64,000 nucleotides of DNA from Camelus dromedarius (Eukaryota). A model generated the notes under the pieces. It was not told the DNA's origin and did no database searches. It worked only from the letters and a program-made list of their open reading frames with translations. The stretch spans positions 32,426,001-32,490,000 of the forward strand of contig NC_087451.1 of assembly GCF_036321535.1 (NCBI RefSeq), written 5' to 3'. Numbering within the stretch: the first letter of the stretch is position 1; each line of letters begins with the position of its first letter. Shown one piece after another: positions 1 to 64,000 of the stretch. The position numbers and the translations under genes are program-made.

Positions 1-243
1 CATTCGCTGTCTAGATGCCAGAACTCTGGGATTTCATTCTCTCTGTGTGCCCTGAGATGCTGTTTGCCCCGGGGGCTGCACCAGACCTTCGCTGAGTCTG
101 CTCCTTTCCCAGAGAGCCATACAGATTCTCAAATGGGCTCGGAGCAAGACGGGGGGGGGGGGGGCAAGCGAACAAACCTGAAAGAGCATCTTTCCTCAGC
201 CTTGTCTTCCCCCAAGCCCATCCCCATCTCCAGCGTTACTCAC

Positions 244-1121
244 GATGATGTTGCAGAGCAGGAGAAACAGAGAAATGTCCTTCAAGCACCTGCTTCTCCA
301 GTGGTCCTTGGGGGCTGAGGTGATGCTCACTGCTTCCTGAGGTCCTGCTGGGCTGGGGCCAACTAGCTCGGCGGGGGGCGGGCAGGCAGGCAAGGTGTGG
401 AGGGCATCCAGGTTGGCAAAGGTAAGACCTTGGCAGGGCTCCCTGGGGGGAGTGCCATGAGTCTCATCCCCGGGGGGTCCCCGGTGGAGACTCTCAATGA
501 TGAACACATTCTGGAAGATGTGCTGCGCAATCATGAGCAGAGCATGGGCTAAGTTGAGCCCTGCCAGCAGGTCCCTGGGTGTGCCCACCACCACGGCCAC
601 GATAGAGTAGTAGGAGATGGCATACTGGCCCAGGGCAGCACCCATCAGCAGGGCCACGTCCAGGGTGCGTGTGGGGTTCTTATGATGGTCCATGGCTCGG
701 CGGTCAAAACGGTAGATGACTGAGCCACTCAGGCTGACCAAGGTCATGAGCCCCAGACAGACGATGTTGAAGATGTAGTAGATGACCAGGGCTTGCTGGG
801 TGCGGCCCGTCTCCCCGCTTACTTGGACCTCGTAGATGATGAAGACGGCCAGCCCTACCACGAAGAGTATCAGGCCCAGGATGGGACCAACAAAAAAGGT
901 CTCCCGGAAGAGGCTGATGGGGGATGGGGTGTGGTTGTGGCCGTGGGTCGAGGAGGCCAGCAGCCTGCCCACATTCTTCCACATGACGTAGAGCATCGTA
1001 GAGGCAAAGAGGCTGTACTCGATGTTGAAGGGATACAGGTAGAAGTAGCCCTGCTGGAAGACCTGGCAGACGGCCGTGTTGCAGGAGCAGTCTCCTCCGG
1101 CGGCGCTGCCCGCACGCTCCC
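244..1121 (-). CDS. OTOP2: Otopetrin-2 proton channel, large penultimate coding exon (878 nt); final exon lies left of the window
   Basis: Acceptor CAG at 1124-1122, donor GTGAGT at 243-238. Translation ...GGDCSCNTAVCQVFQQGYFYLYPFNIEYSLFASTMLYVMWKNVG...KDISLFLLLCNII matches otopetrin-2; cumulative CDS 1521 nt, phase 0. Confidence 0.96.
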
Positions 1122-1689
1122 CTGCAGAGAGAGGGGCACAGAGCTGCCCTCCCACCCTCCGGAGGTACCCACCCCGAAGAACCTCACCCCTAGACCGTGA
1201 CCTTTGGAAGGGCAGGGTTGCTATCTGCCACCACCATATCCCACAGCCGGCACAGGGCCTGGCACGTTCATTCACACCACAAGGATTTACTGAGCACCTA
1301 GTATGTGCCAGAGACTGTGGGACACATCAGTAAACAATAGCCAGTGTGCAATGAAAAAAAAAATCTGAACTGCAGAATTGCCTGCTTCACACTGTCCCAT
1401 TCCCTCGGAAAAATACTCCCAGTGTGCCTCTCTGTACCCCTGCAGCCCCAGCACGTTAGGTGGTTCTTTGTCAGTCTTGCTGGGCTGGGGTCTTCTGTAG
1501 GTCTGGACGCAGGCTTTCCATTCCTGGACCCTCCTATACTGGGTGTGTGTGTCTTCAGGTGAGGTCCAGATGGACTTGGTCATCTAGTCTGAATTTAGCT
1601 GGTGGTGTGGCCCTAAAGAAATCCAGAGGACCAGGACTGGGGGTACAATTCTTCAGGATAGCATATTGGTTCAAAGCAAAGATGGATCT

Positions 1690-1880
1690 CAACACTAGTT
1701 CTCCCAATTTCAAGTTCTGTGACCTTGGGCAAGCTACTTAATCTCTCTATGCCTTAATTTCTGCATCTGTAAAAAGGGAATGTGAATAGTACCCATCTCA
1801 TAGGGAGGTTGCAAGGGTTAAGGAAGATAGTGTTTAAGACATTTAGCACAGCACCTGACACATAGGGCTCAGTGAATTGT
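1690..1880 (+). mobile_element. MIR SINE remnant
   Basis: ctgtgaccttgggcaag...catctgtaaaaagggaat...tagcacagcacctgacacatag resembles the MIR core and 3' end. Confidence 0.7.
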
Positions 1881-2262
1881 CACTATTGTCATCGTGATTA
1901 TTTCTACCTTCTCCTTCTTGCCAGGCACTCCCATCTGATCCTATAAGTCCATTCTCAAATCACTCTGTCTCCCTTCCCTTCTCTCCAGCCTGATCACTCT
2001 CGTGCTTTCTTCCTGGAGCATGAATCCCTTCTTTGCTGGGATGAAGACCTGGACAGTGGGTCCGAGGCTGTATCATCCAAGATGAAAAGATGCAGCTCCA
2101 TTCTTCCTCCTGGGCCACCCACATCTAAACTTCTTCAGAGGTGTAGCCTGGAGCAAGAGGAGGTTCCTGGCCTCCACCTGGCTTCCCTCTACAAGTCCAC
2201 AAAGCACCCAGCCCAAGGTCTGGCCACCACAGGGCCAGGGTTAATCTGAAGTGGGCACTCAC

Positions 2263-2396
2263 AGTCCTGAGTGAGGCGGGTGTAGCTGGTGTTGCCATGA
2301 GAACTGCTGTGGGAGTGGGCCTGGTGCACGGATTCATCCACCACGGCTGCCATCCAGATAGCCAGGTTGGTGGTGAGGGTGAACATGAGACCACAT
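2263..2396 (-). CDS. OTOP2: OTOP2 coding exon (134 nt)
   Basis: CAG acceptor 2399-2397, GTGAGT donor from 2262; encodes CGLMFTLTTNLAIWMAAVVDESVHQAHSHSSSHGNTSYTRLTQD. Confidence 0.95.
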
Positions 2397-2879
2397 CTGT
2401 TTGGGGAAGGAGAGCAAAGAGGCCAGGGAGAGTCTTTGGCTCATCTTGGGTTTCTGGCAAGGTGGAGAGTTGGGGATGCTGTACTGGGAAATGGTGCTGA
2501 CAAGCAAGCGAGCCATCAGGCCCCTGTGTGAACAGGGTAGCTGAGTTTGGAAGGTAGACTTAGCCTGGCTGGGATGCCAGCCAAGAGAGGGCTGGGCACA
2601 CCCAGAGACTCAGGCCACTGCTGATCCCTTCACTAGGGGAAAGGACATTTGTACACTACACACACCATCCCACCAAGTGTGCCAAGTGTGCACATGCTTG
2701 CACACACACAGAGCACAGGGTCGTAGAAATCAGGCTGACCAAGTCAGGGAGCCTGGCTGAAACTCCACCTGGGGGCAGAAAGAGGACCTATGGCCCAGGT
2801 TGGGAAACGTTCATCTCATGCCAAGTGAGCCTGGCCCTGTGCATGGACATTGAACCACGGACATGAAGTAGGCACTCAC

Positions 2880-2938
2880 CGTGTCAGATCCAGGTGGGTG
2901 TGAATACAATCTTTGGCGGAGACCCAGAGAAAGTAAGT
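2880..2938 (-). CDS. OTOP2: OTOP2 coding exon (59 nt), not in the ORF track
   Basis: CAG acceptor 2941-2939, GTGAGT donor from 2879; encodes TYFLWVSAKDCIHTHLDLT(R); phases fit both neighbours. Confidence 0.93.
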
Positions 2939-4080
2939 CTGTGTTGAGAGAGAGTGGTGGGGTCATTTCCTCTGCAGACAGGATCAACCTGGGAGCGCCC
3001 AGGTCCACGCCGACCACTATGTCCTGTCCACCTCATGAGCCCCGGTACTAAGTGATCAAGTTCATTGCATCCTTACTGAATGAGACACGAGCTCTCTTTC
3101 TATTCTCTGCATCAATTTGTATCAAATAGTTCTCTGTTCTTTAAAAATCTGCAAAAATGTCACCTGTAAGCTCTCTGGCATGCGGTTTGTTTTCTGTTTC
3201 TTGGCAGGGTAGAGGAGGAGGAGTTTTGACTGCCTATTTACTTATTCCTGGGAGCAGGCCTCAGGCTAGGTCTTGTTCAAAGTAGAAAGAATCTGGGAAG
3301 CTTCTCACTTCTTTTTGGCAGCATCCCCTGCCCCATCCTCATCCTTGGCTGCCCTGCAAGTAATGGCTCTCACTGGCTGCCCACAAATCCTTGCTGTGAT
3401 ATTGATTGTGGTGGGGTATCTGTATTTCTGTTTTGCCTAAATATTCTTCAAACTCATAAAATGTAAAATTAAAACAATATAAATGCCAGAGTCATAAATG
3501 TGTTAAAAATTGTGGAGACTTGGGCAGCAGGGGTGATGTTTCAGCAGAGGGAACCACACACGTGGTCATTCTGATTATGATACAGGGCTGGGGTCTGTTC
3601 TGGTCCCATGTAGGACTAGTCCTGCCTCAGGTCAATCAGAAGATCTTTTCAAGTGTTACTTATGCAACAAATAAAAACTTGAACTTGTTTGAAAAATCCC
3701 ACGTATCGGATGCCCTATTTCCTGAACAAATACAGAATATAGGGGATGAGACTGAGGTCAAACTGGCCATGCCCACAGCAGACCCTGAGCTGAGATCGAT
3801 GCCTTCTATGGGCACCCACGAAGGGCAGGGCAGGTTCTAGGAGACCCAGCAGCTGCCACAAGTGACACCTCCTAGGTGTTAACTGCTTAGGTTGAAATGA
3901 AATTGCGGGGCCCATAAGTAGGCACTCACATTACCAAGTGCTTCATGATTTATGAACTCATATGATCTGCACTACAATCCTATCCCCACCTTAACTGATT
4001 GCTCAGCGTAGAAGAGGAGTGGAGCTTGGGTCTCCTGACTTCAGGCCAGGTGTTGGCTCCTTTTCACTCCTCCCACCCAC

Positions 4081-4217
4081 CTGGACAATGACAAACACAG
4101 CCTGGGTGAGAGGATGCAGGATCTTGATGGCTGACTGGCACTCAAAGAAACTGGAGTAGTAGCCGGTCTTGAAGACATCCATGACGAGAGTGCAGATCCC
4201 AAACAGCACCAGCCCAC
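4081..4217 (-). CDS. OTOP2: OTOP2 coding exon (137 nt)
   Basis: CAG acceptor 4220-4218, GTGGGT donor from 4080; encodes GLVLFGICTLVMDVFKTGYYSSFFECQSAIKILHPLTQAVFVIVQ. Confidence 0.95.
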
Positions 4218-4278
4218 CTGGGAATGGGATGGGGGTGGTGGTCAGGGAGACAGAAGAGAAGGCTGATAGATTTGAGGA

Positions 4279-4402
4279 TGGATGGCTAAGTAGTTGTATA
4301 GTTGGGTGGATGGATGGATGAATGGGGTAGGTGCGAGGATGGTTGGATGGGTGGATGGATGGATGGAAGGATAGGTGTAAGACTGAGTCAGTGGATGCAT
4401 GG
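4279..4402 (+). repeat. (GGAT)n/(GGGT)n degenerate simple repeat in OTOP2 intron
   Basis: Repeated ggatggatgg/gggtggatgg blocks read directly. Confidence 0.8.
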
Positions 4403-4744
4403 ATGTCCAATTGAGCCCCCATCTCTTTGGGGCTGCATAGATAAGCTTAGCCTGGATAGGCTCTTTTCATTGCATCTATCATCTTTTTGCTCTCCATCAG
4501 AGTCTCTCCCGTGACCCCCTCTTTCAGTCTTTAGACAGGGCAAAGAAGTTCCACTCATCCCTCTTGCAGGACTCTTTCTCTTCTCTCTCAACAGCTGCCC
4601 ACCTCACCCTCAGACACATCTAGTCTTCCCTAGGGGAACATCTCACTGGTCTACGTCGAAGAGCACCCCATAGTTCCTCTGAGAGTCCCAGCCTCCAGCT
4701 CCGCGCCGAGCCCACCCCACTTCCGATCCCACCTCCCCTGGCAC

Positions 4745-5057
4745 CTCGGAGCCAGATGGGGCCGGCGTGCGCGTCCCGGTAGGGGACGGCGCCTGGGCAG
4801 CGCACGGTGCGAAGGAGGTAGAAGAGAATCCAGAGCACAGCCAGCAGCATCATGGTGGTGAGCAGCGCGAACACGTCGGTGTCGTACACCGCCACCTTGT
4901 TGAAGGCGCCGCCGCTGATAAGCGTGCAGGCGAGGAGGAGCACGTTCACGGCCAGCAGCACTGACAGCAGGCGGCCGCCCTTCTTCCACACCTCGCGGGG
5001 GCCTGCCCGCGGCGCCGGCGGGCTCTCCTTGGGGCCCGTGGCCAGCTCCTCGGACAT
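4745..5057 (-). CDS. OTOP2: OTOP2 first coding exon (313 nt coding)
   Basis: ATG at 5057-5055; MSEELATGPKESPPAPRAGPREVWKKGGRLLSVLLAVNVLLL...HAGPIWLR; GT donor at 4744-4743. Confidence 0.96.
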
Positions 5058-5327
5058 GGCAGGGGTGACTGGAGATTGGAGGGGTCACTGTGGGAGAACA
5101 GCGGACAGGAGCCCAGGTGAGCCCCCCCCCCCAGGGCTCTCCTTCCTCCATCTTATCCCTAGATTTGGGGACCGAGGAGCTCCTCACCCGTCAGGTAGGG
5201 GCTGCAGGTGGTGGAGGAAGCGCTGGGGAAGGGAAAGAGGAAAGCCTACCGTGCAGGTCTCGCGCTCGACGGGAGGAAAGGAGAAGCGATTGCAGCCCCA
5301 TCGGACCCTGTCCAAGGTCCCACTCAC

Positions 5328-5398
5328 CAAATCCGTCTGCCGGGTGGGCCAGGAGCCCGCGCAGAGCTGGGGGGCAGGGGGCGGCAAGTGTCTCCTCT
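5328..5398 (-). other. OTOP2: Probable OTOP2 non-coding first exon (TSS approximate)
   Basis: Consensus donor TTG|GTGAGT at 5327-5322 on the minus strand, with a TATAAA about 25-30 nt upstream of the inferred start. Confidence 0.6.
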
Positions 5399-5423
5399 CT
5401 CTCAGGCCGGGCTGGACAGGCGC

Positions 5424-5429
5424 TTTATA
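5424..5429 (-). promoter_or_regulatory. TATA box candidate of OTOP2
   Basis: TATAAA on the minus strand in GC-rich context upstream of the putative first exon. Confidence 0.55.
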
Positions 5430-5970
5430 CCAGGGAGGGCAAGGTGATTTACAGCCGCGGGAACTCAGCTCCATAAACCTCTCAGTCCCACTCACATGAT
5501 CCATCTTTTTTCCGAGCTGAATTTAGGGAAGAGCGTGCGGTAGCCAGATAAGGTGAGATTTATATTTACCCATTAAGAGGCGCCCCCTCCCCCGCCGCCC
5601 TGTCACCTCGGCGCAGCCAGGCTCGGGCGCGGCCCCGCACTGCGGCACCCAGAGGGCACACCGCCCCCGGCGCCCACCGCGCCCTGGCGCCCCGCGATGC
5701 CGACGCCCTGAGAACCGAGGCTCAACACAAGCCCACGGGCCCTCAGGCACCCCGACGCCTTTCCAGCCCCGGCGCGCCCGGTACCTTCGTGCTCCCCTGT
5801 CGCTGGCGCAAGATCGGGACCCTGGTGCCTCTTTCCCCGACACCCTCAACAGTGGTAGAAGTTTCCTCTTCCGCTATCCCTACCTTTGCGTCCTTGCTCC
5901 GCTGGATGAGGCTAAGTCCGGCTTGTGGACGAAGTTCTCCGGCGGCGCACGGAGTCGGCGCCCAGTCTTC

Positions 5971-5989
5971 CAGCGCCCCCTGCTGGAGC
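5971..5989 (-). promoter_or_regulatory. CTCF motif
   Basis: Minus strand GCTCCAGCAGGGGGCGCTG matches core CCASYAGRKGGCRS. Confidence 0.7.
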
Positions 5990-6461
5990 GCGCCGGGCGA
6001 CCTCTGAGCAAGCTGGTGGCGGCCAAGACAGCCGAGTCTTGCTCCCTGACAGTCTGACCGTCGGTCCTCGTAACCCTCTTACGCCCACTGTCCCATGGGT
6101 CAGGACTGCCCTCAGACACCCCTCTGCCGCCCTTGGCCCGTTCCTTTAACTGGTGGAGACGTCGGGTTCTCAGAGCCGGAGCTCTAGTTAGGAGAGACCG
6201 CCTACTATCCCCAACTGTCCCCACGGGGCGGGACGCTGGGGTGGGCACTTTTGGAGAGAGATAGGCCCGGTGTGTTCGGGAGCTGGGTCACCCCGTGCGG
6301 TCGGGAGCAGGGTGTTTAGGACCCAGGGGCAGCCCGGGGCGGCCCTCTGGGCCGCAGGAGATCCTCCCCCCCGCCTCTTCCCCGCCGGGCGAGCGGCTCA
6401 GATGTCCGAGTAGCGGCGGCCGGGGAGCTCCGCATCTTCTGTCTGCGGCGGTGGTGGCTAG

Positions 6462-6752
<291 letters not shown>

Positions 6753-8895
6753 TGAGTATCTCCTGTCCTGGGGCATCTGGGAGCCCCTGTAGACCTACCC
6801 TCACCATCCTTCCCACTCCATGGCATCTTCCCGCCTCATCTGAGCCACCCCTTTCCCTAAGACGGACCTTGAGGTGGAACTTTGGAGATTGACAGTCGTG
6901 GGAGGGGGAAACAAGCTGAGGCTTGTGTGACACTTGTGACCTGGATGTGGGGCCAGGGAGGGAAGGGACTGGGACTTGGGGGTCCACTATTGTGGGAGGG
7001 GTTGGAGAGTAAGGGGAAGGTGGGAGGGATCTCCTCCTGGGTGGGTGGCATCTGGAAGCAAGAGCAAGGGAACAGTGAGAAGGGGGGAGGAGGAGCAGAA
7101 GCCTCAGAGGGGCCAGAAGGGGGGCTGGGAAAGGAGAGGCTCTTCACTGCCTAACCCCCCAGTCCAAGGGCTCCCCCGGCCAGTGCCCACACCTCGCCAC
7201 TAGCTGGTCTCACACAGCTCTCTCCCTCCACATTCCTAGGATTTATGAGCACTGTCCACTGTACCAAATGTCACTGGGTTCAGCCACCCCATAACTCCCT
7301 CCGTGCTCCTCTCCCACAACACACTCCCTCCCTCTCCCTTTGGAGTCATCTGTGGGGAGGAGTGGGCATTGAATCCAGGTGTCAGGGCCTGGGAAGGGAT
7401 TTGGAGGTAGCAGTTGAGGAATGCGGTGTCCAGGGCCACTGACGTGGGCTCCCTAGGGCTGAATGATGCTGTGGACAACTCTGCCAGCCCCAGCAGTTTT
7501 ATAAAAAGAAGTCAGGTTGAACTGGACATAAGGGTGGCCCGGACAGGGAAAAAGAGTGTAAGAGATGCCCCAGGAGGGTTAATATGATTATCTCAGACCC
7601 TGGGAAATCATGGTGGAGGGGAAGGGTCCCAGCTGGCCCTGGTGCCATGCACTGGCCTGTGGTTTGAGCATGTGGTGGGTGGGGAACCCTCCTTGCCCTC
7701 CTTCCCCGGCTGCTCCTCGGGCCCAGCAGTAGATGGGAACATCCCTAAGCCCAGGAAGCTGAGCCACGTTCCGAGAGGCTGAGACTGGCCCCTGTTTAAG
7801 CCAGGAGGGCACACAGTGATCCTGCCATCCTGCTCCCTGCTCAGAGAGATTCATAGGAGGAGGGGGAAAGGGGGGCCCCTTGGTGCACCAAACACCCCAA
7901 CTCCTACAGAGAGCACCAGTAGGTGTTTTGTGGGCTGTGGGCCAGATGCCGAGCATCCCACATTGTCCCACAGGACTTGGAGACCAGTAAGGGAAGTGAG
8001 GAAGGGGTTGTGGGGGGAGCTGTTGAGACAAAGAAGTGATTCTTCCTCTAGCCCTGCGGGGCAGCCTCCTCATTAGCGTGGGGCAGAGGCTGAGCTAGGC
8101 CCCTGAGGGAGGGGCGAGCTTGGAGGAGCCAGCAGGAACGTGTCCAAGGCGAGCACAGTCTGATGTGGAGGGTGTTGGAGGGGGCTGCATGGGACCCCTG
8201 GCCAGGCCCAAACCAGCCTGCCTCACAGGGCTCCCAAAGATGGGGCAGTCCGAGGTAGGGAGGGCAGCTGGGCCCAGGTTCCGACTGCCCTCCCCCTCCC
8301 TCCATTCCTGGCTGCTCCCACGCTCCCCTCCTGGCCCAGGCCAAGACCCGACACCTGCTCTCACACGCGGCCTTGCTAGGCCTGGCCCTGCTCCCTGCCG
8401 ACGTGGCCGTGCCCGCCGACAGGCAGGCACACACCTTCACACACTCATTCACTCAGGGCTCAGGCCCAGGACACACCACCCTCTCCTCCTCTTTTCCGTT
8501 CACTCCTGCACTGGCAGCCACACTCGCCGCCACGCCTGCCTAGAGACCCACACTCGGCCCTGGCCCACCACCTCTCTGGGCCAGCTCCCCGCTGGGCCCC
8601 ATGAATAATTCACTCCTTTCTCTCCGGGCATCAAATATTTATCCCCTGAGATTCCCAGCCCTCAGTTCTCTAGGGGAAGGCCCCGCCCAGGCCCCGCCTT
8701 CTCCGTCGCCCCACCCCTTGCGCGCCTGGGGCCATTTTTAACCCTGGGCTCGCTCTAGTGGGGACGGGTGGTCCAGGGCTGCGTGTCTCCTGCAGTCAGA
8801 GGAGGGACCATCGAGTCCCTCTCGTGTGCCGGTGGGGAAGCTCAGCCAGGCTGGGGGCTCCCCACACCTGCAGCCAGTGCCGACTGCCTGCCTGA

Positions 8896-10158
<1,263 letters not shown>

Positions 10159-10479
10159 TGAGTGCCCAGAGCCTCGATGATACAGGAAGATAGGGGTTAT
10201 AAGGCCCTGGGGTGGGGGTGGATCTGCCTTTTCGGGAGTGGGAGTGGGAGTGGGATAAATTTAAGTCGCCATCAGTTACAAGAAGCCCCACTTATTTACC
10301 CCCACTTTGGAAAAAGAAGCTGCCAATTTACACCACCAATGTAGAATGCGCCTCGATTTTGGGGATGTCAAAATGCATCTTTATATGGATGAGATGCAGT
10401 AGTCATAGTAATCACAGCCAGGATGATTTGAGCCCTCCTATCTCCCGGGTACGGGAGATGCACTTGCACGAGTCCTCTC

Positions 10480-10630
10480 ATTTATTCAACTATCATGTGT
10501 GGGGCTATAGCATCCCCATTTTACAGGTGAGCAAGTGGCGGTTCAGAGGTCAGAGTATCTCACTCAGGGTCCTGCTGCTGCTCAGTGCGGAGCTGGACTT
10601 GATCTCTGGTCTGTGTGGCTCTAGAGCCTG
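10480..10630 (-). mobile_element. MIR remnant in USH1G intron 2
   Basis: atccccattttacaggtgagcaagtggcggttcagaggt is the reverse MIR core. Confidence 0.65.
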
Positions 10631-11138
10631 GGGACAAGGTAACTGCCATGGAATGGAGAGTGTGGCAGCCAGTCGTCTCCCCAAATGCCCCAGCCCTCAA
10701 GGTAGATATTTTACCTGCTGGTCGCTGAACCCTGTACCCAAGAGCATGAGCAAATGCTCTCAACAGGGCCAACAGCAGCCTTGAGGGCAGAAATGTCACA
10801 TTCAAAATGCCATCAAGGGGAGCTTGAGGCTGCTGTCACACTGGAGGTACTGTTGGCTCATCCCTGGCCTGCCCCTCCATCATGGCATCCCACATGTCCA
10901 ACAAACCCTGCTGTCCCCTTTTGATATCTATGGCCTTTACCCTGCACAGCTGGACAGGGGTGGATGTGGGGGGAAGTCTGGTCTAGAGTTTGGAGGATGA
11001 GGAGGGGACCCCTAGGCCATTAGCCCCATCCCTGACTATCACTCTGCTCAGAGAGGGTAAGTGATCAAAATTGCTGTTCTTGGCTTAAAATGATGTCTCC
11101 AAAGGCCCTGAGGTCTGTTTCTGTCTCTTTCTCCACAG

Positions 11139-11142
11139 ATAA
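11139..11142 (+). CDS. USH1G: USH1G exon 3 coding part: last base of Leu codon plus TAA stop, followed by a long 3' UTR
   Basis: Polypyrimidine tract ...ctgtctctttctccacAG (11137-11138), then A TAA; CT+A gives Leu then stop. Confidence 0.88.
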
Positions 11143-13633
11143 CAGAGAGTTCCTCTCCCCAGACCAAAATGAATTGCAAGTTGCCACAACTCATGGTGGG
11201 GCCACAAGGTCCTCACAGTTGCCAGCCTTGCAGCTCCCCGGCCCCTCCCCAGCAGCAAAGACCATGTGGGTCATCTTCCTTGAAAGCCTGTCCACACTCT
11301 GCAGCAGAGGGTATGGCTGGAGGCACCAGAAGGCCAAGAGAGAGACCCAGAACATCAATTCTAAGGGGCCCTGGAGCCCCTAAGCCACCTGATCTGAGTG
11401 GCCCTAAAGGAAGACCAGCCCCAGTGGAAGGGGGGGTTGGGGGTAGGCATAGCCCATCCCCAGGGCCATTGTCTCTTCCCACCCCTCCTCCAAGGGTCCT
11501 GTTGTCACACTCAGGCTGGAGACTCATTCATCTCCTACATTTTTGTGAAGGGAAGAGTTTGGGCTGCCTCCCCATACACCCGGAAGAGGAGGGTCCCAGC
11601 TAGACTCTTCAGCCAAACACCTTAGCTTTAGTCCCCACGCCTGCCCTGAGCACAGCCAGCCTCCTCCTCCCACTGGCTGTGCTAGGGAGCTGGAGTGCCA
11701 GGCTGGGGTGGGTAGGGGTGACTGGCCCCCTTCCAATTTATCCCGGGGCAGGGCTTAGCTTGACTCCACCCTTCCCACCCTGTCCATCTCCACTCTCTCC
11801 TCAGTTGTGGGGCCTGGCTCTTCCCTCCCCCAGGATCCCAGAGGGTCAGGGCAATAGATGCAAGGTGCTAGGGCATCGGCTGCAGTATTATGGCCCCAAG
11901 GCCTGGCAGGCATGCTCTGGGCAGGGGAAAGGCATCTCCCAACTGGCTCACAGTCTCCCAGGCCCAGGATAGGAAGACACTGGTTGTGGCTGGGTGTCCA
12001 GCCTAGTGTGGGCGAGTCCTGTGATGTGGACAATCTAAATTGCTGATTGTCCCCAGGGCTCTGTGTTAGGAGATGGGTTGGTGGATTTTCACTCGAGGTC
12101 TGGAAGCTGCCTGGTTCTGTATGGATAGTGGGTAAGAGAGAGCTCAGCATGGGTTCCTGCTCTGTGATGCTGGTGAGACCACGGGAAAGGCCAGCCTCAG
12201 GCGGTCCTCAGACCAAGGTCACAGATGTGGGAGATCACTCAGGAGCCCACACACGTGTGTGCACATATACATCCCCCTGCAGATGTGCCTTTCCTCCTCT
12301 GTCACCAGGGGTCCCCCTGTCCATGACCTTCAGCATGGGAAGCAGCTCCCACTGGGAGTATTGCCACAGACCCCAGCTCCTTCATGGACCCCTCCTTGGC
12401 TGGGGCAGGGGAAAGAGAACCCCCAAAGAAGGACAGAGGTGGTCCCTCTTCCTACACTGAAGGCTTGGCTGCCTGCCACTGGCACCCTGAGCCCACCCCA
12501 GTCCCTCTCCCCGTTCTCTGGGCCTAGGCCTGGGGCCACCCCAAGTGCCGACTCGACTTTCCCGGAGCCCCAGGTGCTGCCCTTTCCCTCCTGTTCTCTG
12601 TCCATATACTGCCTCAGCCCCTCCTGGTTCTCTCAGTGCTGGGGTGGGGCAGGCTCCCTGATTCCCACCACTGTGCAAAGCATCCCTTTGGCAGGCTTAT
12701 TATAATTTTTCTAGAGAACACTCTATCCCTGTCATGCATGTGTCTTGTTTTAATTATTTGGGGGTGGGAGATGGGTGGGATGAAGGGAGCAGGTGGGTGG
12801 AGGCGGGAGAGGGAGAGGGTCTTTTTGTACCTATGAGGACTTGGTCCTCTTCCTTGGAGGGGGTCCTGGGATAGATGATTGGGCATGCCCCCCACCCCTC
12901 TGCCGTACATCTCTGTAGGGCCTTCCCTCATCCCTGCTCTCTCTGGGCCCAGAATTTAGAGCTGATGGGGAGGGAGGGCTCAGAAGAACTGGGACAGGAG
13001 AGCCCCCAGCAGCTGCATGAGGAGGATGGTCCAGGCTCCAGCTCTGTTCCCTGCAGCTGCTAAGGGCAGGATAACACCTTCTGCCTTACCAGCCGTATGC
13101 CTGGGCTTCTCCAGACATGGGCAGAAGCTGTACACTAAGAGGCTGCTGTCTATCACCTAGGTCCCATGAGCCCTGACCGCAAGGCCCCAGCTCACCCCTG
13201 GGAGGCCCCCACTGGGGTCACCATTTCCCTCACCACCCCAGGCAGCCCTTGGGGCAGCCCTGTGTAGAGCCCTCCTTTCTCTTTGGCCGGGGGGGGGGTG
13301 TAAGTCTCCCCTTCAGCATCAGGACAGTGGGCTCTGTTTTCTCAGTCAGTTCTGGGAAAGGGCCCTGGAGTCATTTTATTTCATTCCCTAAGGCTGTTGG
13401 GCCAAGAGCTTCTGCCAAGGGCAGTTGAAGACAGCTTCCCGCCTCCATTATCAGTCAGAAAGGTCCACAGGACATCAGCGCAGCAAGACTGCCTAGCAAA
13501 CATCCTGCGATTCTAGACCACCTCCCTCCCCTTTACAGATGGAAAACCTGGTGCCTTCGGAGGGGAGGTCCAGACCTAGACGCAGGCCTCGTGCTGCCAT
13601 GCTTTCCTCAACCTCCAGGCTGCCAAAGGGGCC

Positions 13634-13639
13634 AATAAA
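13634..13639 (+). terminator. Possible USH1G polyadenylation signal
   Basis: First canonical AATAAA I found downstream of exon 3 (about 2.5 kb UTR); not verified. Confidence 0.35.
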
Positions 13640-14029
13640 CGCGAGATTCTGCCCGCCGATGCTCCACGGGTTCCTCCGCCCTGCGACCCCTACTGGCCGT
13701 CCTGGTTACTGCCGACCTACCTCACGAAGGACCCGCCTCCTGGTGCGGTCGGTGGAGAGAAGGACATGGGGTTGAGGACTCGCAAAGACATCACAGAGAA
13801 CAGATCCGAGCTTCAGCGCGGAGGCAGAGACTAACCGGAAGCAGTGGGCCCGGGGGTCTTCACGGGTCAATGTAGCTGGAGGGTGCAGGAAGCCTGAAGG
13901 GACTTTAAACATAGTGAAGGGAAGAATTTTACAGGGTATGGGCTCAACTTCCTCGACTCATTCCTCAACTTCCTCAACTCATTCCCCTAAACATTTAGAT
14001 CGAGGTTAGGGAAATTCTAAAAAGCTAGA

Positions 14030-14200
14030 ATAATCAGTGGTTCTTAGCTTTGGGGGAGTAGAATCTGGTGCCAACACGGACACCTTCCTTGGGAAAACGC
14101 ACACTGAGCGCACATACACTCACACAGTTTTCCTTGTAATTCTAGGCAGCTCGTGGAGCCGGCAGAAGTCCAGGGACCTCAGGTTAAGAAGCCTTATTTA
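14030..14200. mobile_element. hAT-Charlie non-autonomous DNA transposon remnant
   Basis: cagtggttcttagc...caggttaagaagcc terminal inverted repeat pattern. Confidence 0.5.
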
Positions 14201-14559
14201 GACTGCTGTGAAGTTACGTCAATAGACTGGATTACTGATTTGAGGAGGTGGAGGTGGTAGAATGAATCAGCGTCAGGAAGGGCCTCCGGGTGTGTGGCAC
14301 AACCTTCTCATTTTGCAGATGAAATAACTGAGGCCAGAGGCAAGGGGCTGGCCAAAGACCACTGAGCAGCCAAGTGGATAAAGAAGCATTAGGTCTCCTG
14401 ATGCATCCCAAGGTGCCAGCTGCCTCCTGTCTTCTTATTAGACCAGTCATACCCCTGTCCTCCCAGCAGGTGCCTGTGTCACCTTCTCTGAGACAAGCCT
14501 GGGGTGTACGGGAGGTGGCAGTACTCAGGAGACAGCCAAACCTGGGCAGCAAAGCTGGT

Positions 14560-14740
14560 TCTGCCCCCTTCTAGCTGTGTTGCCTGGGGTAAGTTACCCA
14601 GCCTCTCTGAGTCGGTTTCCTCATCTATAAAGTAGGTATTATAATGTAAGTGTTAACCCCACAGGTCATTAGGAGGGTGAAATGATAATGAATGTAAAGC
14701 ACTTAACACACTGCCCGATATTTAGTACACATCAGTAATA
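14560..14740 (+). mobile_element. MIR remnant
   Basis: ctctctgagtcggtttcctcatctataaagtagg...aaagcacttaacacactgcc. Confidence 0.7.
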
Positions 14741-14931
14741 ATGATCGCAGTTACCGGTGGTCTGAAACAGGCCTACGGGGCACTCTTTGCATTTGTGGCC
14801 CCAGCTGCCGCGTAGGTGCGTCCTAGGCAGTCCCAGGGAGCGGTCCTGCTTTTCTGACGCCTATATGAGAGTAAGCTCCAGCCCCATCCATCACACTCGC
14901 TCCTGGAGAGGGCCCTGGGCGCATCCTCATC

Positions 14932-14950
14932 TGACCAGCAGGGGGCGTTG
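14932..14950 (+). promoter_or_regulatory. CTCF motif between USH1G and FADS6
   Basis: TGACCAGCAGGGGGCGTTG, near-consensus CTCF site. Confidence 0.75.
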
Positions 14951-15329
14951 ATAATCCAACCCCGTGGTTAAGGAACAGTCAGTTAGCCAACGGTGGGCCA
15001 ACCATAGAACTCACCTGTCCAGGATGGGTAGAGGGGCTGGGCTGAGAGAGGGCAGGTTGGGTCATGGGGTCACTGGACAGGATACTGAGGGGCTGTTTGG
15101 GAGGGTAAAAGCTTTGTGTCTCTAGCCTTTGTGTCCCCATCCCGAGATGGGGGAGCAAGCCTGCAGAAGCATTTCCTCCCAACCAGAGAATTCTATGTCT
15201 CCTTTCTGTCTTCTTGTCTCTTGGTCTCTCTGTCCCGTTTCTCCCTGTGACACTGGGACTCCTGGTCTCATCATCTCTCCTCACCTTTCTGTTGTCTCAT
15301 CTCTCTAGGTCTCAATGTCTCGTGGTGTC

Positions 15330-15830
15330 TGTGACATAATAAGAACTATGTAACTAGTCTCTGCTCCTGGTTCCCTAANNNNNNNNNNNNNNNNNNNNNN
15401 NNNNNNNNNNNNNNNNNNNNNNNNNNNNNNNNNNNNNNNNNNNNNNNNNNNNNNNNNNNNNNNNNNNNNNNNNNNNNNNNNNNNNNNNNNNNNNNNNNNN
15501 NNNNNNNNNNNNNNNNNNNCCCTCATCCTTTGGAGGGAAGGGAGAGGGGCTGGAGATTGAGTTAATAATTTATCATGCCGACATAATGAAGCCTCCATAA
15601 AAATCCCTAAACTATGGGGAGTCCGGCACAGAAGCTCCTGCCCTTAGGCCCCTCCTGGACCCTATGTGTCTCTTCACCTGGCGTTTCACGCATGTCCTTT
15701 ACAATATGCATTATAAAAAAAAAAAAACGGTAAATGTAAGTAAAGTGCTTTCTGAGCTCTGGGAGCGGCTTTAGCAAATTACTGAACCTGAGGAGGCGGG
15801 TTGCGGGAAACCTCGTGTCTGTAACCAGAT
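15330..15830 (+). mobile_element. MER21-like ERVL solo LTR, interrupted by a 141-N gap at 15379-15519
   Basis: gaagcctccataaaaatccctaa...ggtaaatgtaagtaaagtgctttctgagctctg...tagcaaattactgaacctgaggagg resembles the recalled MER21 consensus. Confidence 0.65.
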
Positions 15831-17042
15831 TGTCTCAAACCTAAGCAGCCTGGCTCCTGCTTGGCTGTGTCTCTTCATGATGCAAGGCATTTATTGAGCG
15901 CCTGCTGTTTGTCAGCCCTTTACATCTGTGATTTCAGTGCAACCTCACAACAGCCTCATTTATTAAAGACAGGGGCTTCTTAAACCCATTTGATAGAGGA
16001 GAAAACTGAGACTCCAGAACACTAGGTCACCATCTGAGTCACACAGCTGGTAGAAGAGGTGACAGAGCCTGACTCCCCACGTGCCTGACCCGGGACCGAC
16101 TGCCTCTCATGGCCCCATTTCTATTGAGAAGGTTGAGGGCAGCGAGCCCTCCCCAGATTTCTATAGCTGAATGACTAAGTCCTCTGGGGTTTCGAGCCCG
16201 AGATGGGGAAACTTCCGGCAAGTCCATTCAGAGCTACAAATGCCTGGTCTTTAGAGAAAAGCCCTTGCGGCATGCCAGTGTGGTGAGCCCTGGGAAGCCT
16301 TTTTATAAAGCTGCAAATCCCACGGGCCCTGTTCCTCGCTTCATTCAGTCTGGCTTCTTTATTCCACGGGCCTAGGTGAGTCTTCAAGGGCAAGTGTTCT
16401 GAGGGCAGTGGGACCCTCTCCCTGCTCCGGATATGTACGCACCCGCCCCACAGGGGCTCCCCCTATCCCACAGAACCAACCACCCCTCAGAGCATCGTGT
16501 CTTCAAGTCTTACAACAGCCATCTGAGCTGGGCCAGGGCAGGAAGGCATTATTTACAAGCCCCATTTCAGAGATGCAACAACTGAAGTTCAGGGGGACAG
16601 ATGACCTGCTAGCAAGTGCATAAACCAAGATGTCTATTTGCACTGCTGCACATGGCCAGCTGCCTTTTCAGAACACATATCTTGCACTTTCTACATCCCA
16701 GGAATGGCAAACCTGTGAGAACAGTATCACTGCCCCATCTCACAGGTAAGGCGATCAGGGCTCAGGCAGGCTAAGTCATTTCTCCAAGCCTCTGAGTGCA
16801 GAAGTGTCAGGGCTGTGGGATTCAGCGCCCAGACCCTGGCTCTTTCCATAGCTGCCCCAGCCTCTCCACACCCCATTCCCTGAGCCGCCTCCCCAGGTCA
16901 GAGCAGGAGCTCAGCTGGCAGGACTTGGAGAGGTGGGATGGGGGACAGATGGGACTCGCTGCTTCCTTCTCTTCCTCCATTCCTGTCATCTCCTCCTGTT
17001 CAGCCTTGAGTTATACCACAGACTGTTCTGTGCTTGTGTGCC

Positions 17043-17088
17043 CGTGTGTGTGCACGCGTGCGCGCGCGCGCACGTGTGTGTGTGTGTG
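17043..17088. repeat. Alternating purine-pyrimidine (TG)/(CG) tract
   Basis: 46 bp strictly alternating, containing (CG)5. Confidence 0.9.
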
Positions 17089-17256
17089 ATTCGGGTAAGG
17101 ATCCTGACTCAGAGCTTCCCGCGAGGCTTGCATATTTCTGTGAGCCTGAGTGTGCTTGTGTGTCTCTGTGGTTTTGCTCCCTAGTCTTTGCTCCAGGGCT
17201 TCCAAGTTTCCCGGAGGAGATATATGTGCACACATGTGTGCGTGTGTGGGTGTGAG

Positions 17257-17277
17257 CACACACACACACACACACAC
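17257..17277 (+). repeat. (CA)10 microsatellite
   Basis: Read directly. Confidence 0.9.
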
Positions 17278-20064
17278 GGAGGGCCCCACCACTTTGTCTG
17301 GAGCCTATTTTAGACTCCTCCTCCCACTTTATCTATTTTTAGGGCCCAGCTTCTTCAGACAGAAGGTGGGAGCTCTGGCCATCCACTTTCTCTGGCCTCA
17401 TCCCTCACCCTGAACCGAGGGTTCCAGAAAAGCTTCCTCCAGCCTCCCTCTCGGGGGCTGCCTTGTTGGGGGTCAGAGCCCCAGGGGCGGGTGTGGGCAG
17501 TAGGGGGAGAAGGACCACTGGTCCAGAAGGTGGGGAATGAGGTAGAAACAAATCTACCTTGTTGGGCAGCCAGGGTACCGAGCGACCTGGTGGGCCCTTC
17601 CCCTGGGCCGCAGTCCCAGGTTGGACTCATGGCTCTGACATTTGCTGGGGAGGCTAAATGTGATTCCAAGCCTCGATGTTTTCATCTGTAAGTGGGGATA
17701 ATTATACCCCATGGCATAGGCCAGTTGTGGGGATAAACTACATAAAGCACTGGCCTTGACAGCCAGGAGGTGGAGGAGCAGCCCAGGGCCTGGCGGACAG
17801 GAATGTGGGGACTGGGGGGGCTCCATGAGCATCAGCCAGGCCTGGGCATCCCTGAGCTGGTGGCAGAGAGAACTGACATGCTGGATTGTCCCCAAACTCC
17901 CCTTCCCATGCTCAGCACAACTTCTGTGCAGCCTGTTTGGTATTGCAGAGCAGAAGTGGGAGGAATCAACATGCTCCCGAACCCCAGCCCTCTACACAGA
18001 TGCACACACAGAAAACATGGGAAAGGAGGAGAGGGAAATAGGACTGAGCATAGTCAGGCCCTTTTCTCACTGGAAATGGAAACGATTTATTAGCATCATT
18101 ACCGATACCAATATATGTGAGATTCAAATCATACCAATAGCCAATATAACAATAATGTGATAATTATAATAGCGCAAGGAATGGTATTAGTGATCATGTA
18201 TCTACTGTGAGCATTTTCCCTTTTATTACATACCTGGTAAAGTACATAGCATCACCCTCATCCACTCCCAATCACCCTCTCAGAAAACTGAGGCTCAGAG
18301 AAGCCAAGTGACTTACCTAAGGTCACACAGCAAGGACTGGAACCTGAGTGTGTCTGTGTCCAGAGCCCCGCTCCAGACACTGTTCTCAGCTGCCTCCACA
18401 CCGTGCAAGCACCACAGCCCTCACTCCCCTTCCAGCCCTGGCACTGGCCCCCCATCCCCAGGCCCAACTCACAACCTTGGGGCTACTGCATACCTCAGAG
18501 TCACTCACACACACTGGACTGTGGTGTTGAACTGACGCAGGGGGAGGGTCCAGGTGACCCTTGGAAAAATCGCACAAGGCAGGAGTCTGGGTTGCTAGGA
18601 TCTCCAGCTTTGGGTTTTCAAGGACCTAAGTTGCTGAGGAACTTGGACAGGTAGCCTGGGCCTCTGTTTCCTGTAAGGTGGGGACAGACTAATGGCCCTT
18701 GAAGCTTCAGTAGTGTCCCCACCAGGTCAAGGTCAGCCCCTTTTCCTTCACCCCTCTCACTCCCTGACCTGCCTCTGGGCCATCACCAACCTGGCTTTGT
18801 CCCTGCAGAATGGGTAGCAGCCTGGAAGGTGGGGTGGAGGCTGCAAGGAGCTGTGGCCAGCTGAGAAAAGGTCCTTGGATGCGAGGCTGATGCTGAGAGA
18901 CCCCGTCCGTGTGGCCCTGTGCTGCTGGAGCCAGGGGAGCTTGGGGTGCTAGTCCCACTCTCAGCTGACCAAGATCTGAGCCAGAGGCCAGGCCACTTCT
19001 CCCCTAGCTCACTCAGCCCCACCCCTGTGAATAATGCCACTTGCCTCCCGGAGCTGAGCCTCACCGGGCTTTGATGACTTGGCGGGTGGCATGAATGGGT
19101 GGAAGACAAAAAAGGGTTAAAGACTCAGTCACCTGGGCTTCAAGTGTAGAAATGGCTACCTTGCTGGCAGGAGGTGCCTTTCTAATCCACCCTGTGCCCC
19201 CCAGCCTCCCATACCAACCCTCCAGGTCTCCAAACCCATCCCTGACTCTCAGGATCCCCCTCCAGGTCCTGGGGACAGGGCAGGGCTCCTTCCCACCCTA
19301 CACCAACCACAACAATAATTAACCCCACTGAACCCCAGCAAATAAAGATCTGAATCGCAGAAGGGAGGAATCATCGCCGCCCCAGGGTGGGGAACTCTGG
19401 AGGTCCCAGAAAGGCCAAATCCAGCATCACCTGACACCCCAATTCCCATGCTACTAATGCCTGGGTGGGCCCATGGGTGCTCAGCCCGGTGGGGGCCGGG
19501 ATAGGGGCTCACCTGTCTCAGGTCTGGATTGGAATCTTCTCTACCATCTCATTTGTTTTAAACCTTTTCTCTCTTCCTTCTTTTCTCTGGAGTCAGTTTC
19601 CATAATCTTCCCAAGCCTCCATCTAATCATTTACATAGCAAATGTTTACTGAACACCTACTACATGCCATACACTGTGTAAGGCCCAGGGAAGCAGTGTT
19701 GTTCAAAGAACAGGAAGGACCTGTCTCTCCAACAAGCCCCATTGCCTTCTCCTTCAGGCAGCCTGTTTTGACTCACACAAGTCTGCCCATCAGCTAGTAA
19801 ATATCCAGCAGTGCTACAAGACACAGCGCTGGGCCTGACGGGTGTGAGTCTGTGTTGGGGGGCTGGGCAGTTTGGATATTATAGAGGAGGTTCAAGGAAA
19901 GATAAGGAAGGTGTGTGCAGGGCTGGTGCCCTCAGGAAGCTCCCTGTGCAGTCGGTGATGGGACAAAAACTGGCTGCATGGTCATTAATACTACTTCCTC
20001 TTCTGGGCATACAGGAAGGCTACAATCTGAAGTCTACCTGAGGTTAGGTTGGGGCTATCTGCCT

Positions 20065-20345
20065 GGGTTCTGGCCCAGGGGATGCAGATGGAAGTGACAC
20101 AAGCCACTTTCAGAGCTGGAGCTAACACTACCTTTCTGTGTGTCCCTTCCAGTCCCAAGGCAATCACAGCGGCCTGTGTTGGAGATGGAGGCGTCACAGG
20201 AGGGAAGGGGCCTGAATCCCCAAGTCCCTACCTGACCCATAGTGGACCATGATGTGAGCAAGAAATAAACCTGTGTTTTGTTTAGTCGCTGGGATTTTGG
20301 GCTTATTTGTCACAGCTGTGAGTGTTAACGTCTCCTGGTTAATAC
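20065..20345 (+). mobile_element. MLT1-type (ERVL-MaLR) LTR remnant
   Basis: atgtgagcaagaaataaacctgtg...gatttt gggcttatttgtcacagc...ttaataca is a typical MLT1 3' end. Confidence 0.65.
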
Positions 20346-21499
20346 AGGCAAATGACATAAAGCACATTGAACCCTATGGCCAGATCACAGTGTGAGAGAG
20401 GGACCGCTGCCGGGCAGTACACAACGGCTGATGTCTAATGCAAGCTGGGAGATGAGGAGGTCAGAGGAAGGGAGAGACACAGAGCTGGAGCACCCGACAT
20501 ACAGTACGTGCTCAGGAAAATTGGTTGAATGAGTAGAATATATGCTTTGGAAAAGCTTTACAGGGGTGGCTGAAGTGACCAGAGCCCCAGAGGATGGGTG
20601 GGGCTTGGATGAGGGATGAGAGTAGAGAACTGAGAAAGCATGATACTTATCCAGGGGTCAAAGGTCAGGGAGCAGTCACTTTGGCCCAAGCAGGAGAGTA
20701 GTCAGAGATGGAGGTAGAACTTGGAGGCCCTCCAAGGCCAAGTTGAGCAATTTAGACTTTTGGTCATGGGCTAATGGTCTCCAAAGGGGGGTGTGCACAC
20801 AATCTTTGGGAGGCACAGGGAGAAAATATTAAAATTCCTATTGAAGTTTATCTCACTCCATTTTTAGTGTGTATGAAGCTACTAAGGCTAAGAGAAGTTG
20901 AGTAACTTACCCAAGGTCACACAGTTAGCATGCCAGATTCCAAAGCTGTGCTCTGCACATATGCTGAATCTTGTGCAGACAGGAGAGGGGTTAAGCAGGG
21001 GCAGAGGCAGGTTTAGAGGAGGTGGCTGGGAGGCTGGAGACAGCCCCTAGCCCTGGCTGTCTCTGCCTTAGCAGCGGGCCTGCAGCCCATTGTAGGCAGA
21101 GGACAAGGAGCCTGCCCAGACCTGCCCCCCAGCACCTGTTGTGAGAAGCCAAGCAGAGAGCCCTGATGGGGGCAGGCCTGCCTGGCCAACCACCCAGAGC
21201 CTTTCACCCCAGGCTCCGTTCTCACAATTTATTCTCACCTTTGCTGGGAGCTGGGAGGCAGAGGACGGGGTCTGAGAGCTCACAATGGGATGACAGAGAG
21301 AAAAGGAGAAGAGTTTGGTACATCAGCCACTCTGCCACTCCCACACGCTCAGCTGCTAACCCCCAAGGCCAAGGGAGCCCAGGCGCCAGCCTCACCCTGC
21401 TCTCCTGCACTTTACTTACTGTGCTGGATTTATGGATGACATCTACCTTCTGGTTTATGCCTCTGAAAAAAAACCCAATTATTTCCCAATTTTAAAAAC

Positions 21500-21780
21500 A
21501 AAATAAAAATATTGGAAGTATAGTTGATTTACAATATTGTGCTAGTTTCAACTATACAGCAAAGTGATTCAGTGATACATATATATGCATATGTATGTAT
21601 GTCAGATTATTTTCCATTATAGGTTATTATAAGGTATTGAATCTAGTTCTATGTGCTCTACAGTAACTCCTTGTTGCTTATCTATTTTATGTGTAGTAGT
21701 TTGTATCTGTTAATCCCGTACTCCAAATTTATCCCTCCCCCTACCTCCTCTCCCCTTTGGTAACCGTAAGTTTGTTTTCT
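21500..21780 (-). mobile_element. L1 3' UTR fragment (artiodactyl-type)
   Basis: gaagtatagttgatttacaatattgtg...tacagcaaagtgattcag...ccttgttgcttatctatttt...ttggtaaccgtaagtttgttttct. Confidence 0.85.
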
Positions 21781-23165
21781 AAAATAAAGCAAATGTTTTC
21801 ATTAAAATAGAGTATACATCCAGAAAAATGTACACATCATAACAAGGTAGCAGGATGAATTTTTACAAACTGAACACAGTCAAGGATAATTAACATCCTA
21901 TCAAGAAACAAAGTATTTACCAGCCTCCAGAAATCCCTTGTGTGCCCTGGTTACTACCCCTTAGGCGGTAACGGCCACCCTAAGCCTGTTTTTGAACTTG
22001 TATGAACGGAATAAGATTGAGGCTGGGCTCTGCTGTGTTTGGTCTCTCTTGTTCAACATCAGGTATGGGCTGAATGGTACTCCACGGCATGTGTACACTA
22101 CATTTTATTTATCATTCTCCTGCTGGGGTATATTTGAGTTGTCCCCAGTTTTTGCCTATTTTGGGTAACGTTGCTGTGAATGTTTGTGTATGTTTATTCA
22201 TGTTTCTGTTGAGTACCTCAGGAAGCCATGTGTCCAGCTTTAGTGAAGCTCTTGCCATTTTAAAGGAAGACCTGCTTTGTTGTCTTGTTTTTCCTTATTC
22301 GACTTTATTGACGTCTAATGAACTATAATAAGACGCACCCATTTTGAGTGTGCAGGTCAGTTACTTTTGACAGAAGTATGCACCTGTGTAAACACCACCA
22401 CAATCAAGATACAGAGCATTTTCATCATCCCAGACGGTTTCCTCATGTCCCTTTGCAATTAGTATCCCCCACCCACTCCTCCCCAGGCAAGGACTGACTT
22501 GATTTCTATCACCAGGTATTGGTTCTGCCCATTCTTGGACTTCTTATAAATGGGATCATACAGTAAGTAATTGTATCTTCTTACCCTCCTCATAATTTCT
22601 GAGAGATTATACCTATCAGCGCATCCAGTGTTACTGGACCGTCTCCTCCTTGTTATGAGGTAGGCTGTCTGCATCCTAGTTGGTGTATCCATTCTCCTGT
22701 TGGTGGACATTTAGGCTGCCTCCGCTTTGGCTGTGATGAATGACGCTGCAACGATTGTCCAGGTTCACATCATCCTTCCTTTCTGGAGGGGGAAGGTAAT
22801 TAGGTTTACCACTTGAGCTATACCCTCCCCCCAACATCTTAACATGGTCACGTATTTCATTACTCCTGAGTGAATACCTGGGAGCTGAATCGCTGTGTCA
22901 TAGGGTAAGTGCATATTTACCTCACAAGGAACTGCCGAACTGTTTTCCAAGGAGTTTGTACAACTTTTCACTCTTAGCAATGAAACAGAGGTCGGTTACT
23001 CCGCATCCCCTTGCCAACGCTCAGTGTTGCCTGGCTGTTTAATTTTAGCCATTCTCCAGGTCTGAAGGACTCTCTCATTGGGATTTTAATTTGCATTTTC
23101 CTGAAGACTAATGATGTGGAGCATCTTTTCATGTGTTTATTGGCCATTTGTACCTTTCCTTTGGT
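21780..23165 (-). mobile_element. Old L1M (L1MB/MC-like) fragments
   Basis: aacaccaccacaatcaagatacagagcatttt..., ttaatttgcattttcctgaagactaatgatgtggagcatcttttcatgtgtttattggccatttg. Confidence 0.75.
22772..22832 (-). mobile_element. Internally deleted Vic-1-type SINE nested in L1M
   Basis: Minus strand GGGGGGAGGGTATAGCTCAAGTGGT joined directly to AAACCTAATTACCT(T)CCCCC, i.e. the head and tail of the full copy at 62545-62701. Confidence 0.7.
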
Positions 23166-23863
23166 GAACTGTTAGTTCAAGTCTATTCCCCCATCTCCCA
23201 TTCCACAGCCCCGCCCCTGCCACCTACACCCTCCGTACCCTCTTGTTTGAGTCTGTTCTTAATTGTCTGCCTCTCTCCAAGGAGGCTACCAGTCAGCCCC
23301 ATCCCACGGGGATTCTTGGCTCTTCCAAGCTCCTCTAATACGTCTGCCTCTGCTCCTGTTTGACACAGCACATCTCCTTACAGCATCACTTAGACGTCCA
23401 GCAGGTTACCAAAGCCTGGAGAGGGGCTTCTTGGTACCAGGAAGTTCCCTAGTCTATATAATAAAACCAGTGGGATTCTGCCTTTATCAAATTGTAATGT
23501 TGCATATTAATATCGAATATGCTTTTAAAAATTGTAGATATCCCCTTCCTGAAAATGCTAGTATATTGGAGAGGGAGGAACTTGAAGGTGGGATAGGGAG
23601 GGGGAAGTGCAACTCCCCCTTCTCTGTCTTGGGAATCTCTGATAAAAACAAAAGATAATTGGATTTAGAGGAGACGTCCTGGATTAGAGTTCTACTTCTG
23701 CCATTTTGGCACTGTGGGGTGGGTGTGGGCAGATCAGTTCATCTCTCTGGGCCTCCATCAATTAAATGGGGATGGTGTCATCCTTGCAAGTTGTTGTGAG
23801 TTGTAGGGACTAGACAAGACCTGATGAGTATGTGGAAGTCAACAGTAAACTCTAAGGAGCCAG

Positions 23864-23865
<2 letters not shown>

Positions 23866-23905
<40 letters not shown>
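23866..23905 (+). repeat. (GT)20 microsatellite
   Basis: Read directly. Confidence 0.95.
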
Positions 23906-23907
<2 letters not shown>

Positions 23908-24169
23908 TGGCGGGGGTGAGAATTGGTCTATTAAATTGTAAGCCCTTCAGAATACCGACCTGATAAAGAAACCTTGCCTTTTTCTGAAACAGTGGAGAGA
24001 TAAACTCATAAGAAATGAAGAGAAAAGCCGAGGAAGACAGAGGAATCAGTCCTAAGTGTTCCTGCCCCTTCCTCACAGGTTTTTGCTCCTCCGGCTCTCC
24101 CTCTGCCATTCCTCTTTTCCAAAGGTCTCCTGCTGCCAGTACTGCTGCCCGCACCATCCCAGAGCTCAC

Positions 24170-24400
24170 TTTAAAAAAAAAAACTGAAAGTTTAGCTGAT
24201 TTACAAAATTGTGTTAATTTCTGTACAGCATAGTGATTCAGTTATACATACATACATTCTTTTTTATATTCTTTTTCATTATAGGTTATTACAAGTTATT
24301 GAATATAGTTCTCCGTGCTATACAGTAGAACCTTGTTGTTTATTCTGTGTATAGTAGTTTGTATGTGCTAATCCCAAACTCTCAAATTATGCCTCCGCAC
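24170..24400 (-). mobile_element. L1 3' UTR fragment
   Basis: gatttacaaaattgtgttaatttctgtacagcatagtgattcagttatacat...gctatacagtagaaccttgttgtttatt. Confidence 0.85.
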
Positions 24401-25049
24401 CTCCCCCACATCCTGACCTCATTTTCAAAGGCACTTCAGTGGGAAACCAGGGGGAAAGTTAAACAAAAAAGAAAAAGGGGAAAGGACCCTCAGAAACTGA
24501 GAAGGGAGTTTGTTGAACGCAGTGGCTTGTGCTCCCAGGGCCAAGGCCACCCTCCAGCAGCGCTGGGCCAGGCCCTGGGCTGAGAAGGGACTAGGCCAGG
24601 TGCTGCTCCCAAGTCTTGGGTGCTGTTTGTGGGGCCTTCAGAGCTAGGCAGGCACCCCTGAGTGAGTGGCACTGCAGAGGGTGTCCACCGGGAACGGTGA
24701 CCTCTTAGTGTGTTTTCTCTATAATTATGCCTTTTCACACACTAGGCTGGAGAGCCCACTCTCCACAGGTCAACACTGCTAAAGCTGGACTTGGAGGGGA
24801 CCCCCGCTCCCCTGTTGGTCTGGGTAGCATGAGTGCCCATGAATTCAAAAACATTTCTGCGCCACACACCGTTTTAGGTACTGAAGACACAGCCCAAGAA
24901 AAAGCGGCAAGGTGAGGCCAGCCAGCATCAGCGCCTAGTCTGTTGGCAGAGACAGATAGGGACCAAATGTCCTTAAGTCTGGGAGCGGCTGCTAAGAGCT
25001 ACTAAGAAAAATACTCAGTCTGTGGGAGAAAAACGGTGCCACACACCCA

Positions 25050-25710
25050 AGGACGGTGCTGGGCCAGGGAAAACGCGAGGGAGTTATTTGAGGCCAGGCG
25101 GTTAGGGAAGGCCCTCCGGGGTCTCCCCTGGGGTCTCAGCGCCCCCTCCCCGCCCCCGCCGGCTGCCCGCTCGCTGCTGCTGGCTTCCCCACCCCCGCGC
25201 GTCTGCGCGCTCCTCCTGCGAAGGCTCTGGTCCCTCCTGCCAGGAGGTGGCCCGAGGCCGGGCCGGGTCCCGCCGCGCGCAGCAGGAGGAGCTCAGGTGC
25301 CCAGCGCGCACCGTGACACCAGGGGTGGGTGTCCCCACGGCGCGCGTGACTCCGCCCCGGCCCGCCCCCGCTCGCGCTGCGCGCCTCGCCCGGCGCCGCA
25401 CACGCTGCCGGTCTTCCCCGTCCTCCGCCCGCGCCCGGCCCGGCGCCTGGAGCCCATGGAGCCCGCGGCCGGAGCGCCCCGGGGGAGCGGCGGCGCCGAG
25501 GCGCTGCTGGGCGAACTGGAGGCGAGGGTCCAGGACGTGGTGAGGGCGAGCTCGTGGTGGGAGCGCCATGGCGTGGACTGCGCCATCCTCGCGCTCAGCC
25601 TCCTTGCCTTGCCGCCCGGTGAGGGACACGGGGACACAGGGACAGGACGATAAGGGGCCCGGGCTGGGGTGAGAGACGGTGGGACGGTGGGTGCGGGGGA
25701 GGGTGACGGA
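25050..25710. promoter_or_regulatory. FADS6 CpG-island promoter
   Basis: High CpG density and multiple GC boxes (CCGCCC) upstream of and across exon 1. Confidence 0.75.
25456..25618 (+). CDS. FADS6: Fatty acid desaturase 6, exon 1 (163 nt coding)
   Basis: CCCATGG; MEPAAGAPRGSGGAEALLGELEARVQDVVRASSWWERHGVDCAILALSLLALPP; donor GTGAG at 25619. Confidence 0.92.
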
Positions 25711-26180
25711 CAGGGCTGGGAGGCGGCAGGGTGGGGTAGACGGCACATGCCTGGGACTCTAGGGCAGAGGGTCACACTCCAACCCCGAAAATCTGGTTGG
25801 GGTGTCCTGCCTTGTGTACCCAGAGAAGCCCTGATGGCATGAATGGCGGTGAAGGAGAAAATTGAGAGGAGTCAGGGAGAGGCCAGGAGGGACGAGGTGG
25901 CTTGGGGAGGGGGAGGAGGATCCGCGGGAACACGAAGTACAGGACGAGGGGAGTGAGAGGGAGGATGAGAGTTTTCCCTGGACCTCCCCTGGTCTGGACC
26001 ACCCCCTATGCTCTGGCCCCATCCCTCCTCTGGCTGGGGTGTAGAATCAAGACTCCCAGCATCTCCTTGGTGAGTCAGTGGGGCTCTGTTTTGTCCCCAA
26101 TACTGTAGAGAGAGGCAAGCCATCCCCCTCAGGCCATCGTGGGACCTGCCTCGCCGCTGTTCTCTATGGCGGCTTGCAGG

Positions 26181-26220
26181 GCTGGGCCCACATTGGCTGG
26201 GCTGGGCCCACATTGGCTGG
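26181..26220 (+). repeat. Perfect 20-bp tandem duplication (GCTGGGCCCACATTGGCTGG)x2
   Basis: Read directly at 26181-26200 and 26201-26220. Confidence 0.95.
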
Positions 26221-26323
26221 GCTCCCAGGGATGGAGGCTGGGGTGTTTGGGCCCTGAGCCAAAAAAAGACCCTGCCCTTACCGCCCGCCCCACCCCCAAT
26301 CCCAACTCACCCTTCTCCACCAG

Positions 26324-26490
26324 GGTTCCTGTGCCTGCGCTCAGACAATCTTCCGGTCTTTGCCCTGGGCATCACCATCCTGGGTGTGTGCCACTACACG
26401 CTCACTGTCAAGGGCAGCCACCTGGCCACTCATGGTGCCCTCACCGAGTCCAAACGCTGGAGCAAGATCTGGGCGCTCTTCTTCGTGGAG
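26324..26490 (+). CDS. FADS6: FADS6 exon 2 (167 nt), His box 1 (HLATH)
   Basis: CAG|GG TTC CTG TGC; FLCLRSDNLPVFALGITILGVCHYTLTVKGSHLATHGALTESKRWSKIWALFFVE; donor GTGAGC. Confidence 0.95.
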
Positions 26491-29400
26491 GTGAGCCTGG
26501 GGCTGGACGGGGTAGGAGCAGCTGCTGGTACTGCGTGGGCAACCTCATTGTTCTGTCAGGAAGGCAGAGGTTTCTGGCCAGGTCGTGTTTCTCTCTGGAC
26601 TGGCCTCAGGCCTCTCAGTTCCTCTGAGTCCTCCCTTCCTCCCTTCCAAGCAGCCCCTCCCATGGCCACCCATATCCCTTATGAACAAATATGAAAGCTG
26701 GTACCAGAAACAGCCCTTTGCTACTGGGGACTGGTTACCATGATCGATGAACTCAATTATTAATTTTTAATAAATTTATATAACTTTATAAAACTTTACT
26801 TAACTACACACACACACACACACATTTGATAAAATTATACCACATCAGTTGGGAGAGAGGAACCACTTCTTATCCAGGACACTCTCAACTCCCCAGCACC
26901 CACAAGAGGTCCTGTTGGCCATCTCATGCCCACCTCTCCCACCCGCACATGTTTCTAAAGTGCTAAGGACAAGAGGAACCAACAAGTTCCTAATCCTCAG
27001 GGCCCATTTCCAGAAGCCCTCCTTCCCAGGGACCCTGGGCGCTGTTCCAGCTAAATGCTAAGGCACAGCCCGAACCCAGGAGTCAGAGTCAGATGCCCCC
27101 CCAGGTTTGTCATTCCGGGCAGGGGGGAAACTGGGCAATGTTGTGCAGTCACGTGGGGACACAAGAGAGGAGAGTGAGCTCTGTCTAGATTTGTCAAAGC
27201 TGTGCTGAGTGCCAGGAGCCTGGGGGGCAGCTGAGAATGAAGAGGCATTGTGGGTTCTGGATGATCTGACTTCGGGGGATCCCACAGTGCAGAGATGGCC
27301 CAGTGGTTCTCGAACTTCCGTGTGCAGCTGAATGGCTGGAGGCTCAGGCTTGTTGGAGGAGAAGGCCCCGGCCACTGTATTTACCAAGTTCCCCAGCTGG
27401 ATCTGATACTCTGGGCCTAGACTCCTGGGGAACACAGGATCTCTTCTGGGGCTGAGCTTCCCACTGAGAAGTCTCCCCAGGTGCCCCCCTTCAGCTAGAG
27501 AGCCCCCATAGAGCCACAGAGCATGACCCACCCACCCTGAGGGGCCCAGGTGGCCTGGTGGCTGTGCATTGTCTTGTCCTCATGAACCCCGGGGAAGTGG
27601 CCTCGTCTTTGCCTCTTTACCTCTTTAGCTCCTGGCACAAGGCTGAGCTCAATATTTGTTGACAGTGACCCTGCAGGTGACGTAGGGGGACAAGGTCCAG
27701 GGAAAAGCTGGCTGATGGAGGGTCATAACCTAGAGGGGGAGGCTTGGCTCCCACCTCCGCATAGTGACACTGGCTGGTATACCGCAGTCCACCGCAGGGC
27801 AGGTCACACATGGTCTGTCAGCAGGCTAACCTGAGTGGAAGGCCTCTGCTTTTCTGTCCCCCAGGGCACGACTCTGGCTCCACTCCAGGGAAGACTCAGT
27901 TCCCAGTGTGAAGGAGAGGGTGGCTCCGTCTCTTCAGCCCACTGGTATCAGTGGGGCGAGTGGAGTCCTTGATCCCATCGGCTGGGCAGGGGACAGTGTC
28001 GGGGGCACAGTCTTTGGACACACTGGCTGCCTGACCTTGGGCAAGTTACTTCATTCCGCATCTAAGGGTTAGTTTCCCATCTAGTACATGAGAGTAGTAA
28101 CACAGCCTCTCTCAGGAAGCCAGCGTGAGTTTTGAACGAGACGTCGTAGATCTTAACTCAGGGTCCGGGCCTGACTCTCATGCTTGCCGGGGTGAGCTTC
28201 CCTGGTTCTTTCCCCGGAGGGAACTCAGCTGCAGGGGAAGGGTTGGTAGTTTTTGTTGTTATTTGTTAGTATTGTTTATTTTTAAACTGAAAGGTCGACC
28301 AAGTTATGCAAAGCTTGATGGAGCTGTGTGTGTGTGTGTGTGGTGAGGGGGCTGTTTGCCGAGGCCCCAGATGACCATCTGTCCTCTGCATCACACAAAG
28401 TACCAGTTTTCGCTGCCCAGGATCTCAGGAGCTCAGTGGATGACCTGCGACTCCTGGATCCCTGACCCTCCCCCTGTGCCCAGTCCTGTTGTCTCTTGTT
28501 AGTCCTCCTCTCCCCCAACCATGACCCTCAGGTAGCACCATCACTAGAGAAGAATCTCATCCTCTAGTTGCAACCTCAGGGGTCTGCTGAGTGTCACTGG
28601 CTTTCCTGGGACACCCAGCTTTTGCTGGATTTATCCTCAAGGTCACTGGCAAGAGCTGGGGGTGAGACAGGACCTCACTCTCTCTGACCCATTGGATCTG
28701 AGCAGAGGGGCGAGCAGGATGGAGGGGGTGGCTGACATCCAGGTTATTGTTGTTTCTCTGCTAAGGTATCCAAAGTCATACACCCCTCCCATTCCACGGT
28801 GAACTTCCCTCTAAAGACCCATTTCCAGTCTACGCTAGAATGTTCCATTCCCCCAAGTAGCGTACCTCTGACCTTCTACCCTGCCCACTCATTACCCTGG
28901 TCTGTCCCTCCCTGTGCTGGCCTATGTCATGGGTATATTCCTGGGGACTGCCAGTGAAGGGCCATAGGAATGTGGGGGACAGGCTGGGGCAGGCAGAGCC
29001 ACCATGGTTTACAGTTTATGTCCTGAAGCTTGGGGAGTGTTAACTCCTGCAGTCAAGAGGGCTTTAGGAACTCCCCCACAAGTCACTCACAATCAAGATG
29101 TTCCCCTGAGTGGGAGGGAACAGGCCGTGCCAGTTGCTAAGCTCTGTTGTGTCTCAACTTCAAACCCTCTTTCTAAAGTCAGCTTTGTGCTACGGGGGTG
29201 GAGTCACAGCTGGTCCAAAGAGAGCAGAGGCTGCCTGTGCTCTGGGGGAGGGGTGACGCCCAGGGGAACCTTCATCCAGTCCCATGTGGTGGTGGTGGAA
29301 ACAGAGCTCAGAACCCCCAGCCTGACCATAATTCTGGAACGTTCTCTTCCCACGAATTCAGTGTGGCTACTATTATCCTCAGGGCTGTTTCTGATCTTCT

Positions 29401-29758
29401 TTCTGCTAGTCCCCACACGAACCTCGAGGGGCGGTAATCTGAGTGTTGCTCCATTATGATTTTTATCCGCAGTACAAAATATACTTTTGTAAAAAAGTTT
29501 TTTAATTTTTGAAATAATTATATAATAATATAAATTCACAGGACATTGCAAAAATAGAACAGAGAGGTCCAGTGGACCCTTCACCCCATTTCTTCCAATA
29601 GTTAGCCATTGACATTGGTGTGTGCACGTGTTGTGTGTGTGTGTGTCTGTGTGTGTGCAATTTTATCACATGTGCAGATTTATAAAATGTACTTTTAAGG
29701 GGTCTCATGGCGAGTCCCACTCTTGTGGGTCTCTAGAAGCCTGGCTCCGGGTGTGTTA

Positions 29759-29777
29759 CATCGCCCCCTAGAGGCGG
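29759..29777 (-). promoter_or_regulatory. CTCF motif in FADS6 intron 2
   Basis: Minus strand CCGCCTCTAGGGGGCGATG. Confidence 0.65.
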
Positions 29778-29803
29778 GGGGCCCTGGGGCAGTATCAGGT
29801 GCT

Positions 29804-29820
29804 GGTCTGTAGGTGGCAGC
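29804..29820 (+). promoter_or_regulatory. Second, weaker CTCF motif, divergent from the first
   Basis: GGTCTGTAGGTGGCAGC, one core mismatch. Confidence 0.45.
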
Positions 29821-30424
29821 ACTGAGTCTGATAAGTGGCCCAGGGGGAGGGGCTTGGAGAGAAAAGGGTAGGGTTGCTTGGTGGCGCGCAGTGGCTGCCC
29901 AGCTGGGAGAGGAGACTTGGAGGGAGGCTTGGTTTGATGGGGAGCTTCGGGGGCTGAGACAGTGTGGGTCGAGGCGCTGCGTGGGCGATGACTGGATGGC
30001 TGAGCAGTACACTCAACATCACCGAGCCTCTGCTCCCAGGCGAGCCCTCTGTCAGGTGCTGGGGTACACACAGTGAACCAGACCCTCTTTCAGTTCCCCA
30101 AGGGCTCAGTGGGGAAACAGACACACACATATGACATGAAAATAACAAACCTCCTAATTACACCGGCTGACCCTTATTGGGTGCTTAGTGTGTACTTTAC
30201 CTAAATTATCTCATTTAATAGTCACGCCTCCCTATGAGGTGGAAGCTATTAAATATCACCTTTACTCTGTAGATGAGGAAACACTGGTTGGGGAGGTTAA
30301 GTCACTTGCCCCAGGCTGCACAGCTGGTTCGCAGCACAGGACCAGGGCAGGCAGAATGTGGCAGCAGCATCAACCAGGTGATGTGAAGGCTGTGAGAGCA
30401 CAGAGAGGAGAGCACGTGACGGGG

Positions 30425-30609
30425 ACACGGGTAATGTCTGCAGACGTTTGTGGCTGTCACAACTGGGCTGTGTCGGTGTCTGTGTGCACATGTGCTAAGG
30501 GATAGAGGCCAGGAACGCTGGTAAACATCCTACAATGTACAGGACAGCCCTCCAGAACATAGGATGGCACCGCCCCAAATGTCAATAGTGCCAATGCTGA
30601 GAACCCCTG
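30425..30609 (+). mobile_element. MER20 (hAT-Charlie)
   Basis: aatgtctgcagacgtttgtggctgtcacaactggg...aaacatcctacaatgtacaggacagccc...aaatgtcaatagtgcc...gagaacccctg. Confidence 0.85.
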
Positions 30610-31010
30610 GCGACAGTGTCTGGAGGAGACGCTGGCCAGGCCCAGAAGCCGGAAGGTGGGTTCAGGCTGAGCAGACATACAGACAAAGGCGTGGATATGG
30701 GAAACAGCATGGTTCTTGAGAGACCCACAGAAATCTGGGGTTGCTAGAATCTAACAGGGACTCTGGAGCAAATTGGACGAGGAGGCCCGTGTGCCAAGCA
30801 GAGGAGCTGGGAGTTTCCCAGGACAACGGCTGAAAGGGGAGAGAATTTTGTAGATGTAGGATCAGCGCCCACTACATCCAGCCTAACGAGGGGCTCGGGC
30901 TCCTCCTTCACCACGGCCCCTCTCTTACCTAAAGGTGCTAACACATTGCCACATCCCATGGAGCCTGCGGAAGAACCCGCGTGCCCTTGGAGAATTGTGT
31001 GCTCACTGAG

Positions 31011-31176
31011 TAGGGCTGTCAGATGCAGCCAATAAAAATACAGGATGCACAGTGAAGTCTGAACTTCAGATAAATGAATGCAGGCAATATTTGGGATATA
31101 GGTCTACAAACAAGGACTGGTTATTTTGTCCAAAACTAATTTATCTGGGTGTCCTATACTTTATCTGACAAACCCA
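31011..31176. mobile_element. MER53-like palindromic hAT MITE
   Basis: tagggctgtcagat...aaaatacaggatgcacag and ctgggtgtcctatactttatctgacaaaccc are imperfect inverted arms. Confidence 0.7.
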
Positions 31177-34100
31177 ACGCTGAGGACTGTGGAGCCTCAG
31201 GGACCCCTCCTGCTGACTCTGAAGCCCATTGTGAAGGGGCTGCTCAGCCCTGGGGTCAGTGGGAGAGGGTTTGGAGAGAGGAATGGGAGCTGGGATGAGC
31301 CACAGTCCCTCTTTCTCCTCCTCTCCACGCCTGAAGCCCTCTTCTCCTGTTGTCCTCTCCGGAGCGGTCCCATTGTGCCCCTGGCCTCGATCCCACCCCC
31401 ATCTCTGCCCTTCCTGTCCTCACCTCTCGCCACATCCCTCACCTGCAGCCTCCCACCCATCACCTGCCTTGTCCTGCCCCTCCCCTTCCAATCCAGTCAG
31501 GTCACCTGTGTAAAACCCAATGGCGTGTCATAATCTCATAATAAATAAACTGAAAGGGGAAAATACTAGGGAACATGTAAGAGATTGAGGACCTCCCTCA
31601 CCTCCCAAGAGGAAAATAGGGCAGCCGGGGGTGAGGTAGGAAGAAGACTCGTCACTGTGAGCTATTTGAATTATGTAAACGTATCACCTGTTCAAAAAAT
31701 AAGTTACCAGCTGGGATAACTACCTGTGGCAGCTGGTGGAGGTCTGAGGATGCTTACGTGAACAGACAACTGAATGAAGGGATGAATGAACAAATGAGAG
31801 CCGGGGCCCCCGATTTTAGCAGAAATAAGATGTCAAGAGGAACTGCAGACATCTGCCCGCACACGCTCTGCCTGTTTGCAAAACCTGAGTGCAGCTAAGG
31901 GATGGGGACTCTTAAGTTTCCCTGAAGGGCACAGAAGGTGGTGATATCAAGAAGCTTCTGGAACTTTCTCTGGGTCTGGATGTGAGATCCTCTTGGGTGA
32001 GACCTGTAAATAATCCTTCACAGCAGGACTGCCCCCGCAGCGCGTGGCCACATCCCCCTGCCCTCTGGGTGGTGGGATCCCATGAGCCAGGCCACAATTA
32101 GTGTCCAGTCGCCCCTTCTCCCAAGCCCACCGCTTTCCCTCCCGCTCTGGAAAAGGCATCTAGATGGGAGGGAGAGGTCCAGTGTTACAGAAACAGCCTC
32201 AGATCTGTTGTTATTCATATAAAAAGTCAAATCGCATGCAGATTTGGGAAGCATGTTCTGAGTCACAAACCATGTGTTACATACCACACAGGTGGCTTGT
32301 CGCCTCCACCCTGTCCCTGCCCCATCCTCAACTGGGCACGTGGCAGAGAGCCCCACCAGGTCCCCAAGGGTTGAGTTCCTAACAATCTTGGCCAGGTTCA
32401 GGCCCCTGGTCATTTCTGGCTTTGCTACTCAAAGTGTGGTCAGCTGCTGCTCTGAGAGGGGATGCAGAGCTTGGGACAGAAGGAAGGGCAACTTTGACCC
32501 TAAGCAGATGGCTGCGTTCAGCTGATGTTTCTTGAAGAAGGACGCTGTGCAGATAGGGTGGGTCCTTGGAGCAGAAATGCATGGAAGGAGCAGTTAAAAA
32601 CAGTTGCTTCTTCCAGTTACAGAACCACGAGGTTCAAAACACACACTTCTAGGCCTTGGGCAGAAGCAGGCGGGCCTCCCAGCAGACCCCGGCTGCAGCC
32701 CCTGTGTTGAACCAACCTAACTGCCTGACCCTCTTAAGCAGCAAATTCTTCGAGATCATTGGGCCTGGAAGAGACATCACTTTGACAGTTTACCTGCCCG
32801 GCCTCTGCAGCCTCCCACAGGTTCCATCCGTCTGCAAGGTTTCAGAAACAGAGAACAAGCCCATCCCTCCCCGGTTTTACGTCATCTGAGAGCAAAGCGC
32901 CTCCTGATTTTGTGGACTCCAAAGCCACGCAGTCACTGAACCAGCCTTTCCTTTCACGCCCCCCCCTTCAGAGGGGCCCGCACAGTACTGGTTTGACACA
33001 TTTTCCGTGTCTGTGGTAGGACTGCCGTTGTGACGTGCTCCCCAGCGCCCTATGGACAGGGCTTCTGGCTACGTTTCAGTTTCATTTCATTCCAAGCGAG
33101 AAAGTCTTTGCAGATGGTATGAAGACAATGTCGTTCCTTATCTGTCTTCTCCTGGTTTTGCTTCTGCTGCCTGGGCCCCGAGCCGGGTTCGTGCTCTGTT
33201 GTAGCAGGTGGCTCACCCTAGGGGTCTCATGGCTTATCTTGGATGGAACCTGGGTTCCAGTCCCACCTCTGCCACCGACTTAGCTGAGTGCCCTGGGGTG
33301 GTCACATGGCCTCTGTCTCAGTTTCTGCTTCTGTCAACTGTGAATAATAACATCACTGACTCCCTCGGCTTGGAATATTAACAAAGTCACGCGTGTGAAG
33401 TGCGGAATGATAAGCGCTCAACCGCATGTGTTCTGCTGTCTTTCTGGGGCTCACGGTGACTGGCATTGGGAAACCCTTCATGTTCTCCTGGAAATAGGCA
33501 GGCAGCGTCTTCAATAAAATTAGCAAAATCTGGCATGGATAAAACATGGGAAGAAGCTGATATCTGCATGTTCATTTGCATACATCTGTATAAGAAACAC
33601 CTTAGCACCTCTTTTGCATTCAGAATGACTGCTCTTCTTGGAGTCAGAAAGCTACTGCTGCTCACTCCCAGCTCCAGAGAATCCCACGTGGGGTCACGTC
33701 AGAGAAGAGTCATCCCTGGGAAAATGGTCACTCTCAGCCCCCCACCAGGGCACCCTCAATCTGACTGCCACCCTTGTGGACATTTCAGGAGATGGCCTCC
33801 CTTCGCCCCCAGACCGCTCCTGTCCCCCTCCCCTCACTGCTATGGGGTCAGAATACAAAGCAGTGTTAGGAAGGTACAGATATTTCCCAGATAAACTTGC
33901 ACAAAATAATTGCCGTCGGATGCCAAGAGCTCCACCTGCAGTGCATCCAGTCCTCTGAGAGCCCTCTCAGGCTTGCGGGCTGCAATCAGCAGGGCTGGCC
34001 TCCCGCCCCGAAATGCTTTGCAGCACCATGCCAAGTGGATGAAGTTGGTTTGATCGGCTGCCACACGGTGGTCATGGATACCAGAGAGTTGATGGTCAAA

Positions 34101-34244
34101 GCTGTTGAGCCGGGGGTGTAAGGCAGGAAGGCCCTGGAAATGCAGGGTTCTGGGGAAGGAGGGTGTTCTCAAGGCTCCAAAGGTCCTCTTTGCTCGCCTC
34201 TGCCTGACATGGACCCCAGCGCCCTTTCTGACTCCCTCCTCTAG

Positions 34245-34425
34245 GTGTGCACATCCTTCACTGCAGAGTACGCCAAGTACGGGCACGTCAAAATGCACCA
34301 TGGCTACACCAACGTGCTGGGCCTGGGGGACTCCAGCACGTGGAGGCTGCCCTGCCTCAACCGCTATGTCTACATGTTCCTCGCTCCTCTCTTGATCCCC
34401 CTCATAACGCCGCTGGTGGCTGTCG
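34245..34425 (+). CDS. FADS6: FADS6 exon 3 (181 nt), His box 2 (HVKMHH)
   Basis: TAG acceptor; VCTSFTAEYAKYGHVKMHHGYTNVLGLGDSSTWRLPCLNRYVYMFLAPLLIPLITPLVAV; donor GTGAGT. Confidence 0.95.
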
Positions 34426-35044
34426 GTGAGTAGGCCAGGGACGTGCCCCCCAGATACCTGGCCCCCTCTATCCTTCCTTCCTCTCCTCGCTTCACAGAGG
34501 CTTCGTGGAGGAAGTGAGGAGCCCTGAGTTAAGACCAGACAGAAACTTTCTGAGACAACTAGGCAGGGTGGAAAGAACCTTGGACCTGGGGCCAAGTCTG
34601 GCTCTGCCACTTACTGGCTGGTGACCGCAGGCAGGTAACTTAACCTCTCTGAGCCTTAGGTTCTTACCTGCTCCTCAAGGATGGTGTGAAAGCATCCTGA
34701 GGTCATAGCTGGAAAATGCTTTGTAAATGCCTCACACTCTAGTGCATGTTATGACTTTTAATATCACAGGAGCAATATCATACGGTGGAAGAAGCAGGGG
34801 CCACGGGGCCACCAGACTGGGGTTCAAGCCCCAGGCCACCACTTACTATCAGAGTGGCCTTGGTCAGGTTGCTGAATGCCATTTTCTCATCCATAAAATG
34901 GGCAAATCTACTTTTCAGGGCTGTGTGTGGATGGACTGAACACCTAGGGCACCCTAGTTCACACCATTGAGCCACCAGGGAGCCAGCTTATGTTGAGATT
35001 GGAGCCTGGCCGGGCCTCACCCTGTTTCTTGCCCCCTCTGGCAG

Positions 35045-35232
35045 AGCGGCTGAGAGAGGTGGAGCTCAGGACGGCCCTGCGGACGCTGGGCCTGATTTCC
35101 CTGGGCCTTTATTCTCACTACTGGCTGCTCCTGAACGTGTCTGGCTTCCAGAGCCCCGGCTCGGCCCTGGTCTGCATGTTCATCACCAGATCCCTGCTGG
35201 CCCACCCTTACCTCCACGTCAACATCTTCCAG
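35045..35232 (+). CDS. FADS6: FADS6 exon 4 (188 nt)
   Basis: CAG acceptor; ERLREVELRTALRTLGLISLGLYSHYWLLLNVSGF...AHPYLHVNIFQ; donor GTGAGG. Confidence 0.95.
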
Positions 35233-35929
35233 GTGAGGCCTCCTCTACCCTGAGCTTGGTGATGGGGGACGCGGGGACCATTCTCCAGGGTGCCTGGCCG
35301 CAGGCTGGACTCTAGGTTTTGGGGGGAGAGAGGCCACCTGAGGAAGCATCCCCTCACCTCCCACCCACCCCTCTGCCCTTCTCTCTGTGGGTCATCACAG
35401 AGAGTTTTGGTCCCAGGTAAGGAGTTTGCTTCTCTTCCACACTGGCTGCTGTTCACACATGGACTGGAGATTTATTAAGAACCTTCTCTGCACAGGTCAG
35501 TTGATTAAGCTCTGTGGGGACACAAGTGAATAGGACCCCAGCTCCTACCGTCAGGGTTTTCACTGTGATAAGCCCAAGGGAAGTGAAACAAGTGCATGGC
35601 AGAGGTCCCAGCGCACATGCTGAGAGGAGCTGGAGATGGGAGGTCCTCGTGGGAGGCCAGCTCAGTTCTGGGGCCATTTCCATAGGACCAGTGAAGACCC
35701 CAGTTTACAGCATCCTGCATGCGACCATCCCAGCACTTACTGCATAGCCATCAACGACTTAATCCCATCTGTGGCCCATCTGTTTGTCCTGCTAGAGTGG
35801 AAGCTCCCGTTCACATCCACATCCTCTAGACCTAGGACAGTGCCTGGAAGAGGAGGCATTTATATATACTTGCTGAACAAAAAAATATACAAGGATGTGC
35901 AAACTTGATCTTGAGCCATGAACAGGATT

Positions 35930-36311
35930 TCTTTTTAATTGATATAGTCGGTTTATAATGTGTTAATTTCTAGTGTACAGCAAAGTGATTCATTTATACA
36001 TATATATATTCCTTTTCATATTCTTTTTTATTATATGTCATTACAAGGTATTGATTATAGTTCCCTTTGCTATACAGTAGGACCTTGTTGTTTATCTATT
36101 TTATTTATAGGAGTTAGTATCTACAAATCCTGAACTCCCAATTTATCGTTCTCCACCTCCTCCCCCACTGGTAACCATAAGTTTGTTTTCTATGTCTGTG
36201 AGTCTGTCTCTGTTTTGTAAATAAGTTCACTTGTGTCCTTTTTTAGTAAAGATTCCACATATAAGTGATATCATATGGTATTTTTCTTTCTCTTTCTGGC
36301 TTACTTGGTAT
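35930..36311 (-). mobile_element. L1 3' end, continuing into a 232-N gap (36312-36543)
   Basis: tagtgtacagcaaagtgattcatttatacatatat...gattccacatataagtgatatcatatggtatttttctttctctttctggcttact. Confidence 0.88.
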
Positions 36312-36952
36312 NNNNNNNNNNNNNNNNNNNNNNNNNNNNNNNNNNNNNNNNNNNNNNNNNNNNNNNNNNNNNNNNNNNNNNNNNNNNNNNNNNNNNNNNN
36401 NNNNNNNNNNNNNNNNNNNNNNNNNNNNNNNNNNNNNNNNNNNNNNNNNNNNNNNNNNNNNNNNNNNNNNNNNNNNNNNNNNNNNNNNNNNNNNNNNNNN
36501 NNNNNNNNNNNNNNNNNNNNNNNNNNNNNNNNNNNNNNNNNNNTTTTCAAATTATATGCCCAGGAGAGGGAATCATGAGCAGGACTTGAAAAGAGAGCAG
36601 AGAAGGGTCTCTCCAGGATGAAGTGAAGGAACAGGGATGTGAGCGACTGTGGTGGGCAGTCGTGGGCTTTAAAGTATCACAGGATCTGAAGGATACCCAA
36701 GCCAAGCCCCTCACTGCACGGATGGGGAGAGAGGCCCAGAGAGGGGACAGATTCAGCACAGAGCACAGACAGGGTCGTCTTGGAGCTGGGCTGAGAACCT
36801 CAGCCTCCTCATGTCTCTACCAGGTCCCGATGGAGTCGGGGGCAGAGGAGGGAGGGCAGAAGAACCCACAGGTCCCCCAGTGCTAGGTGAGGATGCCTGG
36901 GGCAGGTGGAGAGGCACAGTGCTGCCTGGCGTGACCCTTGTGTCTATGACAG

Positions 36953-37132
36953 CACATCGGACTGCCCATGTTCTCCCGGGACAAGAAGCCCCGACGGATT
37001 CACATGATGAGCCTGGGAGTGCTTAACCTGCCCCGGCTGCCCGTGCTGGACTGGGCATTTGGCCACTCCCTCATCAGCTGCCACGTGGAGCATCACCTCT
37101 TCCCCAGGCTCTCTGACCACATGTGCCTGAAG
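36953..37132 (+). CDS. FADS6: FADS6 exon 5 (180 nt), His box 3 (HVEHH)
   Basis: CAG acceptor; HIGLPMFSRDKKPRRIHMMSLGVLNLPRLPVLDWAFGHSLISCHVEHHLFPRLSDHMCLK; donor GTAGGT. Confidence 0.95.
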
Positions 37133-37725
37133 GTAGGTGAGGGTCAGGCTGAAGGGGCTCAGAAGAAGGAACTCTCTGAGGGCAGAAAGGGAGTCTCCTC
37201 CAGGGTTCTCTGAGAACCTGGCCTGGTCAGAGATTCCCAAAAAGGGCAGCCCAGGGTACAAGCAGCAGTATGGGTTTCCTACCAGAGACACCTGGGTTTT
37301 TCACTAGCAGTGCGACTCTGGACAAGTTAACTGAATGGCTCTGAGCCTCAGCTTCCTCACCTGTCAAATGGGATTAGGCAGTGCTTACACTGACAGGCTT
37401 TGAAGATGAAATGAAGAAGTGGATCTGAAATGTTGGGCACACCATAAGTGCTTGATAAAAGGAGCTATGGTGTTTATTGCCCTGTGCTAAGGACGACTGT
37501 CAAACAGTCTGGAGTCCTGGCGGAGGATGTTGGGGAGAAGTCTACCCTTTTCCCTTGCCTGCTAGAAATGGGGAGGCAGGAATTCTCCAAGCCCTTCAGC
37601 TCCCCCAGAGCATCATGGGACAAAGCAGACAGGAGTTGGGGCTGGGAAGAGGAAGGGTCTCCATGGGGAGGGACCTGTCCACAGTCCCGGCTCAGCGGCC
37701 CCTCCTCCTGCCCATCTTCTGGCAG

Positions 37726-37875
37726 GTGAAGCCCGTGGTGTCCCAGTTCCTTCATGAGAAGCAGCTGCCATACAACGAGGACTCCTACCTGGCTCGCTTC
37801 CGGCTGTTTCTCAATCGCTACGAGGAGTTCATGGTGCAGACGCCCCCCATCACAGAGCTGGTGGGGCTGCAATGA
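37726..37875 (+). CDS. FADS6: FADS6 exon 6 (last; total 342 aa)
   Basis: CAG acceptor; VKPVVSQFLHEKQLPYNEDSYLARFRLFLNRYEEFMVQTPPITELVGLQ* (TGA 37873-37875). Confidence 0.95.
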   Translation: MKPVVSQFLHEKQLPYNEDSYLARFRLFLNRYEEFMVQTPPITELVGLQ

Positions 37876-38122
37876 TGGGTGGACTGGCACAGTCACCCTG
37901 CCCTCCCTCCCAGGCCCAACCCTGGCTCTCCTGCTTCTGCTGGTCATCCCTGGGGCCGGGAGGGCACAGGCCCTTGCCCAGTGAGTGTGGCTCTGCCACT
38001 GGTGGTGGACTTGGAATGTGGAGGCACTGGGCGGGCAGCGAGGTGGGGAGTTCATGCCAGGGGTCCTGGGGATCACTGCCCTGCTTGCTTTTCTGGGTTT
38101 CAAGGACTATCTGGGGGAAAGG

Positions 38123-38128
38123 AATAAA
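38123..38128 (+). terminator. Possible FADS6 proximal polyadenylation signal
   Basis: AATAAA about 250 nt after the stop; usage unverified. Confidence 0.35.
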
Positions 38129-39055
38129 GGTGGCTGGGCATTATGGTTAGTCTGGACCTCCATCAACTTCATCTCAGGACTAAACAGCTGGATTTCTCCC
38201 CTGCTCGCTCTGAGCCTTGGTAGGGCTAAGGGATGGGGTTAAGGAGAGTCCCTATGTAGGGAGAAGGCTAGTAGGGGGTGCTGAGAGAGAAGGGTCAGCC
38301 CCCTGGGTAGGGCTTCCATGGCGCCGGGAGCCCCACACTTGGCTACTGCTTCTTCCTGTGCCCTTTTGAGGTTCTGGCCCCTAGGGAGCCCTCTCCACAG
38401 GGACTACAGGGAGCGATTACTTTTGGCAGACCTTCCGAGTTTTGCAGCCAGGAAGCCTGTGCGGGACACTGGCCCAGCAGCTCCCCAGATCCACAGCATC
38501 TGGGAGATCGCAGTGTGTGTTTTGTGGGGAGAGCACTCCAAGGGAAACAAGGGCAGAAATGGTGTAAATAGCTTTGCACATGACCTTGGCTAGCTCCAGA
38601 AGTCTGCTTTCTTCCATGATGTTTACAAAGAGTGGAAGGATTATCCATTGAGAGAGAGAGAAATTACTGGCAGGGTAGCTGAGGCTGGAGGGGGGTTATG
38701 GGAACATGGTTTGGAGGTCGGATGGCCTTAGAGAGAAGAGGGAGTGGGGGGCAGGGAAAGGTACAGACACCAGATCTGGGAGTCGAGGGCTAGGCTTGTG
38801 TATGGAAGGATGTGCTGCAGCCTGGAAGTGAGGCACTGTAAGTGCTGCAGCCAGAGGATGAGGTCGAGGGACTGGGGATGGTATCGAGACTCAGCCTAAC
38901 TGAGTCTCAATACCAAGGCCAACTTGAGAGGGGGCTGGGAGCTGCCCTGGCTGGGGGCTGGATGAGTGGGTGCAAAGAAGGGTCCAGCTGAGGCTGAGGG
39001 AGGAACAGAGAAGGAGCCGAGCCTGTGAGAAGAGGCCAGAGCAGTTAGTTTAAAA

Positions 39056-39263
39056 CAGGGTTTCCCACCTCAGCATCATCACATTTTGGCCAGATATTTC
39101 TTTGTCGTTGGGACCAGTCCTGTGCATTGTAGGATGTTCCCCAGCATCCCTAGCTTCTACCCACCTGGTTCCAGGAGCCCAAGTCATGACAATCAAAACT
39201 GTCTGCAGACATTGCCAAATGTCCTCTGGGGAGTGGGGCAAAAATCATCTCCAGTTGAGAACA
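39056..39263 (-). mobile_element. MER20 (hAT-Charlie)
   Basis: cagggtttcccacctcagc...cctgtgcattgtaggatgtt...tgtctgcagacattgccaaatgtcc...gttgagaac. Confidence 0.85.
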
Positions 39264-39479
39264 TGCAAGTCTGTTCTGAGTACATAATTGCCTTATTTTT
39301 CAGTGAAGTCCTTGGATGAGGCGAAGGGCACGCTGACCCTGACCATGGGGAGGCTAAATGCCAGCAGAAGGGGTGGCAGAGGAGTCAGACGGCAGGTGAA
39401 GGCATTCTCTGAGCCTGGTCATGTTGAAAAAACCATCTCTGGTGTGGCCTTGGTTGGCTGTGCTGGCTACCTGTCTCCA

Positions 39480-39761
39480 GATCCATTCCCCTCTTCTCCA
39501 CCCTGCCTTCCTCCCCCAAAGCCCACAGCTGCTGTCTGGCACCCTCTCCTCCAGCTACAGCTCTCACTGCTTCCAAAACAGCTCTCTCCTTTTGCTTTTT
39601 CAGGGCCTGGGGGGGAGTGGCTTCTGGCTGTTGCTTGCCCAGGAGTGCTTCACCATTTCTTTAATCCTGCTACACCTCTGTACAAAACCCCTTCATTAAA
39701 CTCTCTTCAATCAGCCCCTTTGAACAGACCATCTGTTTCCTGTTGGGAGGCTGACTGATAG
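39480..39761 (+). mobile_element. ERVL LTR remnant (LTR33/LTR16-like)
   Basis: cattaaactctcttc...ccatctgtttcctgttgggaggctgactgatag resembles an ERVL LTR 3' end. Confidence 0.45.
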
Positions 39762-40658
39762 AGCAGAGTTTGGGATCCAAGCAGCCCTTTTGGAATGACG
39801 CAGGTTTGGCAGCCTCCTGCTTTGCTATAGGTTACTGCTGCTCTTTGGAAATGCATTAGCAACTCAAAAATGGCCTTAAGGTCTGGGAATGCGATCAATC
39901 AAACTGCTAATTCCCCATATGAAAAATGCAATGTCAGAAAAGGCCCCATTGCACAGTCCTGGCTAATGATTAAAACCATCCTAAAATGACTCACTGTTAT
40001 TGATCTGGGCCCAAGTGCGAAAAGGACTGCAGCTGGACACCCTGGTACCAGATGTGGCTGTACAACAGGCGCCCAGGAACAAGTCACTCCATCACTTTGA
40101 GGCTTAATTTTCTGTTGCTTGATTTCTCTGAGGATGAGTTGGGAATGAGTGGGGCTGGCGAAATGAGGGGAGATGACAGGAGTGAATCAAGCCCTTCCAA
40201 GGCTCTGCAGTGACCTCAGGTCTAATTTACAGAGGCACGTCGGAGGTCATAACATTGATGATGATGGTAGCAAATGCCTGTTCAGAACTTGTGGCCCTTG
40301 TTTATCTATGCTATCTAATTTTCATCTTTACAAGAAGTTGGTACTATTTTCCCCTCACATTACGTATTGTGAAGATAAGCCTTGGAGAGATTAAACCTAT
40401 CAATGTCATATAGCTAGTAAGTGGAGGAAGAAAGATTCAAACCTAGTGTGTCTGATTCCAGAATCCTTTCTCTTAACCACCAGACATACTACCCCTGGGT
40501 AGGGAGCCCTATAGGGCTTTCTGGGGTTTCTGATCCTGAATCTCCTTCTGTTTCTCCCATGTGCGAGGATAACAAATGGATCATTAAGACAAACTCTTGA
40601 TGAACTTCCATTATGTACCACATACCGTGCAAAGCTCTGGGGATGTAAGAGTGAATGA

Positions 40659-40858
40659 TTTAGAGATTTGCAGATACTAACTACTATATGGAAAACAGAT
40701 AAACAACAAGTTTCTACTGTATAGCACAGGCAACTATATTCAATATCTTTTAGTAACCTATAATGAAAAAGAATATGAAAAGGAATACATGTATGTATAC
40801 GTATGACTGAAACATTATGCCATACACCAGAAATTGACAAAAAAACCAAAAACAAAAC
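40659..40858 (+). mobile_element. 5'-truncated L1 insertion with target-site duplication
   Basis: L1 3' end ...gaaacattatgccatacaccagaaattgac plus A-rich tail; AGTGAATGA at 40650-40658 and 40859-40867. Confidence 0.85.
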
Positions 40859-40904
40859 AGTGAATGAAATTGGGCCCCAGTCTCCTGGAGCTTGTTGTCT
40901 TGTG

Positions 40905-41211
40905 CAGGAATTTACAAACTTTTCCAGTCAAAGGCCAGAGAGTAAATATTTTGTAGATGATACAGTCTCTGTCACAACTACTCAACGGCACCATCAAAGT
41001 GCAAAACAGCCAGAGACAATATGTAAAGAAATGAGCATCATTGTTTTTCAATAAAATTTTTAAAATTTTATGTAATTTTCACATTACAGAATATTATTCT
41101 TTACAGTGTTTAAAAACTTTTTAAGAATGTAATACACTATGAACTTGTGGGTTGTACAAAAACAGGTAGTGGGCAGGATTTGGCCTGCAAACTGTAGTTT
41201 GCCTAATCCTG
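40905..41211 (+). mobile_element. MER58-type hAT transposon
   Basis: caggaatttacaaacttttt...aaaggccagagagtaaatatttt...tctctgtcacaactactcaac...gatttggcctgcaaactgtagtttgcc. Confidence 0.75.
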
Positions 41212-41400
41212 GTCGAGTGGGACAAGCACAAAACACAGTGGCTTATTAGAAGTCAGAGCAGTATTTACTTCTCAGTACCAGGGAGCGGAAGTGACTAGAA
41301 GGGGCACAAGGAACTCCTGGGGGTGCTGGCCATGTTCTATTTATTGATCTGTGTGGTGATCACATGGTTACATCTTGTGATGATTCGTCAAACAGTACTT

Positions 41401-41633
41401 TCTTTTCCTATTTACTTATTTACTTTTTTAAAAACACCTTTATTGTGGTATGATTCCTGTACAGTAAACTACACATATTTCAGATGTGCAATTTGATGAA
41501 TTTTGATAGATGTTTACACCAGTGAAACCACCACCACCACAATCAAGGTAGCAAATGGAGATACCAGGGATTGAACCCAGGACCTCATGCATGCTAAGCA
41601 TGCACTCTACCACTAAGCTATACCCTCCCCCCA
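41401..41633 (-). mobile_element. Composite retroposon: tRNA-Ala/Vic-1 head, old L1M 3' end and A-rich tail, with a 13-bp TSD
   Basis: TCAAACAGTACTT at 41388-41400 and 41634-41646; head 41632-41556 with A and B boxes; AATAAA 41444-41439; T5 41434-41430; A-rich tail 41429-41401. Confidence 0.8.
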
Positions 41634-41678
41634 TCAAACAGTACTTATAATTTGTGTGCTTTTCTGTTTGTTACACTT

Positions 41679-42130
41679 TGTAAAGAAAAAAATGTTGCCT
41701 GCTATTCCAGTTCTACAAGGATCAAGCCATTAGTCACTGTAGTCACTCACCGACTGTTCCCTGAGGGGAATTCAGGATGGGGAAAAACAGAAAGCATTCT
41801 GCAATGATTTGGATATACAGGCCCCTAGATAAGTTACATATTTAAGGGAAAAATGTCAATGATCCTAGATTCTTCCATCTTCCCATATATGGAAAAGCAC
41901 TAAAATCATTAACTCGAGTTATCTGTTCTATGTGATGAGCAGTAATCTTTTTATGCTTGACTTCATGTTTTTCCCAGCAAGAAAAAAAGTTTATATATAT
42001 CTTGACTCCTCCCTTACCTCTTTGGAGCAGTTTCTCAGAATAATCCGAGAGCCTGTCTCCTGGGCTACAGTTCTAAGATCTCAGAATAAAACTTAATTCA
42101 CAACATTGTGCATTTTTCTTTCAGTTGACA
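41679..42130 (+). mobile_element. ERV1-type solo LTR (MER34/MER31-like)
   Basis: TGTAAAG...TTTCAGTTGACA termini, TATA-like tttatatatat near 41990, AATAAA 42085-42090, flanks ACTT/ACTG consistent with a 4-bp TSD with one mismatch. Confidence 0.7.
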
Positions 42131-42559
42131 ACTGCAGTAAATAAGATAATTAAAAAGCTATAAAGCAGTATAATAAGTAATGATGGGCTGGAGTGTTGAG
42201 GGGACAAAAAGGGGCCCTAACCCAGCTTGGGAGAGGATGGGTCAGGGAAGGCATCTCCAAGGATGTGCTTGACAACGGGGGGGGGGGGGGGGGCGGGGAG
42301 GAGTGGGTCGGCGGAGGGAAGGTGGCTTCAGAATTATTGGGTTAGATGTGACCACAGATCCTGTCATTTAAAAGTCCATTTTGTTCATCATGGATTTTTT
42401 TTGGAGATCTAGCTTTGTCCTTAGTACGAAGGGCAAGAAGCTCCTCCTCTGTTCCCTCACCTACGTAAAGGGGAGGATGGTTAAGCAACAAGATCTTCAA
42501 GGTTTAAAATTCTCCCGGGCCTGACCTGGACAGCATCTTGCCGGGGCCAAATCTGTACA

Positions 42560-43320
42560 ATGCTCGGCATCGGAGAGAGGGGTGGCCAAGGTCCTGGCGG
42601 GAGACTCTTTTTTGCAGACTTCCGGACTCCGTGATTATTACCCAATGGGCAGGGAGGCTCGCTTGGACCTGGCTTGTGATTGGCTGGGACGCGGTGGGGA
42701 ACGCCATCAAATCGGAAAGGGGCCTTGCGTCATCAGAGAGAGTCGAGAGCCTCCGAGAGGGAGCTGCTAAGTAAAGTAAGCTCCTTTTTAATTGGCTCCC
42801 TCTTTCAGGCGGCATTGAAACAGCAATGGGGATTTGCTCTCTTCCAACCCTAGGCTCCAGATAATCGGAGAGACGTTGAAGATTGGGGAGAAATTTATTG
42901 AGTCACGTACGGCCCGGAAGCCCTGGGGGGCGGGTCTTCAGCAGAAGTGGGTGGGCCCCAGAGGGAGGGATTCTTTTGGGGCTGGGGGTGGAGTCGCTAC
43001 TCAAGGCTTTCCCGGAGCGTGGGAGGCGGGATTTGGGGGCGGGCCCCCGATTGTGGGCGTGGTCGGAAGAAGGGCGGGGCGGGGTCGGAGCGGGCGCGGA
43101 GCACGGGGTAGTCTCCGGGATAGGATCGGCTGGCCGGTTCCTGTTTCTAGGCATGGCTCTGCGCTGCTGGCGCTGGTGGCACTGGTCAGCGTGGCCTCGG
43201 AGTCGGCCGCCTCCTTCTGGGAGCACCCCGAGTAGGAGCAGGACACCTCTAGGTCTGGATAAGAGCGCGGGGACGCCTGCGAGCGCGAAGTGTAGGGGTC
43301 GAGGCCGAGCTGGGGCAGGG
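42560..43320. promoter_or_regulatory. FDXR CpG-rich promoter with CCAAT and GC boxes
   Basis: CCAAT/ATTGG near 42642, 42679 and 42791; GGGCGG boxes at about 43045-43085; elevated CpG. Confidence 0.65.
43153..43231 (+). CDS. FDXR: Ferredoxin (adrenodoxin) reductase exon 1, mitochondrial targeting peptide
   Basis: GGCATGG; [26 protein letters not shown]; donor GTAGGA at 43232 (79 nt). Confidence 0.93.
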
Positions 43321-44000
43321 CTGGAGAGGGGAGAGGGAGGGACCAGGGTCGAGACTGGAGGGGCCCACTCATGCAGATGAGATAGGGGTGGTGTACAGGG
43401 GCAGATGGCGGCCCATGCGGTGAGATACGAGGCTCCTGGGGTGAGACAGGGGTCAACAAAGGTGAGAAAGGAAGACCGTGATGTCCACAGGTGTGAGGAG
43501 TGTATGGGGATGATACAGAGGCCTGTGGGGCAAGAGGGAAGTCTGGGGCCCAAAGGGGCAAAAACGGGCTTTGTGGTGAGAGAGGGACTAGAAGAGGTAA
43601 AATGGGGCATTGTGGGGAGATCTACAGGGGTGAGACTGGGATGATCTGGAGTCTGTTGGAAGGATGTGGTATTCTAGCTGGGTAGGTAGGGAACCCAGTA
43701 AGAAAAATTAGAAAGTACTGTGTAGGGCAGCCTCAGGGGTGAAGGGAATTATTGAGTAAACTATCTTCAGTGGTACAGTAAGTTCACAGGTGAGATGGCA
43801 GCTCTGGATGGAGACAAAGCCTCTGGGGGTTCAGAAGAAGTAAGGGACCCTGCAGACACCAGAGCTTTGAGGAAGAAGGGAAGGAGGGTGCAGATGAGGT
43901 TGAAGCCTGGGAGGCTCATCTTCTGTTCCACACTGAAGTTGGTTTGGGACTGGGGAGGGAGCCTTGACCTGACTTTCCTTCCTGGTCCCCCCAACCGCAG

Positions 44001-44098
44001 GCTTCTGCCAGCAGTTCTCCACCCAGGAGCAGACCCCTCAGATCTGTGTGGTGGGCAGTGGCCCAGCGGGCTTCTACACAGCTCAACACCTGCTGAAG
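44001..44098 (+). CDS. FDXR: FDXR exon 2, FAD-binding GSGPAG motif
   Basis: CAG acceptor; [32 protein letters not shown]; donor GTAAGC. Confidence 0.96.
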
Positions 44099-47000
44099 GT
44101 AAGCCACTTCCTCCTGCTTCCCTTTCCCATAATTCATCTGCTGCTCCAATCCTAAGATCAAGCCCCACCCTCTTTTGGTTTGAAAAACACTCCTGGATCC
44201 CTGATGGGGAAGGGGCTCCTGGCCTATCTAGATGGGACACTTCCTACCTGCTTTATCACCTACATCTGGGGCTCCCCACTCTAGGGTCTCAGCTGTGGGA
44301 GAAGTGTGTTTGCCTCATGGGTGATGGTCAGTGGTCCATGGCAGATGGTGGGCTATGCCTTCTTGACCAAGTACTCCACAGAACTTATGTACACCGGCAC
44401 GATGATTTTGTCCTGCCCCTCATCTTCCCTTCTTTCTCCTCTGTCTCCACTCTGTCCCCAACATTCTGCATCTTGCAGCTACCCTTCTTCTCAGGGCTTC
44501 TGTAACTTGAGGCACCTCGCCATCCTCTCCTCACCAGCTGCTCCAGCCCTTCCTGTGCCATGCTGGTCTTTCAGCTGGCCCCACCTCCCTATTCCCCCCC
44601 ACCCCACACTCATGGTCAGGGTCTCAAGGTTTATAGTGTTGGCCTTCGTGGGCAGGGCCCCAAGGCTGCTGGTTGCCCTTGAGACTTCAGCAGATCTTGG
44701 TGGGAGGGAGGAGGGAGGGAAATCATGGGTTGGGGTGGGGGGAGGGTGCGGCAGACCTAGGATGACTAAGACATAGGACCGTGGCCTTGCTGAGGAGAGA
44801 CAGGAGAAGGGATGAATATATTAATTATACACACACATATACAGATACTTCAAAGGTAGGGTGACCCACCTCACCAGTTTGCCCAGGACATGAGGCTTTC
44901 AGTGTTAAAACTGAGAGGGTCTTGGGGAGACTAGGAGGAGTTGGTCACCCTGCTGAAAAGTGACCTAAGCATGCCTTCCAAGCCACCGAGGTGATAGAGC
45001 TGATTGCGGTGATGTGGTCAGCCTGAGCCTGGTTAGGTGGGGTTGGACAGAAAGTGTTTCCTGGAGAAGGTGTTTGAGTTGCATGGAAGGAGGCTGGGCT
45101 CTGGAGAGGGCCTCCCCTGCATGGGGAGTCATCCTGGGGCAAATTTTCACGTGTTAGGTCAGCCCTGGGCTCTGGGATGGAGACCAGGGATCTCATAGGG
45201 GCTGGAGAGGGCTTTCTGTAAGGGGCACTGTGGGAGCTGAGCCTGAATTGGGGGAGGGAGGAGACTGGGCCTTCCAGGCAGGATTCTCAGTGCCCTCAGT
45301 GTGAACAGAGGCTCTAGCCTGCACTCAGCTGGCAAACACTTACACACTTTTCCTGTGGGAGGTGCTGGGGGATGGACCCAGAGACCAACTACAAGGTGGT
45401 CCTTGCCCACTGGGAGCTCCAAGCTATTGTCTATGCTCCCGTGGCAGGAATGTAGGCAACACGTTTGGGACAGTGGCACTTAGCTTAGTCAGGCACTGTC
45501 TGGACAGCATCTCATCGCATCCTCGAGACAACTTGTGAAGCATGTGTCATGAGTGTTGCTTCACGGGTGAGGACACTGAGGCTGAGCAAGATTGCCCAAG
45601 GCCCCACCACTGAGCAGGGAAGGCGCTGCGTTCTGAGCACGGGCAGTCCGACGACAGAGCCGGCTCATAAGCAACATGTGGGCCATTCAGTAATCAATCA
45701 CAGGACACTAGCACATTCCAGGCACAGGCACTGCGCTGGGAATGCGGGTGTGAGCAGGACAGATGTGGTCCCCATGCTTAAGGACCTGACAGTCTAATGT
45801 AGGGAGGGGAAGAGGCTTTGCATGGAATTCTAGGGCTCTGATGTAGGGGCGGAGGGCATGTTCAGGAGTGGGCACATAACTCAGCCTGGAGGAGGTGATG
45901 TTCAGGTTGCTGTCTGAAGGACTGAAGGAGCTGTTGGATGGGGTGGGGGTGTGTGGGTAGGAGGCTAGAGGGCCCCAGGCACAGAGAACCGCAGGACAAA
46001 GACCTGGAGGAAAGAGAGAATGCGGGTCTGGGGACAGGTGAGTTCAGGGAGGTAGGCGTGTGCAGTGAGGATGGAGAGGTGATTGCAGAGGCTGGAGGAG
46101 GTAGGTGGGCCCAGATCCTGGGGGCTTGGAAGTCACTGATCAGCTTGGATTCACGCAGTTTCTCTTGGTGCTGTCTGCCCTCCTCCCTCTATCCGAGCCC
46201 CCTGGGGGACTTGTTAAAACTCACATTTCTGGGCCTAGTTTATACCTAATCAGACTGTGGCTGAGGCCCAGGAATCAACATTTGTAAACAAGCCCCTGGA
46301 GAGGTCTGCTGCCTGTCACTCTAGGTGGCTAGCATCACCAAAGTGTTTTAGGCAGGGACTGAAGGCTCCCCATATTTGATCTGGAGCTCTCTCTCTGCCT
46401 GCAGGGCAGACAGCAGGGCGGGGAGGCAGGGCTGTGGGCCGGGAGGGCAGTAGGGAGCTGCTGCGGTGGCAGTGGTGAGGGTGGCGGTCTGATTGGACAG
46501 AGTTGAGGGGAGTCAGGGAGGAGCCCCAGATTCTGGCTTGGGCTCTGGGTGGATGGGGTGGAAGGAAGCCCAGGAGCAGAGGGGAGAGGTTTGGGGGAGG
46601 GGGAACTGGCTCTCATCTGGATGGACATCAGGTGTCTGGGGTGAGCTGTCCAGGGGTCTCAGGCTTGGTGACAGGTCTGGGCAGGAGAGAGAGAGTAGAA
46701 TGCCATCAGTAAGTCCACGGGGAAGAACCTCAGAGAATATTTTTTTAGCGGGGTGGGGAGGGCAGAAGAAAAGGGGCCTGGAAAAGAGCAACCAGGGGGT
46801 TGGAGGGAACTGCGAGAGTTAGGGAGGAGAGGCTTCCTGGAAGAGGAAGCCAGCTGTGTGAGAGAACCAGTAAATAGGTCCAGCAGGTTTAACCTTATAG
46901 AAGTGGCCTTGGAGAGGGCCATGTGACCTGGTGGGAAGGGTCCATAGCAGGAAAGAAGGGAAGATAAGATGAGAATTGGACTGTGCATGGTACTGACCTC

Positions 47001-48383
47001 CAGGCTAAGCAGTTTAAACTTTGTCCCATGGCCGGGCAGCCAGGGAAGTTTTGTTAGGAAGGCTGAGTCATACAACACAACAGCAACCACAGTGGTGGTA
47101 ATGGCAGCAGCGGTCAGGCCCTGGGGCTCAGTGTGCAGGCCTTGCTCATTTAATCTTGAGCATCACCCCAGAAGGAATGTGCTGTTGCCCAGAGAAGTTA
47201 AGAAATATTCCAGGGGCAGCACGGAATCAGATAGCAGAGGGCCTGGGCTGGCCCCAGCCGTGGTTGACTCCAAAGTTGCAGTTCTTCTGCGGGTATCATG
47301 TCAGTGGGGCTGGAGGGAGATGGTTCTGGCGCCACCTGCGGCTGGTCCGGGTAGGGAGAGTCAGGAGACACGATGCACGGGTGGGTGGGCAATGGGGGCC
47401 TGGACTTGGGTGCAGGCAGTGGAGTAGAAGGGAAGAAGGGATGTGGACGGAGGCAAAGAGGTAAGTGTGAGGCCTGCTAGATGGCAGGAGCTCATTTTCT
47501 TTGAGTCCATTGCATTGGGAGTATTGAATTGGGCAGGAGCCGAGATGGGGGTGTGAGGCAGGGCAGTGACATCCATAGGGGTCCCGACTGCTTGACTCTG
47601 AATCTGCTTGTGGCCCAGAGTCTCTCACCATCCTGACTTCCTGATGATTCACAGCCACCCCGAGAGTGTCCCAGTTTGCAGAGGAAGAGACTGAGCCCCA
47701 GCAGATCCTGGGACTTGCCAGGGCTATGTGGCTTTTTGGTAGCAGAGCCAGACCACACGTCTGCCCAGACCCATGCCTTCCCTACGGCTCTTGTAGGTGC
47801 CCCGAGGAGCAGGCAGTGTGGGACTGACATGTGAGTGACATTGCTTTCTTCTAAGACAAAGAGTAGGGCCACTTCCATCTCCCTTTGCCTGCCTTATACT
47901 CCAGCTGTGTCCCCAACTCTCTGTCCTGCTGGTCCTCTTTCCAACAGAATGGTCTTGGAGACTAAAGCTAAGGCAGGTATGGATTTCAGAAAGTGGTTCT
48001 CAGGGCATCAGATGGGCTGGGCAATTCTCAAAGTGTCCAGGAGTTCTAGTGCAGGGCAGTGTATCACGCCGGACCCAAGCAGTTGACGAAGCTCCCCTGA
48101 TACAACTCCAGTGGAGGGCGAGCTGCCGCCTTCCTTTGCTGGCCGGGGTTCTCCCTGTCTCGCTGGGCTGGCAGTCCTTGCAGCCTGGCCTCGGCCGTCC
48201 TGGCTCTGTGCTGCCAGTTCCTCTTGTCTGGCTCTCTAGGAAGACGGGGACTTTTCTCCTTGCAGAGGGTCCTTGTGTCCTCAGCCCACTGAACTGGGCT
48301 CTCCTGCTCTGTCCTGGGAAGGGCAGGACCCGTAGGGGCCCAGCCTCACCCTCAGCCCCACCAGCTGCCGCCCTCTCCCCCAG

Positions 48384-48479
48384 CACCACCCCCGGGCCTG
48401 TGTGGACATCTTCGAGAAGCAGCTTGTGCCCTTTGGCCTGGTGCGCTTTGGTGTGGCGCCTGACCACCCGGAGGTGAAG
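48384..48479 (+). CDS. FDXR: FDXR exon 3 (96 nt)
   Basis: [32 protein letters not shown]; CAG/GT boundaries. Confidence 0.95.
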
Positions 48480-48678
48480 GTGGGTGTCTCTGGCCTCAGA
48501 GCAGGAGTTTGGAGGCTGCGGTCAAGGTGAGGAGGGAAGGGAGGCTCCCGGGCCGCACGGAATGACCCCAGGCCCTCTGCTGTGGATACCACCTAGGATG
48601 TTGGGGGGTGAGGGTGGCACAGCCATGGTCCCCGGAGCTGCCCCATCATCTAACCCCTCCCACTCTGGGGCCCGGCAG

Positions 48679-48801
48679 AATGTCATCAACACTTTTACCC
48701 AGACGGCCCGCTCTGACCGCTGTGCCTTCCATGGCAACGTGGTGGTGGGCAGGGATGTGACTGTGCCGGAGCTGCGGGAGGCCTACCACGCCGTGGTGCT
48801 G
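48679..48801 (+). CDS. FDXR: FDXR exon 4 (123 nt)
   Basis: [41 protein letters not shown]; donor GTGAGT. Confidence 0.95.
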
Positions 48802-48975
48802 GTGAGTGCAGCCGGGTGGGCGGGGCCACCGCCGTGGCGCGTGGCAGAGGGCTGGGAGACAGGGTGAGGGCCAGGGTGGAAGCTATGGAGGAGGAGCTGG
48901 AAGGAGGCTGCTGGGAGCCTGGTGGGGGCTGCCTGGCCCCTTAACTGGTGCTGAGGCCTCTGGGTCTTTCCTCAG

Positions 48976-49089
48976 AGCTATGGGGCAGAGGACAACCAGG
49001 CCCTGGAAATCCCTGGTGAGGAGCTGCCTGGTGTATTCTCAGCCCGGGCTTTTGTGGGCTGGTACAACGGGCTTCCCGAGAACCGGGAG
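48976..49089 (+). CDS. FDXR: FDXR exon 5 (114 nt)
   Basis: [38 protein letters not shown]; donor GTGAGT. Confidence 0.95.
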
Positions 49090-49397
49090 GTGAGTTCAGG
49101 GAGCCCTCCCCCTGCCTTTTCCTCCCCACTTCTCAGCCAGGGCCAGTGGCAACTTTTGGATGCCATAGCTGGGGAAAGAGGGAGGCCTGGGAGGTTCCCA
49201 GTGAGAGGAGATTTGAAACATCGTGCCAAAAGAGGGGGAGGCCTCTGGAAAGAGGGGGCACTCGTAGAGGAAGAGGGCCCTTAGTTGCAGCTCAGGTAGC
49301 TGAAATTTCCCCCTGAGTGTTCACCCCATCTACTCAGAGCCCAAGTGTCGGGGAGCCTGAGGGCAGGGCTGGGGACCTGGCATGAGGCTGAGATTAG

Positions 49398-49559
<162 letters not shown>

Positions 49560-50163
49560 TAGGTCGGGGGCTGGAGGGGTGGAGCAGGGGTTACACTGAG
49601 GAGAGGGTGCCGCTGCCTGAAGGGTTCGGGCCTCGTCCCTCCATGCTGAACACAGTGCTTCTCTTTCCCCATGGTGCCAGGCAGAGGCCTTCTGAAAGGC
49701 AGCCCGTGAGCCTCGTCTCATACCATTTCTCCCTTCACTTTCTGCAGCTACATAGTTAACCTGTATTCATCTTTTAGTTCTTGACTCAGTTGTGTCTTCC
49801 TACAGGATGCCTTCCAGGACCATCCTGAAGAGGTCCATTTCCCTGTAATACCTTCCTCCCATAGACTTGGCTACTCCTGTTTCAGAACAAACACACACAC
49901 ACCTACCACACACACACACACACCCCTACCTCTCCCTGCCCCTTGCACAGTGCCTGGCATGTGGTAAACAGTAAACACTTGTTGAAGAGCTGGGCCTGGT
50001 TTGCTGCGAGTTGGGGCCATTTGCAGAATTGGCAGCAGTGTTCTGTCTAGCCACCGGGGGGGGCAGTGGTGCAGTTTCGGGCCGCCCAGGGTAGGGTCAC
50101 CAGCAAATGGAAAGGCCCCTTCCACCACCCTGATCCGACTTTAAGGACCTCCTTTTGTGTCAG

Positions 50164-50271
50164 AAAACGGACATCACGGAGGCTGCCCTGGGGGTACTGA
50201 GACAGAGTCAGGTGAAGACGGTGTGGATAGTGGGCCGACGTGGACCCCTGCAAGTGGCCTTCACTATTAAG
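50164..50271 (+). CDS. FDXR: FDXR exon 7 (108 nt)
   Basis: [36 protein letters not shown]; CAG/GT boundaries. Confidence 0.95.
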
Positions 50272-50515
50272 GTGCTGGGGCCTGAGGGAGAGGGTCCAGG
50301 GTCCCAAGTAGATGGTCTGCTCTTAGGAGGTGTGGCAGGGCAGAGCTGCCTGTGGTGGAAGAGAGGGAGCCAGGCAGGGCCCCCCAAGGTCCAGTGCCTT
50401 CTGTGGTGGTGGGTGGTACTGGTGTCTCCCACCTGGGCTGGGTTCTGGGGTGGGCTGAGGCTGGACAGTGCTCTGGGCCTGACCTCTTCCCCCACTCCCC
50501 ACCCCCACCCCCAAG

Positions 50516-50600
50516 GAGCTCCGGGAGATGATTCAGTTACCAGGAACTCGGCCCATATTGGATCCTGCGGATTTCTTGGGCCTCCAGGACAGAATCAAGG
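50516..50600 (+). CDS. FDXR: FDXR exon 8 (85 nt)
   Basis: [28 protein letters not shown]; AAG acceptor, GTGAGG donor. Confidence 0.94.
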
Positions 50601-50733
50601 GTGAGGGGCCCTGGCCTGGCCCCCCAGCTCACTAGAGAGGGGATGGTCTAGGTCAGAGAGGGCTTGGGGGAGGGTGTTCGGGGAGAAGGCTGGAACCCAA
50701 AGATAGCCCTGAGATGTTCTGTGTTGCTGACAG

Positions 50734-50933
50734 AGGTTCCTCGCCCCAGGAAGCGGCTGACGGAATTGCTGCTTCGAACAGCCACAGAGAAGCCAGGGGT
50801 GGAGGAGGCTGCCCGCCAGGCATCGGCCTCCCGTGCCTGGGGCCTCCGCTTTTTCCGAAGCCCGAAGCAGGTGCTGCCCTCGGCAGATGGGAGGCAGGTG
50901 GCAGGCATCCGCCTGGCTGTCACCAGACTGGAG
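50734..50933 (+). CDS. FDXR: FDXR exon 9 (200 nt)
   Basis: [21 protein letters not shown]...[33 protein letters not shown]; donor GTGAGT. Confidence 0.95.
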
Positions 50934-51016
50934 GTGAGTCTCCTGTTAGCCAAAGACACCCCCATTCTTAAGTGTTCCCACCCACAGCCTGGTATTGCCC
51001 ACACTGTCCCCAGCAG

Positions 51017-51188
51017 GGTGTCGGTGAGGCCACCCGGGCAGTGCCCACTGGAGATGTGGAGGACCTCCCTTGTGGGCTGGTGCTAAGCAGCATTGGGTAT
51101 AAGAGCCGCCCCATCGACCCCAGTGTGCCCTTCGACCCCAAACTTGGCATCATCCCCAATGTGGATGGCCGGGTCATGAATGTGCCAG
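51017..51188 (+). CDS. FDXR: FDXR exon 10 (172 nt)
   Basis: [57 protein letters not shown]; donor GTGAGA. Confidence 0.95.
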
Positions 51189-51768
51189 GTGAGAGGGTGC
51201 AGTGGGGGACAGGGAGGCTGGTGTCTCCTGGGGTCATTCCCATTCATTCATTCATCTGGTGACAGGTACTGAGAGCCAGGCCGTGTCCCAGGATCCCATC
51301 CTGGGACTTAGTTTAACTGAGATGCCCACACCTATGCCTGGTTATTAAGTCATTCAGTTTACTGAGGCCTGCTCTGAGCTAGGCCTAGTTCTGGGATTGG
51401 AGATTAGGCAGCAGCCCCTGTAATCGGCAAGCTTGCAGTCTGATTGTATATTCACATACCAGTCTAGTCATTAATTCATTCAGTTAATGTTTACTAAGAG
51501 CCTGCTGAAGCAAGGTGGGCAGGACTCAGCTCCTACAGGGAGGTCCTGGTCTACAGGGACACTGAGGGGTAAGGGGGGATGGCATGGTAAAAACAGGTTG
51601 GGAAGAATTGAGAGCAGTGGGCCAGCAGCCACAGTGGGCCCACTGACAGATGCTGGAAGGCCGTGGGGTCAATGGATGCATGCACATGCAAGTTTGTATG
51701 GGGGCTCAGGCTTGCCAAGGGTGTCCAGCCCACTCCCCATTACTTACACCTTTGTTACTCGCTCCCAG

Positions 51769-51939
51769 GCCTCTACTGCAGTGGCTGGGTGAAGCGGGGC
51801 CCCACAGGTGTCATCACTACCACCATGACCGACAGTTTCCTCACAAGCCAGATTCTACTGCAGGACCTGAAGGCCGGGCAGCTTCCGTCTGGTCCCAGGC
51901 CTGGCTATGCAGCCATCAAGGCCCTCCTCAGCAGCCGAG
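51769..51939 (+). CDS. FDXR: FDXR exon 11 (171 nt)
   Basis: [56 protein letters not shown]. Confidence 0.95.
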
Positions 51940-52079
51940 GTCTGGGCCCCATGTGAGCTCCAAGGAGGTGGGGTGGTGGTGGGGGCATCCCTGGACCTTC
52001 CCACTGTTTGGGAGTTGGGTGTTCGGGGCTAGAGTGGAGGAGGCGGTGGAGGCAGTGACTCGTTTTCCCTCTGCCTCAG

Positions 52080-52210
52080 GGGTCTGGCCTGTCTCTTTCT
52101 CGGACTGGGAGAAGCTGGATGCTGAAGAGGTGTCCCGGGGCCAGGGCACTGGGAAGCCCAGAGAGAAGCTGCTGGATCCTCAGGAGATGCTGCGGCTGCT
52201 GGGGCGCTGA
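52080..52210 (+). CDS. FDXR: FDXR exon 12 (last; total 492 aa)
   Basis: [42 protein letters not shown] (TGA 52208-52210). Confidence 0.96.
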
Positions 52211-52508
52211 GCCCAGATCCTGGCCCGGCACGGACAGGAGGAGTCCTGTGCAGGGGAGAGGGACTGAGCCGGACTCCGCTCCACAGCTGCATCATTTGCT
52301 GGTCCTGGCGTGGGGCCTTGGCTGCCTCTTTTCCAGGGGGTTCTGAGCACTTCCTCCTGCCAGAAGGTCACTCTTGCCAGTGTGGATTTGACTCTCAGAA
52401 AGGAGATAACCTTAGTTAGGGATGGGTGCCAGGTGCAGGCTGATCTTCCTCCCTCCTACCTCTCTCCTGCTGGACTGTGGAGGGTCACCAGGTTGGGAAT
52501 AGGCTGGA

Positions 52509-52514
52509 AATAAA
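52509..52514 (+). terminator. FDXR polyadenylation signal
   Basis: AATAAA about 300 nt after the stop, with a GT/T-rich element (gtggttgatgtgctacttcttt) downstream. Confidence 0.8.
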
Positions 52515-52593
52515 ACACCTGCAACCCAGGATCAGTGGTTGATGTGCTACTTCTTTGGGGGCCCCGGGTCACCTTCCAGCTGCAGCTCCCCTC

Positions 52594-52612
52594 CAGTCAC
52601 CAGGTGGCGCTG
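52594..52612 (+). promoter_or_regulatory. CTCF motif between FDXR and GRIN2C
   Basis: CAGTCACCAGGTGGCGCTG, one core mismatch. Confidence 0.55.
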
Positions 52613-53139
52613 CAGGGCCAGCTCCCTGCTCAGGGGCCTCTTGGGGGCTTGAGGGGTTTTGGCAGCCAGGCCTGGCACCCACCCTCTTTTCCTCAGCTTG
52701 TCCCTGCTGCTGCGGCCTGCGTGCCTTCTGCACACATTGCAGGCACCCTTTGACCCCAATCTGCTTGCTCTGCTGGCTCCACTGCCTGGTCCCCTCCCTG
52801 GTGAGTCCCCAGTACAACCAAAACAAGAACAGAAGAGAAAAAGTGGGAGTGAGGGAGCTAGGCAGCAGCTTGTCAGAGCTCCTCCCTGTGGCCCCTCTAT
52901 CTGGTGAGGGTCCCCTACTCCGTGGCTTCCAACACCTTCCTGCTTTTTCAGTTTTCAGCCAGACCGACAAGCCTTTTAAAAATAGTACCTGAATCTTCGT
53001 AGTGCTTTGCAGTTTGCAAAGCGTGTTCACCGTCTTTGTGCTAGCCCCCAAGATGCTGGCCTCACTTTATAGACGGATGGATTCTCGAAATTAACTGGCC
53101 CAAGGTCACACACCCAGTGAGCTTCGGGCTCGAACCCAG

Positions 53140-54110
53140 GGCTCCGGGCAGCCCGTTTTCTCCGAGGCTGCAGTTGGCCCCGTGTGTCGGGTCTGGGGAC
53201 ACAGCCCTAGAGACGGGAGGAGGGACCCAGGCGCCTGGCGCACTGGCGGGCAAGGAGGGGCCTGGAGCAGCGCGGGTGCTGGCGGCGGGGTGGGCCGGCC
53301 GAGGCGGGCCGGGGCGGGGCGGAGGCGGCAGGCCCCGGTGGGGCGGGCCCGCGCGGGCGGCGGCGAGCGCTTCGCCACAGCCGGCTGGCTGGCTGGCCCC
53401 GGGAGCCGGAGGCGCGGCGTGCAGCGCAGCCCGGGACGGAGCCGGGCGCCTAGCGGGCCACGGGAGGGGCGCGGGGCGCGGGGGCGGGCCCGGCCCAGCC
53501 CGCCAGGCAGCGCCACGGGCACTGGCCCCGCGGCGCCCGGGCTCAGGCGCCCGCCGAGCTAGGACAGAGCGCGCCAGCGCGCGGAGCCGAGGCGGCGGGA
53601 CATGCTCCGCGCGGGAGGCGGCCGGCGCGGGCTCTGGGCGCGGGCGCAGCGCCCCTTCCCCTCGGTGAGTGGCAGGCGGCGAGCCGGGGGCGTCAACTTG
53701 GCCAACTTGGGGCTGGGCTCAGGCGACGCGCGGGCAAGGACGACGGAGACAGAGGCGGGACACCGGGGAGAGTCTGGCTGGCGCAGGGAGCCCGAGGAGG
53801 GGGGCGGTCGGGGGACCGAGACTCTCGGGGTCCCTGCCTGGGGTTTGGACCGGGGCGGGCGGAGATGAGGTGAGGAAGAGAGACCCAGGTGACAGGCGCG
53901 CGGCGGACGCGAGGGAAGGACGCGGGCGAGGCGCCCAAGACATTCGCTCCCGGGTCGCCGAGCCCTCCAGCTCCTTCTCCCGGCGCCGCGGCACCGCAGG
54001 GGAGGGGGCGGTGCGGGACTCGGGAGTCTGGGCTGCCGGCCCCGCAACTGTTGCTGCTGGAAGCCGGGCGGGGTGGGGAGGGAGCGGGGCTGTGAGCTGG
54101 GGCCCTGGCT
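53140..54110. promoter_or_regulatory. GRIN2C distal CpG-island promoter
   Basis: Very high GC/CpG with many GGGCGG boxes. Confidence 0.8.
53550..53664 (+). other. GRIN2C: Probable GRIN2C upstream non-coding exon (start approximate)
   Basis: Strong donor TCG|GTGAGT at 53665 just downstream of the GC-box cluster. Confidence 0.55.
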
Positions 54111-55064
54111 GGGTTCGCCAGAGAGAAGGGAGCTGGAGAGGACATGGGGCAGAGAGGACGAAGAGGGGCTGTCGGTGGTTCCCGAAGCCCAGCCCCCTGC
54201 TCCCGGAGGTTTGCTGAGCACCTACTGCGCACATCTGCCTTCACACCCCTGCCCCTTCACCCGCCGTGAGTCCCCCCAGGTCCTCCCCTCCTAGCTCTTC
54301 CTTTTCTCCGCCGCCCCGCATAACGCTCCCTCCTCTGACCTCAGGGAAACAGCCTGGGCTCCACCCGTTGGTGGGATCTTACCAAACGCTGACCTCACTC
54401 CCAAGCGGACCCAGGCTCCGAGGATGGGAAAGGACGGGTGGGCAAAGAGGACCCGGGACAGCCGTGAGCCCCTGTGCTCTGGGCCCTGGCTGCCGCACCA
54501 GCGGGTTGCTCTGGTCTGCTGGGTCTTCCATCAGGATCCCCGACGGCGGGGAAGGGAAACCCCGAGTATCCTGCTGAGGAAGGCCGTTCGTGCCTAGGCC
54601 TAAGCGCGCAGGGCCAGGGCCATGAGAAGTCAAAGGCAGCCAGCAGCTAAAAAATCCCAAAGGGTGCATACCACGACACATCCAGAAGTCCTGCTGGGTG
54701 AGTGAAGGGGGAATTCTCACTGGACCCTGAGCTCACTCCGCTGGCCCTAGCCCTGCTCACCCGATGGGACTTCTGGCTCGGTCCCCAGCCCTCTGATGGT
54801 GACACTGCCCTGGCTGGGTCCTGACCCTGGCCATGGTGGAAACTGAGGAAAGGAACTTGGAGGGGACCAAGTAGGCTCTATTTCGGAGCCCGTCTAGTTT
54901 CTGGCTGTGCAAATAGGTTGGGAGCCTGCTTCGAATAGACTCCATACTAGAAACTCGAATAGCATCGTTAAAGGGATCGGGTAAGCCGGGAACCAAACTC
55001 CCGACTCCTGGGTTCGCCCTAGGGCAGGCCCGGGGTGGTACCTTCCCACAGCCCCGCCTGCCAG

Positions 55065-55401
55065 GCGAGCTCCGCAACCCCTACCCGCGGGGCTTGAGGT
55101 GGCGACCAACTTGGGGCAGTGGGGAAGGGGACCTAGGAGCCAGAACGCTCGCAGAGGGTAGCCGCGAGGCGAGGGGCGCGGAGTGCGTGGTGCCCAGCTT
55201 GGCCGCCAGGAGGCGTGGCGCGGGTCCCGGCGCCCGGAGTCGCCGCTGCCGCCGCCGCCGCATCGCGAGTGTCCTTGAGCCGCGGGTGATGGTGGCTTTC
55301 GCCGCTCGCGCCCCCTCCTCCCTCGGGGGGAGCCTGATGCCACGTTCCCTATGAATTATTTATCGCTGGCCTAAAAATACCCCGAACTTCACAGCCCAAG
55401 T
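55065..55401 (+). other. GRIN2C: GRIN2C 5' UTR exon in a second CpG island (start approximate)
   Basis: Donor AGT|GTAAGA at 55402; joining to 58495 gives ...CACAGCCCAAGTGACCCTCCGGTGGACATG, matching my recollection of the human GRIN2C leader. Confidence 0.8.
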
Positions 55402-56752
55402 GTAAGAGATTCCCCCGGGGGGTCAGGGGCGGAATCAGCGGGGAGGGGGGAGTTAGTCTTGGAGGAGGGAGACCTCGGTGCCCGCGCCAGTAGGGGCGTG
55501 ATGGAGAGGTGGTCGTCTCCCCTGACGCCTGGGTTCGGGTTTTAGCTCGGCAAAAGGGGGGGAGGGAAGCCCGACGGCAAAGCAGAGGCCGCTCACTCGG
55601 AGGGAAGTGGATCCAGAGGAGCCGCGGAGCCTGGGTCCCTCGGCTCCCCGGAGGTGGCGCGGCTGGTGGGTGGGGCCGACCCCTGGGACCGAGGCTCCTG
55701 GCCTGGGAGAGAGGATATCCGTCAGATGTCTGGAGTGTGAGTCTGTGTGCATGTCCGTGTGTGGGAGCCTGCCTGAGATTGGGGGAGCACATGGAGATGC
55801 TCAGGCGGTTCAAAGTGATGCTGAGTGTTCCGGAAGACTGACCACTGTCACCCTTCCCCTGGACCCTTTTTGGGGTCCGGATATTCATCAAATATTAACA
55901 ACCCGTTTGTGAAAGGGGTGGACCCCAAGTGGGTGGGCAGAGATCTCTAAGACAATAGTCCAGTGTGGGTCGGGGGCATCTTGGGCTGGCAAATACCTGC
56001 CACGGGGCAAAATGAGGGAAACCGTGGCAGAGGAGCTCCCCAACCCAGGAGAAGTGGGGGTGTGGGGTGGGGGGGAAGAAGGGCAACCAGCCTAGAGCCA
56101 GACCCAGACCTTCTGTCTTGTCACCCGTGTTTCCAGAGCCTGGAAGGACTAAGGTAGGTGCTCTGTGGGAGGAGGATTGAGGTTGGGCTCTGGAAATTCT
56201 GGAATTTGTTGGGTAGACAAGACAGAGGTGGTGGGAAGAGGGCATTCTAGCCTCAGGGAACAGCAGAGCAAAAGCCTAGAGGCGAGGACAGTAGGGTCAT
56301 CCCTAGGTGGCAGGAGTGTGGGGTCCACGGAGGGGAGGACAGTTGGTTGGGATCAGGGTGTGTGGGGCTCTGTCCATGAGACCCAATGTCTGGACTTAAT
56401 TTGTGGGCACCAGGGAGCAGCTGTGCTGTTCGAGGAGGGGTGCAGTGGCCAGACGAATGTTTCAGGCCAGTGGGGCCTCCCCTCCTGCCTTGTGCAGGAG
56501 GCTGGACACCATGTGGTGCTAAGATTCTGGAGTCTACATCTCTTTGAATCTGCCTGTTGCTATTTTAAATTCACAGACTTGCCTGATTGGGACCCCTCCC
56601 TTCAGAGGCATCCTGTGATCAGTTTCTGTGAGAGGCAAGACCTGCCTCAACTTTCCTCCTCAACTCCTGTCCTGGAGGACACCTTCCAATCAGAGGGAGT
56701 CTCTGGGGACAGCACCCCCTTGGAGCTGAGGGAGGACCTGGGTTCTTCATCT

Positions 56753-57041
56753 AGAGCCACGTTGTCCAAAAGAAACCAAATGAGAGCTCATGTAGACACA
56801 TTAGAAAAAGTAAAAAGAAAGGTGAAATGAATTCTAAGGCTGTACTGTGTTTAGCTCAGTGTATCTTAAATGTTCTTTTGACATGTAATCCATAAAAATA
56901 TTAATGAGATGTTTTCTTTTTTGAATACTATGTTATCAATAGCCAGTGTGTATTTGACACGACATGCCTCAATTCTGACGACACACATCTGAGTGCCCGA
57001 TAGTCACACGTGACTGGAGGCTGCTGTATTGGACAGCAGAG
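56753..57041 (+). mobile_element. MER33 (hAT-Charlie)
   Basis: ttgtccaaaaga...aaaaagtaaaaagaaaggtgaaatgaatt...gccagtgtgtatttgacac...tattggacagca. Confidence 0.75.
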
Positions 57042-57854
57042 ACCTGGACCTCAGAGCTGGGAGGCAGAGGTGGGGGAAGCTTTGGGCTTCCCAGAGGGTG
57101 GGGAACCTACAGGGACGGGCAGGGATGAGCACAGAGAGGCCTTGCCAAGGGCAGACAAGCATGGCAGTGCCCTTTTCAGGTGTAATTTGAAATCTCTGGT
57201 TGGAGGTAGCTGCGGGCACAGCACCCTCAGGCTCGCACACAAGACGCACATGCGTCTCCAGGCTGACATTCAAAGTCAGTGTACTAAGAAATCATACACA
57301 GGGGGAATTTCAAGGGCACAAAAATGAGTATGGTATTCTCTCCCCTGCCAAAAATCCTGTCTTCTTATCCTGAATTAAACCAGGCCCAGCCTGGTCACAC
57401 TTTGACTCTTCCCTGTTCAAAAGTTTTGTCGGGGATGTGATGGAGATGGAGAGAGGGCAAAGCTGTGGCTGATGGCCAGCTGGGAGGGAGAATTGCATCC
57501 GTGGGTACCACTCACTGGCGTGGCTATTGGTCCCAGTCCAAAGCAATGATTCTCGTTTAGCAGGGATACACGTCAGGCCCTTGGGTTATGGTAAAAAAAA
57601 AAAAAAAAAAAACAAAAAAACCCCTCATATCAGTGATGGCCTAGGGAGGCAGCTCATGTGTGAGATACCTCCGGGTTTCAGGTGACTCTGAGCCCTGAAC
57701 AAATCAACTGTGTCACATGCCTGCTGTAGAAGAGCTGCTACTTATTGAGGCAACGGGGGTAGGGTAGGGATGTCCAGTGCCCAGGAAGAGCCATGCAGGG
57801 TTATTGCAGAGCAGGGTCCTCGGAGATGTTAGGTTCAGTTTATGATGGAGAAGG

Positions 57855-57858
57855 GTGC

Positions 57859-57910
<52 letters not shown>
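57855..57910 (+). repeat. (GC/GT) plus (GT)24 microsatellite
   Basis: Pure GT at 57863-57910. Confidence 0.95.
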
Positions 57911-57913
<3 letters not shown>

Positions 57914-58509
57914 AAGAGCTGCCTGCCTCCCCCTGGCTGTGGGGCTGTCACCTGTAGGATAAGGATGCTGAGAACAGGGGGAAGCCCTCACACCATTGTG
58001 AAGTAGGTCCTGTGATTGTTGCAGGCAAGAAAACATGGCTCAGAGAGGCTAAGCAACTTCCCAAGATCACACAGTTAGTACGTGGCAGAACTGGGACTTG
58101 AACTCAAGTCTCTCCAACTCAAATCCATGCACTTGGCACCAGATTAGCATTTGCTGTGTACCTTCCTGAGGCAGAACCCAGATGGATGAGTTTCCAAACA
58201 TGGTGTTCAACCATAAAATGGAAGGAATGAGCACCTAGTCTGGCATGTTCTTCCCAGCCCCTGCCCTCTGGGCTGCACTTGGACACTCAGCTAACCTCTG
58301 TCTCTTTCTCTTTGTCTGTCTGTGTCTGTCTGTCTCCCCCTCTCTCTGCCTCTCTTTGTGGTGGGAGGTTCCCCCTCTTCTCTTTCATCCTCTGGATGTG
58401 TGTCCCTCTGACTCTGGCCTTTGTCTCCTCTCTGCCACTCTTTCCTCTCTGTCCCTCTGCCTCCCTCCCCATGCCTATCCTGGTCTCTCCACAGGACCCT
58501 CCGGTGGAC

Positions 58510-58908
58510 ATGGGTGGGGCCCTGGGGCCAGCCTTGCTGCTTACCTCACTCCTTGGTGCCTGGGCAGGGCCGGGCCCTGGGCAGGGTGAGCAGGCTGTGA
58601 CAGTGGCCGTGGTGTTTGGCAGCTTGGGGCCATCGCAGGCCCAGGCCCGTATCCGCCTCACCCCCCAGAGCTTCCTGGACCTGCCCCTGGAGATCCAACC
58701 ACTCACCGTGGGGGTCAACAACACCAACCCCAGTAGTCTTCTCACCCAGATCTGTGGGCTTCTGGGTGCTGCCCGCGTCCATGGCATCGTCTTTGAGGAC
58801 AACGTCGGCACTGAGGCCGTGGCCCAGATCCTGGACTTCATCTCCTCCCAGACCCACATGCCTATCCTCAGCATCAGTGGGGGCTCTGCCGTGGTCCTCA
58901 CCCCTAAG
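58510..58908 (+). CDS. GRIN2C: NMDA receptor subunit GluN2C, first coding exon (399 nt coding; exon starts at 58495)
   Basis: [20 protein letters not shown]...[26 protein letters not shown]; acceptor CAG 58492-58494, donor GT at 58909. Confidence 0.96.
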
Positions 58909-59759
58909 GTGCCTGTTCAAAATCATGTCCCTCGTCCCTGAAGCCTAGAGCCAGGCTGGGGCTGGGGGAGTGGGGCTGAGTCTGGGCCAGGGAGACACTC
59001 AGGTCCTGGGAAGCTGGGACTGGGTGGGATCAGCAAGGAGGTGGGGGCTGAGGGAGACATGGATGAGGGAGGAGAAGGCTGTGGGAATGATGTTCCCATG
59101 TTTTAGAAGAAAAACTTTCTGGGCTGCTTTGACATTCATGTCTGGATGAGGGCTGGGCAAACCCACCTCTGGTTCTGGGGGCAACCCTGGCTCACCTTCT
59201 CCCTGTTTCTCTGGCCTCCCTTGGTCAGGATCCGGATCCAGGGGCAAAGGGACAGGCTGGGATCTGATGTAGTTGACCGGCAGGGGAGAGCATCCCGGGA
59301 CAGGTCACTGCCCAAGGCCTGGGGGTGGCAGGCCCTTGCAGAGCTTGCCGTCCTGTGGGGAGAAAGTTCCAAACACACTGCTGCCATCACAGGTGGGATA
59401 AGCATCCCGAAGGAAGATCACAGGATGCCATGCCACAAGGGAGTCTAACAGGACCCCCTGTGGGTCAGTGGTTGATCAGAGAAAGGGTCTTAAGAAATAT
59501 ATCGAAGCTGAGACCTGGAAGGTGAGGGAGAGTTGACAAGGTGTGTGTGTGTGTACGGAGTCGGGGTGAGGGTTCCAGGTAGAGGGGGCAGGTGGTGTGA
59601 ATGCCCAGAGGTGGGGAGGAGCTTGGAGTTTCTGAGGGACAGAGAGAAGCCTGAAGAAGGTGGTGGGGTCCCAACCACATAGGAAGATATTTGGGTTTTA
59701 CCCTAAGTAAGTGGGGAGCTGAGGAAGGTGTTGAGGGGAGAGACTGATCTGATTTGCAT

Positions 59760-60270
59760 TTCTTTTATGATTTTTTTTGTTGTAGGGAATTTTGAGCAGA
59801 CACAATGGTAGACAATTATAATTCCATGTACCCCTATCCACCCCAGGCTGAGCATGCCTCATCCTTACCCCCACCCACTTCCCCCTCGTCTGTATTATTT
59901 TGAAGCAAAGCCCAGACATATTTATATCATTCATAAATACTTCAGTTCACATCTCTAGATGATAGGGCTTTAAAAATAATAAAACCACCATACATCATCA
60001 CGTCTAAAAAATAATAAAAATTCCTTAATCTCATAAAATACCCAGGCAGTGCTCAAATTTTCCCCATTGTCTCATAAATGTCATAAATGTTTATTTTTAA
60101 GTCGGTTGGCTTGAATCAGGAACCAAATTAGGTTCCCACATGGCGATTGGTTGACAGGACTTCTGAGTCTCAGTCTCTAGACTCCTTCTCCATCTCTTTT
60201 TTCCCCTTGCTGTTTGTTTGTTGAAGGAACTGGGTTACTTGTCCTGTAGGGTTTTCTTGGAGTTGCTTTT
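59760..60270 (-). mobile_element. L1MC-like 3' fragment
   Basis: tattattttgaagcaaagcccagacat...aattccttaatctcataaaatacccag...gcttgaatcaggaacc. Confidence 0.55.
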
Positions 60271-60501
60271 AAAAAAAGATTGGGACCGTCAGAGTGTGGT
60301 GAAATCTTGGAGGGCCCGCAGTGGCAGCAGGGAACCCACAGTTAGGAGAGGATTGTGCTAGCTCAGGCTCCAACTGGCAGCGAGTGCCCTGGGCATTTGT
60401 GGTGGCAGAGGCAGTGGAGAGGCTGAACTTTCTCATTCCCAGGGCTCCCCGGAGGATAGTGATTTCCCAGTTACCTTGGGGCCTGACATTAGCACTCAGC
60501 A

Positions 60502-60822
60502 CAGTGGTTCTCCACCCTCAATAGTGCTTTAGAAAAATGCAGACGCCCAGAGTTCCATCTCAGAGATTTCCATTCAGTAGGTCTGGGCTAGCGGTTTCAA
60601 GAGCCACGTGAAGAGCTTGTTGAAATACAGATTCCTGGGCGACATACTCAGAGATTCTCATCCAGTAGTGCAATGCGCCCGAGAATTTGCATTTCCTCAA
60701 GCTCCCAGGCTACGCTGCTACTGCTGGTTTTCGGTCCAGCATTGGTTAGGTGGGGGTCGAGCACGCATATTTTAAAAAGCTCTCCAGGTGATTCTAATGG
60801 GCGGCAGGGGCTGGGAACCACG
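60502..60822. mobile_element. MER5A-type hAT fragments
   Basis: cagtggttctc..., cagattcctggg...gaatttgcatttcctcaagctcccagg, ttaaaaagctctccaggtgattctaatg...gggaaccac. Confidence 0.6.
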
Positions 60823-60986
60823 TCCATGGCAGAAGGGAGAGAGGGTGTGGCGAGACAGGGGTTCCCGGGACACCTAGCATCTTCCGACTCAAAGGAGTGT
60901 GGGGGTTGACTAGGGAGCAGAAGTTGGGGCGGGGCGGAACTCGGCTCGCCCCGCCCCTCTGATGCCCCGCCCCCTCCCGCCCCCAG

Positions 60987-61585
60987 GAACCGGGCTCCGC
61001 CTTCCTGCAGCTGGGCGTGTCCCTGGAGCAGCAGCTGCAGGTGCTGTTCAAGGTGCTGGAGGAGTACGACTGGAGCGCGTTCGCCGTGATCACCAGCCTG
61101 CACCCGGGCCACGCGCTCTTCCTCGAGGGCGTGCGCGCCGTCGCCGATGCCAGCTACCTGGGCTGGCGGCTGCTGGACGTGCTCACGCTGGAGCTGGGCC
61201 CCGGCGGGACGCGCGCGCGCACCCAGCGCCTGCTGCGCCAGCTCGACGCTCCCGTGCTGGTGGCCTACTGCTCCCGCGAGGAGGCGGAGGTGCTCTTCGC
61301 CGAGGCGGCGCAGGCCGGCCTGGTGGGGCCCGGGCACGTGTGGCTGGTGCCCAACCTGGCGCTGGGTAGCACCGACACGCCGCCTGCCGCCTTCCCCGTG
61401 GGCCTCATCAGCGTCGTCACTGAGAGCTGGCGCCTCAGCCTGCGCCAGAAGGTCCGCGACGGCGTGGCCATCCTGGCCCTGGGCGCCCATGGCTACCGGC
61501 GCCAGTATGGCGCCCTGCCCACCCCGGCTGGGGACTGCCGCGGCCACCCCGGGCGCATCAGCCCTGCCCGGGAGGCCTTCTACAG
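60987..61585 (+). CDS. GRIN2C: GRIN2C coding exon 2 (599 nt), amino-terminal domain; intragenic CpG island
   Basis: [29 protein letters not shown]...SPAREAFYR; CAG acceptor, GT donor at 61586. Confidence 0.96.
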
Positions 61586-61913
61586 GTGTGCACCTGCCCA
61601 GGGCATGGGAGTGAGGGGGGTGCTTCAGGGAACTTGGCGGCAGTGAGCTTGGGCTCGCTGGCCACACCTCCCAACTAGCTGTGTGTCTGGGGCCAAGTTA
61701 CCTCCCCTCTCTGGGCCTTAGTTTCTTCATCTGAGAAAAGAGCCTGGTAGGCTCTGGTGGTGAGGATCTCAGAGGTCAACACAGGGAAACACAGGACAAT
61801 AAGTACACAAAAGCTACCTGTTGGTGGTGGTGATGAGGCAGAAGGTGGGGGAGGGGCATCTGGGTAGGGCTGCAGGCATGGCTAAGGGGACACTGGCTTC
61901 TCCTCCCTCACAG

Positions 61914-62028
61914 GCATCTACTGAATGTCACNNNNNNNNNNNNNNNNNNNNNNNNNNNNNNNNNNNNNNNNNNNNNNNNNNNNNNNNNNNNNNNNNNNNN
62001 NNNNNNNNNNNNNNNNNNNNNNNNNNNN
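61914..62028 (+). CDS. GRIN2C: GRIN2C coding exon 3; 3' end inferred inside the 132-N gap (61932-62063)
   Basis: CAG|G CAT CTA CTG AAT GTC AC = (R)HLLNVT; end placed using the recalled 115-nt human exon, whose phase fits the next exon. Confidence 0.75.
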
Positions 62029-62544
62029 NNNNNNNNNNNNNNNNNNNNNNNNNNNNNNNNNNNCTCTCCTTTTGTCCCCACCTATTGTCCCACAGCCGAG
62101 AGTCCCTACTGTCCCTCATCCAGCCCCTCATCCTTCAGGTCTCAGCTGAAACATCTCCACTGAGAAGCCTTCCAGGCCCCCCAGGGTGGGTGAGGCACCT
62201 CTGCTCGGGGCTCCCACAACACCCCGGCCTCCCTCCGCTGTAGAATTTACCAAGCACTCTTGTTACATTGTCCTGCCCCAGGAGGGGTAACCCACAGCTG
62301 TGCTGGCTAGATGGCCATGTTAACTAGTAGAATTTGGGGAGATCAGTGCTTGAGAAGAAATGTTTGCAAAGCATTATGGGAGTAGAAAAGAAGGGCAGAA
62401 ATTCATTCTGCCTTTAAAGGAGGAAACTGGGGAAGGCTTCACAGAAGTTGGGACATTTGGGCTGTGCTATGGAGGGTTGAATAGGAGCCCACCAGGAAGG
62501 GATACTAGCCTGTTATTGACAGAAGGGAAGGAGGGCTTGGGATA

Positions 62545-62701
62545 TTTTTTGTTTGGTTGGTTTGGGGGTTGTTGGGGAGGGGAGGTAATTAGGTTTATTT
62601 ATTTATTTACTTATTTTTTTTTCAATGGAGGTACTGGGGATTGAACCCAGGACCCCGCTCATGCTAAGCACGCACTCTGCCACTGAGCTCTACCCTCCCC
62701 C
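62545..62701 (-). mobile_element. Full-length Vic-1-type tRNA-Ala-derived SINE (camelid)
   Basis: Minus strand GGGGGAGGGTAGAGCTCAGTGG...GGGTTCAATCCCCAGTACCTCCA, A-rich linker, CCTAATTACCTCCCC, A-rich tail; degenerate TSD tgggRYatttttt. Confidence 0.85.
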
Positions 62702-63146
62702 GTGGGGCATTTTTTAAGCGATGTGTTTGGAGGTGTGGAAACTGGGAAAGGAGGGTGGGGTGGTGGAGAGAAGCTGGACCTGAGTGTGAAGAGCCTTGAG
62801 TGCCGGGCTGAGAACTTGATATGAAAGTTGGGAGAATGAGTGTGGTGAGACAGGCTCAGGTCTGGGCTTTAGCTGGACGCTGTGGGCCAGCAGCAGTGTG
62901 GAGGCTGGACTGGAAAGCACAGGGACCAGAGGCCAGGGGAAGCTGCAGAGAGCTTCCCTTCTGGCCTTGCCCTGACTCTCCTGTTCTCCAAATGCTCCCG
63001 CCCCAGGTCCTGCTCCGACTGTTCCCAGCAACCCCAGGTGAGGGAGGGGGATTCTTGTCCCTGCCAGGCTCCGCCTAGAAGCCTCACCTACAGGGTGGGG
63101 GTAGTAAGGCGGAAGGTCCCAGGCTGAGACTGGTCACCCTCTGCAG

Positions 63147-63358
63147 GTGGGGCGCTGGGACCACGGCATCCTCCACATGAAGTACCCAGTGTGGCCTCGC
63201 TACGGTGCCTCCTTGCAGCCCGTGGTGGACAGCCGACATCTGACAGTGGCCACGCTGGAAGAGCGACCCTTTGTCATCGTGGAGAGCCCTGACCCTGGCA
63301 CAGGTGGCTGCGTGCCCAACACCGTGCCCTGCCGCCGGCAGAGCAACCACACCTTCAG
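63147..63358 (+). CDS. GRIN2C: GRIN2C coding exon 4 (212 nt), start of the S1 ligand-binding segment
   Basis: [70 protein letters not shown]. Confidence 0.96.
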
Positions 63359-63514
63359 GTCCGTGAGAACACAAAGGAGGCCTGGTGTGAGCCGTGTGCT
63401 GCCCTGTGATGGCAGGCGTTGAGTGTGTCTTATGCTTGTTCCTGGGGGTGGGGGTCCAGCTGCCAGGCTGGGAGGAGTGGCTGGCTCTGATTTCTGGTGG
63501 TCTCTTGGCGGCAG

Positions 63515-63680
63515 CAGTGGTGACGCGGCCCCTTACACCAAGCTTTGCTGTAAGGGCTTCTGCATCGACATCCTCAAGAAGCTGGCCAAAGCGGTCAAGT
63601 TCTCCTATGACCTGTACCTGGTGACCAATGGCAAACACGGCAAGAGGGTGCGCGGCGTGTGGAACGGCATGATTGGGGAG
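63515..63680 (+). CDS. GRIN2C: GRIN2C coding exon 5 (166 nt); gene continues beyond the window
   Basis: [55 protein letters not shown]; donor GTAGGC at 63681. Confidence 0.96.
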
Positions 63681-64000
63681 GTAGGCCCGCCCCCAGTCCC
63701 CTCGAGCCCACCTGCCTGCCCCTCTCCAGGCTGCCTGGGGCCCCACACATCCGTCAGCCACTCCCAGCTGTTCCTTAGGTGTTTCCTCCTGGGCTGGTGA
63801 TCAGTCAGGGTGGGACCCAGGCCCAGCTCCTCAGGGTCCCCCAGGGGGCAGGGGGTCTGGGCTGTCACCAGTGATGACCCCTGGGGTGGTCAGAATGGAA
63901 AGTGGAGCTCTGCTTGACCCCAGGTGGGAACAGCTAACTCAGCTGGTAGGTGCTGGGAGAGGGGCGTGGTGGGGAGAGGGGAGTGTTCCAGCCTCAGGGA

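What the first reader, a model, noticed from the sequence alone, without database searches (positions are those of the whole stretch)
41388..41646. Candidate new composite SINE: tRNA-Ala head, captured L1M 3' end, AATAAA, Pol III terminator and A tail, mobilised as one unit
Seen: a 13-bp direct repeat TCAAACAGTACTT (41388-41400, 41634-41646) flanks a 233-bp insert that interrupts an older plus-strand L1M remnant. On the minus strand the insert has a tRNA-Ala(AGC)-like head with A box and B box GGTTCAATCCC ending in CCA (41632-41556). About 110 nt resembling an ancient L1M 3' UTR follow, then AATAAA (41444-41439), GGTG, TTTTT (41434-41430, the first run of four or more T after the head) and an A-rich tail. 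The normal Vic-1 tail (CCTAATTACCTCCCC, present at 62545-62701) is absent. Known: some tRNA-derived SINEs (the B2/Can-type 'T+' class) have Pol III transcripts polyadenylated through AAUAAA placed just before a T-run terminator. Inference: a Vic-1 head inserted upstream of an L1 relic, read through to that terminator, used the relic's AATAAA and was retrotransposed by L1 as a chimera. It is either a one-off 3' transduction/template switch or a member of an unrecognised camelid SINE subfamily.
Basis: partly seen in the sequence, partly recalled or inferred. Interest (0 to 1): 0.75.

Follow-up and report, generated by a model that had tools for sequence, protein, structure and literature searches.

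The report
Camel SINE head joined to L1 end
A camel Vic-1 SINE copy carries about 125 bases of a LINE-1 3' end between its tRNA-like head and its A-rich tail, all inside one pair of target-site duplications; it is most likely a one-off by-product of LINE-1 reverse transcription, a known kind of event, and nothing found here shows a new SINE family.

Summary
These are the exact 13-bp direct repeat, the tRNA-Ala(AGC)-like Vic-1 head, a true L1 3'-terminal fragment, AATAAA, GGTG, T5 and an A-rich tail. The usual Vic-1 3' unit is absent, and the target is an older plus-strand L1 3' end.

The AATAAA-T5 module is the L1 fragment's own 3' terminus, so no T+ SINE design is needed to explain it. The "CCA" is the templated acceptor end. 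The A-rich tail is A6, G, four TAAR units, then AAAAGA, which has the architecture of Vic-1's own A-rich linker and shares a 13-mer with it. That fits poorly with a poly(A) added after Pol III termination at T5.

My ranking of the explanations:
- **One LINE-1 insertion event with template switching** between a Vic-1 RNA and an L1 mRNA 3' end, in two or three parts: about 0.55.
- **A short L1 fragment nested without its own TSD in a short Vic-1 copy:** about 0.25.
- **A propagating composite SINE:** about 0.08.

The family test could not be run. The scan has not noted this element before.

The parts
41634..41646 (.). Target-site duplication, the copy at the element's 5' side (element is on the minus strand)
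   Evidence: Exact 13-mer, one of only two occurrences in the window
41633..41633 (-). One extra base (T on the minus strand) between the TSD and the SINE's first G
   Evidence: Read directly; an untemplated base at a 5' junction is an inference
41556..41632 (-). Full-length Vic-1 (SINE_VV) head: G-rich leader plus tRNA-Ala(AGC)-like domain with A and B boxes, ending ...CTCCA
   Evidence: ARAGORN, Rfam tRNA 50.7 bits, 86% identity to the Vic-1 copy at 62.6 kb
41551..41555 (-). Junction bases TTTGC of unresolved origin. TT/TTG can be read as Vic-1 (CCATTG in the 62.6-kb copy) or as L1 (CTCTG in the 22.3-kb L1), so this is possible microhomology
   Evidence: Comparison; inference
41430..41550 (-). 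5'-truncated L1 3'-terminal fragment (3' UTR end) with three UGUA motifs, AATAAA (41444-41439), GGTG and T5 (41434-41430)
   Evidence: Same-order alignment with the L1 3' end at 22296-22440, z = 15.2; motifs located
41401..41429 (-). A-rich tail: A6, G, four TAAR units, AAAAGA. It resembles the A-rich linker of Vic-1
   Evidence: A 13-mer is shared with the 62.6-kb Vic-1 linker: 94 of 5000 shuffles reach this, and none of about 20 other A-rich tracts in the window shares more than 9 nt
41388..41400 (.). Target-site duplication, the copy at the element's 3' side
41320..41387 (+). Older L1 3' UTR relic (the target), part upstream of the insertion
   Evidence: Local alignment to L1 3' ends runs across the joined flanks, z = 5.0 and 6.5
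41647..41693 (+). Older L1 3' UTR relic (the target), part downstream, ending in its own short A tail. The first-strand nick site reads ACTT/ATAA on the plus strand
   Evidence: The nick site is inferred from TSD geometry

Best explanation
This is a one-off product of a single LINE-1 target-primed reverse transcription event that used two RNA templates. The L1 endonuclease nicked the plus strand at ACTT/ATAA inside an old L1 relic. Reverse transcription then produced a cDNA that joins about 125 nt of an L1 mRNA 3' end to a complete Vic-1 head, and copying ran to the 5' end of the Pol III Vic-1 RNA. There are two versions. In the two-part version, priming was on the L1 poly(A), and the enzyme switched to Vic-1 RNA at the only TTG in that RNA, in CCAUUG at the head/linker boundary. 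In the three-part version, priming was on Vic-1's own A-rich region. The T-run of the cDNA slipped onto the poly(A) of the L1 mRNA, copied its last 125 nt, and returned to the Vic-1 RNA at CCAUUG. The three-part version also accounts for the Vic-1-like tail, the short A6 run and the lack of an inner TSD. RNA ligation before reverse transcription is an equivalent route for the two-part form. What is shown: the anatomy, the single TSD pair, and the L1 and Vic-1 identities. What is inferred: the switching itself and the microhomology. The AATAAA-T5 module is the L1's own 3' terminus and need not have worked as a Pol III terminator.
For: One exact 13-bp TSD pair encloses head, L1 piece and tail. 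Head and L1 piece have the same orientation and abut directly, with no run of five or more A and no inner repeat between them. The L1 piece runs to the native L1 3' terminus. The head is 5'-complete. The tail shares a 13-mer and its layout with the Vic-1 linker. TTG occurs once in the 62.6-kb Vic-1 copy, at the head/linker boundary (by eye). [quoted passage not shown] Double template jumps that make three-part chimeras have also been described (PMC2104539, title and abstract).
Against: A single locus cannot separate one event from two. The two-part version needs an L1 poly(A) that came to look like the Vic-1 linker. The three-part version needs two switches, which is rare. The Vic-1 part lacks its 3' unit, whereas most Alu parts in Alu/L1 chimeras are full length. 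The nick site ACTT/ATAA matches the TTTT/AA consensus only partly. The microhomology rests on one Vic-1 copy and one diverged L1 copy.
Confidence: 0.55

Rival explanations
1. Two separate insertions. A short Vic-1 copy (head plus A-rich tail) inserted first and made the 13-bp TSD. Later a very short 5'-truncated L1 3' end inserted in the same orientation at the head/tail boundary. The antisense strand there reads TTTTTT/AATGG, a consensus L1 endonuclease site. This second insertion left no TSD of its own.
For: The tail looks like Vic-1's own A-rich region. SINEBase describes vic-1 as a 'simple' SINE, meaning head plus tail (PMC3531059). SINE A tails are favoured L1 targets and force the same orientation (general knowledge of L1 endonuclease preference). 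Removing 41430-41555 leaves an ordinary short SINE with TSDs.
Against: There is no inner TSD of any length, and the head is intact to ...CCATT, so the second-strand break would have had to be blunt to within about 1 nt. Such events are a small minority of L1 insertions (my own estimate from the cell-culture literature, not checked here). Almost no L1 poly(A) is present: the A run is 6 nt, or 11 nt counting a GT interruption, against 9 nt in the 62.6-kb copy's linker.
Confidence: 0.25
2. One reading: a composite SINE. A source locus with a Vic-1 head directly upstream of an L1 3' end is transcribed by Pol III and terminates at T5. The RNA is polyadenylated through AAUAAA in the manner of T+ SINEs, then copied by L1, either once (a 3' transduction) or many times (an unrecognised camelid subfamily).
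For: There is no T4 between the head and T5. AATAAA lies 4 nt before T5 and three UGUA motifs lie upstream. These match the published T+ signals of AATAAA, a T4 or TCTTT terminator, an A tail and a UGUA tau signal (PMC8466645). The A and B boxes are intact enough for ARAGORN and Rfam to call a tRNA.
Against: These signals are the native end of any L1 mRNA of this type, so finding them together is expected by descent. The source junction would itself need a chimeric event, because a normal Vic-1 insertion leaves an A tail and a TSD before the relic. A tail added after T5 should be homopolymeric, but this one has the Vic-1 linker layout. There is only one junction copy in the window. Known L1 chimeras do not propagate.
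Confidence: 0.08
3. A 5'-truncated retrocopy of a Pol II transcript, such as a host 3' UTR, in which a Vic-1 head and an L1 3' end already lay side by side and the L1 AATAAA served as the poly(A) signal.
For: The L1 end carries a complete Pol II poly(A) module. RNA libraries hold words of this locus, so such regions are transcribed.
Against: The truncation would have to fall, within one base, on the first base of the SINE. The source would need the same unexplained tail-less junction. The tail is not homopolymeric.
Confidence: 0.04

Closest known systems
Alu/LINE-1 and U6/LINE-1 chimeric insertions (Law & Burns, PMC11838501 / PMC13174262; RNA-ligation route in PMC6789731)
   Same: A Pol III RNA at the 5' side in sense orientation joined directly to a 5'-truncated L1 3' end, with one TSD pair, an A-rich 3' end and an L1-type target. 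These are one-off events.
   Different: The 5' partner here is the camelid Vic-1 SINE, and only its head is present; the Alu parts are mostly full length. The tail looks like the SINE's own A-rich region rather than L1 poly(A). Arrival of both parts at the same time was not tested.
Three-part chimeric retrocopies made by double template jumps (PMC2104539)
   Same: If the tail is Vic-1's, the order Vic-1 tail, L1 piece, Vic-1 head along the cDNA needs two switches within one reverse transcription.
   Different: Here the first and third templates would be the same RNA, left and rejoined at the same point. That case was described in a fungus with a different LINE.
T+ SINEs (B2, Dip, Ves, Can, C and others; PMC8466645)
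   Same: A tRNA-derived head, AATAAA just before a T-run, UGUA upstream and an A-rich tail.
   Different: The module is a recognisable L1 3' end. There is no evidence of more than one copy, of Pol III termination at T5, or of polyadenylation. The tail is not poly(A)-like.
Canonical Vic-1 / SINE_VV of camelids
   Same: The same head, with G leader, tRNA-Ala(AGC)-like domain and ...CTCCATT, followed further on by an A-run plus TAAR-repeat region.
   Different: It lacks the AACCTAATTACC... 3' unit seen in both other copies in the window, and it carries 125 nt of L1 between head and A-rich region.

Membership tests
L1-mediated chimeric insertion (SINE/LINE-1, U6/LINE-1 type) | Non-L1 RNA copy directly 5' of an L1 3' end, in sense orientation | tested here: met
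   Head 41556-41632 and L1 piece 41430-41550 are both on the minus strand and abut
L1-mediated chimeric insertion (SINE/LINE-1, U6/LINE-1 type) | One TSD pair flanks both components, with no TSD or A tail between them | tested here: met
   13-bp exact repeat; no inner repeat; no run of five or more A between head and AATAAA
L1-mediated chimeric insertion (SINE/LINE-1, U6/LINE-1 type) | L1 part reaches the native 3' terminus and is followed by poly(A) | tested here: inconclusive
   The terminus is reached. The tail, however, has the architecture of the Vic-1 linker rather than decayed poly(A)
L1-mediated chimeric insertion (SINE/LINE-1, U6/LINE-1 type) | L1 endonuclease motif (TTTT/AA) at the target | tested here: inconclusive
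   The inferred nick ACTT/ATAA is a partial match
L1-mediated chimeric insertion (SINE/LINE-1, U6/LINE-1 type) | Both parts arrive at the same time in cross-species comparison | not testable with these tools
   No camelid or outgroup genomes were reachable.
Canonical Vic-1 (SINE_VV) | tRNA-Ala-derived head with the family's G-rich leader | tested here: met
Canonical Vic-1 (SINE_VV) | A-rich linker followed by the AACCTAATTACC... unit, as in the two other copies in the window | tested here: not met
   The unit is found only at 62579-62595 and 22790-22806
T+ SINE class | AATAAA upstream of a T4 or TCTTT terminator, followed by an A-rich tail, on a tRNA-derived SINE | tested here: met
   Motif positions; definition from PMC8466645. 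The module is inherited from L1
T+ SINE class | Pol III transcript ends at the terminator and is polyadenylated through AAUAAA | not testable with these tools
   Needs transfection and 3' RACE.
A SINE family in the SINEBase sense | Many copies of common origin with the same modules and different TSDs | not testable with these tools
   One junction copy in 64 kb. The junction scan of JGI metagenomes gave one chance bacterial hit. The scan of bacterial and archaeal genomes gave none. Neither collection holds camel DNA

The most novel reading that the evidence does not exclude
The locus is a copy, or the founder, of an unrecognised camelid composite SINE. In it a Vic-1 head acquired an L1 3' end that acts as a ready-made T+ tail: three UGUA motifs, AAUAAA and a T5 Pol III terminator. 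That would show directly how the polyadenylation modules of T+ SINEs can be borrowed from the partner LINE.
Probability: 0.07. Interest if true: 0.6.

Novelty: new member of a known kind. Interest (0 to 1): 0.2.

Why it matters
As it stands, the locus is one more fossil of LINE-1 joining a SINE RNA to its own 3' end. That is useful mainly as a camelid example and as a caution for repeat annotation: a SINE head next to an L1 3' end automatically shows T+-like signals. It would matter more only if the same junction recurs at other loci. In that case it would record the birth of a SINE whose polyadenylation and terminator tail comes from L1.

Tried and rejected
- **Reads test lost.** The junction patterns (41544-41565) and the findings query (41401-41566) lie outside that stretch. 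Two within-window tools covered it by reference only: the ORF list and the repeat scan.
- **Junction scan of JGI metagenome contigs.** One hit, L001, which is a chance match inside a bacterial coding region.
- **Junction scan of bacterial and archaeal genomes.** No hit. Neither scan says anything about camel copies.
- **The search of earlier findings** by place, words and sequence.
- **SINEBase supplementary consensus sequences.** Not held, so there was no Vic-1 consensus to compare with.
- **Pfam on ten nearby ORFs.** No families found, so the host gene was not identified.
- **A third L1 3' end at 3401.** Not one.
- **Independent side-by-side insertion of Vic-1 next to an L1 piece.** Rejected: no Vic-1 tail or TSD lies at the inner junction.
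- **A true tRNA-Ala pseudogene.** Rejected: the head has the Vic-1 leader.
- **My first hand estimate** that the tail/linker 13-mer was a chance match. Corrected.

Full report
**Observation**

The minus strand of 41388-41646 reads, 5' to 3', as follows:
- a 13-bp repeat copy (41646-41634);
- one extra T (41633);
- a G-rich leader and a tRNA-Ala(AGC)-like domain (41632-41556);
- five junction bases, TTTGC;
- about 120 nt ending in CAATAAAG, GTG and T5 (41550-41430);
- a 29-nt A-rich tail (41429-41401);
- the second repeat copy (41400-41388).

The 13-mer occurs only at these two places in the window, even allowing one mismatch, and it is the longest direct repeat around the locus. ARAGORN and Rfam (50.7 bits) both call the tRNA-like domain.

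The head belongs to Vic-1 and is not a tRNA pseudogene. It shares the family's G-rich leader with the two other copies in the window and is 86% identical to the copy at 62.6 kb. Its terminal ...CTCCA is the templated acceptor end, also present in the 62.6-kb copy, and not an added CCA.

**The body is an L1 3' terminus**

The stretch 41550-41438 aligns in the same order with the L1 3' end at 22.3 kb, from TACCTTGATTG to CAATAAAG (z = 15.2, 0 of 500 dinucleotide shuffles). In both elements the A-rich tail starts a few bases after AATAAAG. The AATAAA, the following T-rich bases and the three upstream UGUA motifs are therefore the L1's own Pol II polyadenylation module.

The flanks, joined across the insertion site, are homologous to L1 3' ends on the plus strand (z = 5.0 and 6.5, against 0.4 for the reverse orientation). 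This confirms that the target is an older L1 relic. The inferred first-strand nick site is ACTT/ATAA on the plus strand, a partial match to the L1 endonuclease consensus.

**The tail**

The usual Vic-1 3' unit (AACCTAATTACC...) is present at 62.6 kb and at 22.8 kb but not here. The tail, however, is not a decayed homopolymer. It is A6, G, four TAAR units, then AAAAGA.

The 62.6-kb copy has, right after ...CTCCATTG, an A9 run followed by five TAAR units, and the two share the 13-mer AAATAAGTAAATA. Only 94 of 5000 composition-preserving shuffles reach that length. None of about 20 other A-rich tracts in the window shares more than 9 nt with the linker. I take the tail to be probably, though not certainly, Vic-1's own templated A-rich region.

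- A read-through from a Vic-1 source upstream of an L1 relic would carry the source's A tail and TSD between head and relic. Neither is there.
- A Pol III transcript ending at T5 and then polyadenylated should give a homopolymeric tail.
- The T+-like signals (definition in PMC8466645) come with any L1 3' end of this type, so finding them together is not evidence of design.
- No second copy of the junction exists in the window.

From then on I kept all letters of that stretch out of every search. The scans I could run, on JGI metagenomes and on bacterial and archaeal genomes, returned one chance bacterial match and nothing, respectively. Neither collection holds camel DNA.

**Mechanism**

SINE/LINE-1 and small-RNA/LINE-1 chimeric insertions are a documented class. 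In human there are 113 Alu/LINE-1 chimeras, mostly in sense orientation, with TSDs, poly(A) and endonuclease motifs. U6/LINE-1 chimeras each arise from a unique event and do not propagate. The proposed routes are template switching during target-primed reverse transcription or prior RNA ligation (PMC11838501; PMC6789731 by title). This locus has that anatomy.

I rank the explanations as follows.

1. **One insertion event with template switching, about 0.55.**
   - Two parts: L1 poly(A) and 3' end, then the Vic-1 head.
   - Three parts: Vic-1 A-rich region, then the L1 3' end reached when the cDNA's T-run slips onto the L1 poly(A), then back to the Vic-1 head.
   - The three-part form explains the Vic-1-like tail, the short A6 run and the missing inner TSD in one step. 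Double jumps are documented (PMC2104539) but rare.
   - In both forms the landing point fits microhomology. The only TTG in the 62.6-kb Vic-1 copy is the one in CCATTG at the head/linker boundary (by eye), and the L1 side plausibly reads T(C/T)TG just before the aligned part.
2. **Two events, about 0.25.** A short Vic-1 copy of head plus A-rich tail inserted first; SINEBase calls vic-1 a simple SINE. It was later hit at its TTTTTT/AATGG boundary by a very short L1 fragment. This needs a blunt insertion with no TSD that added almost no poly(A).
3. **A propagating or transduced composite, about 0.08.**
4. **A truncated Pol II retrocopy, about 0.04.**

The odds between the first two rest on rough base rates that I reasoned out from general knowledge. 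They are not tool results.

**Context**

DNA runs of two organism labels hold 0.85-0.95 of the sampled words of 41200-41850, and six RNA libraries hold 0.33-0.82. The insert is therefore probably fixed and shared by at least two labelled taxa, and the region is transcribed or carried as DNA in those libraries. No finer reading was possible.

An earlier unchecked note of this scan (s1-170759) reports an mRNA fragment inside a tRNA-Ala SINE elsewhere in this genome. If that is real, it is the same kind of sandwich. Another note (s1-182970) identifies the genome as camel.

**Verdict**

The locus is an ordinary, probably single-event by-product of LINE-1 activity: a camelid member of a known kind. 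It is not shown to be a new SINE. Interest is low unless the junction is found at other loci.

Noticed in passing
window 22790-22835 (minus strand): An internally deleted Vic-1. The first ~26 nt of the head are joined directly to the AACCTAATTACC... 3' unit, so the rest of the head and the A-rich linker are missing. It is nested in an L1 whose ORF2-like sequence continues on both sides.
   Followed up: partly
window 41436-41449 and 41536-41549: A 14-nt inverted repeat, 93% complementary, pairs the first bases of the captured L1 piece with the AATAAA region. The predicted RNA fold closes the whole piece into one domain (-33 kcal/mol, z = -2.15). The older L1 3' end at 22.3 kb does not fold this way (z = +0.61). 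The 5' truncation point lies 5-8 nt outside the stem.
   Followed up: partly
window 41200-41850: Six RNA-seq libraries, several labelled 'reproductive system metagenome', hold 33-82% of the sampled words of this repeat-rich stretch. The region is therefore transcribed, for example as an intron or UTR, or present as DNA in those libraries.
   Followed up: no
window 40001-42000: An AT-rich island (GC 0.39) in an otherwise GC-rich, gene-dense window (GC 0.45-0.67). It coincides with the old L1 relic and this insert.
   Followed up: no
window 9102-9241, 9574-9745, 15379-15519, 36312-36543, 61932-62063: Five runs of N, 132-232 bases each.
   Followed up: no
L001 5276-5296: The only metagenome match to the 21-nt junction pattern lies in an AT-rich bacterial contig inside a long coding-like region. 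It is a chance match unrelated to the camel element.
   Followed up: yes
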